A stretch of DNA of 64,000 nt from Gammaproteobacteria bacterium. Lineage in GTDB: Bacteria > Pseudomonadota > Gammaproteobacteria > GCA-001735895. The stretch spans positions 12,570-76,569 of the forward strand of contig JASJCI010000033.1 in assembly GCA_030066085.1 (NCBI GenBank), read 5' to 3'. Below are positions 1-64,000 of the stretch, one piece after another (position 1 is the first letter of the stretch; the number at the start of each line of letters is the position of its first letter). Under the pieces are notes generated by a model. The model worked only from the letters and a program-made list of their open reading frames with translations, searched no databases and was not told where the DNA came from. The position numbers and the translations under genes were made by a program.

Positions 1-3
1 GAT

Positions 4-252
4 TTGAGTACAGAAGCGCAATTGGCCTACCGGGCCTATCTCGATATGAGCGACAGCAAAAAGGCTCATTTCGAGCGCCTGGAGTCAATCCATGGCAAGT
101 ATGAATCCGGTGGCGCGCCCAGCATCGCGGAAAACCTGGAACTGGAAAAACTGCTTGCCCGGCACGACAAGAACGTACTGGCGTTCAGGACGGCAATGGC
201 CGCCGTTACCGACACCAGCGAAAAGCAAACCCTGGTTCAGCTGATGTCCTGA
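4..252 (+). CDS. Small hypothetical helical protein
   Basis: 82-aa ORF (TTG start) with protein-like composition and no recognisable motif; may be 5'-truncated at the window edge. Confidence 0.6.
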   Translation: MSTEAQLAYRAYLDMSDSKKAHFERLESIHGKYESGGAPSIAENLELEKLLARHDKNVLAFRTAMAAVTDTSEKQTLVQLMS

Positions 253-405
253 GCAGGGCCCTGGTCGATATACGACCGTGTTTGGCCACCCGGTGCGGGC
301 GGGCCTGCCGCCATGTCTGTTTTTGCTCGCGGGTGTTGGCGGAATTACCACCATTTCCCGGCAGGTAGTACGATGAACCGGCCTGACTCCATCGAGGAAC
401 GAACC

Positions 406-1152
406 ATGACCCGCACCGCCAGCCCACCTCTCCAGGTCGAACAGGGTGACGGCCTGCTGCAGCTCACGCTGAACCGCCCGGACAGTGCCAACGCGCTGAA
501 TCCCGGGCTGACCGAGGCCCTCATCGAGACACTCGACCGGGCCGACGATGTCCGGCTCTGCGTCCTGCGCGGCGCGGGCCGGCATTTTTGCGCCGGCTTC
601 GATCTCTCCGGCCTGGAGAGCATGAGCGACGGTGACCTGCTGTGGCGCTTCCTGCGGATCGAGACGCTGCTGCAGGCGGTGCATCACGCGCCGTTTCCGG
701 TGGTGGCATTCGGCCACGGTCAGCTGGTCGGCGCGGGCGCCGACCTGTTCGCCGCATGCTGGCGCCGCGTCGCCGCAGCCGATGCCAGGTTCAGGATGCC
801 GGGCTGGAATTTCGAGCTTGCGCTGGGTACGCGGCGGCTGACGCATCGGATCGGCCAGGACGCGGCGCGGGACCTGCTCATCGACACCCGGGTGTTATCG
901 GCCGGGGAGAGCCTGGCCTGCGGGCTGGCAACCGACCTGGCGCCGCAAGAAGAGTGGCCCGCGCTAAGCGCGGAATTGAAGCAACGCGCCAGCACCCTGT
1001 CACCGCGCGCCATGCAGCAGATGCTCGGCCTGACCACGCGGGACAGCCGCAGCGAGGACCTGGCCGCAATCGTGCAGACCGCCGGACGTCCGGGACTGAG
1101 GGACAGGATCCTGGCTTACCGCGACCGCGTAAAAGCATCCGCGGCCGACTGA
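406..1152 (+). CDS. Enoyl-CoA hydratase/isomerase (crotonase) family protein
   Basis: LTLNRPDSANAL, HFCAGFDL and VGAGADL motifs; RBS GAGGA at 394-398 precedes ATG 406. Confidence 0.85.
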   Translation: MTRTASPPLQVEQGDGLLQLTLNRPDSANALNPGLTEALIETLDRADDVRLCVLRGAGRHFCAGFDLSGLESMSDGDLLWRFLRIETLLQAVHHAPFPVVAFGHGQLVGAGADLFAACWRRVAAADARFRMPGWNFELALGTRRLTHRIGQDAARDLLIDTRVLSAGESLACGLATDLAPQEEWPALSAELKQRASTLSPRAMQQMLGLTTRDSRSEDLAAIVQTAGRPGLRDRILAYRDRVKASAAD

Positions 1153-1324
1153 GCCTCGCCGGGCGCGGCTCATTTGCCAGGAGTACGGTTCTGGTCCACT
1201 GTTACCAGTCTGCACCCGGGGGCATCCGACGACGAGCCAACCCGGAAATTCCTGTGCCAAAAGCCTGTCGAACCCGTAGACTTGCCCGCAGGTTACATCG
1301 ATTATCCAGGCTAACGGACCCGCT

Positions 1325-3073
1325 TTGAAAAAACCGTCCACCTCCCGCCTCATGTTATGGCTGTTCGGCAAGCTCGCGCCCTTCAAGGGACGCGTGGTAA
1401 TTGCCCTGCTGGCCCTCGTGATCAGCGCGTTTTCCTGGCTGGTGCTTGGCCAGGGCGTGAGGATCGTCGTCGACCAGGGGCTGGTGGCCGACGACACGCG
1501 GGCGCTGGATACCATGATGCTGGTGGTGCTGGGGATCACGATGGTCGGCAGCATCGCCGCTTACGTGCGTATGTACCTGACGTTCTGGCTCGGCGAGCGG
1601 GTGAGCGCGGATATACGCACCGAGGTCTATGCCCACCTGCTGACGCTGTCACCGGGCTTCTTCGAAAAAACCCGCACCGGCGAGGTGATCTCCCGCTTCA
1701 CCAGCGACACTACCGTGCTGCAGACGGTCATCGGTATTGGCCTGTCGATGCTGTTGCGCGCCAGCATTACCTTTGTCGGCGCGGTCGCGCTGATGCTGTT
1801 CACCAGCCCCCTGCTAACCCTCTACGTGCTCATCGCGGTACCGATCGTGCTGTTGCCCATTCGCTGGATCGGTCCGAGGGTCAGGCGCTTCTCGCGCCTT
1901 AGCCAGGACCGCGTGGCCGACATGGGCGCCTATGTCGACGAGAGCCTGCACGAGATCAATACCGTGCAGGCATACACCCACGAGCAACTCGATCGCCGGC
2001 TGTTCGATGACCGGGTCGAGGCCGTGATGGACGCGGCATCACAGCGCATTCGCTACCGGGCCCTGCTGTTCGCGACGATCATGAGCATCAGCATCGGCGC
2101 GATCACGGTTGTTGCCTGGCTGGGCGCGCGCGACGTACTCGCAGGCGGATTGAGCGCCGGCGAGTTGACCGCATTCATGTTCTACGCGGTGATGGCTGGC
2201 GCCGCGGTGGCAACCATCAGCGAAGTGATCGGCGAGGTGCAGAAGGCAGCCGGCGCCAGCGAGCGGCTGCGTGAACTGCTCGACACTCACAGCAATGTGG
2301 CCGAAGTCAGCGATCCGCGCTTGCTGCCGGTAACGGTACGCGGCGAGCTGACCTTCGACAAACTCAGCTTCAGCTACCCCGCGGCACCGGACCAGGCGGT
2401 GCTGCAGGACATCAGCCTGCAGGTCTCGCCGGGCGAGAGAGTCGCGCTGGTGGGTCCGAGCGGTGCCGGTAAATCCACGCTGTTCCAGCTGTTGCTGCGT
2501 TTCTACGATCCCCAGTGCGGCCGCATCCTGATCGACGATATCCCGGTAGACGAGCTGTCCTTGCAACAATTGCGCACGCAGTACGCGATGGTCCCGCAGG
2601 AATCCGTCATCTTCGCCGCCTCGGCACTGGAGAATATCCGCTACGGCCGGCCGGATGCCGCCCCGGAAGAAGTGCGACGCGCGGCCGTGGCCGCCAGGGC
2701 AGACGAGTTCATTCGCGCGTTACCCGAAGGTTACGATACCGACCTCGGCGAACGCGGGGTACGCCTGTCCGGCGGGCAGAAACAACGTATCTCGATTGCC
2801 AGGGCAATACTGGCGGATCGTCCGATCCTGCTGCTGGACGAAGCCACCAGCTCGCTGGACGCCAGCAACGAGCGGCAGGTCAAACTGGCGCTCGACGAGT
2901 TGATGCAGGGCAAGACCACGCTGATCATTGCGCATCGGCTCGCTACCGTGATCAATGCCGACCGTATCGTGGTCATCGACAACGGCCGCATCATCGATAT
3001 CGGCAAGCACGACAGCCTGGTGGCAACCAATCAACTGTACAAGGAGTTTGCCGAGCTGCAGCTGGTGAGCTGA
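1325..3073 (+). CDS. ABC exporter, fused permease/ATPase (MsbA-related)
   Basis: Six-TM N-terminal half; Walker A GPSGAGKST, signature LSGGQKQR, Walker B LLLDEATS, IIAHRL. Confidence 0.92.
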   Translation: MKKPSTSRLMLWLFGKLAPFKGRVVIALLALVISAFSWLVLGQGVRIVVDQGLVADDTRALDTMMLVVLGITMVGSIAAYVRMYLTFWLGERVSADIRTEVYAHLLTLSPGFFEKTRTGEVISRFTSDTTVLQTVIGIGLSMLLRASITFVGAVALMLFTSPLLTLYVLIAVPIVLLPIRWIGPRVRRFSRLSQDRVADMGAYVDESLHEINTVQAYTHEQLDRRLFDDRVEAVMDAASQRIRYRALLFATIMSISIGAITVVAWLGARDVLAGGLSAGELTAFMFYAVMAGAAVATISEVIGEVQKAAGASERLRELLDTHSNVAEVSDPRLLPVTVRGELTFDKLSFSYPAAPDQAVLQDISLQVSPGERVALVGPSGAGKSTLFQLLLRFYDPQCGRILIDDIPVDELSLQQLRTQYAMVPQESVIFAASALENIRYGRPDAAPEEVRRAAVAARADEFIRALPEGYDTDLGERGVRLSGGQKQRISIARAILADRPILLLDEATSSLDASNERQVKLALDELMQGKTTLIIAHRLATVINADRIVVIDNGRIIDIGKHDSLVATNQLYKEFAELQLVS

Positions 3074-3274
3074 TACCCGGAAAATTTGCAACAGTCGTGC
3101 GTAACACGGATCGGTTCGAACGACGACGACTCGCATGGTTCAAATGAGATGCATTGGTTACCGACCGCTTTGCTACGTGGTTATAATCGGCCTGTGTTCG
3201 ATGGCTACCCGGCGGGCGGCAGCCACCAGTGCGCCGCGGGTACAGAAAATACCGATCTGAACGAGGGCTAGACG

Positions 3275-4066
3275 ATGACCGATGGAGAATTCCAGGAATA
3301 CGACGACGACCTGGTTGCGCTGCTGGAGGCAGTGTGGGGCGAGGGCTACATGTCGCCCGGCGGCGACGCCGAGGTCGACCGCTACCTCGAAGGTATCGAC
3401 CTTGCCGGCCAGCATGTCCTCGACATCGGCTGCGGGCTCGGTGGGATCGACCTGCACCTGCTGCGCGCGCATGGTGTCGCGAAGGTCACCGGTATCGATA
3501 TCGAGGACGACCTGATCACGCGCTGCGACCGCCTGGCCGAGCGTCACGGCATCACCGACAGGGTCGACTTTCGGCGGGTCGAGCCCGGCCCGCTGCCGTT
3601 CGCCGACGGCAGCTTCGACGCCGTCACGAGCAAGGACTCCATCATTCATATCGCCGACAAGCACGCGCTCGCGACCGATATCTTTCGCGTTTTACAGCCC
3701 GGCGGCTGGTTCGTCGCCAGCGACTGGCTTTCGGGTTACGAGGGTGAACCGTCGCCCGAGATGGCGGCCTATCTCGAGGCCGAGGGCCTGGATTTCGGCC
3801 TCGCTTCGGCGGATACCTATCGCGCCGCACTCGAAGCCGCGGGCTTCGTCGACATCGCCGTGGTCGACCGCAACAGCTGGTACCGCGAGGAAGCACGGCA
3901 CGAGCGCGACCAACTGACCGGTGCACTCTACGCCGATCTCGAGAGCCAGATCGGGCGAGAATTTCTGCAACGCCAGATCGACGTCTGGAATACGATGATC
4001 GTCGTGCTCGACCTGGGGCAGCTGCGCCCGACCCACCTGCGGGGACGTAAACCGCCAGCGGGCTAA
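3275..4066 (+). CDS. Class I SAM methyltransferase, phosphoethanolamine N-methyltransferase-like single domain
   Basis: [10 protein letters not shown] followed by [18 protein letters not shown] and LQPGG, as in PEAMT/PMT domains. Confidence 0.8.
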
Positions 4067-4075
4067 ACCGGTCGG

Positions 4076-4909
4076 CTAAACAAGCGCCAGGGTGTAGCCA
4101 ACGCCGAACAACAGCAGGAAGCGACCGGTCCACGGCGTCAACGGCGTGCGATCGTGTGCGGCCAGGTAGTACCGCAACAGCGGCAGCAACGGCAGCGGCA
4201 GCAGCAGCCACGGCGATAGCGGGAGTTCCCCGGCGGCAATCAGCAGCCCGCTCACCAGGTAAGTCCCGCCGAGCAGCAGCCAGTAGAGCCGCACGGCACG
4301 CTCGTAGCCGAGCGCGACGGACAGGGTCTTGACGCCACGTGCCGCATCCTTTTCCAGGTCGCGCAGTTCGTTGCCGAGCAACAGCAGCGACACCAGCGCG
4401 CTGACCGGCAGCGAGTGCAGCAGGACCGACAGGGATAACTCGCCGGTGATGGCGATGTAAGAACCCTGCACCATCAGCACGCCCATCAGCACGAACACGC
4501 AGACCACGCCGAGCCCGCGGCGCTTGTAGTTGAAAGGTTCATGGGTGTAGGCAAAGGCGCCGAGCACACCGACGAAGCCGATTACGAGCACCGCGTAGCC
4601 GCTGTATGAAGCAATGCCGACACCGATCGCCCCGGCCACGGCAAAGCTCAGCAGGCCCAGGTGGAAATTGCGCTCGACCTGGCGCCGTATTGCGTCGAAA
4701 CCCTTACCATGCAGGAAACCCAGGTCCTCGCGGTCGTTGATCAGGTTGACCCCGCACTGCAGCAGCAGGCCGCCGAGCATGACCGCCGACGCGAGCAACA
4801 ATCCCGCGCTATCGAGCGGCAGCGCAAGCACGATACCGAGGCCGCAGGAGACGAAAGCGACCACCAGCGAAAAGGGACGCAACGCGGCCATGAAGGTATA
4901 GGATTTCAC
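4076..4909 (-). CDS. menA: UbiA-family prenyltransferase, MenA-like (1,4-dihydroxy-2-naphthoate prenyltransferase)
   Basis: LRPFSL start, NLINDRED, YTHEPFNYKRRGLG and NELRDLEKDAARGVKTL motifs; multi-TM. Start uncertain (GTG 4909 chosen; ORF is open to 5086). Confidence 0.7.
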   Translation of the reverse strand: MKSYTFMAALRPFSLVVAFVSCGLGIVLALPLDSAGLLLASAVMLGGLLLQCGVNLINDREDLGFLHGKGFDAIRRQVERNFHLGLLSFAVAGAIGVGIASYSGYAVLVIGFVGVLGAFAYTHEPFNYKRRGLGVVCVFVLMGVLMVQGSYIAITGELSLSVLLHSLPVSALVSLLLLGNELRDLEKDAARGVKTLSVALGYERAVRLYWLLLGGTYLVSGLLIAAGELPLSPWLLLPLPLLPLLRYYLAAHDRTPLTPWTGRFLLLFGVGYTLALV

Positions 4910-5117
4910 CGCGGACAGCGACGGAACATCGGCCGCGCGAACCGCATCCGGGCACTCCACCACGCTGCCTCGGCTGGCCGGCTCGTGCCAGCCGGCATCC
5001 GCGCGCGATTCCCGCGCCTCCTGGGTTCCGGGGGTAAGATCTAGCATCCCGCATACTGCTCCGGTGATCGATGCGGCCGCCCGCACCCGGGCCGCAGGCA
5101 GTTAGCTGGACTCGCCA

Positions 5118-5999
5118 TCATGCCGCGGTTTCCCCGCCAGCAGCGCTGCGCCGACGCGTGAATGCCGCCAGCGCCGTCGCCGGGATCAGCATCAGCAGGC
5201 CGTAGGTCAGGGGAATGATCGACATGTCCGGATTATGCAGCACACCCTGGGTGACAACCAGCGCCATGCCGGCATGCTGCATGCCGACCTCGATGCTGAT
5301 GGTCTTGACCTGGCGTTGAGGCAGCCCGCCAAGGCGACCGATCTGCCAGCCCAGCAGCATGGCCGCGAGCACCAGCAGCAGGCAGACCGTACCCGCGGTG
5401 GCCAGCAGTTCGACCAGTCGATCACCCTGGTCGACCACGATGCCGACGATCACGGCCGCAAAAAGCAGCACCGAGAAACGATGCAGGCGCGGCTGCCAGC
5501 GCCGGCAGGAGGCCGCGGCACGCGCACGCCAGAGCATGCCCGCGGCCACTGGCAACAGCACGATGACGGCCAGCCTGGCGACAGTGTCGAGCACGGGAAA
5601 CGGCACGGATTGCCGGTCTCCATACTGCCAGTACAGGACCAGCTCGGTCAGCAATGGCAGGCTGAACGGCGTGACCAGCGCCGCGATCGCGGTCAAGCTG
5701 ATCGACAGCGCCACGTCGGCACCGGCCAGGTAGGAGAACAGGTTGCTGGTAGTACCGCTCGGGCAAAAGCTCAGCACCATCAGCCCCACCGCCAGTTCCG
5801 GCGGCAGCGAGAACGCGAATACCAGCCCGAGCGCCAGCAGTGGCGGCAGCAGCATCTGGCTGGTAAAGCCGATCGCAAACGCCTTGCCGCGCCTGCCGAC
5901 CCGCTCGAAGTCGGCGCGCTCCAGCGTCATGCCCATACCGAGCATGATCAGGAACAGCGCCAGCGGCAGCGCGGCGCTTAGCAGCGGTGTCAGTTCCAT
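5118..5999 (-). CDS. Bile acid:sodium symporter (BASS) family transporter
   Basis: IMLGMGMTL, CPSGTTSN, ADVALSISLT and SIEVGMQH motifs; start MELTP at 5999. Confidence 0.88.
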   Translation of the reverse strand: MELTPLLSAALPLALFLIMLGMGMTLERADFERVGRRGKAFAIGFTSQMLLPPLLALGLVFAFSLPPELAVGLMVLSFCPSGTTSNLFSYLAGADVALSISLTAIAALVTPFSLPLLTELVLYWQYGDRQSVPFPVLDTVARLAVIVLLPVAAGMLWRARAAASCRRWQPRLHRFSVLLFAAVIVGIVVDQGDRLVELLATAGTVCLLLVLAAMLLGWQIGRLGGLPQRQVKTISIEVGMQHAGMALVVTQGVLHNPDMSIIPLTYGLLMLIPATALAAFTRRRSAAGGETAA

Positions 6000-6084
6000 C
6001 GCGTTCTCCACGACGATGCTTGCGCGTAAATCCCGATCAAACCGTATAATTCCTCTGAAAGCAAACGCGGGCCCAGTCGGAGCC

Positions 6085-6528
6085 ATGCCGAATCATCGTC
6101 AAGAGTTGATCCAGCCTTACCGCTGCGAAGACCTGTTCGAACTCGTACTCGATATCGAGCGCTATCCCGAGTTCGTCCCGGGCTGGCGCTCGGCGCGCGT
6201 GCTCGAGCGCGACATGGGCTGGCTGCGGGTCGAGCAGCATATAGGTATCGGTCCCTTGCGCCTGTCCTTCGAGTCGCGCGCGACATACGAGCGCCCCGAC
6301 TCGATCCGCATCGAATCGGCCGCGGCTCCGTTTCGTCACCTGTGCATCGACTGGCGCTTCCACCGCGACCAGGGAGGCTGCCGGATCGAATTCGACTCGA
6401 GCCTGTCGCTGCTGGCGATGAATCGTTTCGCTACCCCGCTGCTGGAACTCATGGGTTCGAACGTAATAGCGGCCTTCAAGCGCCGCGCGGCGCAGCAACT
6501 CGCGCCGGTCGGATACGGCCAGGACTAG
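6085..6528 (+). CDS. RatA/COQ10 START-domain protein
   Basis: LFELVLDIERYPEFVPGW and PFRHL..WRF motifs; TATAAT at 6045-6050 and GGAG before ATG 6085. Confidence 0.82.
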   Translation: MPNHRQELIQPYRCEDLFELVLDIERYPEFVPGWRSARVLERDMGWLRVEQHIGIGPLRLSFESRATYERPDSIRIESAAAPFRHLCIDWRFHRDQGGCRIEFDSSLSLLAMNRFATPLLELMGSNVIAAFKRRAAQQLAPVGYGQD

Positions 6529-6763
6529 AAGACCGAAGTCCGCGCGGCGGTGCCATTCCAGGGTAAAGCACGTGACCGGGGGACGATCAATTCGGCCGGC
6601 GAACTGTAAATGCGACACGCATCGACGACACCGCGACTTCTGGCCCGTAAAAGGATTGGAGAAGTAAAAACGGCCTGTTTATACTTTCCAGCCTTGAGCA
6701 CACAACCGTAGCAAACAGTCCTGGCCGGAGCGGCGGCTGCCGACCGCCAGCAGGAGTAAACCC

Positions 6764-9328
6764 ATGGCACAGTTCCCGGAAAAAGCCAACGTCGTCATCG
6801 TCGGCCTCGGCGGTATCGTCGGCGCCTCGGTGATGCACCACCTGATCGAACGCGGCTGGGAGGATATCGTCGGTTTCGATATGACTTCGATCCCCACCGA
6901 CTGCGGCTCGACCTCGCATGCGTCGGACTTTTGCTACGCCACCGATCACAGCAAGTTCACCTGCTACACCACGCATTACAGCATCGAGTTCTACGACAGG
7001 CTCGGTCACTACGAGCGCTGCGGCGGCCTCGAGGTGGCACGCGTCGGCGACGACGACCGCATGATGGAGCTCAAGCGCAAGGTCGGCTCCGGCAGGGCCT
7101 TCGGCACCAACGTGAAGATGATCAGCGCGGCCGAGGCCAAGGAAAAGTTCCCGCTGCTGGAGGAAGACATGATCCAGGGCGCGATGTGGGATCCGGACGC
7201 CGGCCTGGTCAAACCACGCTCGCAAACCGTGGTCGGCGTGCTGGTCGACGAGGCAGTCAAGACCGGCAAGGCGCAGGCCTTCGCCAACACTACCGCCACC
7301 GGGCTCGATATCAAGGACGGCCGCATCGTCGGCGTCGAGACCACGCGCGGCTACATCGCTGCCGACTACGTCGTGGTCTGCACCGGCCTGTGGGGCCGCA
7401 CTATCGCCGAAATGGCGGGCGAAGACCTGCCGGTCATGCCGGTCGACCATCCGCTGTCGTTCTTCGGCCCATACACCGAGTTCGAGGGCACCGGCAAGGA
7501 CATCGGCTACCCGCTGCTGCGCGACCAGGGTAACTCGGCCTACATGCGCGATACCGGCGACCCCACGACCCCCGAGGGCGGTCAAATCGAATGGGGTTAC
7601 TACGAGGAGAAGGAACCGCGCCTGGTACACCCGCGCGACCTGCCGGAAAAAGGCGAAACTCACTGGTCGCCGTCGCAGCGCGACCTCGAGCTCGAGCAGA
7701 TCATGGAACCGCTGGAGCGCGCGATGGAACTGACGCCGATTCTCGGCGAGCTCGGCTACAAGGACGACCATTCGTTCAACGGTCTGCTGCAGGTGACCAC
7801 CGACGGCGGCCCGTCGATCGGCGAGTCATCGAAAACCCGCGGCCTGTGGTACGCGGTCGCGGTGTGGGTCAAGGATGCGCCCGGCATCGCCAAGGTGCTG
7901 GTCGACTGGATGACCGACGGCGTCGCCGAGATGGACTACTTCGGCATCGATACCGCGCGGCACTACCCGATCCAGAAAACGCCGTCGTACATCCACGACC
8001 GCTGCTACGAATCGGCGTTCAAGATCTACAATCCCGCGGTGCACAACCGCGAGCCCTACACCAAGGGCCGCAACCTGCGCCGCAGCCCGTTCTGGGCGCG
8101 CGAACAGGAGCTCGGCGGTTACTTCATGGAACTGGCCGGCTGGGAGCGCGCACACGGCTACGCGTCCAACGAACACCTGCTGGAAAAATACGCCGACCGC
8201 GTGCCGGTGCGCGAGCACGAGTGGGACAACCGCCACTTCTGGCGCGTATCCAACGCCGAGCAGCTGGCAATGTCGGACAACGTCGGCATGATCAACCTGT
8301 CGCACTTCGCGGTGTACGACATCATGGGCCCCGATGCCGAGACGCTGATGGAGTTCGCCTGCGTCAACAAGGTCGGCGGCGATACCCCGATCGGCAAGGG
8401 TGTTTACACCCATTTCCTCGACAAGCGCGGCGGCGTGCGCGCCGACCTGACCGTGATCCGCCATGCCAAAGATCGTTTTCGCGTGATCGACGGCGCCGAT
8501 GCCGGTCACCGCGACTACATCTGGCTCAAACGCATGGCCGAGGACAACGGCTGGCAGGTCTATATCGACGACCGCAGCGACCACGTCGCCTGCCTCGGCG
8601 TCTGGGGGCCGAACGCACGCAAGACGATCCAGGCGATTGCCGACGATCCGGCTGCGTGGGAAGACGAGAACTTCCCGTTCGCCGCGACCCGCAGGCTGAC
8701 CCTGCAGGGTATCCCGGTGGAAGCCTTCCGTATTTCCTACGTTGGCGAGCAGGGTTGGGAACTGCACGTCGACTTCAGCTACGGCATGTCGCTGTGGGAC
8801 CTGGTCTATGCGCAGGGCGCCACCCCGGTCGGTATCGAAACCTACGCCAACACGCGGCGCATGGAAAAGAGCCTGCGCCTGCAAAACGCCGACCTGCTGA
8901 CCGAGTACAACCTGTACGAGGCCGGCCTCGCGCGGCCGGTGGTCAAGCAGGCCGACTTCCACGGCAAGGCGCCCTACCTCGAACAAAAGGCGCTCGAGCA
9001 GCAGGCCGCCTACCTGTGCACGCTGGTGATGGACGACAACGTCGATTCGAACGGCATCGCGCGCTACCCGGTGGGCCAGTGCCCGCTCATCGATCCCGCG
9101 ACCGGCGAAGTGCCGGTCGACGCCAAGGGCCGGCGCTCGTATATCTCGAGCATTGCCTACGGCCCGAGCCTCGGCAAGAACATCGGCCTCGGCTACCTGC
9201 CGGCCGACTACTGCGAGGAAGGCCGCGAACTGCTGACCGAGTACCTCGGCGAACAGTTCACCGTGCGCGTCGCCGCGGTCGGTTACAAGCCGCTGTACGA
9301 TCCGGAGAACAAGCTGCCGCGCTCGTAA
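6764..9328 (+). CDS. Sarcosine/dimethylglycine dehydrogenase family (FAD-dependent oxidoreductase fused to GcvT folate-binding domain)
   Basis: N-terminal GLGGIVG dinucleotide fold, GSTSH (covalent-FAD His), GWER, C-terminal RISYVGEQGWELH and PLYDP; 854 aa; RBS AGGAG. Confidence 0.9.
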   Translation: MAQFPEKANVVIVGLGGIVGASVMHHLIERGWEDIVGFDMTSIPTDCGSTSHASDFCYATDHSKFTCYTTHYSIEFYDRLGHYERCGGLEVARVGDDDRMMELKRKVGSGRAFGTNVKMISAAEAKEKFPLLEEDMIQGAMWDPDAGLVKPRSQTVVGVLVDEAVKTGKAQAFANTTATGLDIKDGRIVGVETTRGYIAADYVVVCTGLWGRTIAEMAGEDLPVMPVDHPLSFFGPYTEFEGTGKDIGYPLLRDQGNSAYMRDTGDPTTPEGGQIEWGYYEEKEPRLVHPRDLPEKGETHWSPSQRDLELEQIMEPLERAMELTPILGELGYKDDHSFNGLLQVTTDGGPSIGESSKTRGLWYAVAVWVKDAPGIAKVLVDWMTDGVAEMDYFGIDTARHYPIQKTPSYIHDRCYESAFKIYNPAVHNREPYTKGRNLRRSPFWAREQELGGYFMELAGWERAHGYASNEHLLEKYADRVPVREHEWDNRHFWRVSNAEQLAMSDNVGMINLSHFAVYDIMGPDAETLMEFACVNKVGGDTPIGKGVYTHFLDKRGGVRADLTVIRHAKDRFRVIDGADAGHRDYIWLKRMAEDNGWQVYIDDRSDHVACLGVWGPNARKTIQAIADDPAAWEDENFPFAATRRLTLQGIPVEAFRISYVGEQGWELHVDFSYGMSLWDLVYAQGATPVGIETYANTRRMEKSLRLQNADLLTEYNLYEAGLARPVVKQADFHGKAPYLEQKALEQQAAYLCTLVMDDNVDSNGIARYPVGQCPLIDPATGEVPVDAKGRRSYISSIAYGPSLGKNIGLGYLPADYCEEGRELLTEYLGEQFTVRVAAVGYKPLYDPENKLPRS

Positions 9329-9453
9329 CTGGCGCGCGCCGGGCTCCTGGTGCTGACGACGACTGAATCCGCGTGTAACCCGGCCCAGCGATTAGTCCAG
9401 CCCGGTAACGGACTCATGGACGGGGCCGGCGCGCGAAGCCCCGTGGATTCGCG

Positions 9454-10455
9454 ATGAACCCGGCACCGCGGGACGCGATCAATCGGCCGCGGCACGCGGC
9501 CGGCGGCATCGGTTTCATCCTGCTCGGCATGCTGGCCATCTCGATCAACGACATGCTGATCAAGTGGCTGTCCGGTGATTACCCGCTGCACCAGATGGTT
9601 TTCATCCGCTCGGCGATCGGCATCTGTTTCAGCCTGGTAATAGTCCATTTCGAGGGCGGATGGCAAATCCTCAAACCCAGGCGCCCATGGCTGCACGTCC
9701 TGCGCGGACTGTTGATCGTAACCTCGAACATGACCTATTTCGCCGCGCTGGCGGTATTGCCGCTGGCCGAGGCCACCGCGCTGTTTTTCGTCGCGCCGCT
9801 GTTCATCACGCTGCTGTCGATACCGGTGCTGCGCGAGAAGGTCGGCGTGTTTCGCCTGTCCGCGGTTGCGGTCGGCTTCGTCGGCGTGCTCATCATGCAG
9901 CGCCCCTGGCAGTCAGCGGACGAACTCGACGTCGATCGTCTTATCCTGGTGCTGCCGTTGATCTCGGCGCTGACCTACGCTTGCAACCAGATACTGACCC
10001 GCCATCTGGGAGTGCAGGCCAAGGCATCGGCGATGGCGATTTACATCCAGGCCAGCTTCATCGTGGTGTCACTCGGGTTCCTGCTGATAGCCGGCGACGG
10101 CAGATACGCCGTCGGCGTCGACAATCCGAGCCTGGTTTTCCTGCTGCGCGCGTGGACGCTGCCGACCGACCAGGACGCCTGGCTGTTCGCGGCACTGGGA
10201 TTCAATTCCGCCATCATCGGTTACTCGCTGGCACAGGCTTACCGACTGGCCGACGCCGCCACGGTAGCGCCGTTCGAATACGCCGGGCTGCCGCTCGCGA
10301 TCCTGTGGGGCTGGCTGGTCTGGAACGAATTGCCGGTGGCCGAGGTCTGGATCGGCATCTGCCTGATCGTCGCCGCGGGACTGTTCGTATTCTTCCGCGA
10401 ACGCGTACGACGACGCCCCGTCAACACCCGCGAGCAGGTTCACCGACGATACTGA
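9454..10455 (+). CDS. DMT (EamA) family transporter
   Basis: About 10 TM; LPLAEATALFFVAPLF, LREKVG and AATVAPFEY motifs. Confidence 0.88.
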   Translation: MNPAPRDAINRPRHAAGGIGFILLGMLAISINDMLIKWLSGDYPLHQMVFIRSAIGICFSLVIVHFEGGWQILKPRRPWLHVLRGLLIVTSNMTYFAALAVLPLAEATALFFVAPLFITLLSIPVLREKVGVFRLSAVAVGFVGVLIMQRPWQSADELDVDRLILVLPLISALTYACNQILTRHLGVQAKASAMAIYIQASFIVVSLGFLLIAGDGRYAVGVDNPSLVFLLRAWTLPTDQDAWLFAALGFNSAIIGYSLAQAYRLADAATVAPFEYAGLPLAILWGWLVWNELPVAEVWIGICLIVAAGLFVFFRERVRRRPVNTREQVHRRY

Positions 10456-10479
10456 CAACGGCGCCGGGGCGTCGTGAAA

Positions 10480-11112
10480 TCACCGCTGCGGGTAAACGAC
10501 GGTCAGGCCCAGCGCGAACCAGTTCTGCATGCCGCCGCGGTAATACTTGATCCGGGCCGCGGGGTAACCCATTTTGAGCAGCCGGCGGATTGCCGCCGGC
10601 GACTGCGGGCACCAGATACCGTTGCAGAACATGACCAGTGTTTTCGCCTGGCTGAAGTCCCAGGACTCGGCCATGATCACGTCGAAACGTTCCTCGAGTA
10701 TTTCCAGCGCCCGCTCCGGCGATTTGAACTCGGTGAAGGGGATGCTGACCGAGCCCGGAATCGTGCCGCGCTTGACCCACGCCGAAGTGCGCGAGTCGAT
10801 CAGCAGGATCGAGTCGTCACCAGCGGCAATTTGCTGCAGGTATTCGATTACGCCCAGTTCGCCGATGGTCTCGACCGCGTGCGGTTCGAACGGGTGCATC
10901 GGCTGGATCTTGCCGCGATAGGTCGGCCGGAAGAATTCGACGATGTGACTGTCGGTCGACTGCTCGCGCATCAGCGTCACGGGCTTGCCTTCGTGCATGA
11001 TCTCGACGCTGAGCACGCCCGGCTCGATATAAACCTTGCGCTCGGCCTTTTCGCCAGCGCTCGTGACCTGCACGAACAGGCAGGCGATCAAAACGGCAAT
11101 CCTGGGTATCAC
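10480..11112 (-). CDS. Periplasmic rhodanese-domain sulfurtransferase
   Basis: Signal peptide; LIDSR..W..GTIPGS, active-site loop FCNGIWCPQS, YYRGGMQNW. Confidence 0.85.
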   Translation of the reverse strand: MIPRIAVLIACLFVQVTSAGEKAERKVYIEPGVLSVEIMHEGKPVTLMREQSTDSHIVEFFRPTYRGKIQPMHPFEPHAVETIGELGVIEYLQQIAAGDDSILLIDSRTSAWVKRGTIPGSVSIPFTEFKSPERALEILEERFDVIMAESWDFSQAKTLVMFCNGIWCPQSPAAIRRLLKMGYPAARIKYYRGGMQNWFALGLTVVYPQR

Positions 11113-11319
11113 GGCAGACTCTCGTTATCTCCGGGAACTTCATTGTCCGCCATGCGCAGCGTATGGCAATCTAACCCTTGGGGTAGACGCCCGCCCCGTC
11201 GGTAATGAATACCCCTCGGCCGGGGTTCAGGTCGATAACTACCAGTTTCGGGGAAGGCGGCGCAGCGCGCGGACGTTTTCGGCTGATCGCGACCGGGGGA
11301 GCGCCCTGCTTTTCGCAGT

Positions 11320-12843
11320 TTAGTGCTGCTCGTACGCGGGCGCGGCGGCGCTGGACGCCAGCGGCAGGGTGAACTCGAAGGTTGTACCGCTCGCCTGCCC
11401 CACCGAACGAATCTCGATGCTGCCGCCGTGGCGCTCGATGATCTGCTTGACGATCGACAGCCCGACACCGGTGCCCTCGGTACTCGTATCGAGACGCTCG
11501 AACAGCTGGAAAATCCTTTCGTGGTACTCGGGTTCGATGCCGATTCCGTTGTCGCTGACGAAACAGTGCACCCAGGTATCCTGCACGCGCGCTCCGATTT
11601 CGATGACCGGTTCAGGCTGGTTGCCCATGAACTTGGCCGCGTTGGCAACCAGGTTCTGAAATACCTCGGTCAGCCGCTGCGGTTCGGCCTGCACCACGGG
11701 CAGGTCCGGTTCGACTTCTACCCTGACCCCCCGCTCTTCGAGCTCGCGCGATACCAGCGATATCGCGCGTTCGACAACTTCGTCGAGCGCGACCGCGGTC
11801 TTCGATTCCTGCGCCAGGTTGGCCTTGCTAAGGCTCAGGATATCGTCCAGCAGCCGACTCATCGTCTGTACCGCGTTGCGTACCTTGCCCATGTCTTCCA
11901 GCGCCCGGGTGGTGCGGCCCTGCTCGAGATCTTGCTCGAGAAACCCGGTAAAACCCTGGATGGTATACAGCGGGCTCTTGAGGTCGTGCGATATCGTGTA
12001 GGCGTAACGCTCGAGCTCCTCATTGCGCGCGGCGAGATCGTCGAGCAACTGCTTGCGCTCGAACTCGGCCTGCATGCGCCGGGCAACTTCGTCACTCAGG
12101 GCGTTACGATCCTTTTCGCTCTGCACCAGGGCATTACGGGTCTGAACGAGATTGCTGTAACGGCCGCGCAACTGCAGCAAAATGATGACGAACAGTATCA
12201 GCACACTGGCGATCATCCCGGCGAGTGACAGGTAGAGCGCGATACGACTGTCGCGTAACATGTCTTCACGTGCCTGGTCGGACCAGGCCCGATTGAGGTG
12301 GGCGTCGATCATGAACAAGTGTACCGCTGCGGCCATGGCCCGGTAATCCCGCAGGAATTCGGGCGGCAGCGGATTGCCTGCCTCGACCGCACCGAACACG
12401 CCATCCTCGTGTTTGCGCAGGATTGCGAGCATGACCGGAACCGCGGCGTCATAACTGTCGACCTGCTTGAGCGGTCGGCTGTGCTCACCCTCCTGCATCA
12501 GCGTAATCCGGCTCCAGAGCACGTCGAAGCCGGTCAGCACAACTTCACCGTCGAGGTCCCGATCCCTGGCGGCGTAACGCAGCAGCAGGCCGTCGAGCTT
12601 GAGGTACTCGCGCTCGAAGGACACCACCAGCCACAGCGTCGCCTGGGATTCGTAGCGCGCCAGCGCGGACTCTTCGCGCAGTTTCAACAGGCCATAGCCA
12701 GTTGCGACCGCGAACAGCAGGATTGCCGCCACCAGCAGGACATAACTGCCGGAAAGGATCCTGCCGCCGCTGACGGATTCCGCCTCGAGCGAGTCGGCGG
12801 CTTCAGGATCGTCGGATGTATAGGTATTGCTCAACGCTGCCAA
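11320..12843 (-). CDS. Membrane-bound sensor histidine kinase
   Basis: Two TM segments flanking a periplasmic domain; H-box SHDLKSPL, N-box FQNLVANA, DNGIGI, GTGVGL. Confidence 0.92.
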   Translation of the reverse strand: MAALSNTYTSDDPEAADSLEAESVSGGRILSGSYVLLVAAILLFAVATGYGLLKLREESALARYESQATLWLVVSFEREYLKLDGLLLRYAARDRDLDGEVVLTGFDVLWSRITLMQEGEHSRPLKQVDSYDAAVPVMLAILRKHEDGVFGAVEAGNPLPPEFLRDYRAMAAAVHLFMIDAHLNRAWSDQAREDMLRDSRIALYLSLAGMIASVLILFVIILLQLRGRYSNLVQTRNALVQSEKDRNALSDEVARRMQAEFERKQLLDDLAARNEELERYAYTISHDLKSPLYTIQGFTGFLEQDLEQGRTTRALEDMGKVRNAVQTMSRLLDDILSLSKANLAQESKTAVALDEVVERAISLVSRELEERGVRVEVEPDLPVVQAEPQRLTEVFQNLVANAAKFMGNQPEPVIEIGARVQDTWVHCFVSDNGIGIEPEYHERIFQLFERLDTSTEGTGVGLSIVKQIIERHGGSIEIRSVGQASGTTFEFTLPLASSAAAPAYEQH

Positions 12844-12864
12844 ACCCGGCTCTACGCCTGCGAT

Positions 12865-13386
12865 CTACTCGATCACCAGCGCTTTCAGCTGCCAGATCCA
12901 GCGGTCGGTAATCAGGTCGGTATCCAGCTCGGGATAGGTTTCCCGGGGATACACGACCCAGATCGGGCCCTTGTCGCGCACGCGCATGTAGCGCCCGTTT
13001 TGCTGCAGCGCGAACAGCACGGGGTAATCACGCAGATCGGAAACCGGGATACTGATCTGGTAATCGTTGACCGCATGGGCCGTAATCATGGTTCCGTCGG
13101 CGCCGACCGCGTCCAGGATCAGGCGGCCAAGCACACCTCTGAACTGTTGCGTACCGTCGGTCCAGGGTGTTGTTACCGCCAGGTCCGACTGGCCCAGGGA
13201 TTCGAGCATGGCGCGGTCGAATCTTGCGCTGTCGCCGTCGTTGGTATGCCTGATCTTGCCGCTGACGGTCAGAATGACCTGGCCTTCAGGTGACGGCAAA
13301 CTCGCATCGGCGCGTGCTACCGTCGAGACCGACATCGCCACCAGACAGCAACAACCTGCTACCAACCGCATTATCGATAGTTTCAT
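12865..13386 (-). CDS. Periplasmic molybdopterin-binding-fold (sulfite-oxidase-like) protein
   Basis: Signal peptide; ILTVSG, TTPW, FRGV, AVNDY, MRVRDKGPIWVVYP and WIWQL motifs; start MKLS at 13386 (ORF is open to 13431). Confidence 0.8.
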   Translation of the reverse strand: MKLSIMRLVAGCCCLVAMSVSTVARADASLPSPEGQVILTVSGKIRHTNDGDSARFDRAMLESLGQSDLAVTTPWTDGTQQFRGVLGRLILDAVGADGTMITAHAVNDYQISIPVSDLRDYPVLFALQQNGRYMRVRDKGPIWVVYPRETYPELDTDLITDRWIWQLKALVIE

Positions 13387-13492
13387 GCCTCGCCCGGGGT
13401 CTGCTGATCCAGTTACACAGTATAGTGGCAAGTCGATTCGATTCAGGAAACCGGGGCGGCTTGTTCAATTGAATTTTTCTATTACCCGCTAA

Positions 13493-14320
13493 TCAGGCCG
13501 GGGCCAGCCCGCTGCGCCCGTAAACCGTTCGGTTAACCTCGGGATCACCGCGAATCCCGGGTTCTTCCTCGTACACGAAAACCGCCATCATGCGCAGCCT
13601 GTCGCCGGTGACCGTCGATACGCGGTGCAGCGAGTTGCAGCCGCGGAACAGGGTCAGCTCGCCCGCTGCGCGAGACACCACCCGCACCCGTTCGCGCCCG
13701 CCGCCGAGCACCTCCTGCATGTAGCCGATGTCCTCGTCGTCCGGACCACGGCGCGTATTCGGTGCCAGTTCGAAACGACCGCCACGCTCGGCGGACTGCA
13801 GCATCAGCGTCATCGTAAAGGCATTGGTCGAATCGTAGTGCCAGGCCGACTGGTCGCCGTCACCGTAGCAGATCACGTTGACCGGCTGCAGCGGATCCTC
13901 GTTCGGATAGAGCGCGTCGACCCCGACGATGGCTGCCACCAGCTGACGAAACGGGGTCCAGTAATAAAGCCGCTTCAGCGCCGACGAGCCGTCGATGAGA
14001 TCGGCCGCGATCATGTCGTAGCTGGCGTAGTTCATGATATTGCGCGGATGATCGCTGGCGTAGTCACCGTCACCCTGGCGCTGCAGGTAACAGTTGCGCC
14101 TGGATTCGGCGCGATTGGCGCGCGCCAGCAGCGGCAAGGTTTCCCGTACCAGTTGCGCCACCGCGTCCGCGCGCAGAAAGCCCGGCAGCGAACAGTACTG
14201 GTCGCGATCGAGGCGCTCGCGACAGCTGTCGATCAGGTCATGCAGGCGCATGGGATCCGTCGAGTCGAGGTGGTAACGATCGAAATCGATCGGCGGCAGA
14301 TCCGGATTCGCAGCTGTCAT
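13493..14320 (-). CDS. Fe(II)/2-oxoglutarate oxygenase, HalD/BesD-like fold with HxD triad (hydroxylase-type)
   Basis: WHYD motif, FTMTLMLQ..E.GG.F, GELTLFRG..SLHRVS and downstream Arg. Confidence 0.75.
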   Translation of the reverse strand: MTAANPDLPPIDFDRYHLDSTDPMRLHDLIDSCRERLDRDQYCSLPGFLRADAVAQLVRETLPLLARANRAESRRNCYLQRQGDGDYASDHPRNIMNYASYDMIAADLIDGSSALKRLYYWTPFRQLVAAIVGVDALYPNEDPLQPVNVICYGDGDQSAWHYDSTNAFTMTLMLQSAERGGRFELAPNTRRGPDDEDIGYMQEVLGGGRERVRVVSRAAGELTLFRGCNSLHRVSTVTGDRLRMMAVFVYEEEPGIRGDPEVNRTVYGRSGLAPA

Positions 14321-14552
14321 CGGCTAAATCCGTCCGCAACTTCTGGCAGATGCGCTGGCCCGGAGAGACGACGCCGAACTGATTCCCCGCGAGTCACCCA
14401 TGAACCTCCGACAGCGGATATGTCACGAAAATCGTCTGTCATGGCGACAGATACTGCGGGAATTTGCCACTAATGCAAGGGTTCGTCCGGTTTTGTTGAC
14501 AGTGTCGCTTTACCCTCAATACACTGAATTCCGGAGTTTGTAGATATTCGTT

Positions 14553-15908
14553 ATGTCGGGTCCCGGTCATCAGTCGCAGAAAAATGCCGTCATCGGTCGC
14601 GGCGCGCAGGACGAAATCGCGCCATGGTCGCCGACTCCAGGCCGCAGCCGTGACGTGGATATCGTGGTGGTCGGAGCCGGTATTGCCGGGCTTGCGGCGA
14701 CCCGGTCACTGCGACAGCGCGGACGCAGTGTTCGGTTGCTGGAGGCGAGCGCGCGGATCGGCGGTCGCGTGGTAACCGACACGGAGACCTTTGGCCTGCC
14801 CTTCGACCGGGGTGCCCACTGGCTGCACAACCGGGCCGCCAATCCGCTAGTGGCATGGGGTCGCGAACAGGGTTTCGATATTTACCCGGTAGAGGGACAC
14901 GAAATCCTCTACGTCGGCGATCGGGTGGCCAGTAGCGCGGAAACCAACGCCTTCGAGCGTGCCTACCGGGCAGCGATCCGGGCCATTGGCAAGGCGGGTA
15001 AACGGGGCCACGACGTCTGTCCGGCCGAAGTGGTTGCCGATGCCGGTGAATGGAGCGCAACGGTACACCAGGCCATCGGGCCCTTCGAAATGGCCAAGGA
15101 CTTCGACCGGTTTTCGTGCCAGGACTGGTGGGAGCAGGAGGATGGCGACGACGCAATTTGCCGGCAGGGCTACGGCAGCCTGGTAGCACGGCTGGCGCAG
15201 GGCGTAGAGGTCGAGCTCGACACACCGGTCAATCGTATCGACTGGAGCGGCGATGGCGTGAGGGTGCACAGCCAACGCGGCAGTATCCGTGCCGCCTGTT
15301 GCATCGTCACCGTATCCACCGGCGTCCTGGCGGCGAACGGGATCCGCTTCGATCCTGCCCTGCCCGCCCGGCAACAGGAAGCCTTCAACCGGGTCTCGAT
15401 GGGCATCTACAACCACCTGGCACTGCAATTTTCGCAGAACTTTTTCGGCATCGGCGCGGACGGCTACCTGACCTATCAAATTCCGAACGGTCCCGCCAAA
15501 TCGCCAGCGGGCATGGGCATGCTGGTCAACCAGGGTGGCAGTAACCTGTCATTCGGCGATGTCGGCGGAGAGTTTGCGCGGGAACTGGAAAGCGAGGGCG
15601 TCGACGGCGGCATTCATTTTGCACTGGGTGAATTGCGCAAGATTTTCGGCAGCGATGTCGACCGGTATTTTATCAGGGGTGATGCAACCCGCTGGGGCAG
15701 CGATCCGCATTATCACGGTGCTTATGCCTCGGCCGAACCGGGTGCCTGGCATCAGCGCAGAGTATTACGTAAACCGGTCGCTGATCGTATTTACTTTGCC
15801 GGTGAGGCCTGCGACCGCTACGAATGGTCGACGGTGCATGGCGCTTATCGCAGCGGCAGAAAAACCGCCAAGCGCGTACACAAATGCCTCACCCCGGCGC
15901 GGGACTGA
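14553..15908 (+). CDS. Flavin monoamine oxidase family protein
   Basis: VVGAGIAGLAA, LEASARIGGRV, FDRGAHWLH and IYFAGEA..TVHGAY.SG motifs. Confidence 0.88.
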   Translation: MSGPGHQSQKNAVIGRGAQDEIAPWSPTPGRSRDVDIVVVGAGIAGLAATRSLRQRGRSVRLLEASARIGGRVVTDTETFGLPFDRGAHWLHNRAANPLVAWGREQGFDIYPVEGHEILYVGDRVASSAETNAFERAYRAAIRAIGKAGKRGHDVCPAEVVADAGEWSATVHQAIGPFEMAKDFDRFSCQDWWEQEDGDDAICRQGYGSLVARLAQGVEVELDTPVNRIDWSGDGVRVHSQRGSIRAACCIVTVSTGVLAANGIRFDPALPARQQEAFNRVSMGIYNHLALQFSQNFFGIGADGYLTYQIPNGPAKSPAGMGMLVNQGGSNLSFGDVGGEFARELESEGVDGGIHFALGELRKIFGSDVDRYFIRGDATRWGSDPHYHGAYASAEPGAWHQRRVLRKPVADRIYFAGEACDRYEWSTVHGAYRSGRKTAKRVHKCLTPARD

Positions 15909-15941
15909 CCGCTGCCGCTGGCCGAGGAGGACAAGCGCCGG

Positions 15942-16349
15942 TCAGTACAGCGGAAACTCGAGGCCGATAACGGCAGCTTCCTGGGTCATGGTCAGCTTGA
16001 GCACGCCCAGCTGCGCGGACAGGCCCAGCATGGGCAACATGCCGGCTTTGTAGCCCATGGCAACCCCGTAGGAGTAGCTCAGGACCTTGTTGATCGGGTA
16101 GCTGCGCGCAAAGAAGAACGACGGGTCGTCTTCCGAGTTCGTGTAGGCTCCGAAAACACTGTGGTTGTGCACGAGATAAAGCCCGTTGTGCGTGCTGTTG
16201 AAGTCTTCGTTATCACGATAGTGCACCGATTCGTTCAGCGTGCCGAGGCGGTAATGGTCGCTGGCGACGGCATCGTTGGCGATGACGGAGACGACCCAGA
16301 GGGAAAAACCGGCCAGCAAGCCGGCTGCCAGGATTGATCGATTCATCAT
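15942..16349 (-). CDS. Small exported beta-barrel-like protein (PagP-like pattern)
   Basis: Signal peptide; S.H...FN..NGL, G.Y.NS...S.F and G...GY pattern; aromatic C-terminus. Confidence 0.6.
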   Translation of the reverse strand: MMNRSILAAGLLAGFSLWVVSVIANDAVASDHYRLGTLNESVHYRDNEDFNSTHNGLYLVHNHSVFGAYTNSEDDPSFFFARSYPINKVLSYSYGVAMGYKAGMLPMLGLSAQLGVLKLTMTQEAAVIGLEFPLY

Positions 16350-16759
16350 TTCGCGGTCGCTCTGTTACGGAATTGCCCGGGTTATCGGCACCAGCTGCGA
16401 CAACTTGACAAAACCGATAACTCGGCGAATCAGGCCGCCTTTCCCGTGCTGAGCCAGGCAACGGATTCGAAAGGACTGGCCCTGCAGGATCCATGGCGAA
16501 CGATATCCTGGCCGCGGCAGTACGATCCCTGCCGGGGATCGCCGGGCGCAGCCGTTGCGGGGCCGTCGCGCCCGGTTGTTTTTAGCCCGCCGTCTGCCCG
16601 CAACAGCCGCGCGCCGCGCTGGCCGAAACCGCCCGGGGACAGTCGATTTTCGCGATCGGCCGCGTGGCGTTATACTGGCAGCGGCGCATCGTCTGCCGAC
16701 AACGCGGCAACTCGATGCGAATCCATTGAAGCCAGGCAGTTCGGGAGGTGCATACCGCC

Positions 16760-17473
16760 ATGAAACCGTTCAACAAACTGCTGCTCGTCATCGCCGGCGC
16801 CTGCGCCCTGCCGGCGACAGCGGCCGAGGTCAAATCGGTCAGCATCGGCAATTCCGACGTTTTCTACGAGTACGAAACTACCGAGTCCGACGTCGCCATC
16901 CTGACCCTCAACGCGCTGGTCAGCGAAACCAACAATTCGCTGCGCGGGTTGAAAAACACGGATCGGCGGCGCCTGGGTAAACTCGGGCAGCTGATCTACC
17001 AGTGCAAGCTGATGCTGTACAAGCCGGCTGACGGCAAACAGGCCATCGACACCGACGGGCCGATGCTGATTTCGAAAAACTACAGCCTTTACAGCGGCGT
17101 CGACCAGCGCCTGGCGCCGAACGAACGCATGGGTATCCGCGTCGAGGCGCTGCGCGATGTCGACGAAGCCAGCCTGTTTTCCGCTTCGCTCGGTAGCCGT
17201 GAACCGCTGGCGGCGCGCTGGGACTTACCCGCGGTGGCGGGTGCCGGCGACCTGCGCCAGATCGACGTAAGCCTGCTGCAGCAGGATGACATCGTCGCTA
17301 CTTCGCAGAGCGTCGATATCGTCGTGCGCTTTCCGGTGTTCCAGCTCGAAAAGCCGGTGCGCGAATGGTCCTACAACTTCGATTTGCGCGACTTCAGGCA
17401 GGCAGTGCGGCATATCGACGAAAACTGCACGCCCGCCAGGATGGTGGAGTTGATCGGTAACAGCAGCGGTTAG
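16760..17473 (+). CDS. Hypothetical exported protein
   Basis: Signal peptide MKPFNKLLLVIAGACALPATAA; host-like codon usage; GGAGG upstream; no family recognised. Confidence 0.65.
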   Translation: MKPFNKLLLVIAGACALPATAAEVKSVSIGNSDVFYEYETTESDVAILTLNALVSETNNSLRGLKNTDRRRLGKLGQLIYQCKLMLYKPADGKQAIDTDGPMLISKNYSLYSGVDQRLAPNERMGIRVEALRDVDEASLFSASLGSREPLAARWDLPAVAGAGDLRQIDVSLLQQDDIVATSQSVDIVVRFPVFQLEKPVREWSYNFDLRDFRQAVRHIDENCTPARMVELIGNSSG

Positions 17474-17521
17474 ACGCGGATTTTCGCGCCCGTGCCGATC
17501 AGGCGCAACGTCTGACGCCGC

Positions 17522-18346
17522 TCAGGAGGCGGCCCGGTGAATACGCGGCGCCGAGCGGATCAGCATGCGCGTGTAGTCCGACTGCGGTGATTCGATGAGC
17601 TTTTCGGTCGCCTGTTCCTCGACCAGCTTGCCCGACTTGAGTACGCCGATGCGGTGCGCCATGACGCGCACCACCGCGAGGTCGTGGGTGATGAACAGGT
17701 AAGTCAGGCCGAGATCGCGCTGCAGCTGCTTGAGCAGGTTCAAAACCTGCGCCTGCACCGACACGTCGAGTGCCGAGGTGGGTTCGTCGCAGACGATGAA
17801 GTCGGGCTTCGACGCCAGCGCACGCGCGATCGAAATGCGCTGCCGCTGGCCACCCGAAAACTCGTGCGGAAAACGCCGCGCGTCCGACGCCGACAGGCCG
17901 ACCTGCTCGAGCAGCTCGTGCACGCGCGCCTGCTCGGCTTGCGGGCCATCGACGAGACGGAATACGCGCAGCGGTTCGGCGAGGATACTGCCAACCCGCC
18001 AGCGCGGGTTTAGCGACGCGTAGGGCGACTGGAACACCATCTGCAGGCGCTGACGAATACGCCGCTGCTCGGCCACCGACAGGCTGCCGTCGTGCAGGTC
18101 CTGGCCATCGATCAGGACCCGGCCGCCGGTCGGCGTCAGCAGTCCCACGGCCATGCGCGCGATGGTCGACTTGCCGGAACCGCTTTCACCCACCAGCGCA
18201 TAGGTCTTGCCGCGTTCGATGCCGAAGGAAACATCGTCGACCGCGTCGAGAAACTTTTTCGGCCGGCGATAAATCATGCGCGCCAGCCAGGGCTCCGACA
18301 GGTCGAAACGCTGGTTCAGGTGTTCGATGCGAATGAACTCATCCAT
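17522..18346 (-). CDS. Peptide/nickel-family ABC importer ATPase (DppF/OppF-like)
   Basis: GESGSGKST, FSGGQRQR, CDEPTSALDVSVQAQ. Confidence 0.92.
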   Translation of the reverse strand: MDEFIRIEHLNQRFDLSEPWLARMIYRRPKKFLDAVDDVSFGIERGKTYALVGESGSGKSTIARMAVGLLTPTGGRVLIDGQDLHDGSLSVAEQRRIRQRLQMVFQSPYASLNPRWRVGSILAEPLRVFRLVDGPQAEQARVHELLEQVGLSASDARRFPHEFSGGQRQRISIARALASKPDFIVCDEPTSALDVSVQAQVLNLLKQLQRDLGLTYLFITHDLAVVRVMAHRIGVLKSGKLVEEQATEKLIESPQSDYTRMLIRSAPRIHRAAS

Positions 18347-19298
18347 CGGCGTACAACCAGCAGGCGACTCGCTCCTGCAGTAAATCCGGGCGCTGCTCGA
18401 CGCAGCGATCCTGCGCGTGTTCGCAACGCGGGTGAAAAGCGCAGCCGGTCGGCAGCGCGTCGAGACGCGGCATGGCGCCCTCGATCTGGAACAGCTCGGT
18501 ATCGATATTGCCGAGTTCCACCGATGGCGTCGACGCGATCAGCCCACGGGTATAGGGATGCTCCGGCTGATGCAGCACCTTTTCCGTCGGGCCGATTTCG
18601 GCCAGGCGCCCGGCGTAGAGCACCGCGACCCGATCGGTGGTCTCGGCGATGACACCCATGTCGTGGGTAATCAGGATGACCGATGCATTGCGTTCGCGGC
18701 AGAGTTTTTTCAGCAGCTCGAGCACCTGCGCCTGCACCGACACGTCGAGCGCGGTGGTCGGTTCGTCGGCGATGATCAGTTCCGGTTCCGCCGACAGCGC
18801 CAGTGCAATCACCACCCGCTGGCGCATGCCGCCGGAAAACTCGTGCGGGTAGGCGTTGAAACGGGCCGGGTCGATGCCGACTTCTTCGAGACCGGCCATG
18901 GCCTTGCGTTTTGCCTCTTCCTGGCTCACCGGCAGATGCATCTGGATGGTTTCGATCAGCTGGTCACCGATCGTGCGCAGCGGGTTGAGACTGGTCAGCG
19001 GATCCTGGAACACCATGCTGATGCGGCGTCCGCGAATCTTCGTGAAGGCGCGCATGTCGAGCTGATCGATACGCTGGTCCTCGAGCCAGATTTCACCCTG
19101 CTCGACGTAACCGGGCGGATCGATCAGGCCGATGATGGCCGCGCCGGTCATCGACTTGCCGGCACCGGACTCGCCGACAAAACCGAGTATCTCGCCCTTT
19201 TTAACCTCGAAGGACACGTCGTCGATCGCCACCAGCTCGCCGTGACGGTGCGGAAACACGACCCGCAGGTTCTGCACGCGCAGAATCGACTCGCTCAT
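18339..19298 (-). CDS. Peptide/nickel-family ABC importer ATPase (DppD/OppD-like)
   Basis: GESGAGKS, FSGGMRQR, HPYT and C-terminal GCAFHPRC Cys motif; start MSESIL at 19298. Confidence 0.92.
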   Translation of the reverse strand: MSESILRVQNLRVVFPHRHGELVAIDDVSFEVKKGEILGFVGESGAGKSMTGAAIIGLIDPPGYVEQGEIWLEDQRIDQLDMRAFTKIRGRRISMVFQDPLTSLNPLRTIGDQLIETIQMHLPVSQEEAKRKAMAGLEEVGIDPARFNAYPHEFSGGMRQRVVIALALSAEPELIIADEPTTALDVSVQAQVLELLKKLCRERNASVILITHDMGVIAETTDRVAVLYAGRLAEIGPTEKVLHQPEHPYTRGLIASTPSVELGNIDTELFQIEGAMPRLDALPTGCAFHPRCEHAQDRCVEQRPDLLQERVACWLYADG

Positions 19299-20221
19299 TT
19301 GAGCCTCGGGTTCAGCGTATCGCGCAGCCAGTCGCCGAGCAGGTTGACCGACAGCGCCAGCGCCAGCAGGGTCACCGCCGGGAACAGCAGGATCCACCAT
19401 TCACCGGAGAACAGGAAATCCTGGCCGATGCGGATCAGCGTGCCGAGACTGGGCTCGGTCGGCGGCGCGCCGACGCCGAGGAACGACAGGGTCGCCTCGG
19501 CGATGATTGCGAGCGCAAGGGTGATAGTCGCAATAACCAGTACCGGCGACAGCACGTTGGGCAGGATGTGGCGGACCATGATCTGGCTGCTGCCGAGACC
19601 GATCAGGCGCGCGGCCTGCACGTATTCCTTTTCTTTCTCGACCATCGTGGTACCCCGCACGGTGCGCGCGAACGGCACCCATTCCGACAGGCCGATGGCG
19701 ACGATCAGCACGGTAATCGCGAGCTCGTCGCGCAGGTCGGGCGGCAGCAGGCCGCGCGCGACGCCGAAGATCAGCACCGCGATCAGGATCGACGGGAAGG
19801 TCACCTGGATATCGGCGATACGCATGATCACCGCGTCGACCCAGCCGCCGCGGTAACCCGCCAGCAGGCCCAGGCTGACGCCAATGAACATCGCCAGGAT
19901 GACCGCGGTGAGACCGACGAACAGCGATACGCGCAGGCCGTAAATGATCGCGGATAACAAATCGCGACCCTGGTCGTCGGTGCCGAGCAGGAAGGTTTCG
20001 CCGGTGAACGCATTGGGCTCCATTGGCGGCGTAAAGCCGTTCATCAGGTTCAGCGAACCCGGATCGAACGGATTGGTTGGCGCCACCAGGTCGGCCAGGA
20101 TCGCCATCAGGATCAGGGTGACGACGATGACAAACGACACGATCGTGACCGGCGAGCGTTTGAAGTCGTAGAAGAAGTCGCTCGCGAGAAATCGCTGCCA
20201 GGCGCTCTTTTCGCCGTTCAT
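19295..20221 (-). CDS. Peptide-family ABC permease (DppC-like)
   Basis: LGTDDQGRD, EYVQAAR..G, HILPN and EATLSFLG motifs; start MNGEK at 20221. Confidence 0.92.
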   Translation of the reverse strand: MNGEKSAWQRFLASDFFYDFKRSPVTIVSFVIVVTLILMAILADLVAPTNPFDPGSLNLMNGFTPPMEPNAFTGETFLLGTDDQGRDLLSAIIYGLRVSLFVGLTAVILAMFIGVSLGLLAGYRGGWVDAVIMRIADIQVTFPSILIAVLIFGVARGLLPPDLRDELAITVLIVAIGLSEWVPFARTVRGTTMVEKEKEYVQAARLIGLGSSQIMVRHILPNVLSPVLVIATITLALAIIAEATLSFLGVGAPPTEPSLGTLIRIGQDFLFSGEWWILLFPAVTLLALALSVNLLGDWLRDTLNPRLK

Positions 20222-21204
20222 GTCGCTTTGCGCCGGAGCTGGCCGTCGCGGATGCGCGGGTCGATCGCGAGATAGAGCAGGTCGACGATCAGGTTGATGA
20301 CGACGAACACGGTGCCAACCAGCAGCAGGTAGGCTGACATCACCGGGATATCGACGAAAAATACCGCGTTGACGAACAGCAGGCCGACGCCGGGCCACTG
20401 GAACACGGTCTCGGTGATGATCGCGAACGCGACGATCGCGCCGAGCTGCAGGCCGGCGACGGTAATCACCGGTACCAGCGTGTTTTTCAGGGCATGGCCG
20501 AAGTAGACCACCCGGTCGGGCAGGCCGCGGGCGCGCGCGAACCGAATGAAATCCTGGCGCAGCACCTCGAGCATCTCGGCGCGCACCAGGCGCATGATCA
20601 GCGTCATCTGGTACAGCCCGAGGGTAATCGCCGGCAGGATTAGCGACTTGAGACCGCTGGCGGTCAGGAAGCCGGTGCTCCAGAACCCGATCTGCACGGT
20701 TTCGCCGCGGCCGAAACTCGGCAGCCAGCCGAGCTCGACCGCGAACACCCAGATCAGCAACACACCGATCAAAAACGTGGGCAGCGACACGCCGATCAGC
20801 GAACTCGACATGATCGTGTGCGCGACGAAACCGTCGCGGTAAATGGCGGTGTAGATGCCGAGCAGCGTGCCGACGACGAGCGCAAACAGCGCCGACACCA
20901 GGGCCAGCTCGAGGGTCGCCGGCAGGCGTTCGGCGATCAGGCCCGACACCTGTTCGGCGGTGCGATAGGAAACGCCGAAGTCGCCCTGCAGCGCGTTGGT
21001 CACGAAACGCAGGTACTGCACCGGGATCGGGTCGTCGAGCCCGAGCCGGTCGATCAGCGCCCTGCGGTCGGCCTCGGTGGCTTCCTGGCCGAGCAGGCTT
21101 TCGACCGGGTCGCCGATGTAGCGGAATATCGTGAAGGCGACGAGCGCCACCAGCAGCAGGACCACGATGGCCTGCAACAGACGACGCAGGATGATGAAAA
21201 GCAT
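20218..21204 (-). CDS. Peptide-family ABC permease (DppB-like)
   Basis: GDFGVSYR, ERLPATLEL, ARARGL, HALKN and ETVFQWPGVG motifs. Confidence 0.92.
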   Translation of the reverse strand: MLFIILRRLLQAIVVLLLVALVAFTIFRYIGDPVESLLGQEATEADRRALIDRLGLDDPIPVQYLRFVTNALQGDFGVSYRTAEQVSGLIAERLPATLELALVSALFALVVGTLLGIYTAIYRDGFVAHTIMSSSLIGVSLPTFLIGVLLIWVFAVELGWLPSFGRGETVQIGFWSTGFLTASGLKSLILPAITLGLYQMTLIMRLVRAEMLEVLRQDFIRFARARGLPDRVVYFGHALKNTLVPVITVAGLQLGAIVAFAIITETVFQWPGVGLLFVNAVFFVDIPVMSAYLLLVGTVFVVINLIVDLLYLAIDPRIRDGQLRRKAT

Positions 21205-21221
21205 GGAGTCAGAAACCGCGA

Positions 21222-21241
21222 CCGCGGGGCTACCCCCGCGG
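21222..21241. other. Intra-operonic GC stem-loop after the solute-binding gene
   Basis: CCGCGGGG-CTAC-CCCCGCGG with no U-tract; typical mRNA-stabilising hairpin position. Confidence 0.5.
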
Positions 21242-21256
21242 CCTGCGACTCGTTGG

Positions 21257-22840
21257 TTACATCTTCAGGTACTTGAAGTGCGGCTGGTCTTCCGGCTGCA
21301 CGTCGAACTGGATGCCGTCTTTCATGCCCCAGTTCAGCACCTGGTTATGCACCGGCAGGTAGATCTGGTCTTCCTGCACCTGCTGCCAGATCTCGGCGAT
21401 GATCGCATCACGCTTGGCGAGATCGGTCTCCGACTCGAGCGCGACGATCTTCGGATCGATCTCCGGGTTGCTGTAGCGGGTGCCGTTCCAGGAACCGCGG
21501 TTCTCGGTGGTCGAGTGCACCAGGAAGTTGAAGATATAGTGCGAATCGAAAGTCGGAACACCCCAGCCGAGCATGTAGAAGTCGGTGGTCTTGTTCTTGA
21601 TCAGCGGAAAGTGCTGCGCCTTCGGCTTCGCGTCCAGGTTCACCTTGATACCGATCTGGCCGAACATGCCGACCACGGCCTGGCAGATGGCCTCGTCGTT
21701 GATGTAGCGGTCGTTCGGGCAGTTCAGCGTGACCGAGAAACCGTCACCGTAGCCGGCGGCTTCCATCATCTTCTTCGCCTCGGCCACGTTGACGGACGGA
21801 ACCTTGTCGAGCTCCGCCGTCCAGCCGTTGACGAACGGCGGCATGATGACGTTGGTCGGTGACGACTGGTCGCGCATGACGACCTTCTTGATCGCGTCGC
21901 GGTTGATCGCCATGTTCATCGCGCGTCGTACGCGCACGTCGGCGAACGGGTTCTTGCCGCTGACGTTGTCGCTCTCGATATCGCTGTCACCGACGTTCAT
22001 ACCGAAAAAGATCACGCGATTCTGCGCGGCGGTGACCACCTTGAGCCCGGACTGGCCAGCTACCCGACGCAGATCCTGCACCGGTACGTCCTGGATAAAG
22101 TCCACCTCACCCGACAGCAGCGCGGCGACGCGGGTCGCGGCCGACTGGATCGGGGTGTAGACGATCTCCGACACGTCCAGCGGAAATTGACCCACGCCCC
22201 AGTAGTTCGGGTTGGCCTTCAGTACCGTCTTCTGGTCCGGCGTACGGCTGATCAGCACGTAGGCGCCGGTGCCGTTGGTGTTCTGCGACGAGAAAGTCGT
22301 CTCGCCCGCGGCCACGTCCTGCGGATCGCCGGCACCGTTCTTCTCGGTCCAGCCACTGTCCATGATGAACAGGTTGGTCAGGTTGTTGATCAGCAGCGGG
22401 TTGGGTCCGTTGGTTTCGAAATCGACGGTGTGATCGTCAACCATGCGCACGTCCTTGATACTGGTCAGCAGCTCCTTCATCGCCGAGGTCGGTTTCATCG
22501 CACGCTTGAAGCTGTAGACCACGTCCTCGGCGGTAAATGCCGACTGGTCGTGGAACTTGACGCCCTTGCGCAGCTGGAAACGCCACACGTTGGGATTGTC
22601 GTCGAGCGCCTTCCAGCTGGTGGCGAGCGCCGGCGTGATCTGGCCGGCCATGTCGCGATGCAGCAACGGCTCGTAGATCTGGTGTGCCAGGGTATGGGTC
22701 GGGCCCTCGTTCTGCGCATGCGGGTCGAGGGTCAGGGAATCGCCGGAGCGGGCCCAGCGCAGGGTCTCGGCCGATGCCAGGCTCGACACGAGTAATCCCG
22801 CGGCTACGCCAATGGCCAGCCTGGTGGTCAGGGTCTTCAT
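21257..22840 (-). CDS. ABC substrate-binding protein, family 5 (DppA/OppA-like)
   Basis: Signal peptide; TLDPH, W.F.LRKGVKFHD, FTAEDVVYS, NGTG.Y and NPFADVRVRRA motifs. Confidence 0.93.
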   Translation of the reverse strand: MKTLTTRLAIGVAAGLLVSSLASAETLRWARSGDSLTLDPHAQNEGPTHTLAHQIYEPLLHRDMAGQITPALATSWKALDDNPNVWRFQLRKGVKFHDQSAFTAEDVVYSFKRAMKPTSAMKELLTSIKDVRMVDDHTVDFETNGPNPLLINNLTNLFIMDSGWTEKNGAGDPQDVAAGETTFSSQNTNGTGAYVLISRTPDQKTVLKANPNYWGVGQFPLDVSEIVYTPIQSAATRVAALLSGEVDFIQDVPVQDLRRVAGQSGLKVVTAAQNRVIFFGMNVGDSDIESDNVSGKNPFADVRVRRAMNMAINRDAIKKVVMRDQSSPTNVIMPPFVNGWTAELDKVPSVNVAEAKKMMEAAGYGDGFSVTLNCPNDRYINDEAICQAVVGMFGQIGIKVNLDAKPKAQHFPLIKNKTTDFYMLGWGVPTFDSHYIFNFLVHSTTENRGSWNGTRYSNPEIDPKIVALESETDLAKRDAIIAEIWQQVQEDQIYLPVHNQVLNWGMKDGIQFDVQPEDQPHFKYLKM

Positions 22841-23148
22841 GAGTTACCTCCGATTTTTATCTGGTTATGTCGTTATTTTCCCGTCAGCGTCGATTAGACG
22901 CCGGGGGCGGTCAAATTTCAACCGGTGAAACCGACCGGCGAGCGGCAAATTGCTTTTTTTGCCGGGCGGACCTCCAACAGGCCCGTTGCTCCCGCATGCG
23001 GCCGAATTATGCCGCCGATTGCGCCCGGTTTCACGCGGAATCTTCAAATTGGCGCAATTTTACCCTCCCGGGCGGTCGCGGCCGTCGACCCCGCGGCCAC
23101 GGGATGTGCCCGGCGCCATCGACGATTACGGCCCGCTCCGTTGCCCGG

Positions 23149-24030
23149 CTAAGCGAGGTGACGGCGCCGCAGGGTTTCGCGGTAAATGGTGAAAACGGCC
23201 GCGGCAACGACGATCGCGGCGCCGATCCAGGTCGGCAGGCCGGGGAAGTGGCCGAACACCAGGAAACCGAAAACCGTCGCCCACAGCAGGCGCACGTAAT
23301 CGAGCGAAGCCAGCAGGGAAGCCTCGCCGTGCTTGTACGCGTAGATGTTGAAACGCTGGCCGACGTAAGACACGACCCCGAGCGCGCCCAGCAGGACCCA
23401 TTCCCACGGGCTCGGCCAGCGCCAGAAGTAGATACCCGGAACCGCCATCGCCAGGCCGATACCGAGCGACGACCAGGTCATGATGGTATCCGCGCTGTCG
23501 TACTGGGATACCACGCGCAGGCAGATCATGACCGCCGCGGCGCCGGCCGCGCCGGCAAGCGACGCGAGGCCGTAGATGGAAAACTCGGCGGTACCCGGCT
23601 GCAGCATGATCAGCACGCCGACGAACCCGATCGCTACCGCGCCCCAGCGATAAGGCCCGACCGTCTCGCCGAGAAACCAGACCGCGAAAATCGTCACGAA
23701 AAAGCTCTTGGCGAAAAATATCGCGGTGGCATCCGCCAGCGGCATGTGAATGATCGCGGTAAAACCGCCCAGCATCGCGATCAGCGCGAACACCATGCGC
23801 AGGATTTGCAGGTCGGGCCGGTTGGCGCGCAACGAACCGGGAAAACCGCGCAGGATCGCCGGCGACACCAGCACCAGCATGCCGAGCTGGCGCACGAACA
23901 GGATCTGGGTCACGTGCAGATTTTGTCCGAGCAGCTTGATCAGCAGCGCCATCAAGGAGAACGCGACCGACGCAACCATCAGGTAGGCGATACCCCTGGC
24001 GTTATCGGGCAGGTCGTGAAACCGGTTCAA
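23149..24030 (-). CDS. DMT (EamA) family transporter
   Basis: MPLADATAIFF, FLGETVG..RW and GEASLLASLDY motifs; about 10 TM. Confidence 0.88.
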   Translation of the reverse strand: MNRFHDLPDNARGIAYLMVASVAFSLMALLIKLLGQNLHVTQILFVRQLGMLVLVSPAILRGFPGSLRANRPDLQILRMVFALIAMLGGFTAIIHMPLADATAIFFAKSFFVTIFAVWFLGETVGPYRWGAVAIGFVGVLIMLQPGTAEFSIYGLASLAGAAGAAAVMICLRVVSQYDSADTIMTWSSLGIGLAMAVPGIYFWRWPSPWEWVLLGALGVVSYVGQRFNIYAYKHGEASLLASLDYVRLLWATVFGFLVFGHFPGLPTWIGAAIVVAAAVFTIYRETLRRRHLA

Positions 24031-24145
24031 GTTCCCGGCCGGTCAGTATCCGCAACGGCGGCCTGTTGCCAGCCCGGTTGCGGTCGCGCTGATGGTCGAT
24101 GTCGACATAGGTGAAATGATTGTTACCAATCGCCGGGCAAAGCGC

Positions 24146-24173
24146 AAAAAAAAGGCCGGACAGGGTCCGGCCT
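24146..24173 (-). terminator. Rho-independent terminator of etfBA
   Basis: 9-bp stem AGGCCGGAC/GTCCGGCCT followed on the minus strand by a T-tract, about 22 nt after the etfA stop. Confidence 0.85.
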
Positions 24174-24195
24174 CGACAGGTTAATGCAGACGTGA

Positions 24196-25125
24196 TTACA
24201 GCGCGGAATCGAGCTCCGGGACGGCCTCGAACAAGTCCGCCACCAGGCCGTAATCGGCCACCTGGAAGATCGGCGCTTCGCTGTCGTTGTTGATCGCAAC
24301 GATAACCTTGCTTTCCTTCATGCCGGCGAGATGCTGGATCGCGCCGGAAATACCGACCGCGATGTACAGGTCGGGGGCGATGACCTTGCCGGTCTGGCCG
24401 ACCTGCAGTTCGTTCGGCACGAAGCCGGAGTCGACCGCGGCGCGCGATGCGCCGACCGCGGCGCCGAGTTTGTCCGCCACCGAGTGCAGCATCGTGAAGT
24501 TGTCGCCGGACTGCATGCCGCGGCCGCCGGAAACGACGACCTTGGCCGAGGTCAGGTCGACCTGGTCGTTATCGGCAACCGCCTGCGAAATCCAGCTGGA
24601 CAGGCCGGCATCGGCGCCGCCACCGATCTGTTCGATGCTGGCCGAGCCACCTTCGGCGGCCGCGGCTTCGAACTTGATCGTGCGCACGGTGATGACCTTG
24701 ACAGCGTCGGACGACTGCACCGTCGCCAGCGCGTTGCCGGCGTAGATCGGGCGCACGAAGGTGTCTTCGGAAACGACTTCGGCGATGTCGGAAATTTGCG
24801 CCACGTCGAGCAGCGCGGCGGCACGCGGCATGACGTTCTTGCCGAAGGTCGTGGCCGAGGCGAGGATGTGGCTGTAGCCCTGCGCCTGTTCGACGATCAG
24901 GCCGGCCAGGTTCTCGGCGAGGCCGTTGGCCAGGCTCGCGTCGTCGGCAACCTTGACGCTCGCGACGCCGGCGATCTGCGCGGCCGCCTCGGCAACGCCG
25001 CCGCAGTTGTGGCCGGCTACCAGCAGGTGAATGTCGCCGCCGATCTGTTGCGCGGCGGTGACCGCGTGCAGCGTGGCCGCGGCGATTTCGTTGTTGTCGT
25101 GTTCGACGATTACCAGGTTGTTCAT
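24196..25125 (-). CDS. etfA: Electron transfer flavoprotein alpha subunit
   Basis: RPIYAGNA, VSGGRG, GASRAAVD, QVGQTGK, GISGAIQHLAGM. Confidence 0.97.
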   Translation of the reverse strand: MNNLVIVEHDNNEIAAATLHAVTAAQQIGGDIHLLVAGHNCGGVAEAAAQIAGVASVKVADDASLANGLAENLAGLIVEQAQGYSHILASATTFGKNVMPRAAALLDVAQISDIAEVVSEDTFVRPIYAGNALATVQSSDAVKVITVRTIKFEAAAAEGGSASIEQIGGGADAGLSSWISQAVADNDQVDLTSAKVVVSGGRGMQSGDNFTMLHSVADKLGAAVGASRAAVDSGFVPNELQVGQTGKVIAPDLYIAVGISGAIQHLAGMKESKVIVAINNDSEAPIFQVADYGLVADLFEAVPELDSAL

Positions 25126-25127
25126 GA

Positions 25128-25880
25128 TTAAATCACCTTCGCTTCGTTGCGCAGCTTCTCCACCAGTTCGCTGACGCTGTTAACGATAATGCCGGCGGCA
25201 CGACCTTCGGGTTCGTCAACCTTGAGCGTGGTCAGGCGATTCGCCGTATCCAGGCCCATGCTGTCGAGTTCGATCTTGTCCATCGGCTTGCGCTTGGCTT
25301 TCATGACGTCCGGCAGCTTGACGTAGCGCGGCTCGTTGAGGCGCAGGTCGGCGCTCATGACGGCCGGCATCTTGACCTGGATGGTTTCGAGCCCGGCATC
25401 AACCTCGCGGGTTACGGTGGCTTCACCGCCCTCGATCTTGACCTCGGAGGCGAAGGTGGCCTGCGACCAGCCGAGCAGCGCGGACAGCATCTGCGTGGTC
25501 TGGTTGGAATCACCGTCGATCGCCTGCTTGCCGCAGATCACGAGACCCGCGTCTTCCTGCTCGGTGACCTGCTTCAGCACCTTGGCGATTGCCAGCGGCT
25601 CGAGACTGTCCTCGGTGACCACGTGAATCGCGCGGTCGGCGCCCATGGCGAGACCGTGGCGCAGGGTTTCCTCGGTTTTGCCGCCGCCGACCGAAACCAC
25701 GACAATCTCGGAGACCGTGCCGGCTTCGCGCATGCGCAGCGCTTCCTCGAGGGCGTTTTCACAAAAGGGGTTCATCGTCATCTTGGCGTTGGCCAGGTCG
25801 ACACCCGAGCCGTCCGCCTTGACGCGCGCCTTGACCTGCGGGTCGAGCACACGTTTAACACATACCAGTACTTTCATCAC
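25128..25880 (-). CDS. etfB: Electron transfer flavoprotein beta subunit
   Basis: [41 protein letters not shown]. Confidence 0.97.
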
Positions 25881-26201
25881 GCTCTCAATTGTTCGTTGCG
25901 GGATCGCGGGTAAGTGCCGCTCTCCGTCGTTTCAACCTGTCGCCAGGGGCCTTGCCCGGATGGGGCCGCGTATTCTAGCGCCTCTCCACCCTGAATCAAG
26001 CAGCGCAGCCCATTCGTGCGGAGGGACTGCCCCATTCAGCCGCAGGATACTAGCAACAGACCCGGGGCGGGGAAGCTTCGTCCGCGACTGCGGATTGCCT
26101 AAATGCGCCATCCCGGCGCCAACCCGAACTCCAGGATCGGGGTTTCGACAGCCGCTTGCGCTTGTTCGGCGGCAGTATTTTCGTCCGGGCCGTGCAAAGG
26201 C

Positions 26202-27260
26202 CTAGGGACAATGATCGATACCGATGTTACTCAGGTCCACGAGCCCGGTCGAGGTCCACTCGGCGGAAGGATCGAAGGCGTCACTGCCATCACTGTCTCC
26301 CAGTGTCACCAGGCAGTCACGCCGCAGGGTCTCGTTGGCGGTGCCGGCGCCGCCGCCAGCCCATTCGAGGACCGGGTCAAAGCCGATCTCGCCGATCACG
26401 TCGAGTGTATCGCCGGCGCAGACCAGCTCGATCGCATCGTTGCCGTCGAAGTCGAAGTCGGCATTGGCAGTATCACATGCCCCGGCAATGATCCCGCCGG
26501 CCCCGAATTTACAGACAACGTGCAGATCGCCCGGCGCCAGGTTACCGGCAAGCGTTACCGCCGCTGTCGCCGCTGCGCTGCCGTTGGCATAAATCCTGAC
26601 CTGGCATGCCGACAGATCCACGGTGCCGGCCGAAGCGCTGAAAACCTCGATTGCCTTGTTGTCAGCGGAGCCGTCGATGTACTCCCGGAACAGGAGCGAC
26701 GCGGACGAGGTCAGCTGGCCCGCATCTGCGGGCGCGTAACCATCGGTCGTACCCATGCCACCGTCGCAATAGGTGAAGGTTGCGCCGGCATCGCCGCTAA
26801 ACCGGAACGCAAAATCGTAATCGCCGGCCGGTCCGGGCAACATCAGTCCAGCTCGATACTCGTCGTGATTGGGGTTGTAGGTGGGGCTACCGGGGCCGTA
26901 ACCGGCGTTCGGCTGGCCATTGGCCCAGGACCAGCCCGGATCCAGGGCCGGGTTGCTGCCGTCCGGTCCGACGCCCACCGAACCGATAATCGCCGGATCC
27001 GGATCGTTTACCCCGGACATGTCGGTTACGCCGGCGCTGAATACGCGGCCGAACACGGTTACCACCGTATTTTCGGTATCGTCGATGATGACCGGAGCCT
27101 GCAGGCTACAGAAATCGATGCTGCGCGGCACCACCGGCAGCGGATCGTCGTCATCGCTGCTGCTGCCATCGCAGCCGGCAATCAGCGAGACCAGCACACA
27201 GGTCGCCAGCCAGCGCAGCGGTTTTCGGCCGGAACCAGGCGAATGAAAAGCGGGTTGCAT
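26202..27260 (-). CDS. Lipoprotein with a C-terminal lamin-tail (LTD) domain of the ExeM/NucH type
   Basis: Lipobox LIAGC; EYIDGSADNKAIEV, VDLS, FDGNDAIEL, DVIGEIG.DP, TLRR and FDPSAEW motifs; no nuclease domain. Confidence 0.7.
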   Translation of the reverse strand: MQPAFHSPGSGRKPLRWLATCVLVSLIAGCDGSSSDDDDPLPVVPRSIDFCSLQAPVIIDDTENTVVTVFGRVFSAGVTDMSGVNDPDPAIIGSVGVGPDGSNPALDPGWSWANGQPNAGYGPGSPTYNPNHDEYRAGLMLPGPAGDYDFAFRFSGDAGATFTYCDGGMGTTDGYAPADAGQLTSSASLLFREYIDGSADNKAIEVFSASAGTVDLSACQVRIYANGSAAATAAVTLAGNLAPGDLHVVCKFGAGGIIAGACDTANADFDFDGNDAIELVCAGDTLDVIGEIGFDPVLEWAGGGAGTANETLRRDCLVTLGDSDGSDAFDPSAEWTSTGLVDLSNIGIDHCP

Positions 27261-27392
27261 CGATCGTCCCTCCCGGGAGCCTTACAGCCTGCCGAGCGAT
27301 TTCACAGGCCGGCAAAAGTTCATTATCGAACGCGGACAACGGCCGTGTCCATGCGCTGCGTCAAGCCTCGCGGCGCGGCATGACGCGGGACC

Positions 27393-28367
27393 TCAGGCGT
27401 TCGAACTCGACCGCCGCAGCTCGTTCGGCGTCTGGCGATAGTACTGCTTGAACAGGCGCGAAAACGCCGACAGCGAGTTGAAACCGGTGCGCAGCGCAAT
27501 TTCCTGCAGCTTGAGGCGGGTATCCATGACCATGCGGCGCGCGATCTGCAGGCGCAGGCGGCGATAGTAGGCGCCCGGTGACAGGCCGAGGGTCTCACGA
27601 AACAGGTACTCGAGCATGCGCACCGACAGCTCGACCTGGGCCGCGATCTGCGCCACGTTGAGGGTATCGTCGAGATGTTGTTCCATGACCCGGATCGCCG
27701 CGGCGACACGCGGTTCGTGGCGTTCGAGCTGGCCCAGCGACACCAGCGGCTGTGCCTCGGCCGCGGTTTGCGCCGCGTCGTAGATGAACACGTTCGATAC
27801 TTCCATCGCCAGCGGATAACCGTAGCGCTGCCGGATCAGGTGCAGCACCAGGTCGAAGGTCGGCGACGCCCCGCCGGTGGTAAACACCGGGCCGTCGACG
27901 ACGAAGCGATCCGGGCGCAGGTCGACGCGCGGGAAATGGCTGCCGAACTCCTCGAAATCTTCCCAGTGCGTGGTCGCGGCGCGTCCGTCGAGCAGACCGC
28001 AGCGGGCCAGGATCCAGCTGCCGGCCTCGACGCCACCGATAGCGCCGAAGTTACGCGCGAGGCGCCGGATAAGGCGCAGGTGCGCGGGCCCGGCATGCCG
28101 CTGCTGGTTGAAACTGGCGATCACGATCAGCGCGTCGCCGCCGGAATCGAAATCGAGTTCGAAGTCGGGCACGATCTCGACATCGCTGGTCAGCCGCGCG
28201 GGCCTGCCGCTCAGGGTCGCGACACGCCATTCGAACAGGACGCGATCCGAAATCCGGTTGGCCGCGCGCATCGGGTCGACCACCGAGGCAAACGACATCA
28301 TCGACGATTCGGGCAACACCAGCAGCGTTACGCGCAACCTCGACTCGCTGGGGACGAAAACGCTCAT
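27393..28367 (-). CDS. cdhR: GlxA-type AraC regulator (CdhR-like, carnitine catabolism)
   Basis: DPMRAANR, GLLDGRAATTHWE and C-terminal double HTH (TGFNSLSAFSRLFK); divergent from cdhC-cdhA. Confidence 0.8.
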   Translation of the reverse strand: MSVFVPSESRLRVTLLVLPESSMMSFASVVDPMRAANRISDRVLFEWRVATLSGRPARLTSDVEIVPDFELDFDSGGDALIVIASFNQQRHAGPAHLRLIRRLARNFGAIGGVEAGSWILARCGLLDGRAATTHWEDFEEFGSHFPRVDLRPDRFVVDGPVFTTGGASPTFDLVLHLIRQRYGYPLAMEVSNVFIYDAAQTAAEAQPLVSLGQLERHEPRVAAAIRVMEQHLDDTLNVAQIAAQVELSVRMLEYLFRETLGLSPGAYYRRLRLQIARRMVMDTRLKLQEIALRTGFNSLSAFSRLFKQYYRQTPNELRRSSSNA

Positions 28368-28404
28368 TGCGCAAATTGTCAATTATTTTGCGTTTTAGCG
28401 CAAT
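28367..28404. promoter_or_regulatory. Tandem AraC-type operator (putative CdhR site)
   Basis: Direct repeat TTGCG-N8-CAAT at 28367-28383 and 28388-28404 (21-bp period) between the divergent genes. Confidence 0.6.
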
Positions 28405-28454
28405 CTCGGCATGTTGTTCCGTGCCATTATGCGTTTTCAACCCAGGAGGTCGCC

Positions 28455-29369
28455 ATGCCCTTAGCCATGAACATGAATCCGTTTATCACCTGCGCGGTCA
28501 CCGGTTCCGGCGGCACGCAGGATCGTTCGCCGCACGTGCCGCGTTCACCCGAACAGATTGCCGCCAGCGCGCTCGACGCTGCCAGGGCCGGCGCCGCGGT
28601 CGTGCACTGCCACGTGCGCGATCCCGCTACCGGCGCACCGAGCCGGCGCGTGGATCTCTATCGCGAAGTTGCCGAGCGTATTCGCGACGCGGACATCGAT
28701 GTCGTTCTCAATTTCACCGCCGGCATGGGCGGCGACATGGTCTTCGGCGATGTGGAAAACCCGCTGCCGCTGGACGAGGCCGGCACCGACATGGCCGGCG
28801 CCAGCGAGCGTGTCGCCCACGTTGCCGAGTGCCTGCCGGAAATCTGTACCCTCGACTGCGGCACGATGAACTTCGCCGAGGCCGATTACGTCATGACCAA
28901 CACGCCCGGCATGCTGCGCGCAATGGCGCAGAAGATGGCGGATCTCGGCGTACGCATCGAGATCGAGGCGTTCGACACCGGGCACCTCTGGTTCGCCAGG
29001 CAGCTGGTCAGCGAGGGCATCATCCCGGCACCGGTCATGATCCAGATGTGCATGGGTATTCCGTGGGGCGCGCCCGACGACCTGAACACCTTCATGGCGA
29101 TGATCAACAACACGCCGGCCGACTGGACCGTGTCCGCGTTTTCGATCGGCCGCAACGAAATGCCTTACGCCGCGGCCGCGGTGCTGGCCGGCGCCAACGT
29201 TCGCGTGGGTCTCGAGGACAACCTGTGGCTCAAGAAGGGTGAACTGGCAACCAACGCGCAGCTGGTGGAAAAAGCCGCCACCATCGTCACCAACATGGGC
29301 TGCACGCTGATGACACCGGCCGAGGTCCGCGAAAAACTGCAGCTGCAGAAACGCGCGCCGGTCGCGTAA
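28455..29369 (+). CDS. cdhC: Beta-keto acid cleavage enzyme (BKACE), 3-dehydrocarnitine cleavage
   Basis: FITCAVTG, HCHVRDP, CTLDCGTMNF and VRVGLEDN motifs; RBS AGGAGG; directly upstream of carnitine dehydrogenase. Confidence 0.88.
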   Translation: MPLAMNMNPFITCAVTGSGGTQDRSPHVPRSPEQIAASALDAARAGAAVVHCHVRDPATGAPSRRVDLYREVAERIRDADIDVVLNFTAGMGGDMVFGDVENPLPLDEAGTDMAGASERVAHVAECLPEICTLDCGTMNFAEADYVMTNTPGMLRAMAQKMADLGVRIEIEAFDTGHLWFARQLVSEGIIPAPVMIQMCMGIPWGAPDDLNTFMAMINNTPADWTVSAFSIGRNEMPYAAAAVLAGANVRVGLEDNLWLKKGELATNAQLVEKAATIVTNMGCTLMTPAEVREKLQLQKRAPVA

Positions 29370-29381
29370 CGGGAGCGGATC

Positions 29382-30377
29382 ATGCAACTCATCGACAGGG
29401 CCGCGATTATCGGCGGCGGGGTCATCGGCGCGGGCTGGATCGCGCGCCTGATCGAAAATGGCATCGACGTCAGGGTCTACGATCCGGCCGACGATGCCGC
29501 GCACAAGGTCGAGGCGGTGCTTAAAAACAGCCGCCACGCCTACGCGAAACTGACCAGTGCGCCGCGCCGCAAGGAAGGCGCGGTCGAATTTTGCGAGAGT
29601 ATCGCGGAGGCCGTGGCCGGCGCCGAACTGATCGTCGAATCGGTGCCGGAGCGGCTCGATATCAAGCAGGCGGTGTACGCCGAGATCGAGATCGCGGCGG
29701 CAACCGACGCCATCATCGCGTCGTCGACCTCGGGCATCATGCCCTCGGACCTGCAGGCGAAAATGACGCATCCCGAACGCCTGCTGGTCGGGCACCCGTT
29801 CAATCCGGTGTACCTGCTGCCGCTGGTGGAACTGGTCGGCGGCGAAAAAACCGCGGCCATCACCATCGAACGAGCCGGCGAAATCTACCACTCCATCGGC
29901 ATGCACCCACTGCACGTGAAAAAGGAAATCGAGGCCTTCATCGCGGACCGCCTGCTCGAGGCCATCTGGCGCGAATCGCTGTGGCTGGTCAAGGACGGCA
30001 TCGCCACCACCAGGGACATCGATGACGCGGTGCGCTACGGCTTCGGCCTGCGTTACGCGCAGATGGGCGTGTTCGATACCTATCGCGTCGCCGGCGGCGA
30101 AGCCGGTATGCGCCACTTCATGGAACAGTTCGGCCCCTGCCTGAAATGGCCCTGGACCAAGCTGATGGACGTGCCGGAGTACACCGACGAGCTGGTCGAC
30201 CTGATCGCCGGCCAGTCGGACGAACAGTCCGGTTACATGAGCATCCGCGAGATGGAACGCATACGTGATGACAACCTGATCGCGATCATGCAGGCGCTCA
30301 AGGGTAACGACTGGGCCGCGGGGCGGACACTGGCGCGCTACGAGAAACAGTTATTCGAAGCCGCCAACGACGACTAA
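29382..30377 (+). CDS. cdhA: L-carnitine 3-dehydrogenase (no fused thioesterase)
   Basis: GGGVIGAGW, ESVPERLDIK, SSTSG, GHPFNPVYLLPLVE, AGGEAGMRHFMEQFGPCLKWPWTKL. Confidence 0.9.
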   Translation: MQLIDRAAIIGGGVIGAGWIARLIENGIDVRVYDPADDAAHKVEAVLKNSRHAYAKLTSAPRRKEGAVEFCESIAEAVAGAELIVESVPERLDIKQAVYAEIEIAAATDAIIASSTSGIMPSDLQAKMTHPERLLVGHPFNPVYLLPLVELVGGEKTAAITIERAGEIYHSIGMHPLHVKKEIEAFIADRLLEAIWRESLWLVKDGIATTRDIDDAVRYGFGLRYAQMGVFDTYRVAGGEAGMRHFMEQFGPCLKWPWTKLMDVPEYTDELVDLIAGQSDEQSGYMSIREMERIRDDNLIAIMQALKGNDWAAGRTLARYEKQLFEAANDD

Positions 30378-30382
30378 TAGTA

Positions 30383-30488
30383 GTGTCACCCCGCGGCTCG
30401 ACCGCGGGGTCCATGGGATCCGGCATCGAACCGATTCCTGTGGATACCGCGGTTTTAGGCCCTTTGGGTCCGAGCCGCGGTATGACAC
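30383..30488. repeat. 106-bp nested palindromic element (RPE/MITE-like)
   Basis: Terminal inverted repeats GTGTCACCCCGCGGCTCG / CGAGCCGCGGTATGACAC (16/18) and inner inverted pair ACCGCGGGGTCCA / TGGATACCGCGGT. Confidence 0.75.
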
Positions 30489-30517
30489 CCACAAGATAAA
30501 GAACTGGAGTTTGAGCA

Positions 30518-31681
30518 ATGCTGCATTTCGGACTGAGTTTTGAACAGGAAATGATCGTCGACACGGTCAGGTCCTTTGTCGAAAACGAGATTTACCCGCA
30601 CGAGGCCGAGGTCGAACGTACGGGCGAAGTACCACGGGAACTCGGCCTCGAGATTCGCGACAAGTGTATCGAAGCCGGCTACTTCGCGGCCAATATCGCC
30701 GAGGAATTCGGCGGCGGCGGCCTCGGCCACGTCGATTTCACCCTGCTCGAACGCGAGCTCGGCCGCGCGTCGAACGCACTCGCGGTGTTCTTCGGACGGC
30801 CTTCCGGCATCCTGCAGGCCTGCGACGAAGCCCAGCGCGAGAAATATCTTTTCCCGGCCGTCCGCGGCGAAAAGTTCGACGCGCTGGCGATGACCGAACC
30901 CGGCGCCGGTTCCGACGTCCGCGGTATGAAGTGCAGCGCCAGGCCCGACGGTGACGACTGGATCATCAACGGCAGTAAACACTTCATCAGTCATGCCGAC
31001 ATCGCCGACTTCGTGATCGTCTTCGTCGCCACCGGCGAAGAAGATACGCCGCGCGGCCCAAAGAAAAAAATCACCTGCTTCCTGGTCGATCGTGGCGAGC
31101 CCGGCTTCGAAATCCGCCCCGGCTATAACTCGGTCAGTCATCGCGGTTACAAGAACTGTATCCTGAACTTCGACAACTGCCGAATTCCGTCGTCGCAGGT
31201 GCTGGGCGAAGTGCACGGCGGTTTCGACGTGATGAACGAGTGGCTTTACGCCACCCGCCTGACGGTTGCCGCCACCAGCGTCGGCCGCGCGCGTCGCGCC
31301 TTCGAATACGCGCTGCCCTACTGCGCCGAGCGCAAGCAGTTCGGCCAGCAAATCGGCAAGTTCCAGGGCGTGTCGTTCAAGCTCGCCGACATGATTACCG
31401 AGATCGACTGCGCCGACTGGCTCACGCTGGCCGGGGCCTGGCGCCTCGACCAGGGCCTCGAAGCCAATCGCGAAATCGCAAGCGCCAAGGTCTATGCCAC
31501 CGAGATGCTTGCGCGCGTGACCGACGAGGCGATCCAGATTTTCGGCGGCATGGGCCTGATGGACGAGCTGCCGCTGGAGCGTTTCTGGCGCGACGCGCGG
31601 GTCGAGCGTATCTGGGACGGCACCTCGGAAATCCAGCGCCATATCATTTCGCGCGACCTGCTGCGGCCGCTGGGCGGCTAA
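30518..31681 (+). CDS. Acyl-CoA dehydrogenase (putative gamma-butyrobetainyl-CoA dehydrogenase, BcoC-like)
   Basis: AMTEPGAGSD, INGSKHFIS, RKQFG, IQIFGGMG and RIWDGTSEIQR motifs; context of the carnitine cluster. Confidence 0.88.
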   Translation: MLHFGLSFEQEMIVDTVRSFVENEIYPHEAEVERTGEVPRELGLEIRDKCIEAGYFAANIAEEFGGGGLGHVDFTLLERELGRASNALAVFFGRPSGILQACDEAQREKYLFPAVRGEKFDALAMTEPGAGSDVRGMKCSARPDGDDWIINGSKHFISHADIADFVIVFVATGEEDTPRGPKKKITCFLVDRGEPGFEIRPGYNSVSHRGYKNCILNFDNCRIPSSQVLGEVHGGFDVMNEWLYATRLTVAATSVGRARRAFEYALPYCAERKQFGQQIGKFQGVSFKLADMITEIDCADWLTLAGAWRLDQGLEANREIASAKVYATEMLARVTDEAIQIFGGMGLMDELPLERFWRDARVERIWDGTSEIQRHIISRDLLRPLGG

Positions 31682-33745
31682 ATGCGGCTCGAGCGACTGC
31701 TGCGTCCGCGCTCGATCGCGGCCTTCGGCGGGCTGCAGGCCAGCCGCGTGGTCGAGCAGTGCCAGCTGCTGGGCTACGACGGCGATATCTGGCCGGTCCA
31801 CCCGAGTCATGACGAGGTTCGCGGACTCAAGGCCTATCGCCTGATCGAAGACCTGCCCGCGGCGCCCGACGCGGCCTTTATCGGCGTCAACCGCCACTTG
31901 ACGATCGAGGTGGTCACGCGCCTGCGCGAGGCCGGCTGTGGCGGTGCGGTCTGCTTCGCCTCGGGCTTTCTCGAATCGGACACCACCGGCGGCGAACTGC
32001 AGGCCGAGCTGATCGACGCCGCCGGCGACATGCCGGTACTCGGACCCAACTGCTACGGCTTTATCAATTACGCCGACGGTGCGTTGCTGTGGCCGGACCA
32101 GCAGGGCGGTCGACGCCTTGCCGCGGGCAGCACCGGTATTGCGATCATCGCGCAGTCATCCAATATCGCGATCAACTTCACCATGCAGCAGCGCGGCATG
32201 CCGCTGGCCTACGTCATGACCGTCGGCAACCAGGCCGTGGTCGGCGTATCAGAGATGGCGCTGAACCTGCTCGACGATCCACGCGTCACCGTGCTCGGCA
32301 TCTACCTCGAAGGTTTTGACTCCGTCCCCGATTTCGAGGCGCTGGCGCGCAGGTCGCGCGAGCTGCGCAAACCGGTGGTTTTCTACACCGTCGGCAAGAG
32401 TCCGCAGGCGCAGAAGTCGGCGATGACGCATACCGCGTCGCTGGTCGGCTCGCACGCGGTATCGAGCGAATTCCTGCGCCGCAACGGCTTCGGCCAGGCG
32501 CACTCGATCCCGGTGTTCCTCGAAACCCTCAAACTGTTACACGTGCACGGCCCGCTCGACGGGTACCGGGTATCGTCGATGTCCTGTTCGGGCGGCGAAG
32601 CGAGCATCATTGCCGACGCCGCCGAGGGCCGCAAGGTTTACTTCCCCGATCTCGAACCGGCGCAGAAAAAACCGATCGAGGACGCGCTCGGTCCACTGGT
32701 AACGGTCGACAACCCGCTCGATTATCACACCTACAGCTGGGCCAACCGCGAGATGATGGAAGGCGCCTACCGCGGCATGGTCATGCACGATTTCGACCTG
32801 AACTACCTGATCCTCGACTTCCCGCATTCGACGCACTGCGACGACAGCGAATGGCACATCGCGGTCGATGCATTCGAAAGCGCGCTCGCGGCGCACGGGT
32901 CGAAAGGCGCGTTCGTCGTCGGTATGCCCGAGAACATTCCCGAGTCGTATATCGAAAACTACCGCGATCGCGGCATGGCGACGCTGCTCGGCATCGACGA
33001 CGCCCTGGATGCGACCGCTATCGCGGCCGACATCGGCACCGCCTGGCAACGGCCGCCGGCAACACCGGTCATGCCGCTGCCCCCGGCCGGCGCGACGCGG
33101 ATCACGCTCGACGAGGCCGGCGCCAAGCAAACCCTGGCCGCGGCCGGCGTGCCGATACCCGCGGGCAGCCGCGTAACGACGGTCGACGACGCGGTCGAAC
33201 GCGCCGGCGAAATCGGTTTCCCGGTAGCGCTCAAGGCGCTCGGTATCGCGCACAAGACCGAGCGCAACGCGGTACGCCTCGATCTCGCCGACGCCGACGC
33301 CGTGCGCGCCGCCGCCGCATCGCTGTTCGAGCTTGCCGCTGAACTCTACGTCGAACGGATGTTCGCCGCGGTTGCCGAGCTGATCGTCGGCGTGACGCGC
33401 GATCCGAAATTCGGCCTGGTGCTGACGGTCGGCAGCGGCGGCATCCTGGTCGAAATGCTGCGCGACGCGCGCACGCTGCTGGTCCCGGCGACGCGCGACG
33501 AGGTGGCCGGCGCACTCGAACAACTGCGCTCGGCGCCGTTGCTGCACGGTTTTCGCGGCCGCCCGGCAGCCGATATCGACGCCGCCGTCGATGCGATCAT
33601 GGCGATCCAGGCCTGGGCACAGGCCGGGGCCGCGAACCTGGTCGAACTCGACGTCAACCCGCTGCTGTGCGGCGCCCGCGGCCAGTCCGCGGTGGCCGCC
33701 GATGCACTCATAGTCCTGGAGGATTCCGAATCATGTCAGAAGTAA
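31682..33745 (+). CDS. ADP-forming acyl-CoA synthetase (acetate-CoA ligase family; putative BcoA/B gamma-butyrobetaine-CoA ligase)
   Basis: LLRPRSIA, LGPNCYG, THTASL (phospho-His), NPLD, ATP-grasp HKTE and ELDVNPL. Confidence 0.85.
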   Translation: MRLERLLRPRSIAAFGGLQASRVVEQCQLLGYDGDIWPVHPSHDEVRGLKAYRLIEDLPAAPDAAFIGVNRHLTIEVVTRLREAGCGGAVCFASGFLESDTTGGELQAELIDAAGDMPVLGPNCYGFINYADGALLWPDQQGGRRLAAGSTGIAIIAQSSNIAINFTMQQRGMPLAYVMTVGNQAVVGVSEMALNLLDDPRVTVLGIYLEGFDSVPDFEALARRSRELRKPVVFYTVGKSPQAQKSAMTHTASLVGSHAVSSEFLRRNGFGQAHSIPVFLETLKLLHVHGPLDGYRVSSMSCSGGEASIIADAAEGRKVYFPDLEPAQKKPIEDALGPLVTVDNPLDYHTYSWANREMMEGAYRGMVMHDFDLNYLILDFPHSTHCDDSEWHIAVDAFESALAAHGSKGAFVVGMPENIPESYIENYRDRGMATLLGIDDALDATAIAADIGTAWQRPPATPVMPLPPAGATRITLDEAGAKQTLAAAGVPIPAGSRVTTVDDAVERAGEIGFPVALKALGIAHKTERNAVRLDLADADAVRAAAASLFELAAELYVERMFAAVAELIVGVTRDPKFGLVLTVGSGGILVEMLRDARTLLVPATRDEVAGALEQLRSAPLLHGFRGRPAADIDAAVDAIMAIQAWAQAGAANLVELDVNPLLCGARGQSAVAADALIVLEDSESCQK

Positions 33746-34515
33746 TCACCACGCGCCGCGAAGGCGCCGTACTCGAAGTCACGCTGGATCGACCCAAGGC
33801 CAACGCCATCGACCTGCAGACCAGTCGCCTGATGGGAGAGACCTTCCGCGAATTCCGGGATGACCCCGAGCTGCGCGTGGCCATCGTGCGTACCGCCGGC
33901 GAAAAGTTTTTCTGTGCCGGCTGGGATTTGAAGGCCGCGGCTGGCGGCGACGCGGTCGACGGTGATTACGGCGTCGGCGGGTTTGCCGGTCTGCAGGAAC
34001 TGCGCGGACTCAACAAGCCCGTTATCGCCGCGGTGCAGGGTATGGCGGTCGGCGGCGGCTTCGAACTGGCGCTGTCGGCGGACCTGATCTACGCCTCCGA
34101 CAGTTCCAGTTTTGCGCTGCCCGAGATCAAGGCCGGCACCCTTGCCGATGCGGCCACGATCAAGTTGCCGAAACGTATTCCCTACCACATCGCGATGGAG
34201 TTGCTCTACCTGGGCCGCTGGATGGACGCCGAGGAAGCGCATCGCTGGGGCCTGGTCAACGAGGTGCTGCCCGCCGACCAGCTGATGGACCGGGTGTGGG
34301 CAGTAGCGCGGGAGCTTGCATCCGGCCCGCCGCTGGTATTTGCATCGATCAAGGAAGTCGCGCGCGAGGCCGAGGCGATGAAGTTCCAGGAAGCCATGAA
34401 CTGGATTACCAAGCGCCAGTTCGAAACCGTCGACGTGCTCTACGGCAGCGAGGACAACATGGAAGGCTTCAAGGCATTCGCCGAAAAACGCGATCCCGTG
34501 TGGAAAGGAAAGTAA
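33733..34515 (+). CDS. caiD: Carnitinyl-CoA dehydratase / crotonobetainyl-CoA hydratase
   Basis: TLDRPKANAID, FFCAGWDLKAAA, DYGVGGFAGL, GGGFEL, LPE and AFAEKRDPVWKGK motifs. Confidence 0.9.
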   Translation: MSEVITTRREGAVLEVTLDRPKANAIDLQTSRLMGETFREFRDDPELRVAIVRTAGEKFFCAGWDLKAAAGGDAVDGDYGVGGFAGLQELRGLNKPVIAAVQGMAVGGGFELALSADLIYASDSSSFALPEIKAGTLADAATIKLPKRIPYHIAMELLYLGRWMDAEEAHRWGLVNEVLPADQLMDRVWAVARELASGPPLVFASIKEVAREAEAMKFQEAMNWITKRQFETVDVLYGSEDNMEGFKAFAEKRDPVWKGK

Positions 34516-34575
34516 CCAGGGGATCGCGCCAGCTCGCGGCTGGCGCCTCCCCGGCTTCTCGAATACATTCATGGC

Positions 34576-34991
34576 ATGGGCAGGGCAACATTCGGCGGCA
34601 GGAGAAAGTACAACCTCGGCATCGAGGGCATCGATTTTCAGCACCACTACTTCGTCAACTGATCAATCGGCTCTCAACCGGCCTGACCATGACTACCGAG
34701 CCGAGCCGGCGCTCGGCACTAATTGCCGAACTGAACGCCTGCGCGCGTTTTCATTTCGGCAGCGAAGAAAATATCATGGTCGAAACGGGCTATCCGCAGC
34801 TCGCAAAGCACCGGCAGCATCATCGCGACCTGATCAGCGAGCTGAACGCGACAGAATCCATGCCGCGGTTACCCAGGACGGATAAACGCGCCGAGGAAAT
34901 CGTCGAGTTCCCGAGGGACTGGCTCATCGGCCTTACCGTCGGCGAAGATCGGCCGTTTGCCGGTTTCTACCATCGACAAAAGAAGCACTAG
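34576..34991 (+). pseudogene. Bacteriohemerythrin pseudogene (frameshifted)
   Basis: One frame reads KYNLGIEGIDFQHHYFVN* (stop 34660-34662); another continues LINRL...HFGSEENIM...YP...H...H; the final WL..H motif reads WLIGL. Confidence 0.75.
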
Positions 34992-35102
34992 CCAGCCGCA
35001 ATACCGCTGCCACAACCGATGCGCCGGATAACACAATCCATTATCATGGCGCACGGATGTCCAGTAACGACGCCTTCAGGATCCAGTGCCGGGCCAGCCA
35101 TC

Positions 35103-37043
35103 ATGAACAACAGTCAACCACTCTGGACTCCCAGCCAGTCCAGTATCGAAGCCGCCAACCTGAGCGCCTTCATCGACCAGGTCAACCAGCGATACAACCT
35201 CGATATCGCCGACTACGACGCGCTTTACCGGTGGTCCATCGACGAAGCCGAACGCTTCTGGTCCGAGGTGTGGGACTTTTGCGGAATCGTCGGCGACAAG
35301 GGTGAGCAGATCCTGCTCGACGGCGACGATATCGAACAGGCGCAGTGGTTTCCCGATGCCCGCCTGAACTTTGCCGAAAACCTGCTGCGCGAGCACAGCG
35401 ATGAAGTCGCCATCGTCTTCCGTGCCGAGGACCAGGTCGAATCGAGCCTGAGCTGGCGCGAGCTGCAGGCCCAGGTTGCCAGTGTCGCCGCGTGGCTGCG
35501 CGCGCAGGGTTTGCAGCCGGGCGACCGCGTGGCCGGTTACCTGCCGAACATGCCCGAAGCCGTGGTGGCGATGCTCGCGGTCGCGAGCCAGGGCGCGATC
35601 TGGACCTCGACCTCGCCCGACTTCGGCGTCGACAGCGTGGTCGACCGCTTCGGCCAGACCGCACCGCGCTTCCTGTTCAGCGTCGACGGCTACTTTTACA
35701 ACGGTAAAAAACACAGCATCAATGCCAAGATCGATCAAATCTGCGAGCAGGTCGGTGCGATCGAACAGGTCGTGCAAATCGAATTCGCCGGCTTCGGCCG
35801 GCGCGCGGCATCGGTGTCATGGCAGGAAATCCTGGCGGAGCCGGCCGCAGGCATCAGTTTCGTTCCCTGCGGTTTCAACGATCCGCTGTACGTGCTCTAC
35901 TCGTCGGGAACGACCGGCAAGCCGAAATGTATCACCCACGGGGTGGGCGGCACGCTGATCCAGCACCTCAAGGAACAGGTGCTGCATTGCGATATCAAGC
36001 CCGGCGACCGCGTGTTCTACTTCACCACGCTGGGCTGGATGATGTGGAACTGGCTGGTCAGCGCCCTTGCCAGCCGCGCGACCCTGGTGCTGTACGACGG
36101 CTCGCCGTTTTATCCCGACGGCGAAGTACTCTGGCGTTATGCAGCCGACGCCGGGATGTCGTTTTTCGGCACCTCCGCCAAGTACATCGACGCCATGAAA
36201 AAGGCCGAGCTCGCGCCGATCGACAGCTTCGAGCTGCCGGCCCTGCGCAGCATTGCCTCGACCGGCTCGGTGCTGGCACCGGAGAGCTTCGACTACGTTT
36301 ACGACCGGATCAAGCAAGACGTTTGCCTGGCATCGATCTCGGGCGGTACCGACATCGTGTCCTGCTTCGTGCTGTCCTGCCCGCTGCGCCCGGTCTACCG
36401 CGGCGAGGCCCAGTGCCGGGGCCTAGGGCTGGCGGTCGACGTGTTCGATGACGAGGGTCGTTCGCTGCATGGAGAAAAGGGTGAACTGGTCTGCACGCAA
36501 TCGTTTCCGAGCCAGCCCGTGTACTTCTGGGGCGACGACACCGGCGAAAGGTACCACGACGCCTATTTCGGCCGCTTCGACAACGTCTGGCATCACGGTG
36601 ACTATGTCATGCTGACCGATCGCGACGGCATCGTGATCTACGGTCGCTCCGACGCGACCCTGAATCCCGGTGGCGTGCGGATCGGCACCGCCGAGATTTA
36701 TCGCCACGTCGAACAGCTCGACGAAGTGATCGAAAGTATCGTCATCGGCCAGGACTGGGACAGCGACGTGCGCGTGGTGCTGTTCGTCGTGCTGCAGGAC
36801 GATCTCGAGCTGGACGATGCGCTGGCCGAGCGCATCCGGCGTACCGTGCGCGACAAGTGCACGCCGCGCCACGTACCGGCAAAAATCCTGCAGGTCGCGG
36901 AAATTCCGCGCACCAAGTCCGGCAAGATCGTTGAGCTGGCGGTACGCGAGGTGGTTCACGACCGCCCGGTCAAAAACCTGCACTCGCTGGCCAATCCGGA
37001 CGCGCTCGAACTCTATCGCAACCTGCCCGAGCTGCAGTCCTGA
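35103..37043 (+). CDS. acsA: Acetoacetate-CoA ligase
   Basis: PLWTPS, WFPDARLNFAENLL, LYSSGTTGKPKCITHG, GWMMWNWL, SGGTD, GRSDATLNPGGVRIGTAE; start MNNSQ at 35103. Confidence 0.92.
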   Translation: MNNSQPLWTPSQSSIEAANLSAFIDQVNQRYNLDIADYDALYRWSIDEAERFWSEVWDFCGIVGDKGEQILLDGDDIEQAQWFPDARLNFAENLLREHSDEVAIVFRAEDQVESSLSWRELQAQVASVAAWLRAQGLQPGDRVAGYLPNMPEAVVAMLAVASQGAIWTSTSPDFGVDSVVDRFGQTAPRFLFSVDGYFYNGKKHSINAKIDQICEQVGAIEQVVQIEFAGFGRRAASVSWQEILAEPAAGISFVPCGFNDPLYVLYSSGTTGKPKCITHGVGGTLIQHLKEQVLHCDIKPGDRVFYFTTLGWMMWNWLVSALASRATLVLYDGSPFYPDGEVLWRYAADAGMSFFGTSAKYIDAMKKAELAPIDSFELPALRSIASTGSVLAPESFDYVYDRIKQDVCLASISGGTDIVSCFVLSCPLRPVYRGEAQCRGLGLAVDVFDDEGRSLHGEKGELVCTQSFPSQPVYFWGDDTGERYHDAYFGRFDNVWHHGDYVMLTDRDGIVIYGRSDATLNPGGVRIGTAEIYRHVEQLDEVIESIVIGQDWDSDVRVVLFVVLQDDLELDDALAERIRRTVRDKCTPRHVPAKILQVAEIPRTKSGKIVELAVREVVHDRPVKNLHSLANPDALELYRNLPELQS

Positions 37044-37143
37044 GCGCCATTTTGAGCGCAATCCCGGTGACGCCACCCGCGCGACGATGCATTCTCGCAG
37101 CACGACTGCCACGCCGTGCCGCCACACGCGATGACGGCACAGC

Positions 37144-38049
37144 GTGGAGCCTGTCCTGAAGACACTCGCTCGACCCGTGCTGCTGAACTGGACGCTGTTG
37201 ATGGTGCTGGTTGCACTGTGGGGGACGTCGTTCATGTTCACCGCGATCTCGGTTGCCACCGTCGACCCGGTATCGGTCGTGTTCTACCGGCTCGCGCTCG
37301 GCGCGGTGGTGCTGTCGCTGGTCATCTACGCCCGCGGCGAAACGCTGCCGCTGAACTGGCGCTCATGGAGCGGCTTCCTGGTCATGGCGATTGCCGGCAA
37401 CGCACTGCCCTTCTTCCTGATCTCCTGGGGACAGCAAAGCGTGGATTCGGGGGTTGCCGGCATGATCATGGCGATCATGCCGCTGTTGACGATGGTATTC
37501 GCGCATTACCTCGTCCCCGGGGAGACCCTGAATCGTTACAAGTTCATCGGTTTCCTGCTCGGTATCACCGGCGTGACGCTGCTGCTGGGGCCGGTGTTCG
37601 AGGGCGGCGGACGGGAGTTCTGGAGCGGTTGCGCAATTTTTACCGCGGCCACCTGTTACGCGGTCAACGCGATCCTGATCAAGCGCCTGCCGCGCCACAG
37701 CCCGATGGTTGGCGCCGGTGGCGTGCTGCTGATGGCGACACTGGTGCTGTTTCCGTTCTGGCTCGCCTTCCGCTCCGAGCAGGCCGCGATCAGCCAGGCG
37801 TCGATGTTCTCCGTGATCTGGCTCGGTATCGGTCCAACCGGTATCGCCACGATCGTGCTGTTTGCCGTAATCGATCGCGCCGGACCGACTTTCCTGTCGA
37901 CGATCAACTACCTGATTCCGGTGGTCGCTTTTTTCTGTGGCGCCTGGCTGCTGAACGAAAGCGTTGGCTGGCTGCACTACCTGGCGCTGGTGACGATCCT
38001 GGTCGGCATCGCCGTCACCCGTCGCAGGGCGATTCCTCAGCGGGCATGA
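37144..38049 (+). CDS. DMT (EamA) family transporter
   Basis: LWGTSFMF, GNALPFFLISWGQ and GPTFLSTINYLIPVVA motifs. Confidence 0.88.
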   Translation: MEPVLKTLARPVLLNWTLLMVLVALWGTSFMFTAISVATVDPVSVVFYRLALGAVVLSLVIYARGETLPLNWRSWSGFLVMAIAGNALPFFLISWGQQSVDSGVAGMIMAIMPLLTMVFAHYLVPGETLNRYKFIGFLLGITGVTLLLGPVFEGGGREFWSGCAIFTAATCYAVNAILIKRLPRHSPMVGAGGVLLMATLVLFPFWLAFRSEQAAISQASMFSVIWLGIGPTGIATIVLFAVIDRAGPTFLSTINYLIPVVAFFCGAWLLNESVGWLHYLALVTILVGIAVTRRRAIPQRA

Positions 38050-38140
38050 CACAAGCGCTACCCGCGCAATACCGCGTCCATGGATTTGCTCCGCTCACCT
38101 TGCGCAGCACCGAAATCGGGCAAACGGGCTCGCTTGCAGG

Positions 38141-38222
38141 CGGACATTACTCTATCATGTGCTAGACAAAATTTAGGCAACCAGCGATCCAGGCGCGCTG
38201 ATTGCGCGTTTGATAGTAGACA
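38141..38222 (+). promoter_or_regulatory. Putative autoregulatory operator of the MerR gene (11-bp-phased TnnACA-like repeats)
   Basis: CGGACA 38141, TAGACA 38163 and TAGGCA 38174 (multiples of 11 bp), plus TAGACA 38217. Confidence 0.5.
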
Positions 38223-38243
38223 TTTTTTAAGCTGACGATCAAC

Positions 38244-39209
38244 ATGGCCGCAAATTCCCCGAGTCCCGACCGGGCCGAGGCGCGTTACCGCATCGGTGCC
38301 GTCTGCCGCCTGACCGGAATCAGCCAGCACGTGCTGCGCGTGTGGGAAAAACGCTATGGCGTGGTAGAGCCAATGCGTGGGCCCAACCAGCGGCGGCTGT
38401 ACAGCGAAGCCGACCTCCGACGACTGTCCCTGCTCAAGGCGCTGGTCGACAGCGGCCACGCCATCGGCAGCATCGCCACGCTCGATGACCCGGCTCTCGA
38501 AACCCGCCTGCAGCATTCCCGGGGCCCGCTCAAGACCCGGCAGCCGGTCGAGTTACCGCGCCTGCTGCTGGTCGGGCATTCGCTGGAGCTGCTTGCATCG
38601 GCCTGCGCTGACAGCAGCAGCTATGAGCTGGTCGCCAAACACCATGATCTTGCCGCGGTTGCGCCCGGTACCCGTGCCGATGTCGCGGTGCTGGAGCGCG
38701 CCAACCTTTACCCGGAAACGGCCGCGGAAGCCAACCGTATCGTCACCGATCTGAACCTGCGCCTGCTGGTGCTGGTTTACGACTTTGCGTCACGGGCTAC
38801 CCTCGAACGAATGCGCGGCGAGCGGATCGTTACCGTGCGGGCACCGCTGGATGCAAACTCGCTCGACGCGGTGGTCGCCACCCGTTTCGCGGGCACGCAA
38901 TATCCATCCGACAGCGGCCAGGATTCGCTACCGCTGCCGCCAGCCCGCCAGTTCAGCGATCGGCAACTGGCCCACCTCGCGGCCCAGTCGAGCGAGATCG
39001 CTTGCGAATGCCCCCAGCACCTGGCCCGGATCGTCGGCCATCTCGCCCATTTCGAGGCCTACAGCGCCGATTGCGAATCGCGCTCTCCCGCCGATGCCGC
39101 GCTGCATCGGGAACTGTTCGAAATTACCTCGCGTGCGCGGGCCAGGATGGAACAGGCACTGCAACGGGTAATCGAGGCGGAAGGCCTGTCCGCCGACCCG
39201 GACGACTGA
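38244..39209 (+). CDS. MerR-family regulator, LitR/CarH-like HTH with C-terminal CECPxH domain
   Basis: YRIGAVCRLTGI..LRVWEKRY..P.R...RRLYS..D HTH; C-terminal ACECPQHL..FEAYS..C...DAALH; no B12-binding ExH/WxxG motif seen. Confidence 0.85.
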   Translation: MAANSPSPDRAEARYRIGAVCRLTGISQHVLRVWEKRYGVVEPMRGPNQRRLYSEADLRRLSLLKALVDSGHAIGSIATLDDPALETRLQHSRGPLKTRQPVELPRLLLVGHSLELLASACADSSSYELVAKHHDLAAVAPGTRADVAVLERANLYPETAAEANRIVTDLNLRLLVLVYDFASRATLERMRGERIVTVRAPLDANSLDAVVATRFAGTQYPSDSGQDSLPLPPARQFSDRQLAHLAAQSSEIACECPQHLARIVGHLAHFEAYSADCESRSPADAALHRELFEITSRARARMEQALQRVIEAEGLSADPDD

Positions 39210-39233
39210 TCCCGCCCGATTTCTCCCGCGTAT

Positions 39234-39258
39234 AAAAAAAGCCCCGGCAAGCCGGGGC
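39234..39258 (-). terminator. Rho-independent terminator facing the minus strand
   Basis: GCCCCGGC-TT-GCCGGGGC followed by T7 on the minus strand; no minus-strand protein gene upstream of it. Confidence 0.85.
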
Positions 39259-39349
39259 AACTGTATCTGTATCAGGCTTTGGGCGGAGAGCAGCCGCCCG
39301 AGAGAGTGCGCCGTCCCTGGCGCGGTAACGAGAGAACTCGCATGATCAA

Positions 39350-39366
39350 TGTCTATATATTGTTCA
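39350..39366 (-). promoter_or_regulatory. Operator box A (TGAACAATATATAGACA)
   Basis: Two TnnACA cores 11 bp apart; 15/17 identical to box B, in inverted orientation. Confidence 0.6.
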
Positions 39367-39369
39367 TGC

Positions 39370-39407
39370 TTGACGTAGACAATAAGTGATTCTATTATCT
39401 TCGTCAA
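39370..39407. promoter_or_regulatory. Overlapping divergent sigma70 promoters (quasi-palindrome)
   Basis: Plus: TTGACG(39370-75)-N17-TATTAT(39393-98). Minus: TTGACG(39407-02)-N17-TATTGT(39384-79). Arms 13/15 identical. Confidence 0.7.
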
Positions 39408-39427
39408 ATATATTTTTACGTTTATTG

Positions 39428-39444
39428 TGAACTTTATATAGACA
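39428..39444 (+). promoter_or_regulatory. Operator box B (TGAACTTTATATAGACA)
   Basis: Inverted near-copy of box A, downstream of the plus-strand promoter. Confidence 0.6.
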
Positions 39445-39833
39445 AGCAGCGTAAAAATTGTACCTTGCGGCGAGTGCCGGTCATCAAACAGGACCGATTC
39501 GCATGACGCAAGACGATTAATGGTGCATCGGCCGCTGCTATGGTTTCTAGCCCTCTGGTTGCGCTTGTCAGTAGGCTCGCTACCGTGGCCGAAGCACCGC
39601 CTAAACCCAGGGGCCCGGCGCAGGCAAGAGTTGCCTCGCGCCGGCAACCGCCCGATCTTCGGATCGCGAGAGCCTCGCGGCCAACCGGAATACGTCTCCG
39701 CCGGTCACCCGCTTCCCGCTCCTCCAGCCGGTAACGCTGCGGCTGGTATCACAGGGGCCGGCGGTAGACGTTCACCCTTCTTCGTGACACCCGCGCACCC
39801 GCTGCCGCAAAAACGGCACGGGCCTCGCGCGCG

Positions 39834-39862
39834 TTGACAGCGCCACCGCCGCGGCGTATTTT
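39834..39862 (+). promoter_or_regulatory. Sigma70 promoter of the antiporter gene
   Basis: TTGACA-N17-TATTTT ending 27 nt before ATG 39890; GGAGA RBS. Confidence 0.55.
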
Positions 39863-39889
39863 CGTCAGGGTCGTGCACGCGGAGACGGC

Positions 39890-42388
39890 ATGCCGGTTTC
39901 CGAAGTCATTTTTGTGCTGGTGGTATTGCTGGGCCTTGCCATGCTGGTCACCGGACTGTGCCGCAAGCTTCCCATCCCCTTCACCGTCGTCCTGGTCGTC
40001 ATCGGCGTGCTGCTGGCCGATCTCGCCGAGCACTGGCCGCTGCTGCAGCCGCTGCAGGATTTCGAACTGCGTCCCGAGGTCATGCTGTTCATCTTCCTGC
40101 CGGCGCTGATCTTCGAGTCCGGCTTCGCGCTCGACGCGCGCCAGCTGACCCGCGACCTGCCGGCAGTGCTGATCCTCGCAATTCCCGCCATGCTGATGTC
40201 GACCTTCATCGTTGGCCTCGGTGTCTGGCTCATGCTGGATACCCGCCTGATCGTGGCGCTGGTGTTTGGTGCGTTGATCTCCGCTACCGATCCGGTAGCC
40301 GTCGTGGCGCTGTTCAAGGAACTGGGGGCGCCGAATCGGCTCAACGTACTGGTCGAAGGCGAATCCCTGCTCAACGACGCCACCGCGATCGTCGCCTTCT
40401 CGATCCTGCTGGCAATCGCGATCGAAGGCAGCGGCATTGGCCCGGGAGATATCGACAGCGTCATCCTCGAATTCCTGCGGGTATTCATCGGCGGTGTCCT
40501 GTTCGGTACGCTGCTCGGTTTTGCCGTGTGCGAAATCCTGCATCGCATCCGCGCCAGCCTGAGCGTGATCCTGACCACGTCGATCCTGACCGCGTACGCC
40601 GCCTTCGTCGGCGGCGAACACCTGCTGCACGTGTCCGGCGTCATGGCGGTTGTCGCCGCTGCCGTCGCGCTGCGCCTGTTCGGCATGTCGCGCATTCGCC
40701 AGGATGCCACGCATTCGATCAGCGAGACCTGGGAAGTGATCGCGCTGTCCTGCAACTCGCTGCTGTTCCTGATGGTGGGGCTGTCGGTGCACACCGATAA
40801 CCTGCTGCAAAGACTCGGACCGGTGGCAATCGTAATAGCACTGGTGCTGACCGCTCGCGCGCTGTCGATTTACACGCTGGTGCCGTTGACCACGCGCTGG
40901 TTCAAGCTGCCGCGGGTAACGCTCGGCGAGCGGCATATCATGTGGTGGGGCGGTCTCAAGGGCGGACTTGCGATTGCCGTGGTGCTATCGATTCCGGCGG
41001 ATCTGCCCGAACGCCAGTTCCTGTTCGACCTGACCATCGGCGTGGTGCTGTTTACGCTGCTGGTCAGCGCGCCGACGATCCGCCCGTTGATGCAGCGTCT
41101 CGGCATGAACGAGTTTTCCCGCGGCGAGGAACTCGAACTGCGCACCGCGCTGATCACTGCTCGCCACAAACTCGAGGCCAACCTGGAGCGCCTGCAAAGC
41201 AGCAAGCTGGCGCCGAAGATCGACGAGCATCGATTTCTGCAGGATATCGAAATCGCGTTCGGCTCGACCTGGTACGACGAAGATACCAGCAGCCGCGAAG
41301 ACGACGAGATAGTCGCCATGCTGCGCGCGCACCACGTCGAGCGCAGTGCGCTGAAGCACCTCTACGAAACCGGTTACATCAGCCAGTACGTTTACCTGGA
41401 CATGCTCAATCGTCTTTACGCTACCCGCGAACAGCTGCGCCAGGCCGAAGAGCCGATCGACAGCCACCGGGAAAGCCGGCAGCAGTCGTTTTTCCAGCGC
41501 ATGGAAAAGCGGCTGCTGCGCTGGATGCGCGAAAGACGCTGGACCTCGACGCTGCTGGCGCGCTTCCAGGGCATGCGCGTGGTGCAGCAGGTACAGCGCA
41601 ACCTGGCGCACGTATTGATGTGCGACGCGGTAATCCTGAACCTCGGCGAGCAAAGCGATCTCGACGACGATGCCCGCGCGCACGCGATCGCGATTTACAA
41701 GGAACGTCGTAAACACTACCGCAAGAACCTGAAAATGGCGCGTGCGCGCTTCCCGGTATTCTACCGTCACTACCTCGAACTGCTGGCGAAACGCTCGACC
41801 ATATACAGCGGCTGGAACCACGTGAAATCGGAATTCGAGCACGGCGATCTCGGCGCCAAGGGTTTTGTCGCGACCCAACGCATGGTTGATGTGAAGGTCG
41901 AGCGCCTGCGCCAGTCCGAGCCGCGCATGGCGCGCGAGGAAAACAGCGTCGCCGACATGATCGAGGACCTGGAGCTGTTCAGCGACCTGTCGGACGATGA
42001 TCGCGCCTGGCTGGAAAAAAGCGCGACATCAATCACCTTCCTGCCGGGTGATACGATCATGGGCGCCTACCAGTCCGGCGATACCTTCTACGTCCTGATC
42101 GTCGGTGATGCCGAGGTCTGGCGCACTGACGCGCTGAGCTATCCGCACCACGTCGCCGACCTCACCGACGGGGACATCATCGGCGAATCCGCGCTCCTGG
42201 CCGAGCTCGAGCGTGGGCGCCACATCCGTTCGGCGACGATCAAGGCGGTCAGCGCCTGCATCCTGTTGCGTATTTCGATGCGTTCGATGTTGCGACTGCT
42301 GGAAAAGTACCCCGGCATACGCGACCGCATGCAGCAGATCCACGACGACCGCGGTGCCGACCAGGCACCGAAGATTACCGACGATTGA
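39890..42388 (+). CDS. CPA1 Na+/H+ antiporter with C-terminal cyclic-nucleotide-binding domain
   Basis: FLPALIFESG, ISATDPVAV, EGESLLNDATAIV, WGGLKGGL; C-terminal CNBD with IGESALL...RSATIKA. Confidence 0.9.
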   Translation: MPVSEVIFVLVVLLGLAMLVTGLCRKLPIPFTVVLVVIGVLLADLAEHWPLLQPLQDFELRPEVMLFIFLPALIFESGFALDARQLTRDLPAVLILAIPAMLMSTFIVGLGVWLMLDTRLIVALVFGALISATDPVAVVALFKELGAPNRLNVLVEGESLLNDATAIVAFSILLAIAIEGSGIGPGDIDSVILEFLRVFIGGVLFGTLLGFAVCEILHRIRASLSVILTTSILTAYAAFVGGEHLLHVSGVMAVVAAAVALRLFGMSRIRQDATHSISETWEVIALSCNSLLFLMVGLSVHTDNLLQRLGPVAIVIALVLTARALSIYTLVPLTTRWFKLPRVTLGERHIMWWGGLKGGLAIAVVLSIPADLPERQFLFDLTIGVVLFTLLVSAPTIRPLMQRLGMNEFSRGEELELRTALITARHKLEANLERLQSSKLAPKIDEHRFLQDIEIAFGSTWYDEDTSSREDDEIVAMLRAHHVERSALKHLYETGYISQYVYLDMLNRLYATREQLRQAEEPIDSHRESRQQSFFQRMEKRLLRWMRERRWTSTLLARFQGMRVVQQVQRNLAHVLMCDAVILNLGEQSDLDDDARAHAIAIYKERRKHYRKNLKMARARFPVFYRHYLELLAKRSTIYSGWNHVKSEFEHGDLGAKGFVATQRMVDVKVERLRQSEPRMAREENSVADMIEDLELFSDLSDDDRAWLEKSATSITFLPGDTIMGAYQSGDTFYVLIVGDAEVWRTDALSYPHHVADLTDGDIIGESALLAELERGRHIRSATIKAVSACILLRISMRSMLRLLEKYPGIRDRMQQIHDDRGADQAPKITDD

Positions 42389-42484
42389 GGCGATCGAGGC
42401 CGGGCATCATTCCGCGTCGCAGGAAACCAGTCGCCAGCAGTCGAACAGCCACGGCGGCTGGATATTCGTGCCGCTCATCGCGGG

Positions 42485-43240
42485 TCAGGAGCGCAGGTAG
42501 GAGGCGCCGTTGACGTCGACGATACAACCGGTCATGAACGGCGGCGCTTCGAGGGCGAGAAAACCGATGGCCTTCGCCACCTCTTGCGGCTGCGCCACGC
42601 GGTTCATGCTGCTCTGCGCGCGAATCTCGACGCCGACGGCTGATGCCAACCGCTCGGCGGCCATTTCGGTTTCGACAAAACCCGGCGCGACGGTATAGAC
42701 GTAAACCCCGTCGGGCCCCAGCGCCTGCGCCAGCGACTGCCCCATCGCGTTCATGCCGGCCTTGGAGGCGCCGTACCACGGCATCAGCGGTTCGCCGCGA
42801 AACGCGCCGCGCGAGGAGACGTTGACGATGCGTCCGCCGCCGCGCGCGACCATTTTCTTCGCCGCGCAAAAACTCAGGTTGCCGGCCGCGGTCAGGTTGG
42901 TGTCGACGATACGCCGCCACGCGCTCTGCCAGGTCGCGTAATCGAGTTCGGCAAACTCATGGCGCTCGGATACACCCGCGTTGTTGACCAGTACGTCGAG
43001 ACCGCCGAGCTCCTCGTCAGCGCGTTCGATCAAATTTTCCGCCGCGCGCGGATCGACGATATCGCACTGGTAAAGTTGATGGCCGTCGCCGGGCAGGGCC
43101 GCGAGGGTTGCTTCGGCGCGCTCACGATGATCGCGGTAATGCACGCCGATGCGCGCGCCACGTGCGGCGCATTCGATGGCCGCCGCACGGCCGATGCCGC
43201 CCGACGCGCCGGTAATCAGAATCGCGGATGAATCCGTCAT
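42485..43240 (-). CDS. Short-chain dehydrogenase/reductase
   Basis: TGASGGIG, LVNNAG, YGASK and PGFVET motifs. Confidence 0.9.
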   Translation of the reverse strand: MTDSSAILITGASGGIGRAAAIECAARGARIGVHYRDHRERAEATLAALPGDGHQLYQCDIVDPRAAENLIERADEELGGLDVLVNNAGVSERHEFAELDYATWQSAWRRIVDTNLTAAGNLSFCAAKKMVARGGGRIVNVSSRGAFRGEPLMPWYGASKAGMNAMGQSLAQALGPDGVYVYTVAPGFVETEMAAERLASAVGVEIRAQSSMNRVAQPQEVAKAIGFLALEAPPFMTGCIVDVNGASYLRS

Positions 43241-43357
43241 TAGTCCCCCCTTGTTATTATCGCCGGCTTGCCCGGCGCTTACCGGTAAAAGATTTTCGCC
43301 AGGCCGGCAGCCGTCGTTATCATACAGCGGCGCGGGGGATTCGGAAATCGATCGCTT

Positions 43358-44542
43358 TCAACCCGTCGCGGCGATTTCGCCCAGGGCTTCGACGAAGCGT
43401 TCGATTTGATCGTCGCTGTTGAAGTAGTGTACCGAGGAGCGCACCAGGTTCGGCAGCCCGCGCCGGGTGGCGTCGATCAGCGTACTGCTCGGCCCCGACA
43501 CGCTGGTATGAATGCGCTTTTGTCGCAGGCAATCACTGATTGCGTAAGCGTCGATGCCTGCGACCGAGAAGGTCACGATACCGCAACGTCGGCGGCCGAT
43601 ATCCTGTACGCTGACGCGCTCGATGCCGGAGAGACGCTCGCGCAACACGGCCGCGAGCCGCGTGACTTCGGCCTCGATCGCGGGCAATCCCAGCGCCAGT
43701 GCATAATCCACCGCCGCGCCGAGACCCAGCTTGGCGGCATAGTTGTTTTCCCAGTTTTCGAAACGACGCGCGTCGGCGCGCAGTTCGTAACTGTCGGGAC
43801 CGGTCCAGGTGGCGCTGAACAGGTCGACCACCGGCGGATGTAAATCGGCCAGCGCGCTGCGGCGGACGTAGAGAAAACCGCTGCCGCGCGGGCCGCGCAG
43901 GTATTTCCGTCCGGTGGCGCTCAGCGCATCACACTGAATTCTGTCGACATCGAGATCGATCTGCCCCGCGGACTGGCAGGCATCGACGAGATAGAAAATG
44001 CCATGTTCACGCGCGACCGCGCCGATCTCCTCGACCGGGTTGACCAGCCCACCGTTGGTCGGCACGTGGGTTATTGCGATCAGCTTCACCCGTGTATCGA
44101 TCATGCCGCGCAGCGCATCCACGTCGACCTCGCCCTCCGCGGTGGACGGAATGGTTTCGACCACGACATCCCGCTGTTTTGCCAGCTGCAGGTACGCGAG
44201 GTAGTTGGAGGCGTATTCCGCCTCGGCGGTCAGGATCCGGTCGCCGGGTTCGAACGGCAGCGCGTAAAACGCCATCATCCAGCCGACGGTGGCATTTTCG
44301 ACCACCGCTACCTCGTCGCGCTGGCAGTTGACCAGGCGCGCGATCGAGTCGTAGACCGACTCGATCGCCGACTGCCGCTCTGCTTCCGCCCGGTAGCCGC
44401 CAAGCTCGGCTTCGAGCTGCAAATGCGCGAGCTGCGCATCGAGCACCGGCCTCGGCATCAGCGACGCACCGGCATTGTCGAAATGAATCAGGTCCGGATC
44501 CGCCACCAGGTCGGCAGCAATGGCCTGCTTGTCGAGAGTCAT
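43358..44542 (-). CDS. PLP-dependent class V aminotransferase, EgtE-like C-S lyase
   Basis: HFDNAGASLMP, EAELGGY, VDACQSAGQ, SATGRKYLRGPRG (PLP Lys); lacks the cysteine-desulfurase catalytic Cys motif. Confidence 0.8.
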   Translation of the reverse strand: MTLDKQAIAADLVADPDLIHFDNAGASLMPRPVLDAQLAHLQLEAELGGYRAEAERQSAIESVYDSIARLVNCQRDEVAVVENATVGWMMAFYALPFEPGDRILTAEAEYASNYLAYLQLAKQRDVVVETIPSTAEGEVDVDALRGMIDTRVKLIAITHVPTNGGLVNPVEEIGAVAREHGIFYLVDACQSAGQIDLDVDRIQCDALSATGRKYLRGPRGSGFLYVRRSALADLHPPVVDLFSATWTGPDSYELRADARRFENWENNYAAKLGLGAAVDYALALGLPAIEAEVTRLAAVLRERLSGIERVSVQDIGRRRCGIVTFSVAGIDAYAISDCLRQKRIHTSVSGPSSTLIDATRRGLPNLVRSSVHYFNSDDQIERFVEALGEIAATG

Positions 44543-44554
44543 CGGGTTTACTCC

Positions 44555-45706
44555 TCAATCCTCGATTTTGCCGTCTGCCGGTTCGAGTCCGCGCGGGATG
44601 TTTTTTTCCGCGTCGTAAAACGGCAGTGCCTGCAGCTCGATCGTACAGCGGTTGCCCTCGCGATCGATCGCGTGCAGATCCTCGGCCCGCATGTGTTCGG
44701 CGGAGTCGAAACGCACGAAACCGATACTGTGCCCGAAATACGGGGAGTGGTCGAAGGCCGTGACCCGGCCCACGGCGTTGTCGCCGCGGTACACGATCGA
44801 ACCCGAACGGGGATTGCCGTCGCGACAATGAAATCCGGTCAGGCGCGCCTCGCGCGGCGCATCGAGCAGCGCATCGCGGCCGACAAAATCGTGGCCGTCG
44901 AGATCGACGAAAGCGCCGAGGCCGGCGTCGAACGGGGTCATGCTCCAGTCGATGTCGGTGGGATAGTTCAGGATACCGGCCTCGATGCGACGCACGTTCA
45001 TCGACAACTGGCCACTGGCGCGCATGCCGAACTCGGCGCCCGCCGCCAGCAGGTGATCCCACAGTGCGCCGCCGTCGACCGCGGGGTCCAGGTTGTAGAT
45101 CTCGACCCCCAGTTCCGCGGTCCAGCCGGTACGGCTGACCAGCACCGGTTGCCCGCCCATGCGGCCCTCGAACACATCGAAGTAGCGAAACTCCGCCGGC
45201 GGCGGCTCGTCACAGGCGCGGGCCAGCACGTCGAGCGATCTCGGGCCCTGCACCTGCAGCACCCACGACTGCGGGTCGCGAATCTCGACCCGGTAGTCCA
45301 GCGCCAGCGCACTCAGCCAGGTGAACACGTCGGCATCGGCATGCACGTACCAGAAACGTTCCTCGGCCAGGCGAAACAGGATACCGTCGCAGACCAGGCC
45401 ACCGCCCTTGTGGCACAGCAAACCGTAGCTGCCGCGGCCGACCCGCAGGCGGTCGACCGGCCGCGTCAGCGCGCGGTTCAGGAATTCGATCGCATCCGGC
45501 CCGCTGATTTCGACCGGTCTTTCCGGCACATCGTAGAGGCCGACCTGCTTGCGCAGGCACCAGTATTCTTCCTCGGTCGCGCCGACGATATTCATTAGCA
45601 CCAGCCGCCCGGCATATTCACCATAGAACGCTTTTTCGTTCCAGGTCTTGTCAAACCAGGGAGAACGGGCGCAGGGGCTGTAGATGCGGGGATTCGAACG
45701 CGACAT
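44555..45706 (-). CDS. GcvT-family THF-dependent demethylase, DmdA-like
   Basis: EEEYW.L, ERPVEISGPDA, LQVQGPRS, SRTGWTAELGVEIY, RRIEAGIL and LPFYD motifs; no GcvH/GcvP nearby. Confidence 0.8.
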   Translation of the reverse strand: MSRSNPRIYSPCARSPWFDKTWNEKAFYGEYAGRLVLMNIVGATEEEYWCLRKQVGLYDVPERPVEISGPDAIEFLNRALTRPVDRLRVGRGSYGLLCHKGGGLVCDGILFRLAEERFWYVHADADVFTWLSALALDYRVEIRDPQSWVLQVQGPRSLDVLARACDEPPPAEFRYFDVFEGRMGGQPVLVSRTGWTAELGVEIYNLDPAVDGGALWDHLLAAGAEFGMRASGQLSMNVRRIEAGILNYPTDIDWSMTPFDAGLGAFVDLDGHDFVGRDALLDAPREARLTGFHCRDGNPRSGSIVYRGDNAVGRVTAFDHSPYFGHSIGFVRFDSAEHMRAEDLHAIDREGNRCTIELQALPFYDAEKNIPRGLEPADGKIED

Positions 45707-45778
45707 GACAGGACTCTCGTTAAAGCTGTGATGGAACCGTGGCCGGGTTATTTAACGCAAAGCCGCGTTCGGAAGCAA

Positions 45779-46420
45779 TCAGCAAATACGCCGCAGCAGC
45801 CAGTAATGACCGTTACCGTCGTGGTTATAGGGTGCATCCATCAGCGCCTCGACCACCTCGATACGACCGGCGTCTGTCTCGGCCTGCAGCACCGATGCAA
45901 AATCACTTTCGTCGTAATAGTGGGTACGCACCGATACCAGCAGCCAGCCACGCGGTCGCACGATTGCCGCCAGCACCCGCAGGGCTTCCGGCGGCACATG
46001 TCCGAGGGTAAACACGCCGACCGACAGCACGCCGTCGTAACTCGCATCGGCGTAAGTCTCGCGCGCGCGCATCATGTCGATATCGCCCAGGACTTCACGA
46101 TAGGCGCCGGTTGCACGCGCGCGTTCAGCCATGGGTTCGGACAGGTCGAACCCATCGACCCGTTCGAAGCCGAGCGGCTGCAGCGCGACGCCGACCTGGC
46201 CGGTGCCGCAGCCCGCGTCGAGCAGGGTCAATTGCCGCGCGCTGACATGCCGCGCCAGCAGGTCGGCGGCGATACGCGGCCCGCTGTAGGCCGAAGCCGC
46301 GGTATCGCGATCGTAAGTGTCCGCCCAGTCGCGGTAATACTTGCTGACGTTTTGCGGATCGCCGTCCAGCTTGAGGGCGCCGTCGATCTGCGGATTGGAG
46401 GATAGCTTGTCGCCTGCCAT
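45779..46420 (-). CDS. Class I SAM methyltransferase (METTL27/WBSCR27-like)
   Basis: YYRDWADTYD, LLDAGCGTGQVG, DGFDLS..M and VGVFTLGHV motifs; start MAGDK at 46420. Confidence 0.8.
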   Translation of the reverse strand: MAGDKLSSNPQIDGALKLDGDPQNVSKYYRDWADTYDRDTAASAYSGPRIAADLLARHVSARQLTLLDAGCGTGQVGVALQPLGFERVDGFDLSEPMAERARATGAYREVLGDIDMMRARETYADASYDGVLSVGVFTLGHVPPEALRVLAAIVRPRGWLLVSVRTHYYDESDFASVLQAETDAGRIEVVEALMDAPYNHDGNGHYWLLRRIC

Positions 46421-46511
46421 GGGCGCAGCATACCATCGCCCGTGCCGCATTGCCCGCGCTGTCAGCCTGCTGCTAATATCGACCCGGTTCCGTCGCAACC
46501 CGGAAGGCCCG

Positions 46512-48554
46512 ATGTCCGCCAATGATCCGCTGCTGCAACCGTTCAAGCTGAAACAGCTGACGCTCAAGAACCGGCTCATGACCACCTCGCACGAGCCGGC
46601 CTACACCGAGGACGGCATGCCGAAGGCGCGCTATCGCCTCTACCACGAAGCCCGCGCGAGGGCCGGCGTCGCGATGACGATGACCGCCGGTTCGGCGCTG
46701 GTATCGCGCGACAGCCCCCCGGCTTTCGGCAACATTCTCGCCTACCGCGAGGAGGTGGTGCCGTGGATGCGCGAGCTGGCCGATGCCTGCCATACCCATG
46801 ACTGCAGGATCATGATTCAGCTCACGCACCTCGGCCGGCGCGCGCACTGGAACCATTCGGACTGGTTGCCGACCGTATCGCCATCGGGCGTGCGCGAACC
46901 GGCCCACCGGGCGTTTCCGAAGATCATCGAGGACTGGGATATCCGCCGAATCGTGGAGGATTACGGTATAGCCGCGGCGCACATGGAAGCCGGCGGACTC
47001 GACGGTATCGAGCTGCAGTGTTACGGCCACCTTCTCGACCAGTTCTGGTCGCCGGTCACCAACTTTCGCGACGACGAATGGGGCGGCGATCTCGACCACC
47101 GCCTGCGTTTCACGCACCTCGTGCTCGACTCGATCCGCGCCCGGGTTTCACCCGATTTCATCGTTGGCCTGCGCCTGGTGGTCGACGAGCAGATGGAAAA
47201 CGGCATAACGCGCGAGGTTGGCCTCGAGATCGCGCGCCGCATGACCGCCACCGGCCAGGTCGATTTTCTCAACGTCATCCGCGGTCACATCGATACCGAT
47301 GCCGCACTCACCGACGTGATCCCGGTGCAGGGCATGCGCTCGTCGCCACACCTGGATTTTGCCGGCGAGGTTCGCGCGGACACCGGCTTTGCCGTCTTCC
47401 ACGCGGCGCGCATCGCCGACGTGGCAACCGCGCGTCACGCGGTCGCGAGCGGCAAGCTGGACATGGTCGGCATGACGCGCGCGCATATCGCCGATCCCGA
47501 GATCGTGCACAAGATCGCCGAGGGCCGCGAGGCCGATATCCGCCCCTGCGTCGGCGCGACCTACTGCCTCGACCGCATCTACCTCGCCGGCGAAGCGCTG
47601 TGCATCCACAACCCGGCAAGCGGGCGCGAGCAAAGCATGCCACACCGCATCGAGCGCAGCAGCGGGCAAGCGCGCAAGCTCGTCGTGGTCGGCGCCGGAC
47701 CGGCCGGACTCGAGGCCGCGCGTGTCGGCGCCGAACGCGGGCACGAGGTCGTACTGTTCGAAGCCACGCCCGCGGCCGGGGGCCAGGTCCGCCTGGCCGC
47801 GCAATCACCGCATCGCCGCGACATGATCGGCATCGTCGACTGGCGCGTCGAGCAGTGCGAACGCGCCGGCGTGAAATTTCGCTTCAATACCTATGCCGAA
47901 GCCGAGGAGGTACTGCAGGAAAATCCGGACATCGTGATCATCGCCACCGGCGGCATCCCGGATACCGATATTCTCAAGGCGGGTAACGAACTCGTGGTTT
48001 CGGCCTGGGATGTCATCGCCGGCATCGAACCCCCCGGGCAAAACGTGCTGCTGTACGACGACGGCGCCGATCACCCCGGCATGATGGCGGCGGACGTCAT
48101 TGCCGCGAGCGGCGCACAGCTGGAATACGTCACGCCCGAGCGCCAGATCGCTCCCGATATCGGCGGCCTGAACATTACTCCTTACATGCGCCGCCTGCTG
48201 CCGCGCGACGTGCGTTTCACGCTGTGCCGGCGCGCGCTGCTGGCCGAGCCCGACGGCGACAGGATTCGCGTTACCCTGGGCAGCGACTACGGTGATTTTG
48301 CGGCCGAACGAATCGTCGATCAGCTCGTGGTCGAGCACGGCACGCTGCCGCTGGACGAAGTGTATTTCGCGCTCAAAGCGCTTTCGTCGAACCTCGGCGA
48401 AGTCGACTACGATGCGTTGATCGCCGGTAAACCACAGGCCCTGGCGACAAATCCGCAGGGACATTTCCAGCTGTTCCGTATCGGCGACGCGGTATCGTCG
48501 CGCAATATCCACGCCGCGATCTACGACGCGCTCAGGCTGGTGAAGGAGTTCTAG
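46512..48554 (+). CDS. stcD: N-methylproline demethylase-like NADH:flavin oxidoreductase (OYE + Fe-S + FAD)
   Basis: DPLLQP..LK.LTL.NR, HEPAY.EDGMPK, MTMTAGSA.VS.DSPP, QLTHLGRR, CVGATYCLDRIY...CIHNP, GAGPAGLEAAR; matches S. meliloti StcD as I recall it. Confidence 0.82.
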   Translation: MSANDPLLQPFKLKQLTLKNRLMTTSHEPAYTEDGMPKARYRLYHEARARAGVAMTMTAGSALVSRDSPPAFGNILAYREEVVPWMRELADACHTHDCRIMIQLTHLGRRAHWNHSDWLPTVSPSGVREPAHRAFPKIIEDWDIRRIVEDYGIAAAHMEAGGLDGIELQCYGHLLDQFWSPVTNFRDDEWGGDLDHRLRFTHLVLDSIRARVSPDFIVGLRLVVDEQMENGITREVGLEIARRMTATGQVDFLNVIRGHIDTDAALTDVIPVQGMRSSPHLDFAGEVRADTGFAVFHAARIADVATARHAVASGKLDMVGMTRAHIADPEIVHKIAEGREADIRPCVGATYCLDRIYLAGEALCIHNPASGREQSMPHRIERSSGQARKLVVVGAGPAGLEAARVGAERGHEVVLFEATPAAGGQVRLAAQSPHRRDMIGIVDWRVEQCERAGVKFRFNTYAEAEEVLQENPDIVIIATGGIPDTDILKAGNELVVSAWDVIAGIEPPGQNVLLYDDGADHPGMMAADVIAASGAQLEYVTPERQIAPDIGGLNITPYMRRLLPRDVRFTLCRRALLAEPDGDRIRVTLGSDYGDFAAERIVDQLVVEHGTLPLDEVYFALKALSSNLGEVDYDALIAGKPQALATNPQGHFQLFRIGDAVSSRNIHAAIYDALRLVKEF

Positions 48555-48563
48555 CGCGCCTCG

Positions 48564-49541
48564 CTAGCGGATAGCGCGCCCGATCCAGGTATCGCTGATG
48601 CCGAGGCGCCCGACGATGGCATCGGCAAAATTTTGCGCGGCCCTGCGCGACGGGAACCCCGACACGGCGACGCGGTAACGGGTCTCCGCGCCATCGCTGA
48701 CTTGCACGACCTGCGACTCGAAACCCGCGCCGCGAAAACGCTGGTTTACGTCGTCCGCCGCATCCGCGGAGCGTGACGAAAACAGGTAGACCGAAAAAAC
48801 CTCGACCGGCCCGGCCAGCGGCTCGCCGTTTTCGCTCGAGCCCAATGCATCGGCCTGGTTTTCGGCAAGTCTTGCCTCACCGGCGGTCGCGCCAGCCGCC
48901 AGGTCTTCGGCGGGCGGCGGGTCGACGGCAAAGGGTTGTTCGATATCAGAACTTGCGAGGGCATCGACACCCGGAGAAATCAGCCGGAACTCGCCCTTGT
49001 CGCCGGCAAAGTATTCCGTGCCGATACTGCTCAGGACGACGATATTGCGATCCACCGCGTGCGTGATTCGAACCTTGCCGCCCCGCAGCTTCAGCGCCGA
49101 CATGCCGTCGCGGCGCAGCGCGCAGACGTCACCCCGGATGCTGATTTCGGCGAACAGGGTATCTCCGAGCACGAGCGCCAGGCCGCTTTCGATTTCGCTG
49201 ACCGCGGTGTACCTGATACAGGCCCGACCCTTGTGCAGGTGCAGCTCCGGCCTGCCCTTGACCGACGAATCCTGGTCGATGGCAACCTCCACTTCGGAGT
49301 TCGAGTTGATTTGCAGGATTGCGTCGGCACCCAGGCGCAGCTCGACCTGGCCGGTTTCACCGGTTATCAGCCGGTCACCGACGACCGGCAAACTTTCGAA
49401 GTCGATTGAGGATTTTACCTCGCTGCGCAGTACCCACGCGGCCGGCTTGAGCCCGCTGATCGAAATATCGACCGCGGCACATAAACCTGCCGCCCAGGTT
49501 AACGCATACAGGGCAAACCCAATCCGTATTTTGTTCTTCAT
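48564..49541 (-). CDS. Exported FecR-like domain + SPOR domain protein
   Basis: Signal peptide; GDRL.TG..G.VEL, LQIN.NS, SIRG, G.VRI; acidic linker; C-terminal YRVAVSGF.SR..A SPOR pattern. Confidence 0.65.
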   Translation of the reverse strand: MKNKIRIGFALYALTWAAGLCAAVDISISGLKPAAWVLRSEVKSSIDFESLPVVGDRLITGETGQVELRLGADAILQINSNSEVEVAIDQDSSVKGRPELHLHKGRACIRYTAVSEIESGLALVLGDTLFAEISIRGDVCALRRDGMSALKLRGGKVRITHAVDRNIVVLSSIGTEYFAGDKGEFRLISPGVDALASSDIEQPFAVDPPPAEDLAAGATAGEARLAENQADALGSSENGEPLAGPVEVFSVYLFSSRSADAADDVNQRFRGAGFESQVVQVSDGAETRYRVAVSGFPSRRAAQNFADAIVGRLGISDTWIGRAIR

Positions 49542-49652
49542 GGTGATCGGGCCGATTGGTGTTAATCGCACGGCCCGCATGATACTGGTTTTGCCTTACT
49601 GTGTCCCCGTAAAGCGGGCAGGCGTTGCTCGTCCGCAGCCGAAAACGCCGGC

Positions 49653-50096
49653 TCAGCGACCCAGGCGCGCGATGGTTGCCGCTATCTGGCGGGCCTGGGT
49701 TTCGTTGAAATCGATATCGCGCGAGGAAAACGGGGTTTCGCGTATATCGAAAGAGGTGTAGTTCAGGGTGCCCCAGACCTGCTCGTCGACGAGAATAGGT
49801 GACGAGATATAGGCCTCGCAGGGGATATCCCGGTAGAGCGGATGCAGGCACATTCCGGGCATGCCCCCGATCTCGGTAATCGCGACGCTCGCCCGACCGT
49901 CGACGACCGCCAGGCAATAGGTTCCGGCCAGGGCAAAAATATCCCCCATCTGCGGAATACCGGTGTCTGAATCCGCCGCTATGACCTCGTAGCTGTGATC
50001 CCGGATGCGGCTGACGATGCCCACGGCCAGGCCGTGCCAGCGTTTGCCTTCGGCGAGAATCGAACCACAGAATTCCTGCAGGCCAGGCAGGCTCAT
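49653..50096 (-). CDS. Stand-alone GAF-domain protein
   Basis: GIVSRI...YEV, TYC, HPLY, EAYISSPILV...WGTLNY and R..PFS..D motifs. Confidence 0.75.
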   Translation of the reverse strand: MSLPGLQEFCGSILAEGKRWHGLAVGIVSRIRDHSYEVIAADSDTGIPQMGDIFALAGTYCLAVVDGRASVAITEIGGMPGMCLHPLYRDIPCEAYISSPILVDEQVWGTLNYTSFDIRETPFSSRDIDFNETQARQIAATIARLGR

Positions 50097-50274
50097 GCCC
50101 GGAGTCCGACGGTCATTACACTGTTCCTCCTCGAGACGAGCCTCCAATACTCGCCAGCCGGATACGGATGTCAAGCAGGCCGTGGCGCCGTCAGCAGGCA
50201 CCCGGGCGCTGCGCTGCCTCGTCGGCACGAGACGCCGCAGGAGCCTTGTTGACCGCGTTGCGAGTCGCCGCTGC

Positions 50275-51216
50275 CTATTCTTCGGCGTTGGCGAACTCGA
50301 GACCCTTGCGAATGTTGCCCTCGAGCGTTGCGCGCATGTCATCGAGCAGTTGCTGCTCGTAAGCGCTCAGCGGCGGCAGCTCGGGAATCGAGTCGACACC
50401 GGTCTTGCCCAGCACCACCGGTTGCGCGTGGAAGCTGGCGCTGTCGTCGCCGACCTGCACGTAACAGCACTCGGTCACCGTCTCACCGCCCAGTGCGGCC
50501 ACCAGCGACATCGTGAAACGCGCCGCCGCCTCGGCCATCGACAGGGTTGCAGAGCCTGCACCCGCCTTGGCCTCGACCACTTCGGTACCGGCTTCCTGGA
50601 TACGCGGGGTCAGCCTTTCGATATCGGCCTGCTCCAGCGTCACCCCGGGTACGCTCGACAGCAGCGGCAGGATAGTCACCCCGCTGTGGCCGCCGATGAC
50701 GCTGACGTTAACGTCGTGCGCACTCTTGCCGACGATTTGCGACACGAAAGTATTGGCCCGGATCACGTCGAGCGTGGTAACGCCGAACAGCTTGCGCTGA
50801 TCGTACACGCCGGCGGCCTTGAGCACTTCGGCCGCGATCGGCACGGTCGAGTTGACCGGGTTGGTCACGATCGCGAAACAGGCATCGGGACAGGCTTTTG
50901 CACCCGCCGCAACCAGCTTCTTGACGATACCGGCATTCATGTTGAACAGGTCGTCGCGGGTCATGCCCGGCTTGCGCGGTACGCCAGCCGGGATCACGAC
51001 GATATCGGCGTCTTTCATCGCCACCTCGACATCGTCTCCGACATAACCGGTGACGCAGACATCGGTCGGGATGTGACTGAGATCGGCCGCTACGCCAGGC
51101 GTAAACGGGGCGACGTCGTAGAGAGACAATTCGCTACCGGCCGGCAGCTGCAGCTTGAGCAGCAGCGAAAGGGGCTGACCGATACCGCCGGCGGCGCCGA
51201 GCACACAAACTTTCAT
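50275..51216 (-). CDS. mdh: Malate dehydrogenase (gammaproteobacterial/mitochondrial type)
   Basis: [69 protein letters not shown]. Confidence 0.97.
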
Positions 51217-51445
51217 GACTGACCTCTTGAGTTCAATGCAGTAGACCGGCAATCATAGCCACGCGGCCGGCAGGGCACAAGGCGCGCACCGGCGCGCTCA
51301 CGAGGTTTAATACAGATTATTGGAGGCATTTATCGCCAGTAACCGGGACAACCCGCTGGCCACTGCCGGGTTCGGTTTCGCTGGTGCCGGCCTTGCCGCA
51401 GGCGGGACTAGCCACTGCCCGGCAAAACGCCCGCCGCGGAACAGC

Positions 51446-52588
51446 TCAGCCCAGCAAAGCCCCAACCGTCAGGCTGCCGCCATAGCCCGGGAAGACGCTG
51501 CCAATATCGGCACCACCGAGTCGCTTGATCAGCAGCTCGCTCATGACCGCACGCAGGTCGGTGGTTATCTGCAGATCTTCGTTGACAGCGATATCGAGCC
51601 CCGGCCAGTCGCCGATGACCTGGCCGCCGTTGACGCCACCGCCTACCAGGTAAGCCAGCCCCGCGGTGCCGTGATCGGTACCGAATGAACCGTTCTGCGC
51701 GATACGACGCCCGAACTCGGAGTAGACCAGCACCGTGATACGCGCCATGCCGGCGCCGAGGTCGGTGTAGAACGCGCTCAGGCCCTCGGCCAACTCGGTC
51801 AGTGAAATATCGATGTAGGTCGGCAGGCTCTCGTGATGGTCCCAGCCGTCCGAATCGACGCACACCACTTCTACCGGCAGTACCGACTTGATCAGCTGCG
51901 CCGCCTGCAGCATGCGCCTGCCGAAGGGATTATCGGGGTAAATTGCACCATTGTCGGGGGTAATCGACGCGATATCGGCTGCCTGCAGTTCATCCATCGC
52001 CGCCAGCGCGGCCGTGGCCGGGCCGGCGAACGGCACCGACCCCTGGAACAGGCTGGCGAGAACCGCCGGATACCCCGAGTCGATGATGTCCTGGTCGAGA
52101 CCGAATTCGTTGAGGTTGTCGATCGCCAGCGGCGCCGGCGCGCCCTGCAGGCTGACCGGCACGTTGCCGCTGATCGAGATCGCGCGAAACGCCGAGTCCG
52201 ACGCGGGCGTCGCCTGCTGCAGGTGGCGGCCGAGCCAGCCGCTGTCAGGCCCACTCTTCTCTATCACGCCGCGCTCGACCAGGTTTTGTGCCGCGAAGTG
52301 AGAGCGGTTGTCGTGCGGAAATCCGGTGGCCGTAACCAGCGCGAGATCGCCGGCGTCGTAAATCGGCTTCAGCGGTGCCAGCGCCGGGTGCAACGCGTAC
52401 TGGTCGGTGAGGTAGATACCGCCTCCCGGCTGGTACGGATCGGGCAGCGCGATATTCGGGCGATGCAGGTAGTAATTGGTGTCGCTGTAGGGCACCAGCG
52501 CGTTGAGCGCATCGGCCGCGCCGCGCTGGAACACGCACACCAGGATATCGCGATCGGCGGGAATGGCGGGATGGGCGGCAGCTGACAT
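51446..52588 (-). CDS. DUF1501 domain protein (no signal peptide)
   Basis: VFQRGAADALN.LVP, LHPAL, RSHF.AQ, SGWLGR, GWDHH, SEFGRR...NGS.GTDHG, GDWPGL. Confidence 0.88.
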   Translation of the reverse strand: MSAAAHPAIPADRDILVCVFQRGAADALNALVPYSDTNYYLHRPNIALPDPYQPGGGIYLTDQYALHPALAPLKPIYDAGDLALVTATGFPHDNRSHFAAQNLVERGVIEKSGPDSGWLGRHLQQATPASDSAFRAISISGNVPVSLQGAPAPLAIDNLNEFGLDQDIIDSGYPAVLASLFQGSVPFAGPATAALAAMDELQAADIASITPDNGAIYPDNPFGRRMLQAAQLIKSVLPVEVVCVDSDGWDHHESLPTYIDISLTELAEGLSAFYTDLGAGMARITVLVYSEFGRRIAQNGSFGTDHGTAGLAYLVGGGVNGGQVIGDWPGLDIAVNEDLQITTDLRAVMSELLIKRLGGADIGSVFPGYGGSLTVGALLG

Positions 52589-52609
52589 CAGTTTATGGCC
52601 TCCGACGCG

Positions 52610-54217
52610 CTAGCGCAGGTGAAAGTAAATCGAGCTGATCAGCACCGCGGCGGCCAGCGCGGCAACCGCTTGCGGCGCATCGCCGGGTAGCGGCGTGTCC
52701 GGCGGTGAGCCACCGGTCTCGTCGACCAGCCAGTCGACTATCAGCTGGCGGTGATCATCCGACAGCGGCCGCATCAACACCGCCTCGGTTACCGCGTCCA
52801 CCACGTCGTCGACCGTGTCCGACCCTGCCAGCATGGCCACGTAATCGACGTTGAATACGTCGATGCCGGGCAGGATACCGGCAAAACTCAAAAAGGACAG
52901 CCGCCAGCGATTGAGCAGGCCGCCGGTATTCGCCCAATAGTCGCTGCTGTCCGGGTAACCGTCCGGGGTCGGCCAGTAAAACGGCAGCTGGCCCAGCATG
53001 CTGCGGGTGAAAAACCAGAACTGGCCATTATCGGGCGGATAGCCGGTATCCGGCGCGAGCGCGCGCGACAGCCCGGCGAGAAATTCTCCCGGGCGGGTGA
53101 ACTTGCGATCGTAGCGATCGAGCAATTCGGCGCGCGCAAAAAGCGCCCGCAGCGTGTCGCGGATGTCGCCATTGCTCGCGCTGAATGCCGCCGCCACGGC
53201 ATCGACCGCCGCTGCCGGCGGATCATCGTCGATGAAGCGGCGGCAAAGCTTGGTCGCGATGAAACGCGCGGTGGACGGGTGCGACGCCAACAGGTCGAGC
53301 ACCGTTTCACCGTCGGCCTGGCCGCCGCCGGCCGGGATCGGCGTGGCGAGCACCGTCTTGGCCAGGTCATCGTGAATCGACGGCTCGAATACGAATTCAC
53401 CGTAGGCGCCGCCCGGGTTACCCGGCAACCGGAAAGTCCAGCCGGTGAAACAGCGCGCTACTTCCTTGACGTCGTTTTCGCTGTAACCGCCGTCGACACC
53501 GAGCGTATGCAGCTCCATCAGTTCACGCGCGTAGTTTTCGTTCGGCGCGCCGGCCTGGTTGAAAAAGTTATCGAGATAAAACAGCATCGCCGGGCTCTTG
53601 GCGGAGGCGTGCAACAGGTCGCGAAAGTTGCCGAGCGCGTGGCTGCGGATTACATCGAGATCGTCGGCCGGCTTGAGCGTCGGCCCGAGACCGTTGACCA
53701 GGTGAATATTGAAGTGGTCGCTCCAGAAGTCGACCATGACCTCGAACAGCTGCCGCTTGCTGAATATCTGCCGGAACTGGGTGGCCGCGGCCATCTCGCT
53801 GGCGACGGCGAAGATGTTGTCGGGAAAACCCGCCAGCAGGTCGGCCGGGCTCAGCCGGGTCAGCGGGAACAGGCTCGCGATATCGGCCTCCAGGGTGCCG
53901 TCGTCGATCAGCTGGTAATCGAGTTGCCACTCTAGGTAGGCGTCGATACCGAGAGTGCGAATACGCACCATCTCGTCTCGATGCGGACCGAAACTGGTCC
54001 GTTTGAGCGCAATCCATTCCGGGTCCGGGCGGGGAATGACCGGTACCGCCGTCATCGTCGACTCGTCGTCGTCACCGCCGGAACTGCTGCCGCAGCCCGG
54101 CAACAGGGTCGCCAGCGCGCCGTAGCCGATACCGCGTCCGCACAGTTTCAGGAAATCGCGGCGTTGCTGCAGCCGGCGTAGCGCCGCGACGGGATCTATT
54201 GCTGTCTTTTTTGCCAT
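52610..54217 (-). CDS. DUF1800 domain protein, Tat lipoprotein
   Basis: RRDFLK plus lipobox LPGC; QL.EVMVDFW.DHFN, PAML.YLD, PNENYARELMELHTLG, DVKEVARCFTGW, HPSTARFIA, P.PDGYP. Confidence 0.88.
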   Translation of the reverse strand: MAKKTAIDPVAALRRLQQRRDFLKLCGRGIGYGALATLLPGCGSSSGGDDDESTMTAVPVIPRPDPEWIALKRTSFGPHRDEMVRIRTLGIDAYLEWQLDYQLIDDGTLEADIASLFPLTRLSPADLLAGFPDNIFAVASEMAAATQFRQIFSKRQLFEVMVDFWSDHFNIHLVNGLGPTLKPADDLDVIRSHALGNFRDLLHASAKSPAMLFYLDNFFNQAGAPNENYARELMELHTLGVDGGYSENDVKEVARCFTGWTFRLPGNPGGAYGEFVFEPSIHDDLAKTVLATPIPAGGGQADGETVLDLLASHPSTARFIATKLCRRFIDDDPPAAAVDAVAAAFSASNGDIRDTLRALFARAELLDRYDRKFTRPGEFLAGLSRALAPDTGYPPDNGQFWFFTRSMLGQLPFYWPTPDGYPDSSDYWANTGGLLNRWRLSFLSFAGILPGIDVFNVDYVAMLAGSDTVDDVVDAVTEAVLMRPLSDDHRQLIVDWLVDETGGSPPDTPLPGDAPQAVAALAAAVLISSIYFHLR

Positions 54218-54314
54218 GAACAGTTCAGCCCCGATACACCGGGGACAGGTTGCGCCAGTTTAACTGAATCGAGGCTGAATGAGTGTGAAGTCCTTCACCC
54301 TGTGACGCCGCGCG

Positions 54315-55418
54315 TCAGGCCGCACTGTCGACGGGCCGATACACGTAGCGCAGCTGGATCATGCCCGCGCCGAGCCCGAACAGCATCAGCAGCAACAGCA
54401 CCAGGCCGCCGAGCAGCGGCACGGCCTGCACCAGCCCGAGCAGCAGCAGCACCGCGGCGAGCGAGATCAGCCGGCGACCGGAGGTTTCCACCGATTGGCG
54501 CAGCAAGCGGGCGCCGCGCTCGCCGAGATAAAAGCACCCCAGCAGAAAACCCGCCAGCAAGGCCACGCCGTAAAGCGCGAGCAGCGCGAGACCGACCCAG
54601 AATCCCAGCAGGATCAGCATCAGCAGCGCGGCCAGGAACGGGGTGGCGACCAGGAAGAGGAAACCGAGCCCCAGGCAGCTCCAGGGATCGACACCGATGC
54701 GCCGCGCTGCCGCCACGGTGTAACGCGGAAACAGCAGGTAGAGGGTTATGCCGGCGACCAGCAGCGCAATGCTGAAGAACAGACCGAATCCGCGGTCGGC
54801 GTAAGCCGCGTTGTTGTCGTGTTCGAGCACGCCGCCGACGTCGGCACTCGCGCGTTCGGGCAGGGCTTCCGGACTGCGGTAGCGCAGATCACCGCCGACG
54901 CTTGCGCCCGGCAGCCACTCGATACGGTTCGCTTCGAGCTCGACATCACCCAGCACCCGCGCGGAGATGCGAATGCTGCCGCCGTAAGCCGCGAGATTAC
55001 CGTCTATGGTGCCGCCGATATCGATTTCACCGCCCGCCAGCCAGGCATTGCCGCCGATCGCGGAACCCGCTTGCAGCTCGATTCGCCCGCCGCTGGCGAC
55101 GAGATCGTCACCCGCGCTGATTGCCAGCTGAATCTCTCCGCCCGCCAGCCGCAGATCGTCGGCCACGTCCGCGCTGATCTCGAGCCTGCCGCCGGCCGCG
55201 ATCAGGTCGCCGGCAACGCGATGTCCCAGCCTGAGCTCGCCGCCGGCAACCACCACGTCGCCGGCCACGTCCGCGTCGAGCTCGATGCGCCCGCCGGCGG
55301 CATAATAGTCGTCGGCAACGACGCCCTGGCGGGTAATGCTGTCGCTCGCTTGCGGGTTGGCGGCCGCGGCGCCACTGCCCGCAAGCAGTGTCGCCAGCAG
55401 CAGGCAAAGCCTGCGCAC
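54315..55418 (-). CDS. Exported beta-helix (bactofilin-like) repeat protein with C-terminal multi-TM anchor
   Basis: Signal peptide; about eight 17-aa repeats (V.GD...AGG.I.I); about five C-terminal TM helices. Confidence 0.75.
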   Translation of the reverse strand: MRRLCLLLATLLAGSGAAAANPQASDSITRQGVVADDYYAAGGRIELDADVAGDVVVAGGELRLGHRVAGDLIAAGGRLEISADVADDLRLAGGEIQLAISAGDDLVASGGRIELQAGSAIGGNAWLAGGEIDIGGTIDGNLAAYGGSIRISARVLGDVELEANRIEWLPGASVGGDLRYRSPEALPERASADVGGVLEHDNNAAYADRGFGLFFSIALLVAGITLYLLFPRYTVAAARRIGVDPWSCLGLGFLFLVATPFLAALLMLILLGFWVGLALLALYGVALLAGFLLGCFYLGERGARLLRQSVETSGRRLISLAAVLLLLGLVQAVPLLGGLVLLLLMLFGLGAGMIQLRYVYRPVDSAA

Positions 55419-55422
55419 GGAA

Positions 55423-55749
55423 TCAGTCCTCGCCGTTAGCGTCGCTTTGATCTGCCAGTTTGGCCGGCCGGGGTTCGCCCTTCGGCCAGGCGCCGAACGG
55501 GTAAGGATGGTATTCGCTGTTGAAACTCAGAAACTGGTAACACTGGTAAAGGTAGGTTGCGAGTCCCTGCCCGAGCTTGCGCAGGCGTTCGTTGGTCTCG
55601 CCGGCAAACAGCTTGAGCAGGAACTGGAACAGCACGACCGCGGCCAGCACGATTTCCGCGATACTGAGAAAAATGATGTACAGCAGCATGTACAGACCGC
55701 GAGACCAGGTCGACTGGCTTTTCAGGTTTTGCTTGACGTCATCGCTCAT
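55423..55749 (-). CDS. DUF4389 domain membrane protein
   Basis: W.RGLYMLL, QFL..LF.G..N..L..LGQ.L..Y, FL.FNSE..P.PF..WP. Confidence 0.85.
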   Translation of the reverse strand: MSDDVKQNLKSQSTWSRGLYMLLYIIFLSIAEIVLAAVVLFQFLLKLFAGETNERLRKLGQGLATYLYQCYQFLSFNSEYHPYPFGAWPKGEPRPAKLADQSDANGED

Positions 55750-55962
55750 GGTTACGCTTCCCCTCTTGTTGGACTAACCATATATGTGCACAACTTACAA
55801 AATCCAGCAAGCGCCGGCTTGACCTGCCTCAAACAGGCAGCGTCGAAGCCGGCCTAGAATCGAGTCCTGCACCCGCGCGTTCAGCCCGGGTCAAGCTCGT
55901 ATCGCTAATGTTTCGGGTATGATTACCCGCAGGGAACCAAGCTGGAAGGAGACGATCAGCAG

Positions 55963-56739
55963 GTGAAGATTTCCACCGTTTACCGCCGCCTGGCGAGCCT
56001 CGCACTGGCGCTGCTGCTGGTTAACGCGCCACTGCATGCAAGCGAGCTGCCACCCGACCCGCGCGAACTGATTCGCGCGGCGATGGATCACTGGCGCGGG
56101 CTGAACTCGGTATCCGAAATGACGATGACCGTGCATCGCAGCGACTGGGAGCGCAGTTTTTCGATGCGCGCCTGGACCGAGGGCGACAAGCTGTCGCTGG
56201 TGCGCGTCATCGAGCCGAAGCGCGATGCCGGCAACGGCACCCTCGTGATCGACCAGAAGATGTGGACTTACTCGCCCAAGATCAATCGCATCATCAAGGT
56301 ACCGTCGTCGATGATGAACCAGAGCTGGATGGGCAGCGACTTTTCCAACAAGGACATCAGCAAGTCGACCGACGTGATCGACCAGTACGATCACCGGCTG
56401 CTCGGCAGCGAGCAACGCGACGGCCGCACCGTGTACACGATCGAAGCGATCCCGCACGAGGAAGCGGCGGTAGTCTGGGGCAAGGAAGTGTTTGCGATTC
56501 GCGACGATTACGTCCTGTTGCGGCAGGAATTCTGGGACCAGGACGGCGTGCTGGTGAAGCGCATGGACGCGACCGAGCTCACGCTGATGGACGGTCGCAC
56601 GGTGGCGTCACGCATGCGCATGTACAAGCTCGAGTCGCCCGAGGAGTGGACCGAAATGGTGGTCGACGAGGTCGACTTCGACGTCGACATGGAGGCCAAC
56701 GTTTTCACCCTGTCGAATCTCAGGAATCCGCGCCGGTGA
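55963..56739 (+). CDS. LolA-like outer-membrane lipoprotein-sorting protein
   Basis: Signal peptide; P.RDAGN.TL, MW.YSPKINR.IK, QSWMGSDFSN.D and FT.SNLRNP motifs. Confidence 0.85.
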   Translation: MKISTVYRRLASLALALLLVNAPLHASELPPDPRELIRAAMDHWRGLNSVSEMTMTVHRSDWERSFSMRAWTEGDKLSLVRVIEPKRDAGNGTLVIDQKMWTYSPKINRIIKVPSSMMNQSWMGSDFSNKDISKSTDVIDQYDHRLLGSEQRDGRTVYTIEAIPHEEAAVVWGKEVFAIRDDYVLLRQEFWDQDGVLVKRMDATELTLMDGRTVASRMRMYKLESPEEWTEMVVDEVDFDVDMEANVFTLSNLRNPRR

Positions 56740-57968
56740 ACGACGTCTCGCTGCGACTGGCGTGGCGTAACCTGTGGCGGCGCTGGCGGCGCACCTGGCT
56801 GACGCTGGGCGCGATGATTTTTTCCAATTGCCTGCTGATCTTTGCCATATCGCTGCAGTTCGGCAGTTACTCGATGATGATCGACAACACGCTGCTGGCC
56901 TTCGGCGGTCATCTTCAGCTACAGCACCCCGAATACCTGGACAACCCGCGCATGCGCCACGCGATCGTCGACGCGGATCAGCTGGCCGATTCGATGCGTA
57001 GCGAGCTCGACCTGCCCGGCATCAGCGTGCGCGCGAGCGGGTTTGCGCTGGTTTCGAGCGCCGAGCGATCCTATGGCCTGCAGATTCTCGGCGTCGACCC
57101 AAGCCACGAGCCACGGGTATCCACCCTGCCGGGGCTGATCCGCGAGGGACGCTACCTGCAGCCCGGCGGCGGCGCCGAAATCGTGATCGGCACCGTGCTG
57201 GCGCGCAACCTGCGGATCGGTGTCGGCGACGAGCTGACCTTCATCGGCAGCGGTTTCGACGACTCCTTCGCCGCCGGTATCGTTACCGTGGTCGGTATTT
57301 TCGATTCCGGCATGGCCGACCTGGACCGCTCGCTGGCACAGGTCGACATGCAGTACTTCGACGAGACTTTCGCCATGCGCGGTCACGCGCACACGATCGT
57401 CGTGCGCGCGGCGCAGGTCGACGATACCGAGATCCTGCAGGCACGCCTCGACGAAGGCGCCGGTGTACGCGACGACGTCGACGTGCGCCACTGGGACGAA
57501 CTCCAGCCCGGCCTGCGCCAGGCGATCCAGACCGACCTCGCGAGCAACTCCTTCATGTACGTGGTGCTGGTAGTACTGGTCGCGTTCAGCGTGCTCAATA
57601 CGCAGCTGATGTCGGTGCTCGAGCGCACGCGCGAATTCGGCGTGATGCTTGCGCTCGGACTGCAGCCGGCACGCCTCGCTCGCCTGGTCATGCTGGAGAC
57701 GGCACTGATGACCGGCCTCGGCATGCTGCTCGGCATCCTGGCCGGTGCCCTGCTCGTCGGCTACCTGAAGCAGGTCGGCTTTGCCTACCCCGGGATGGAG
57801 GAAATGGCGTCCAGGTTCAACCTGCCCGACCGTCTCTACCCGGAAATCTCGCTGTTCACGCTGACCGCGGGGCCGGCGGTGGTCGCGCTCGCGAGCCTGC
57901 TCGCGGCGCTCTACCCGGCGCTGCGGCTGTACCTGCTGCGGCCGATCGCGGCCATGCGGGCGGTATGA
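56736..57968 (+). CDS. FtsX/MacB-like ABC permease
   Basis: LAWRNLWR..RRT, GHLQLQH, periplasmic domain, SVLERTREFGVM.ALG; GTG start overlaps the upstream stop. Confidence 0.88.
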   Translation: MNDVSLRLAWRNLWRRWRRTWLTLGAMIFSNCLLIFAISLQFGSYSMMIDNTLLAFGGHLQLQHPEYLDNPRMRHAIVDADQLADSMRSELDLPGISVRASGFALVSSAERSYGLQILGVDPSHEPRVSTLPGLIREGRYLQPGGGAEIVIGTVLARNLRIGVGDELTFIGSGFDDSFAAGIVTVVGIFDSGMADLDRSLAQVDMQYFDETFAMRGHAHTIVVRAAQVDDTEILQARLDEGAGVRDDVDVRHWDELQPGLRQAIQTDLASNSFMYVVLVVLVAFSVLNTQLMSVLERTREFGVMLALGLQPARLARLVMLETALMTGLGMLLGILAGALLVGYLKQVGFAYPGMEEMASRFNLPDRLYPEISLFTLTAGPAVVALASLLAALYPALRLYLLRPIAAMRAV

Positions 57969-57969
57969 C

Positions 57970-59208
57970 ATGAAATCGCTCGCGCTCGGTACCCTGCTGA
58001 CCCTGTCATGGCGCAACCTGTGGCGCAACCGGCGCCGCACCGCAATCATGCTCGGCGCCATATCGGTCGGCGTCTGGGCGATGATCTTCATGACCGCACT
58101 GATGCGCGGCATGGTCGACGACATGCTGGAGCAGGGGATTCGCAACCTGCCCGGACATATCCAGATTCAGCACCCCGAGTTCCTCGACGATCCCAACGTG
58201 GTCAACAATATCGCCGAACCCGAAGGTGCCCTGCTCGAAGCACTGCAGCGCAACGGCAGCCGCCGCTGGGCCACGCGCATCAAGGTGCCGGCGGTCATCG
58301 CCAGCGAGCGCGAAAGCCGCGGCGTGGCGCTGATCGGTATCGAGCCCGCTAACGAAGGCGAAATCAGCGGTCTGCCGGAGAAAATCGTCGAGGGACGCTT
58401 CCTCGAGTCGCTCGACGACCGCGGCATCGTCATTGGTGCGCGCCTGGCGGAGCGCCTCGAAACCCGCCTGGGTAAACGCGTCGTGGTGATGAGCCAGGAT
58501 CCGGACAACAACATCAGCGAACGCGGTTTTCGTATCGTCGGCATCTACCGCGCCGAACTTGCCGCGTTCGAGGATTTCAACGTCTATACCGCGCGCGCGA
58601 CCCTGCAGCGGTTACTCGGCATCGACGGCCGGGTATCGCAGATCGTGGTCGTCGGCGACGATTACCGCGAGGTCGATCGGCTGTTCCGCGAGATTCGCGC
58701 GCTGACGCCGACGTCGCTCGACGCCAGGCCCTGGTATCAAATCGACAGCTTTCTCGCATCGATGTTCGCCCTGATGGACGGCTTTGTCGTCGTCTGGGTG
58801 GTGATTATTTTCCTCGCGCTTTCGTTCGGGCTGGTGAATACGCTGGTAATGGCCATTTTCGAACGCGTGCGCGAGATCGGTCTGATCCAGGCACTCGGCA
58901 TGCGCCCGGCGCAAATCGTCGTCCAGATCCTGCTGGAATCGCTGCTGTTGCTGCTGATCGGCCTGCTCTGCGGCAACCTGATTGCGATCGCAACCATCCT
59001 GCCGCTCGCCGACGGCCTCGACCTGACCGCCGTGGCCGAGGGTATGGCAATGATGGGCGCCGGCAGCGTGCTCTACCCGCGCCTGCTGCTGTCGGACCTG
59101 GTACTGGCCAACAGCGTGGTCGCCGTGCTCGGCGTTTTGACCAGTATCCTGCCGGCCTGGCGAGCATCGAAACTCGACCCGATCCGGGCCCTCAATACCA
59201 CGAGATGA
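57970..59208 (+). CDS. FtsX/MacB-like ABC permease (second paralog)
   Basis: LSWRNLWRNRRRT, GHIQIQH, FERVREIG...ALG, PAWRASKLDP..AL. Confidence 0.88.
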   Translation: MKSLALGTLLTLSWRNLWRNRRRTAIMLGAISVGVWAMIFMTALMRGMVDDMLEQGIRNLPGHIQIQHPEFLDDPNVVNNIAEPEGALLEALQRNGSRRWATRIKVPAVIASERESRGVALIGIEPANEGEISGLPEKIVEGRFLESLDDRGIVIGARLAERLETRLGKRVVVMSQDPDNNISERGFRIVGIYRAELAAFEDFNVYTARATLQRLLGIDGRVSQIVVVGDDYREVDRLFREIRALTPTSLDARPWYQIDSFLASMFALMDGFVVVWVVIIFLALSFGLVNTLVMAIFERVREIGLIQALGMRPAQIVVQILLESLLLLLIGLLCGNLIAIATILPLADGLDLTAVAEGMAMMGAGSVLYPRLLLSDLVLANSVVAVLGVLTSILPAWRASKLDPIRALNTTR

Positions 59209-59215
59209 AATCACG

Positions 59216-59899
59216 ATGAGCGCGATTCGCTGCCGACAACTGTGCAAGACCTTCCAGCAGGGTGACGAGATCATTACCGGCCTGGACCATGTCGATCTCG
59301 ATATCGAAACGGGCGAATTCGTCTGCCTGTCGGGACCGTCAGGCTCAGGCAAAACCACGCTGCTGAACGCCATCGGCGGGCTGGATACACCTGACAGCGG
59401 CGAGATCACGATGGGCGACCTGCGCATCGACCAGCTCGATCGTGGCCGCCTCGCGGAGATGCGCCTGCACCATATCGGTTTCGTGTTCCAGGCCTACAAC
59501 CTGATCGCGGTGCTGAGCGCGCAGGAAAACGTCGAGTTCGTGATGCAGGTGCAGGGTATCGAGGCCGGCGAGCGCCGGCGCAAGGCGCGCGAAATCCTGC
59601 GCGAGGTCGGCCTCGAAGGGCTCGAGGACCGGCGCCCGGCACAGCTGTCCGGCGGGCAGCAGCAGCGCGTCGCGGTCGCGCGCGCGATCGTCTCGCATCC
59701 CGACCTGGTACTGGCCGACGAACCGACCGCCAACCTCGACAGCGTGGCCTCGACGCAGTTGATGGACCTGTTCGTGAAACTGAACCAGCATCACCACACG
59801 ACCTTCGTGATCGCGACGCACGACAAGCGCGTAATGGCATACGCGCGGCGCCTGATCCGCATGGTCGACGGCAAGATCGTCAGCGATGAGGCGCAGTAG
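59216..59899 (+). CDS. ABC ATPase, LolD/MacB-type
   Basis: GPSGSGKTT, IGFVFQAYNL, LSGGQQQRVAVARA, ADEPTANLD, ATHD. Confidence 0.92.
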   Translation: MSAIRCRQLCKTFQQGDEIITGLDHVDLDIETGEFVCLSGPSGSGKTTLLNAIGGLDTPDSGEITMGDLRIDQLDRGRLAEMRLHHIGFVFQAYNLIAVLSAQENVEFVMQVQGIEAGERRRKAREILREVGLEGLEDRRPAQLSGGQQQRVAVARAIVSHPDLVLADEPTANLDSVASTQLMDLFVKLNQHHHTTFVIATHDKRVMAYARRLIRMVDGKIVSDEAQ

Positions 59900-61169
59900 T
59901 CTGCGCCGGCTCGAGCGCGCACCCCGCTCGAGCCTGCTTGCGCTGCTGGGCCTGCTGGCCCTGTCGTGCCAGCAGGCGCAGGCCATCGACCTTCGCGGCC
60001 ACGTCAAGGGCCAGCTCACCTCGGTCGAGTTGCCGCGCGACAGCCTGCTGCGCGACTTCAGTGACGATCCGCAGCGCGACGCCGGCGGCGAACTGCGGTT
60101 AAACCTGCAGGACCGGCTGGACGGCTGGAGCTGGTACGTCGACTACCAGTTGCTCGCATTCACCGGCGATCGGCTCGAATTGCGCCAGCGTAATCCGGAG
60201 CTCGATTTCGGCGCGACGGCGCTGCCGACCGACGACCGTCGCGTGTTCGACCTGGAACATCGCATTCACGACGCCGACGACAGCGTCGTGTCGCACCGGC
60301 TGGACCGGTTTTACCTGGCCTACAGCAGCGCCAGCACGGTCGTCAATATCGGTCGCCAGGCAGTCTCCTGGGGCAATGGCCTGATCTACAACCCGGTGGA
60401 TTTTTTCAACCCGTTCAATCCCGCCGCGGTCGATACCGAGTACAAGACCGGCGACGACATGATCTACGCGCAATACCTGTTCGCTTCCGGCGACGACCTG
60501 CAGGGCGTCTGGGTCGGACGCCGGGACGCCGATAACGACATTACCGACGAGGTTACCAGCAGCGCGCTGAAGTACCACGGCTTCGCCGCCGGCGCCGAGT
60601 ACGACCTGTTGTTGGGCGAACACTTCGACGAGCGGGTGCTCGCGCTCGGCGGCGCGCTCGACTTCGCCGAGGCGCTATGGCGGGCCGACCTGATGCACGT
60701 CGACAGCGACGACGGCGGAGTCACCAGCGCGGTACTGAACTGGTCGTATTCCTGGGTTGCATTCGAGCGCAACCTGAGCGCGGTCATCGAACTGCATCGC
60801 AACGGCTTCGGCATCGACGACGGGGACTATTCACCGCAGGCGCTGGCGGCCAATCCCGACCTGGTCGAGCGCATCCGGCGTGGCGAACTGTTCACCCTCG
60901 GCGAGCGCTACCTCGGAACATCGCTAACGATCGAGCTACATCCGCTGTGGCAGCTGACGACCACCCTGTTCGGCAATCTCGACGACGACTCGTCGCTGCT
61001 GCAGCTGTTCAGTCGCCACGACCTGGCGCAGGACCGGCAGCTGTTGCTGGCGCTGAACCTGCCGGCCGGCGACGACGGCAGCGAATTCGGCGGCATCGAT
61101 TCGGCAGTGCCCGGGCGCACGCTCGCGCTCGGCACGTCGCTGTTCGCGCAGCTCGCCTGGTATTTCTAG
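59886..61169 (+). CDS. Putative outer-membrane beta-barrel protein
   Basis: Signal peptide; RLDR.Y, GRQAVSWGNG..YNP.D.FNP, amphipathic strands, C-terminal QLAWYF. Confidence 0.75.
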   Translation: MRRSSLRRLERAPRSSLLALLGLLALSCQQAQAIDLRGHVKGQLTSVELPRDSLLRDFSDDPQRDAGGELRLNLQDRLDGWSWYVDYQLLAFTGDRLELRQRNPELDFGATALPTDDRRVFDLEHRIHDADDSVVSHRLDRFYLAYSSASTVVNIGRQAVSWGNGLIYNPVDFFNPFNPAAVDTEYKTGDDMIYAQYLFASGDDLQGVWVGRRDADNDITDEVTSSALKYHGFAAGAEYDLLLGEHFDERVLALGGALDFAEALWRADLMHVDSDDGGVTSAVLNWSYSWVAFERNLSAVIELHRNGFGIDDGDYSPQALAANPDLVERIRRGELFTLGERYLGTSLTIELHPLWQLTTTLFGNLDDDSSLLQLFSRHDLAQDRQLLLALNLPAGDDGSEFGGIDSAVPGRTLALGTSLFAQLAWYF

Positions 61170-63208
61170 GACGCGCTGTCCACGGGCGCGAATTCGACGC
61201 CGGCACGCCGTTCGAGCAGGTCGACGAGGCGATCGATGTGCACCGGTTTGAGCAACACGTCATCACAACCCGCCGCGCGCATTGCGTCGAGGTCGTCGTC
61301 GATCGCGTTGGCGGTTACCGCGATGATGGTCACGGCGTTGCCATCGTCCTGTTCGCGTATCCTGCGCGTGGCTTCGATACCACCCATGCTCGGCATCACC
61401 ACGTCCATGAAAACGATTGGCGGGTGATGACGGGTATAAACGTCGAGCGCGCTGACACCGTCGTCCGCCTCCAGCACGGTAAAACCCGCCGGCGCCAGGA
61501 TTTGCCGCATCAGGTCGCGATTGAGCATGCAATCGTCGACCACGAGCACCTTGCGCGCCACCTGCGCGGCCGCAAGTCGCGGCGCCGAACCGGCGGCCTC
61601 GTTGCCGGCATCCACCGATGCGACCTCGATGACCGGAACCTCGAGCACGAACTTGCTGCCCTTGCCCCGCTGGCTGTCGGCCTCGAGGCTGCCGCCCATC
61701 AGGCGCGCCATCTGCCGCGAGATTGCGAGCCCGAGCCCGCTACCGCCAGCCCGCTGACCCTGTTCGGTCTGCTCGAAGGCGGAGAAAATCGCTTCGAGCT
61801 GGTCGGCCTCGATGCCTTCACCGGTGTCCTCGACGGTGAATGCCAGCACGACGCGGCGGCCGTCGCGGCCGGCAACGGCCGCCGCCAGGCTAACCGAACC
61901 GCTGCTGGTGAACTTGAATGCATTCCCCAGCAGGTTGATCAGGATCTGCTTGATCTTGCCGCGGTCGGCCAGGACGTATCGCGGCAGCCCGGCGGCAAGC
62001 TCGCTGCGCATTTCGATCGCGCGCTGGCCATCGCGCAGCGCGAACATTTGTTCGAGGTCACCGAGCATCGGCGCGAGCTCGAATTTTTCCTCGGCAAGCA
62101 GCATGCGGCCGGCCTCGATCTTGGACATGTCGAGCACGTTGTCGATCAGGCCCAGCAGGTGTTCGCCGCTGCGGTTGATCGTATCGATCATGTTGCGATG
62201 GCGCGCGCCCAGCGACTGGTCGCGCTGCAGCAGCTGGGTAAAGCCGAGAATGGCGTTCATCGGCGTGCGTATTTCGTGCGACATGTTGGCGAGGAAAGTT
62301 GCCTTGGCCCGGGTTGCGGCCTCGGCCTGGTCGCGCGCGATCCTGAGCGCGTCCTCGGCGCGCTTGAGCTCGGTAATATCGTGACCTTCCGGCACCAGCA
62401 TGATGACCTCGCCATGCGCGTCCCTGACCGGCGTTACCCGGAAATCGATATGCCGCAGGTCGCCATCGACGGTCGGGTGATCGGCGAAAAACTGGATACG
62501 CTCACCCGCGGCGGCACGATCGATCGCGTCGCGCAGGCGCAGCTGGATATCGGGATCGTGGGTCCACCACGGGCACTCCCAGAATGGCAGGCCGACCAGG
62601 TCTTCACGCCGGGCGCCGATCATGTCGAGCGCGGCCTGGTTGGCTTCCAGCAGGGTGCCGTCGCTGCGCAGCAAACCCTGCAGCTGGAACGAGGTGTCGA
62701 GAATTGCCTTGGCGCGCGCCTCGCTCTCCTGCAACGCGTCCTCGGTCCGCTTGCGCTCGCTGACGTCCGCCAGCACCGTGACCACGTGGTTGCCGGGCGC
62801 GGGGTGGCGGGACAGCTGGATGCTGCGCCCGTCGGGCGTGCGGTCCTCGAACTCGCTCGATTCGCGCGCGCGCAGCGACGCCAGCCGCTGCGCGAGAATT
62901 TCCTGCGGCGATCCTTCGCCGAGCAGAAGCCCCTGCTCCATTTCGTAACGCAGGATGTCCTCCATCGGTCGCCCGGGTACGACCAGGTCGTCCGGGTGCC
63001 CGTATATCTGCTGGTATCGTTCGCTGACGACAACCAGTTTCAGGTCGGCGTCGACCACGTACATCGCGCCCGGCATGTGGTCCATCGCAACACGCAGTTG
63101 CGCGGTCTGTTCCGACAACTGGCTGCAGACACGACACAGGCTGGCGACCTCCGCTTCGAGTTCGCGAATACGTTCGTCTGCCGGGCCGTCAGCATCGATG
63201 CCAGCCAT
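61166..63208 (-). CDS. Cytoplasmic PAS-PAS hybrid sensor kinase with receiver domain
   Basis: Two PAS domains (second with FWECPWW), FLANMSHEIRTPMN, NLLGNAFKFT, GSGLGL; receiver with VVDD, FMDVVMP, TAN, KP. Confidence 0.92.
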   Translation of the reverse strand: MAGIDADGPADERIRELEAEVASLCRVCSQLSEQTAQLRVAMDHMPGAMYVVDADLKLVVVSERYQQIYGHPDDLVVPGRPMEDILRYEMEQGLLLGEGSPQEILAQRLASLRARESSEFEDRTPDGRSIQLSRHPAPGNHVVTVLADVSERKRTEDALQESEARAKAILDTSFQLQGLLRSDGTLLEANQAALDMIGARREDLVGLPFWECPWWTHDPDIQLRLRDAIDRAAAGERIQFFADHPTVDGDLRHIDFRVTPVRDAHGEVIMLVPEGHDITELKRAEDALRIARDQAEAATRAKATFLANMSHEIRTPMNAILGFTQLLQRDQSLGARHRNMIDTINRSGEHLLGLIDNVLDMSKIEAGRMLLAEEKFELAPMLGDLEQMFALRDGQRAIEMRSELAAGLPRYVLADRGKIKQILINLLGNAFKFTSSGSVSLAAAVAGRDGRRVVLAFTVEDTGEGIEADQLEAIFSAFEQTEQGQRAGGSGLGLAISRQMARLMGGSLEADSQRGKGSKFVLEVPVIEVASVDAGNEAAGSAPRLAAAQVARKVLVVDDCMLNRDLMRQILAPAGFTVLEADDGVSALDVYTRHHPPIVFMDVVMPSMGGIEATRRIREQDDGNAVTIIAVTANAIDDDLDAMRAAGCDDVLLKPVHIDRLVDLLERRAGVEFAPVDSAS

Positions 63209-63335
63209 TACTCGTTACCTCGCCAGGGTAGTGACCGTTGCAATACCATGTTTCAAAGTCTAGTTCAGAATACACCTGAGTTCGGCAGCCCGGCACCAGG
63301 CCCGGGCTCGATTGCCGCACACCGGCGGCACCAGC

Positions 63336-63746
63336 TCACAGCGCCCGGTAAAAACCATAAATCAGCAGCGCACAGGCCGGGAAAATCGCCAGCGTACCGA
63401 TCGCGTACAGCAGGTACACCAGCCGGTTGGCCACCGCACCCTCGAGGCGCAGACCCCGCTCACCACTGACCGCGCGCATGGTCATCGCCAGCATCGAAGT
63501 CCAGACGAACACCACCACCAGCACCAGCGCTATCCGCAATTGCAGATCTGACAATACCGGCAGGTCGACCAGCGCGGCGAGAGCGAGCAGCATGACCGCC
63601 CTGCCGGCACCGCCGGCGTGCAGCAAATGCCAGGGCGCCTGGTCGCCACCGTCCTTGATTGCAAGATAGAGCATAAAGCCGGCGACGAGGCTCACCACCA
63701 GCACCAGTAAACCGTTCAACGCAAGCCAGGTCGCGAGTTGTTCCAC
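63336..63746 (-). CDS. Four-TM membrane protein, styrene-oxide-isomerase (StyC)-like pattern
   Basis: W..LH.GG...A.M.LA and RGL..G pattern; GTG start after GGAGG, coupled to the upstream stop. Confidence 0.55.
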   Translation of the reverse strand: MEQLATWLALNGLLVLVVSLVAGFMLYLAIKDGGDQAPWHLLHAGGAGRAVMLLALAALVDLPVLSDLQLRIALVLVVVFVWTSMLAMTMRAVSGERGLRLEGAVANRLVYLLYAIGTLAIFPACALLIYGFYRAL

Positions 63747-63748
63747 GC

Positions 63749-64000
63749 TCAGGACCCTCCTGCTTCGTCGATGGATGGATACAGCCACGAATGCGACATT
63801 CCGGGGTGCCGGTCACCGTAGCGCCGCGGCACGTCCTGGGTCCAGTCGCTGGGAATGATCGTCGGCAGCAGCAACAGGAGCGCGAAGGCGAACCGCTTGG
63901 CGCCCACCCGGCCGGCCGCTGGTGACGGTGGCACGAGCGGCGCGCGTTCGCGCCCGCTCCCGCGATAAAACCAGATCAGCATGCCGATCCCGGCAAGCGC
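63749..64000 (-). CDS. C-terminal part of a membrane protein (truncated by the window end)
   Basis: Frame open to 64000 (ALAGIGMLIWFYR...FAFALLLLLP); stop lies 2 nt before the next start. Confidence 0.5.
   Translation of the reverse strand, partial: ALAGIGMLIWFYRGSGRERAPLVPPSPAAGRVGAKRFAFALLLLLPTIIPSDWTQDVPRRYGDRHPGMSHSWLYPSIDEAGGS

What the first reader, a model, noticed from the sequence alone, without database searches (positions are those of the whole stretch)
38141..39450. MerR (LitR/CarH-like) regulator apparently wired to a small RNA through a symmetric divergent promoter and mirrored operators
Seen: an AT-rich island 160 bp after the MerR stop. Its core (39370-39407) is quasi-palindromic and encodes a TTGACG-N17-TATT(A/G)T promoter on both strands. 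Two inverted 17-bp boxes flank it, each just downstream of a predicted start site (TGAACAATATATAGACA at 39350-66 on minus, TGAACTTTATATAGACA at 39428-44 on plus). Each box is two TnnAC(A/T) cores 11 bp apart. The same TAGACA core, also 11-bp phased, lies upstream of the regulator gene (38163/38174, plus 38217). Known: CarH/LitR MerR proteins bind 11-bp direct repeats with a TnnACA core and usually repress carotenoid or photolyase genes. Inference: no such protein targets are adjacent here, so the local output seems to be non-coding RNA, suggesting a light- or stress-sensing repressor-sRNA module. The B12 motif is absent and the C-terminal CECPxH domain is the likely sensor.
Basis: partly seen in the sequence, partly recalled or inferred. 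Interest (0 to 1): 0.85.

Follow-up and report, generated by a model that had tools for sequence, protein, structure and literature searches.

The report
LitR-like regulator with linked small RNA
A light-sensor-type gene switch in a marine sediment bacterium sits beside a previously undescribed small RNA gene that carries the same likely docking sites as the switch's own promoter, so the switch probably controls that RNA.

Summary
Both TTGACG-N17-TATTRT promoters and both 17-bp boxes are there, and TGAAC-N6-TAGACA occurs 3 times in the 4.39-Mb genome, twice here.

The regulator's DNA-binding domain is CarH/LitR-type. It has no B12 domain and ends in a helical bundle with invariant CxCPxH...C...H.

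The minus-strand product is a conserved, structured ~141-nt sRNA candidate at 39373->39233. It has a sigma-70 promoter, a covarying 5' hairpin, an invariant CU-rich stretch and an intrinsic terminator. It has no Rfam match and occurs only next to this regulator: 11 of 15 regulator-positive and 0 of 46 regulator-negative genomes of the genus.

Tandem 11-bp TnnACA repeats mark the regulator's own promoter, the sRNA promoter/5' end and the plus-strand promoter. They recur upstream of homologues in other phyla.

The claim of no protein target is a derived state. In relatives the plus-strand promoter drives hipip, a small ORF and a photolyase-related gene. Here hipip has decayed.

The mirror symmetry and the distal plus promoter are not conserved. 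No expression or binding data exist, and the signal (light or redox) is inferred.

The parts
38153..38158 (+). -10-like hexamer TATCAT of the regulator's own promoter
   Evidence: Conserved as TATCAT in the 3 closest relatives L108-L110. In the roughly 54%-identical relatives it is mostly TAGAAT-type, 3-4 nt before CTAGACAAAA. No start-site data.
38163..38179 (+). Putative autoregulatory operator: TAGACA-N5-TAGGCA, two 11-bp-phased repeats at the predicted start site
   Evidence: TAGACA occurs 78 times in 47 non-redundant upstream regions (44 of 47 loci), against 2.5 +/- 1.5 in dinucleotide shuffles. Alignment by eye.
38217..38222 (+). Second, proximal TAGACA about 25 nt before the regulator's ATG
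   Evidence: A proximal TAGACA stands 20-45 nt before the start codon in most relatives.
38244..39209 (+). LitR/CarH-like MerR-family regulator, 321 aa: HTH 13-93, flavodoxin/CheY-like domain 106-215, three-helix bundle 239-313 holding CxCPxH...C...H
   Evidence: Pfam finds MerR_1 only. NCBIfam best hit is CarH. Invariant residues come from alignment A1. AlphaFold model has pLDDT 82. Foldseek best is CarH 5c8d, E 5e-5. PDB profile search best is CarH, E 6.8e-12.
39233..39373 (-). Candidate small RNA (~141 nt). Parts: 5' hairpin SL1 39371-39340, invariant CU-rich stretch (plus-strand AACGAGAG at 39327-39334), hairpin SL2 39322-39309, terminator 39258-39241 plus U7 39240-39234
   Evidence: Covariance model R1 hits G000:C46:51802-51942(-), which maps to 39233-39373. 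On seed alignment A2, 81% of cells pair against 36-49% for slid controls, and the covariation score is 0.255 against 0.148 +/- 0.015 (0 of 500 shuffles reach it). SL1 has 6 of 7 pairs with changes on both sides. G-U outnumber A-C cells 13 to 5 in SL1 and 9 to 4 in the terminator. No Rfam family reaches its gathering score.
39350..39366 (-). Box A: TGAACA-N5-TAGACA, two tandem 11-bp repeats, at about +7 to +23 of the small RNA in the loop and upper stem of SL1
   Evidence: In seed alignment A2, 13 of 17 rows have TnnACA at the first repeat's column (read). Both repeats are kept in L108-L110.
39376..39381 (+). Third TAGACA, overlapping the -10 of the small-RNA promoter
   Evidence: repeat D14. 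The matching TGTCTA just before TCAAG appears in 7 of 26 small-RNA upstream regions (read).
39379..39407 (-). Sigma-70-type promoter of the small RNA: -35 TTGACG at 39407-39402, -10 TATTGT at 39384-39379, predicted start near 39373-39371
   Evidence: In 13 of 26 loci the best TTGACA-N16-18-TATAAT-like match has the same geometry, with the -10 ending 5 nt before model position 1. Mean best score is 8.69 against 7.73 +/- 0.17, with a maximum of 8.23 in 200 shuffles.
39370..39398 (+). Distal plus-strand sigma-70-like promoter TTGACG-N17-TATTAT
   Evidence: It is kept in L110 and in L015 and L022, but not in L108, L109 or most other relatives. Function is doubtful.
39428..39453 (+). Box B (39428-39444, TGAACT-N5-TAGACA) inside an ECF-like promoter form TGAAC-N17-CGTA (CGTA at 39450-39453). 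This is the ancestral hipip promoter.
   Evidence: [TA][GAT]A[AT]C-N17-CGTA is found in 24 of 33 hipip upstream regions, against 0.25 in shuffles. In 22 of them it lies 21-46 nt before the ATG. The two-repeat box is found in 23 of 46 downstream regions, against 0 in shuffles.
39504..39641 (+). Decayed hipip remnant (signal-peptide region). Positions 39520-39605 are unusually conserved at the nucleotide level.
   Evidence: A tblastn search with a relative's HiPIP gives 43% identity over residues 5-50 with one TGA inside. Identity is 95-97% to L109 and L110, whose regulators are only 67-68% identical.
39688..39773 (+). Conserved structured element at the 3' side of the plus-strand unit: long stem P1 39692-39704 with 39758-39771, invariant CCGCTTCCCGCTCC at 39709-39722, hairpin P2 39724-39746
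   Evidence: 23 distinct copies were aligned (A4). Model R2 hits 15 of 61 genus genomes, 13 of them among the 15 regulator-positive genomes. No Rfam match.

Best explanation
**What it is**

The gene at 38244-39209 encodes a B12-independent member of the CarH/LitR branch of MerR regulators. It most likely binds tandem 11-bp direct repeats with a TnnACA core (TGAACA/TAGACA). Such repeats lie in three places:
- over the predicted start of its own gene;
- over the -10 and the first ~25 nt of a convergently placed ~141-nt small RNA gene on the minus strand;
- in the -35/spacer of the plus-strand promoter. In relatives this promoter drives hipip, a small membrane ORF, a structured RNA element and a photolyase-related gene.

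**How it most likely works**

By analogy with CarH/LitR proteins, it represses these promoters until a signal releases it from DNA. The signal would be light or a light-linked redox change, sensed through the flavodoxin-like domain and the CxCPxH...C...H bundle.

The small RNA would then act in trans through its invariant single-stranded CU-rich stretch, which is anti-Shine-Dalgarno-like. In this genome's clade hipip has decayed, so the local outputs are the small RNA and a largely non-coding plus-strand transcript.

**Shown in silico**
- the family of the DNA-binding domain;
- conservation and covariation of the small RNA, and its strict linkage to the regulator;
- conservation of the repeat motif at all three promoters and across phyla.

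**Inferred**
- binding of the protein to the repeats;
- repression rather than activation;
- the nature of the signal;
- trans action of the RNA.
For: **Regulator**
- CarH is the best NCBIfam hit.
- The best PDB profile hits are 5c8d, 3whp and 2jml, and CarH is the best Foldseek match.
- The invariant Cys/His set comes from the 40-sequence alignment.

**Small RNA**
- Minus-strand terminator.
- Covariation on 17 seeds, and on 28 distinct sequences with 85% of cells paired and a score of 0.282 against 0.158 +/- 0.013. That second alignment is fitted to the model.
- The G-U excess favours the minus strand.
- Promoter geometry is shared by 13 of 26 loci.
- One copy per genome, always next to the regulator: 11 of 61 genus genomes, all among the 15 regulator-positive ones and none of the 46 others.
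- 30 hits in 59 near-clade loci and 0 in 37 distant-clade loci.
- 0 of 18 genomes in three sister genera.

**Operators**
- TAGACA occurs 78 times in 47 regulator-upstream regions against 2.5 expected, and 66 times in 46 downstream regions against 4.0 expected. The two-repeat box is in 23 of 46 downstream regions against 0.
- A two-repeat site lies upstream of 17 of 63 distant homologues (Verrucomicrobiota, Beta- and Gammaproteobacteria), against 0.31 +/- 0.52 in shuffles.
- The published CarH operator form is tandem 11-bp repeats, nnnnTnnACAn, overlapping -35 or -10 (PMC9304148, passages).
- LitR-family proteins are repressors (PMC9758184, passages).

**Context pointing to light**
- A DPRP photolyase-related gene lies in the relatives' operon.
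- Neighbours of distant homologues include an ECF sigma factor (12), photolyase or DPRP (2 each) and DCC1-like (3), among 150 ORFs scanned of the 167 collected.
- In this genome CTAGACAAAA lies between the intact hipip and a divergent BLUF gene.
- An Hfq gene is present.
Against: - There are no transcript data, and no RNA run holds this DNA (which is not evidence either way). There are no binding data.
- Relatives are not independent, so the shuffle statistics overstate significance.
- Box A lies inside a covarying RNA hairpin. Its conservation could be RNA-level rather than operator-level.
- A subclade (L034, L037, L039) has a GC-rich SL1 without Box A.
- Only two tandem repeats are seen per site, against three or four for studied CarH proteins.
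- Domain order differs from CarH and no chromophore-binding motif is recognisable.
- The photolyase-related gene of this genome (C10:50584) has no TAGACA upstream.
- Box B doubles as a -35-like element, so it could be a promoter feature only.
- The conserved CU-rich stretch shows no better-than-chance pairing with hipip translation starts: mean z -0.36, n = 13.
Confidence: 0.55

Rival explanations
1. The protein is a classical MerR-type activator, not a repressor. It would sit in an over-long 19-bp spacer of the plus-strand promoter (GTGAAC-N19-TAAAAT, 39427-39457) and twist it into an active form when it senses metal or redox stress through its Cys/His set. The other TAGACA sites would be secondary.
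For: In 8 sequences read from the 13-row alignment (G000 plus 7 relatives), a TTGAAC-like hexamer is followed after 19 nt by TAnnnn. The protein is MerR family. It has three invariant Cys and two invariant His, as metal- or redox-sensing MerR proteins do. HiPIP is a redox protein.
Against: The final T of the supposed -10 is not conserved; it is C, A, C, A, C, T, G, T in those 8 sequences. The invariant CGTA fits an ECF-like -10 instead. The site is a direct repeat, not the dyad used by MerR activators. In a second group of relatives the box sits 5 bp closer to the CGTA. The DNA-binding domain groups with the CarH, LitR and CarA repressors. Sites at the regulator's and the small RNA's start points suit repression.
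Confidence: 0.15
2. The TnnACA boxes are not operators of this regulator. Box B would be the -35/spacer of an ECF-sigma promoter, Box A an RNA loop motif of the small RNA, and the upstream TAGACAAAA a start-site or leader motif. The regulator would be linked to the small RNA only by gene order.
For: TGAAC-N17-CGTA geometry is found in 24 of 33 hipip promoters. Box A lies within a covarying hairpin. ECF sigma genes are the commonest neighbours of distant homologues.
Against: The same two-repeat motif recurs upstream of the regulator's homologues in other phyla that lack the small RNA and hipip: 17 of 63 against 0.31. In one group of relatives the box is displaced by 5 bp from the -35/-10 frame but is still kept. 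The motif matches the known CarH repeat form. The motif, the small RNA and the regulator co-occur strictly.
Confidence: 0.12
3. There is no independent minus-strand small RNA. The conserved structure would be the regulator's 3' UTR and bidirectional terminator read on the plus strand, or a DNA-level element.
For: The hairpin at 39241-39258 directly follows the regulator's stop codon and could also end its mRNA. In L110 the U-run is on the plus side. 5 A-C cells in SL1 would be G-U on the other strand.
Against: In one search, 13 of 17 seeds show the terminator hairpin followed directly by four or more T on the minus strand; 2 more have broken T-rich tails (L037, L142). A strong sigma-70 promoter stands at a fixed distance on the minus strand, reaching 11 of 12 matches in four loci. 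G-U exceed A-C cells 13 to 5 and 9 to 4. SL1 lies ~130 nt beyond the regulator's terminator.
Confidence: 0.08
4. The island is an iron (Fur) controlled promoter pair and the small RNA is a PrrF/RyhB-type iron-sparing RNA.
For: A weak Rfam PrrF alignment (20.7 bits against a gathering score of 90, E 0.58) spans promoter and terminator. HiPIP and the photolyase-related protein are Fe-S proteins.
Against: The best match to the 19-nt Fur consensus in the island is 11 of 19. Relatives score 9-14, the same as shuffled sequence. The PrrF hit covers only the -35, an AT-rich stretch and the terminator.
Confidence: 0.02

Closest known systems
CarH/LitR class I (Thermus thermophilus CarH, Bacillus megaterium CarH, Myxococcus CarH/CarA)
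   Same: The MerR-type DNA-binding domain is the closest by sequence and fold. The putative operators are tandem 11-bp direct repeats with TnnACA overlapping promoter elements, as published for CarH (PMC9304148, passages). Light-response genes lie in the neighbourhood of family members.
   Different: There is no B12-binding domain or motif. Domain order is HTH, then a flavodoxin-like domain, then a helical bundle, and the bundle holds invariant Cys/His. Only two repeats are seen per site. The targets include a small RNA and hipip rather than carotenoid genes.
Class II LitR (PplR1 of Pseudomonas putida, PmlR2 of P. mendocina)
   Same: These are B12-independent LitR-family repressors that control photolyase and related genes, with sites over the -35 and between the start site and the ATG (PMC9758184, passages).
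   Different: Their consensus is TGTACA-N12-TGTACA, and they sense light through a partner LOV protein. Here the motif is TGAACA-N5-TAGACA and no LOV gene is adjacent. This genome does have three BLUF genes elsewhere.
Class III LitR (Burkholderia multivorans)
   Same: It is described as LitR-family with a C-terminus unlike any known domain, mainly in Burkholderia, and with a light-dependent absorbance change (introduction of PMC9758184; PMC6739363). Our family has full-length homologues of 31-40% identity in Burkholderiales.
   Different: The original paper (PMC6256028) is not held and its protein was not compared here, so membership is a lead only. No small-RNA target is mentioned in the passages I read.
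MerR, CueR and SoxR-type activators
   Same: MerR HTH. A 19-bp distance between a -35-like and a -10-like element at Box B. Conserved Cys/His.
   Different: The site is a direct repeat rather than a dyad, the -10 is weak, and the DNA-binding domain groups with CarH.
Stress-induced Hfq-type small RNAs with CU-rich seeds (for example the Rhodobacter photooxidative-stress RNAs; recalled, not checked)
   Same: About 140 nt, intrinsic terminator, single-stranded CU-rich stretch, Hfq gene in the genome.
   Different: No Rfam family matches. The weak SorY line (16.3 bits, E 1.3) covers only the 3' third of the candidate RNA. The regulator type is different.

Membership tests
CarH/LitR family (MerR superfamily) | N-terminal MerR-type HTH of the CarH/LitR subtype | tested here: met
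   Pfam MerR_1 E 1.6e-16. Best NCBIfam hit is CarH, E 2.1e-11, far below its whole-protein cut-off. Best PDB profile hits are CarH 5c8d, 3whp and 2jml.
CarH/LitR family (MerR superfamily) | C-terminal cobalamin-binding module (four-helix bundle plus Rossmann domain with the His motif) | tested here: not met
   No B12-binding Pfam domain at E <= 0.01. The model has a flavodoxin-like domain at 106-215, but H112 next to invariant G111 is not conserved. The protein therefore cannot be filed as class I.
CarH/LitR family (MerR superfamily) | Operators of tandem 11-bp direct repeats with TnnACA overlapping promoter elements | tested here: met
   In silico only. Sites at 38163-38179, 39366-39350 and 39428-39444. 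Conservation. The definition comes from PMC9304148.
CarH/LitR family (MerR superfamily) | Light-dependent loss of DNA binding | not testable with these tools
   Needs purified protein and EMSA in dark and light.
Class III LitR | Homology of the C-terminal region to the Burkholderia multivorans protein | not tested
The only lead is Burkholderiales homologues at 31-40% identity.
MerR-type activator promoters | 19-20-bp spacer with a dyad operator between -35 and -10 | tested here: inconclusive
   The 19-bp distance is present in one group of relatives, but the -10 lacks a conserved final T and the site is a direct repeat.
ECF-sigma-type promoters | AAC-containing -35 and CGT-containing -10 about 16-17 nt apart (consensus recalled) | tested here: met
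   Motif level only. [TA][GAT]A[AT]C-N17-CGTA occurs in 24 of 33 hipip upstream regions against 0.25 in shuffles. The sigma factor is not identified.
Trans-acting Hfq-type small RNA | Own promoter, intrinsic terminator with U-tail, conserved single-stranded seed, Hfq in the genome | tested here: met
   Expression, Hfq binding and targets are not tested.
Rfam families | Score at or above a family's gathering threshold | tested here: not met
   0 matches in the 64-kb window. The best sub-threshold hit is PrrF at 20.7 bits against 90.

The most novel reading that the evidence does not exclude
A B12-independent LitR-type sensor uses a Cys3/His helical bundle and acts through one operator type. It switches on both a trans-acting anti-Shine-Dalgarno small RNA and a hipip plus (6-4)-photolyase-like operon. 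This would be the first post-transcriptional arm of a LitR/CarH light or redox response, in a globally abundant sediment lineage. In that reading HiPIP would serve as redox partner of the photolyase's Fe-S cluster, and the conserved 3' element at 39688-39773 would be a second regulatory RNA of the same module.
Probability: 0.25. Interest if true: 0.8.

Novelty: new variant of a known kind. Interest (0 to 1): 0.62.

Why it matters
**New target class.** LitR/CarH regulators are known to control protein-coding light-response genes. Two full-text searches listed no paper tying them to a small RNA (listings and abstracts only).

**New RNAs in an abundant group.** If the module works as proposed, it adds an RNA-based output to bacterial light or redox sensing. 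It also gives a named regulator, a defined operator and a defined RNA to test in the Woeseiaceae, a very abundant marine sediment group. It yields two RNA structures absent from Rfam.

**A possible role for the photolyase Fe-S cluster.** The function of the Fe-S cluster of prokaryotic (6-4) photolyases is stated as unknown in the abstract of PMC12082625, seen in the listing. The conserved hipip-photolyase pairing hints at an answer.

**Sensor chemistry.** The invariant CxCPxH...C...H bundle is a candidate for the unknown sensing chemistry of B12-independent LitR proteins.

Tried and rejected
**Analyses that led nowhere**
- Rfam found nothing at gathering score in the 64-kb window. At E <= 10 over 39150-39950 there were only terminator- or promoter-driven weak lines.
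- The Fur-box idea, raised by the PrrF line, was rejected: 11 of 19 matches, the same as shuffles.
- hipip as direct target of the small RNA: duplex energies of the CU-rich stretch against hipip translation starts gave a mean z of -0.36 in 13 loci (of 19 tried; the others lacked a recognisable hipip start or anchor). No support.
- A mobile element or MITE reading of the inverted 28-nt arms was rejected. There are no other copies in the genome and synteny is conserved.
- A short ORF inside the small RNA was considered by eye and rejected: there is no conserved frame and length changes are not multiples of three.
- The long ORFs across 39520-39837 enter the conserved 3' element in different frames in G000 and L110 (read). 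They are not a conserved protein.

**Searches that gave nothing usable**
- Sequencing runs: no RNA holder is listed. Seven DNA runs of marine sediment metagenomes from two studies hold the stretch, one of them possibly the source.
- The Atlas search of residues 228-321 scored 0.82 and found unnamed clusters only.
- The BLUF-hipip site could not be tested for conservation. The BLUF orthologue was not found in the other 60 genus genomes; only weaker paralogues turned up, in 3 of them.
- The crude ORF clustering and the 300-nt MAFFT run served only as leads.
- Supplementary files of papers were not consulted.


Full report
**1. The observation**

- The promoter scan of 37900-40100 returns TTGACG-N17-TATTAT on the plus strand (39370-39398) and TTGACG-N17-TATTGT on the minus strand (39407-39379). 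That is 4 promoter-like sites against 0.5 +/- 0.8 in shuffles.
- It also returns a minus-strand intrinsic terminator (39258-39241 followed by seven T) just after the regulator's stop codon.
- The two 17-bp boxes are at 39366->39350 (minus) and 39428-39444 (plus).
- In the whole 4,388,651-bp assembly TGAAC-N6-TAGACA occurs three times, two of them here. TGAAC-NN-TATATAGACA occurs only here.
- The boxes are not placed symmetrically about the promoter core (30.5 against 47.5 bp).
- A third TAGACA (39376-39381) overlaps the -10 of the minus promoter.

**2. The regulator**

ORF 38244-39209 (321 aa) has only a MerR HTH in Pfam.
- Its best NCBIfam hit is CarH, over the DNA-binding domain only.
- A profile of 40 homologues finds CarH (5c8d), 3whp and 2jml as the three best solved relatives.
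- The AlphaFold model (pLDDT 82) shows an HTH, a flavodoxin/CheY-like domain (106-215) and a three-helix bundle (239-313). Its best Foldseek match is full-length CarH, E 5e-5. TM-scores are low because the domain arrangement differs.
- C254, E255, C256, P257, H259, C277 and H288 are invariant in the 40 sequences. No B12 domain is detected.
- Homologues of 30-42% identity occur in Verrucomicrobiales, Burkholderiales, Chromatiales and Lysobacterales.
- 150 of their 167 flanking ORFs were scanned. 12 are ECF sigma factors, 7 fasciclin, 6 short-chain dehydrogenases, 3 DCC1-like, 3 amine oxidases, 2 photolyases and 2 DPRP. One homologue carries a source name 'light-induced transcriptional regulator'.
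- A paper's introduction describes five LitR classes and places the B12-less class III mainly in Burkholderia (PMC9758184, passages). That is the likeliest home, but the class III paper is not held, so this is a lead.

**3. What relatives have downstream**

Fourteen of 60 other genomes of the genus encode an orthologue of ~49-55% identity.
- In 12 of these 14 loci the AT-rich island is followed on the plus strand by a ~100-aa TAT-signal protein. A small membrane ORF of 60-66 aa follows in at least 6 loci, and 6 of the 12 continue into a gene beginning ...LRLILGDQLN. The other stored loci end too early or show no such ORF.
- Pfam calls these HIPIP (tested on the G000 paralogue) and DPRP, deoxyribodipyrimidine photolyase-related protein.
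- In the window a relative's HiPIP matches only 39504-39641, at 43% identity over residues 5-50 with one TGA inside.
- An intact hipip lies on contig C45 and a DPRP gene on C10.
- Three closer relatives from metagenomes (L108 73%, L109 68%, L110 67% regulator identity) share the window's layout as far as their contigs reach. L108 keeps Box A but ends before Box B, L109 keeps both, and in L110 Box B is degenerate. L110 also keeps the Na+/H+ exchanger gene downstream.
- So 'no protein target' is a derived state of this small clade.

**4. The minus-strand small RNA**

The stretch between the regulator's stop and the island is conserved. Read on the minus strand it holds, in order:
- a sigma-70 promoter;
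- a 5' hairpin (SL1) whose loop carries Box A;
- an invariant CU-rich stretch, plus-strand AACGAGAG at 39327-39334 in the window (most relatives read UCCUCUCGU);
- a small hairpin CGCC-AGGGAY-GGCG;
- a variable A/U-rich part;
- a terminator.

The evidence for structure and strand:
- On 17 seed sequences (A2), 81% of cells pair against 36-49% when partners are slid. The covariation score is 0.255 against 0.148 +/- 0.015, reached by 0 of 500 shuffles. Six of seven SL1 pairs show changes on both sides.
- G-U cells outnumber A-C cells 13 to 5 in SL1 and 9 to 4 in the terminator, which favours the minus strand.
- RNAalifold proposed instead a helix between the CU-rich stretch and GGGAYG, but it shows no change on both sides in any pair.

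The evidence for distribution, from covariance model R1:
- It finds one copy in each of 11 of 61 genus genomes. Every copy lies next to the regulator gene and on the opposite strand. All 11 are among the 15 regulator-positive genomes.
- The four regulator-positive genomes without a hit each have an explanation:
  - a contig that ends 141 nt after the stop;
  - a 129-nt spacer;
  - a diverged sequence;
  - no hipip downstream.
- It finds nothing in 18 genomes of three sister genera.
- Among fetched loci it hits 30 of 59 near-clade loci (several of them truncated) and 0 of 37 distant-clade loci.
- On the resulting 28 distinct sequences pairing is 85% and the score 0.282 against 0.158 +/- 0.013. 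This alignment is fitted to the model.

The promoter: in 13 of 26 loci the best TTGACA-N16-18-TATAAT-like match upstream has exactly the same geometry, and four loci reach 11 of 12 matches. The mean best score is 8.69 against 7.73 +/- 0.17 in shuffles.

No Rfam family matches. An Hfq gene is present.

**5. The repeat motif as operator**

- Upstream of the regulator gene, 44 of 47 non-redundant near-clade loci hold TAGACA: 78 sites against 2.5 +/- 1.5 in dinucleotide shuffles.
- The typical form is a -10-like hexamer, 3-4 nt, then CTAGACAAAA, plus a second TAGACA 20-45 nt before the ATG.
- In the regions holding the small-RNA 5' end and the hipip promoter there are 66 TAGACA in 46 loci against 4.0 +/- 2.2. 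The two-repeat box occurs in 23 of 46 loci against none in shuffles.
- These loci are related, so the figures measure conservation, not independent events.
- Independent support comes from distant homologues. 17 of 63 non-redundant upstream regions carry a two-repeat site of the same form, against 0.31 +/- 0.52. In several Verrucomicrobiales loci it reads TGAACA-N5-TAGACA.
- The commonest hexamer in those regions is TGAACA, in 36 of 63.
- CarH proteins bind tandem 11-bp direct repeats of the form nnnnTnnACAn that overlap -35 or -10 elements (PMC9304148, passages).
- A class II LitR is a repressor with one site over the -35 and one between start site and ATG (PMC9758184, passages).
- In this genome TAGACAAA occurs 17 times. 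One of the few sites in low-GC intergenic DNA lies between the intact hipip and a divergent BLUF gene.

**6. The plus strand**

- What is widely kept is [TA][GAT]A[AT]C-N17-CGTA, in 24 of 33 hipip upstream regions against 0.25 in shuffles. In 22 of them it lies 21-46 nt before the ATG.
- This resembles ECF-sigma promoters (consensus recalled). In one group Box B supplies the -35. In another the box lies 5 bp further downstream inside the spacer, which argues that box and promoter are separate signals.
- Downstream, 39520-39605 is 95-97% identical to L109 and L110 although the regulators are only 67-68% identical. The few substitutions look synonymous in the hipip frame (read), yet a TGA precedes it and no ATG is conserved. 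I leave this unexplained.
- At 39688-39773 lies a second conserved structure. It has a long, nearly invariant stem, an invariant internal CCGCTTCCCGCTCC and a covarying hairpin (23 distinct copies).
- Model R2 finds that structure in 15 of 61 genus genomes, 13 of them regulator-positive. In relatives it lies between the small ORF and the DPRP gene.

**7. Mechanism and rivals**

The best reading is a CarH/LitR-type repressor that occupies TnnACA repeats at its own start site, at the small RNA's -10 and early transcribed region, and in the hipip-type promoter, and that leaves them on a signal.
- Binding, direction of control and signal are inferred.
- Light is suggested by the family, the DPRP gene, the BLUF-hipip site and the neighbours of distant homologues.
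- Redox or metal sensing through the Cys/His bundle is equally compatible.
- Rivals are MerR-type activation at a 19-bp spacer, promoter or RNA motifs unrelated to the regulator, a 3' UTR reading, and Fur control. Fur control was tested and rejected.

**8. Comparison and novelty**

The module works like a LitR/CarH repressor-operator system. It fails the B12-domain criterion of class I and has a different operator from class II.
- Two full-text searches listed no paper linking CarH/LitR to a small RNA, or describing small RNAs in Woeseiaceae. I saw listings and abstracts only.
- I rate it a new variant of a known kind, with two RNA structures not in Rfam.

**9. Limits**

- There are no expression data. 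No RNA run holds the stretch, which is not evidence either way.
- All genomes are metagenome-assembled and many loci are truncated.
- Statistics across relatives overstate independence.

Noticed in passing
window 39688-39773 (+): Conserved structured element: a long, nearly invariant stem, an invariant CCGCTTCCCGCTCC and a covarying hairpin. It is found in 15 of 61 genus genomes, 13 of them regulator-positive, and has no Rfam match. It may be a complex terminator, a 3'-derived small RNA or a cis-regulatory element before the DPRP gene.
   Followed up: partly
window 39520-39605 (+): A stretch derived from the hipip signal-peptide region is 95-97% identical in L109 and L110, although the neighbouring regulators are only 67-68% identical. 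Substitutions look synonymous in the hipip frame, but there is a TGA at 39504 and no conserved start codon. Unexplained.
   Followed up: partly
G000:C45:3869-5044 (locus L025): The intact hipip (minus strand) is divergent from a BLUF blue-light sensor gene (Pfam E 2.7e-28), with CTAGACAAAA between them. The genome has three BLUF genes.
   Followed up: partly
G000:C16:76858-76877: TTAACT-N5-TAGACA lies directly before the ATG of an ORF with a LysR-like N-terminus (name by eye, not scanned), in an AT-rich divergent region. It is a possible further regulon member.
   Followed up: no
G000:C44:91185-91201: Near-copy of the box (TGAACTCTATATAGAGA) between two minus-strand genes in a lower-GC stretch of contig C44. 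It was not examined further.
   Followed up: no
window 39890-42388 (+): The next gene is a Na+/H+ exchanger fused to a cyclic-nucleotide-binding domain (Pfam). It has its own TTGACA-N17-TATTTT promoter at 39834-39862, and the same neighbour is present in L110.
   Followed up: no
loci L009-L022, hipip operons of relatives: A 60-66-aa single-helix membrane ORF follows hipip in at least 6 loci. It has no family assignment, and its conserved pairing with hipip and the DPRP gene may be functional.
   Followed up: no
G067 and G006 (genus genomes): Model R2 hits the 39688-39773-type element in two genomes where the regulator was not found with the protein query. G067 is 99% complete and G006 74% complete.
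   Followed up: no

Follow-up and report, generated by a model that had tools for sequence, protein, structure and literature searches.

In enterobacteria, the sRNA gene micF lies divergent from the structural gene ompC across one shared regulatory spacer; the level of micF follows the regulators of its neighbour, and an sRNA of this kind can silence mRNAs in trans at their ribosome-binding sites. OxyS, GcvB and SgrS are sRNAs encoded beside their own transcription factors (OxyR, GcvA and SgrR, respectively), and these pairs are divergent. Other small RNAs act differently: known CsrA sponges carry many GGA hairpins, with high-affinity binding taking two sites, and GadY acts on the gadX 3′ UTR by antisense pairing. 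Among the regulators, CarH is a repressor, whereas classical MerR proteins activate at long spacers. We know of no sRNA in CarH regulons, and to our knowledge almost nothing is known about post-transcriptional control in the gammaproteobacterial group studied here. CarH binds 11-bp direct repeats arranged in tandem, of the form nnnnTnnACAn, and the −35 element falls within one of them (PMC9304148).

The window, which is the whole 64-kb stretch of DNA that was analysed, holds on its minus strand what is very probably, judged from the sequence, a real small regulatory RNA gene without a described family (Table 1). The predicted sRNA resembles micF in being divergent from a structural gene across one regulatory spacer; unlike micF–ompC, with which it has no sequence or structure relation, its neighbour encodes a HiPIP (an iron-sulfur electron carrier) and not a porin, its regulator is encoded next door, and a reciprocal target is hypothetical. 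Tight linkage of sRNA and regulator, with regulator-type operator-like sites at the sRNA promoter, recalls OxyS/OxyR, GcvB/GcvA and SgrS/SgrR; those regulators are of the LysR or SgrR types, whereas the pair here is convergent and has a CarH/MerR-type HTH. The locus shares a U-tailed rho-independent terminator with Hfq-dependent trans-acting sRNAs, which are a class and not a homology family.

Table 1. Features of the sRNA locus and its surroundings (positions in the window)
Feature	Position	Strand	Remarks
Two TAGACA boxes 54 bp apart	38163–38222	+	Upstream of the regulator gene
MerR-type regulator, 321 aa	38244–39209	+	CarH-like HTH, alpha/beta middle, helical C-terminus
Rho-independent terminator GCCCCGG/CCGGGGC	Stem 39258–39241, U7 39240–39234	−	From terminator scan
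Hairpin 2, GGGCGG-CUGCUCU-CCGCCC	39299–39281	−	Sequence and fold
Second C/U-rich linker ACUCUCUC	39300–39307	−	CCCUUUU(U)UACC at the same place in relatives
Hairpin 1, GCGCC-AGGGAC-GGCGC	39323–39308	−	GCC/GGC stem, GGA loop
C/U-rich putative seed GUUCUCUCGUUAC, core CUCUCGUUA	39325–39337	−	Core identical in 9 of 12 loci
Mini-hairpin CGAG-UUCU-CUCG	39339–39328	−	Specific to the window's genome
5′ hairpin GCAUGA...UCAUGC	39369–39340	−	Encloses box TGAACAATATATAGACA and operator-like repeats; genome-specific
Tandem 11-bp repeats TGAACAATATA and TAGACATTGAT, TnnACA	39366–39345	−	Candidate regulator site on the sRNA strand
Mirror promoter-like site TTGACG-17-TATTAT	39370–39398	+	Imperfect inverted repeat with the 39407–39379 site
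Promoter-like site for the sRNA, TTGACG-17-TATTGT	39407–39379	−	Predicted start near 39372; consensus match only
Remnant HiPIP-type promoter TGAACTTTATA and TAGACAAGCAG, TAAAAA 19 nt after GTGAAC	39428–39457	+	Design shared with relatives
Na+/H+ exchanger with cNMP domain	39890–42388	+	Flanking gene

Re-checking the coordinates of 39234–39372 on the minus strand recovered every hairpin, CU-rich stretch and terminator part listed in the preliminary description, including the box inside the 5′ hairpin. Its terminator stands as regards the stem and the U7 tract; the length of 8 bp does not, since the terminator scan counts 7 G-C pairs, closed by a 4-nt loop and followed by a TTTTTTT tail. Folding of the 139-nt RNA gave −50.7 kcal/mol against −40.0 ± 3.8 kcal/mol for shuffled sequences (z = −2.8), with 1 of 200 shuffles as stable. 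The sRNA strand was assigned as minus because the T-tract follows the last stem. An ORF survey agreed with the earlier statement that no minus-strand protein gene lies upstream of the terminator, as the minus-strand ORFs upstream of the sRNA only overlap the plus-strand exchanger gene and none is long. Its own genome contains one copy of the element and no paralogue.

We infer transcription of the element and its exact 5′ end from features of the kind expected of a promoter; a search for RNA runs over 38900–39900 listed none. Four promoter-like sites occur within 38000–40500, compared with 0.5 ± 0.6 in shuffled sequences, and the TTGACA plus TAGACA arrangement of the mirror-image promoter region is found in relatives L028 and L021 as well. 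In the window the conserved TAGACA box lies only 15 nt from the seed, which indicates that the ancestral promoter layout has changed here.

Scanned with Rfam, the whole 64-kb window gave no family at or above its gathering score, which accords with the novelty suggested earlier. When the 196-nt region was searched as DNA against 60 relatives, only short terminator-like matches were returned; homologues were located by synteny, downstream of the homologues of the neighbouring regulator. Counting the window's own genome, 15 of the 61 genomes of the genus encode such a regulator homologue, at 49–55% identity, and in a species-level collection the full-length relatives of the regulator are almost confined to this group, in which one record bears the title Olavius algarvensis Gamma 3 endosymbiont. 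Unrelated genes lie downstream of two more distant regulator homologues. When the 61 genomes of the genus were searched with a covariance model (R1) built from the 12 sequences found by synteny, exactly these 12 were recovered, at 66–117 bits, each the sole copy in its genome and each adjoining the regulator homologue; the model matched none of 150 genomes that represent other families of this class. A thirteenth copy (L017) is cut off by a contig end, and in two relatives (L015 and L025) the regulator is present and the sRNA element absent. Among the papers listed by a literature search, none was relevant prior work on a small RNA linked with HiPIP and MerR. Judged by these sequences, the sRNA family is new and genus-restricted, occurring in uncultured marine relatives of sulfur bacteria.

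Throughout the relatives the elements follow one another in the same order on the strand opposite to the regulator: the C/U-rich stretch, the GGA hairpin, the linker, the second hairpin and the terminator. The C/U-rich stretch reads CCUCUCGUUA in 7 of the 12 homologues, and its core CUCUCGUUA is found in 9. Hairpin 1 starts 3–5 nt past this stretch, and its inner three pairs are kept in 11, 11 and 12 of the 12 sequences. Hairpin 2 is found in each relative at the same place with a different sequence; in the high-GC members (the window, L023, L026 and L027) its sequence has been replaced and the position still forms a hairpin. The terminator stem is kept and T-rich tails are present, the weakest being that of L024. 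Of the three UCUC-rich stretches that had been described as anti-Shine-Dalgarno segments, all are present in the window and only the first is strongly conserved in relatives. The sequence of the 5′ hairpin is not kept in relatives and carries three substitutions in a related strain.

Covariation across homologous loci, proposed earlier as a check, was analysed on the 12-sequence alignment. Standard pairs fill 84.1% of the pair cells against 77.2 ± 1.5% after column shuffling (reached by 0 of 500 shuffles), and this pairing falls to 35.6–51.6% when the partners are slid by 1–3 columns. Seven of the 17 pairs have changed on both sides in a compensatory manner, with a covariation score of 0.207 against 0.125 ± 0.021, a support that is modest given 12 related sequences and an alignment fitted to the model. 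In the strand test, the counts of G-U and A-C were 8 and 6 and favoured neither strand. A contig from another sediment study (X3, record 11), representing a related strain, differs from the window over 39228–39603 by 22 substitutions and 4 gaps, 16 of the substitutions lying within 39438–39519. The seed, hairpin 1 and the terminator are unchanged in it, whereas hairpin 2 has a loop substitution at 39293. The linker has lost 2 nt at 39300 and reads C for U at 39305, and these two differences mark 39300–39307 as less constrained. One further substitution falls in the promoter spacer, and both hexamers of the promoter-like site at 39407–39379 are unchanged in the related-strain contigs. The view that an sRNA gene lies convergent with the MerR gene is thus borne out, as far as sequences can tell, by a strand-specific, apparently non-coding element at the same place in 12 genomes.

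The most conserved parts of the sRNA are the first CU-rich stretch and the GGA-loop hairpin, with GGA in the loop of 11 of the 12 sequences; the preliminary description was correct in noting one such hairpin and its likeness to a CsrA/RsmA site. On a rival reading, the element would be a CsrA/RsmA-binding RNA, bound at this hairpin with the purine-poor stretch beside it, which titrates CsrA weakly, or which is itself under CsrA control, and which would not act mainly by base-pairing. Several of the loops read CAUGGAUG or CAGGGAC, near the CsrA consensus, and csrA is present in the genome. Like CsrB, RsmY and RsmZ, the sRNA presents GGA in a hairpin loop; unlike them, it has one conserved GGA hairpin and not many, and it has no Rfam match. 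Extra GGA motifs are sporadic (in L020, and in the 5′ leaders of L026 and L027), and the best-conserved part of all, the C/U-rich stretch, would not be bound by CsrA. We therefore consider a CsrA-centred function unlikely. Base-pairing in trans is the best-supported guess and, on sequence evidence, the likely mode of action, and the U-tail of the terminator together with an hfq gene in the genome (100 bits) fits an Hfq-type base-pairing sRNA.

In 10 of the 12 loci the sRNA would be transcribed away from an intact HiPIP gene encoding a Tat signal and the Cys motif, and in all ten the seed and the HiPIP ATG are 150–165 nt apart. A gene for a 59–61-aa membrane protein and a long conserved hairpin come after the HiPIP gene in relatives. 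The HiPIP and small-protein genes are missing from the window, where the promoter remnant at 39428–39457 and the hairpin, at 39684–39773, are left; a HiPIP homologue with 55% identity is encoded on another contig (C45) of the window's genome, behind a recognisably related promoter. In L024 a frameshift disrupts the HiPIP gene, and the sRNA copy lacks a T-tract and shows mutations in the seed and a disrupted hairpin 1, which may reflect joint decay of the two or, alternatively, an assembly error. A link of the module to phototrophy was considered and dropped, because, of the 61 genus genomes, none but the window's own has reaction-centre genes (PF00124). On this sequence evidence the regulator, the sRNA and the HiPIP look like a three-part module, with the sRNA looking like one arm of a regulatory switch.

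The HTH of the regulator is closest to that of CarH of Thermus in a search of PDB sequences (3whp and 5c8d, E = 4–5e-10), and CarH is also the top NCBIfam match, at 43.6 bits against a cut-off of 400 and over residues 14–72 only. By Pfam, the MerR HTH is the sole match in the regulator and no B12-binding domain was detected. An AlphaFold model (pLDDT 73) predicts an HTH, an alpha/beta domain at 106–215 and a helical C-terminus, so that the modelled domain order differs from that of CarH. Foldseek ranks full-length CarH first with a whole-chain TM-score of only 0.21–0.24, and an independent fold search gave a convincing match for the HTH alone; the C-terminal helical hairpin reached Z values of about 7–8 to ferritin-like and many unrelated helical chains, values which carry no meaning for helices. 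In the Atlas, only unnamed 'MerR family' clusters were matched (0.89–0.90). Residues C254, C256, H259 and C277 of the C-terminus are invariant among homologues, and this invariant cluster also includes several Glu. Since the B12-binding domain of CarH is absent, the DNA specificity of the regulator is suggested by the similarity of its HTH.

The convergent arrangement raises the alternative of a cis-antisense RNA, which would pair with read-through transcripts of the regulator gene, fully complementary to it, and alter the stability of the regulator mRNA. Only 25 nt separate the regulator stop codon from the U-tract, the plus-strand side of the shared hairpin is without a T-tract, and the linkage to the regulator is absolute, all of which suit such a role. 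An RNA acting in this way alone would have no need for a conserved single-stranded seed, for compensatory hairpins or for a terminator of its own, and the read-through of the regulator is itself hypothetical. We judge it improbable that antisense action is the main function; a cis-antisense effect could possibly coexist with action in trans.

Operator-like boxes are concentrated around the locus. On the HiPIP-facing strand of the window, TGAACTTTATA and TAGACAAGCAG at 39428–39449 (+) form a tandem TnnACA pair, and tandem 11-bp pairs of the form TnnAC(A/T) plus TnnACA face the HiPIP in 11 of 13 loci; in the ten relatives among these the pair sits 47–67 nt upstream of the HiPIP ATG, and the chance of such a pair in a shuffled spacer is p = 0.006–0.028 per locus. 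The sRNA strand carries TnnACA in 11 of 12 loci, and pairs of TnnACA boxes 52–54 bp apart are found upstream of the regulator in 8 of 15. The two middle letters of the sRNA-strand boxes vary (TAGACA, TTGACA, TCGACA, TTAACA and TAAACA), which the motif permits. TAGACA occurs 273 times genome-wide on both strands (0.062 per kb) and 5 times within 38151–39460, the only 1.3-kb stretch of the genome with four or more. In the related strain the change 39365 C>T converts TGAACA to TAAACA and keeps the motif, and four changes around 39439–39444 all fall outside TAGACA. Read by eye, most HiPIP-side promoters have a TGAAC or TGATC −35-like element, a 19-nt spacer and a TAWWWW −10-like element, and for five low-GC species a promoter scan also proposed spacers of 19 nt in the sRNA direction.

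These boxes share with the CarH/LitR sites (PMC9304148) the 11-bp spacing of TnnACA and the overlap with −35-like elements, and the HTH of the regulator is likewise CarH-like; unlike CarH/LitR, the regulator is without a detected B12-binding domain and has a different domain order. From the pattern of boxes, the neighbouring regulator probably controls the sRNA, and its binding in the window would be expected to repress, because the repeats follow immediately after the predicted start.

The same boxes are the basis for supposing that no discrete RNA is made and that the stretch consists of the terminator of the regulator gene plus promoter and operator DNA of the HiPIP side. The AT-rich part, as its sequence suggests, clearly has protein-binding motifs. 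The seed, hairpin 1 and hairpin 2 are by contrast GC-rich and lie 30–100 nt from the AT-rich operators, the stems are kept by compensatory changes, and the T-tract of the terminator faces the minus strand. A purely DNA-level explanation is for these reasons quite improbable, and the preferred reading remains that of a regulatory RNA acting in trans.

Candidate targets of the putative seed were sought near start codons. The pattern AACGAGAGG-N2-12-ATG was found at 16 sites in five sRNA-bearing relatives against 10 for the reversed control, so that seed-complementary sites near ATG are not clearly above the control; one of the 16 sites is the sRNA locus itself. Recurrent matches, among close relatives, were pilQ (4 of 5 genomes) and gltD (2 of 5), which were rejected as conserved targets as the complementary sites are absent from the window's genome. 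In that genome the 8-mer of the target search is present at 44 places; 15 are close to a possible start, and these starts include those of acnB, a GcvT-like gene, a rhodanese gene, fliA and bchB. The ribosome-binding site of acnB is complementary to the seed over 9–10 nt in the window's genome only; the seven relatives examined show only GAGAA-type sites, and acnB was set aside as a conserved target. HiPIP and some of the other matches of the target search are iron-sulfur proteins. Duplexes between the sRNA and the start region of the HiPIP mRNA did not surpass those of shuffled sequences (z between −0.87 and +1.36). A duplex-energy scan of 10066 crude, unvalidated starts in DNA letters gave no excess over six shuffled seeds and was uninformative, and no conserved complementary ribosome-binding site was found across the genomes searched.

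The acnB site and the iron-sulfur proteins among these matches would suit a Fur-repressed iron-sparing sRNA of the PrrF/RyhB kind, and PrrF (RF00444) was in fact the highest sub-threshold Rfam match under permissive settings, at 20.7 bits (E = 0.62) against a gathering score of 90. PrrF and the present sRNA are of comparable size, and both combine a strong −35-like start and an AT-rich operator region with a rho-independent terminator. The alignment, however, leaves out the body, which is not alignable, and is confined to the TTGAC-plus-AT-rich start and to the terminator. The best Fur box within 39331–39470 scores 11/19 against the 19-bp consensus, ordinary for AT-rich DNA, 2788 genome sites score 12 or more, and the spacer of only 1 of 15 relatives reaches 14/19. 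With the acnB complementarity lost in seven relatives, a PrrF score far below 90 and no convincing Fur box, this reading was rejected as highly unlikely.

That the locus is instead a small-protein gene is scarcely credible, since the 23-codon minus-strand frame, although AUG-initiated (39344–39342), has no Shine-Dalgarno before its AUG, and start codons, frames and ORF lengths differ among relatives with indels that are not multiples of three, so that it is not a conserved gene.

Starting from the observed anatomy, its conservation, the linkage to regulator and HiPIP and the operator-like motifs, we propose the following account, in which base-pairing, targets and the influence of the regulator, whether positive or negative, are inferred. 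The AT-rich spacer would give rise, on the minus strand, to a non-coding RNA of about 115–135 nt that stops at the rho-independent terminator, shortly beyond the 3′ end of the convergent regulator gene. Its conserved core comprises the C/U-rich CUCUCGUUA, the GGA-loop hairpin, the second hairpin and the terminator. The regulator probably binds TnnACA boxes, often arranged as 11-bp tandem repeats, at its own promoter and at those of the sRNA and the HiPIP, and would thereby set sRNA and electron-carrier levels jointly. In other mRNAs, purine-rich ribosome-binding regions of the GAGAG or GAGG type would most likely be the partners of the C/U-rich stretch, and this pairing, probably with Hfq, would lower their translation. 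Taken as a whole, this explanation of a regulator-controlled, trans-pairing sRNA in a HiPIP module is one that we favour at slightly better than even confidence.

A more speculative extension, which we offer as possible though doubtful, would make the sRNA and the HiPIP two outputs of an undescribed B12-independent sensor of the CarH type. The Cys/His/Glu C-terminus of the regulator might bind a metal or iron-sulfur centre and sense redox, oxygen or iron; on switching of the sensor the HiPIP would be produced, and the co-regulated sRNA might silence alternative respiratory or iron-sulfur enzymes through GAGAG-type sites.

Were the RNA unexpressed, an unusually dense and specific operator cluster would still stand. 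If the sensor reading is true, the locus would represent a MicF-like reciprocal switch for electron carriers in uncultured sulfur-oxidising bacteria of symbioses and sediments. The locus also points to a CarH-like regulator in which the B12 light-sensing module has been swapped for a Cys/His-rich region and which apparently keeps the 11-bp TnnACA operator grammar. As a probable sRNA gene, it adds an undescribed family with a regulator–sRNA–electron carrier logic in uncultured marine gammaproteobacteria.

In relatives that carry the module of regulator, probable sRNA and HiPIP (an iron-sulfur electron carrier), the genes for HiPIP and a small membrane protein occupy a place that in the window holds solely DNA of non-coding appearance. 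This interval is hypervariable among strains: one related contig has 22 substitutions, of which 16 lie within 39438-39519. The interval is probably a remnant undergoing decay. On its far side stands a long hairpin of about 90 nt with arms ACGTCTCCGCCGGT...ACCGGCGGTAGACGT and an inner hairpin inside (fold energy of the surrounding 110-nt stretch, -46 kcal/mol). The hairpin is kept in relatives, 3′ of the HiPIP/small-protein operon; in the window that operon is absent, yet the hairpin is still there, as the only copy in its genome. Several metagenome contigs match precisely this hairpin and diverge on either flank.

The sole clear HiPIP homologue of the window's genome lies away from the sRNA locus and shares 55% identity with the sRNA-linked HiPIP of a relative. 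The promoter in front of it, ATGATC-19-TATTTT with TTTATAT, shows a relationship to the remnant HiPIP-type promoter of the window, and the TnnACA boxes there, the candidate regulator-binding motif, are degenerate. In a relative (G005), the sRNA copy at locus L024 is mutated in the seed and disrupted in hairpin 1 (the GGA-loop hairpin), it lacks a T-tract, and the adjoining HiPIP carries a frameshift; these defects could reflect joint decay of both module parts or else an assembly error.

Coordinates of the features described, in the window or on other contigs of its genome
Feature	Contig	Position
Regulator (MerR-type)	window	38244-39209
Promoter-like inverted repeat	window	39370-39407
Remnant HiPIP-type promoter	window	39428-39457
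Place of the HiPIP and small-protein genes in relatives	window	39458-39680
Long hairpin	window	39684-39773
HiPIP homologue (L082)	C45	3866-4156
acnB ribosome-binding site (L081)	C41	80057-80075
Reaction-centre L/M genes (L091, L092)	C70	10935-12603
bchB-like gene (L083)	C32	4799-6355

The imperfect inverted repeat consists of two mirror-image promoter-like sites, TTGACGTAGACAATAA versus TTGACGAAGATAATAG, in which each arm, read as its complement, provides the -10 for the opposing promoter.

The ribosome-binding site of acnB (aconitase B), AACGAGAGA, located 8 nt 5′ of the ATG, is complementary to the C/U-rich seed of the same genome's sRNA; the acnB sites of the seven relatives examined are of GAGAA type with shorter complementarity. 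Photosynthetic reaction-centre L/M and bchB-like genes occur in one of the 61 genus genomes, the window's own, which is either the genus's lone phototroph or contains mis-binned contigs.

For residues 250-320 of the regulator, no Pfam family was found and structure searches gave no convincing match. This helical C-terminus contains invariant C254, E255, C256, H259, E271, C277, E278 and H288, and may act as a metal or redox sensor.
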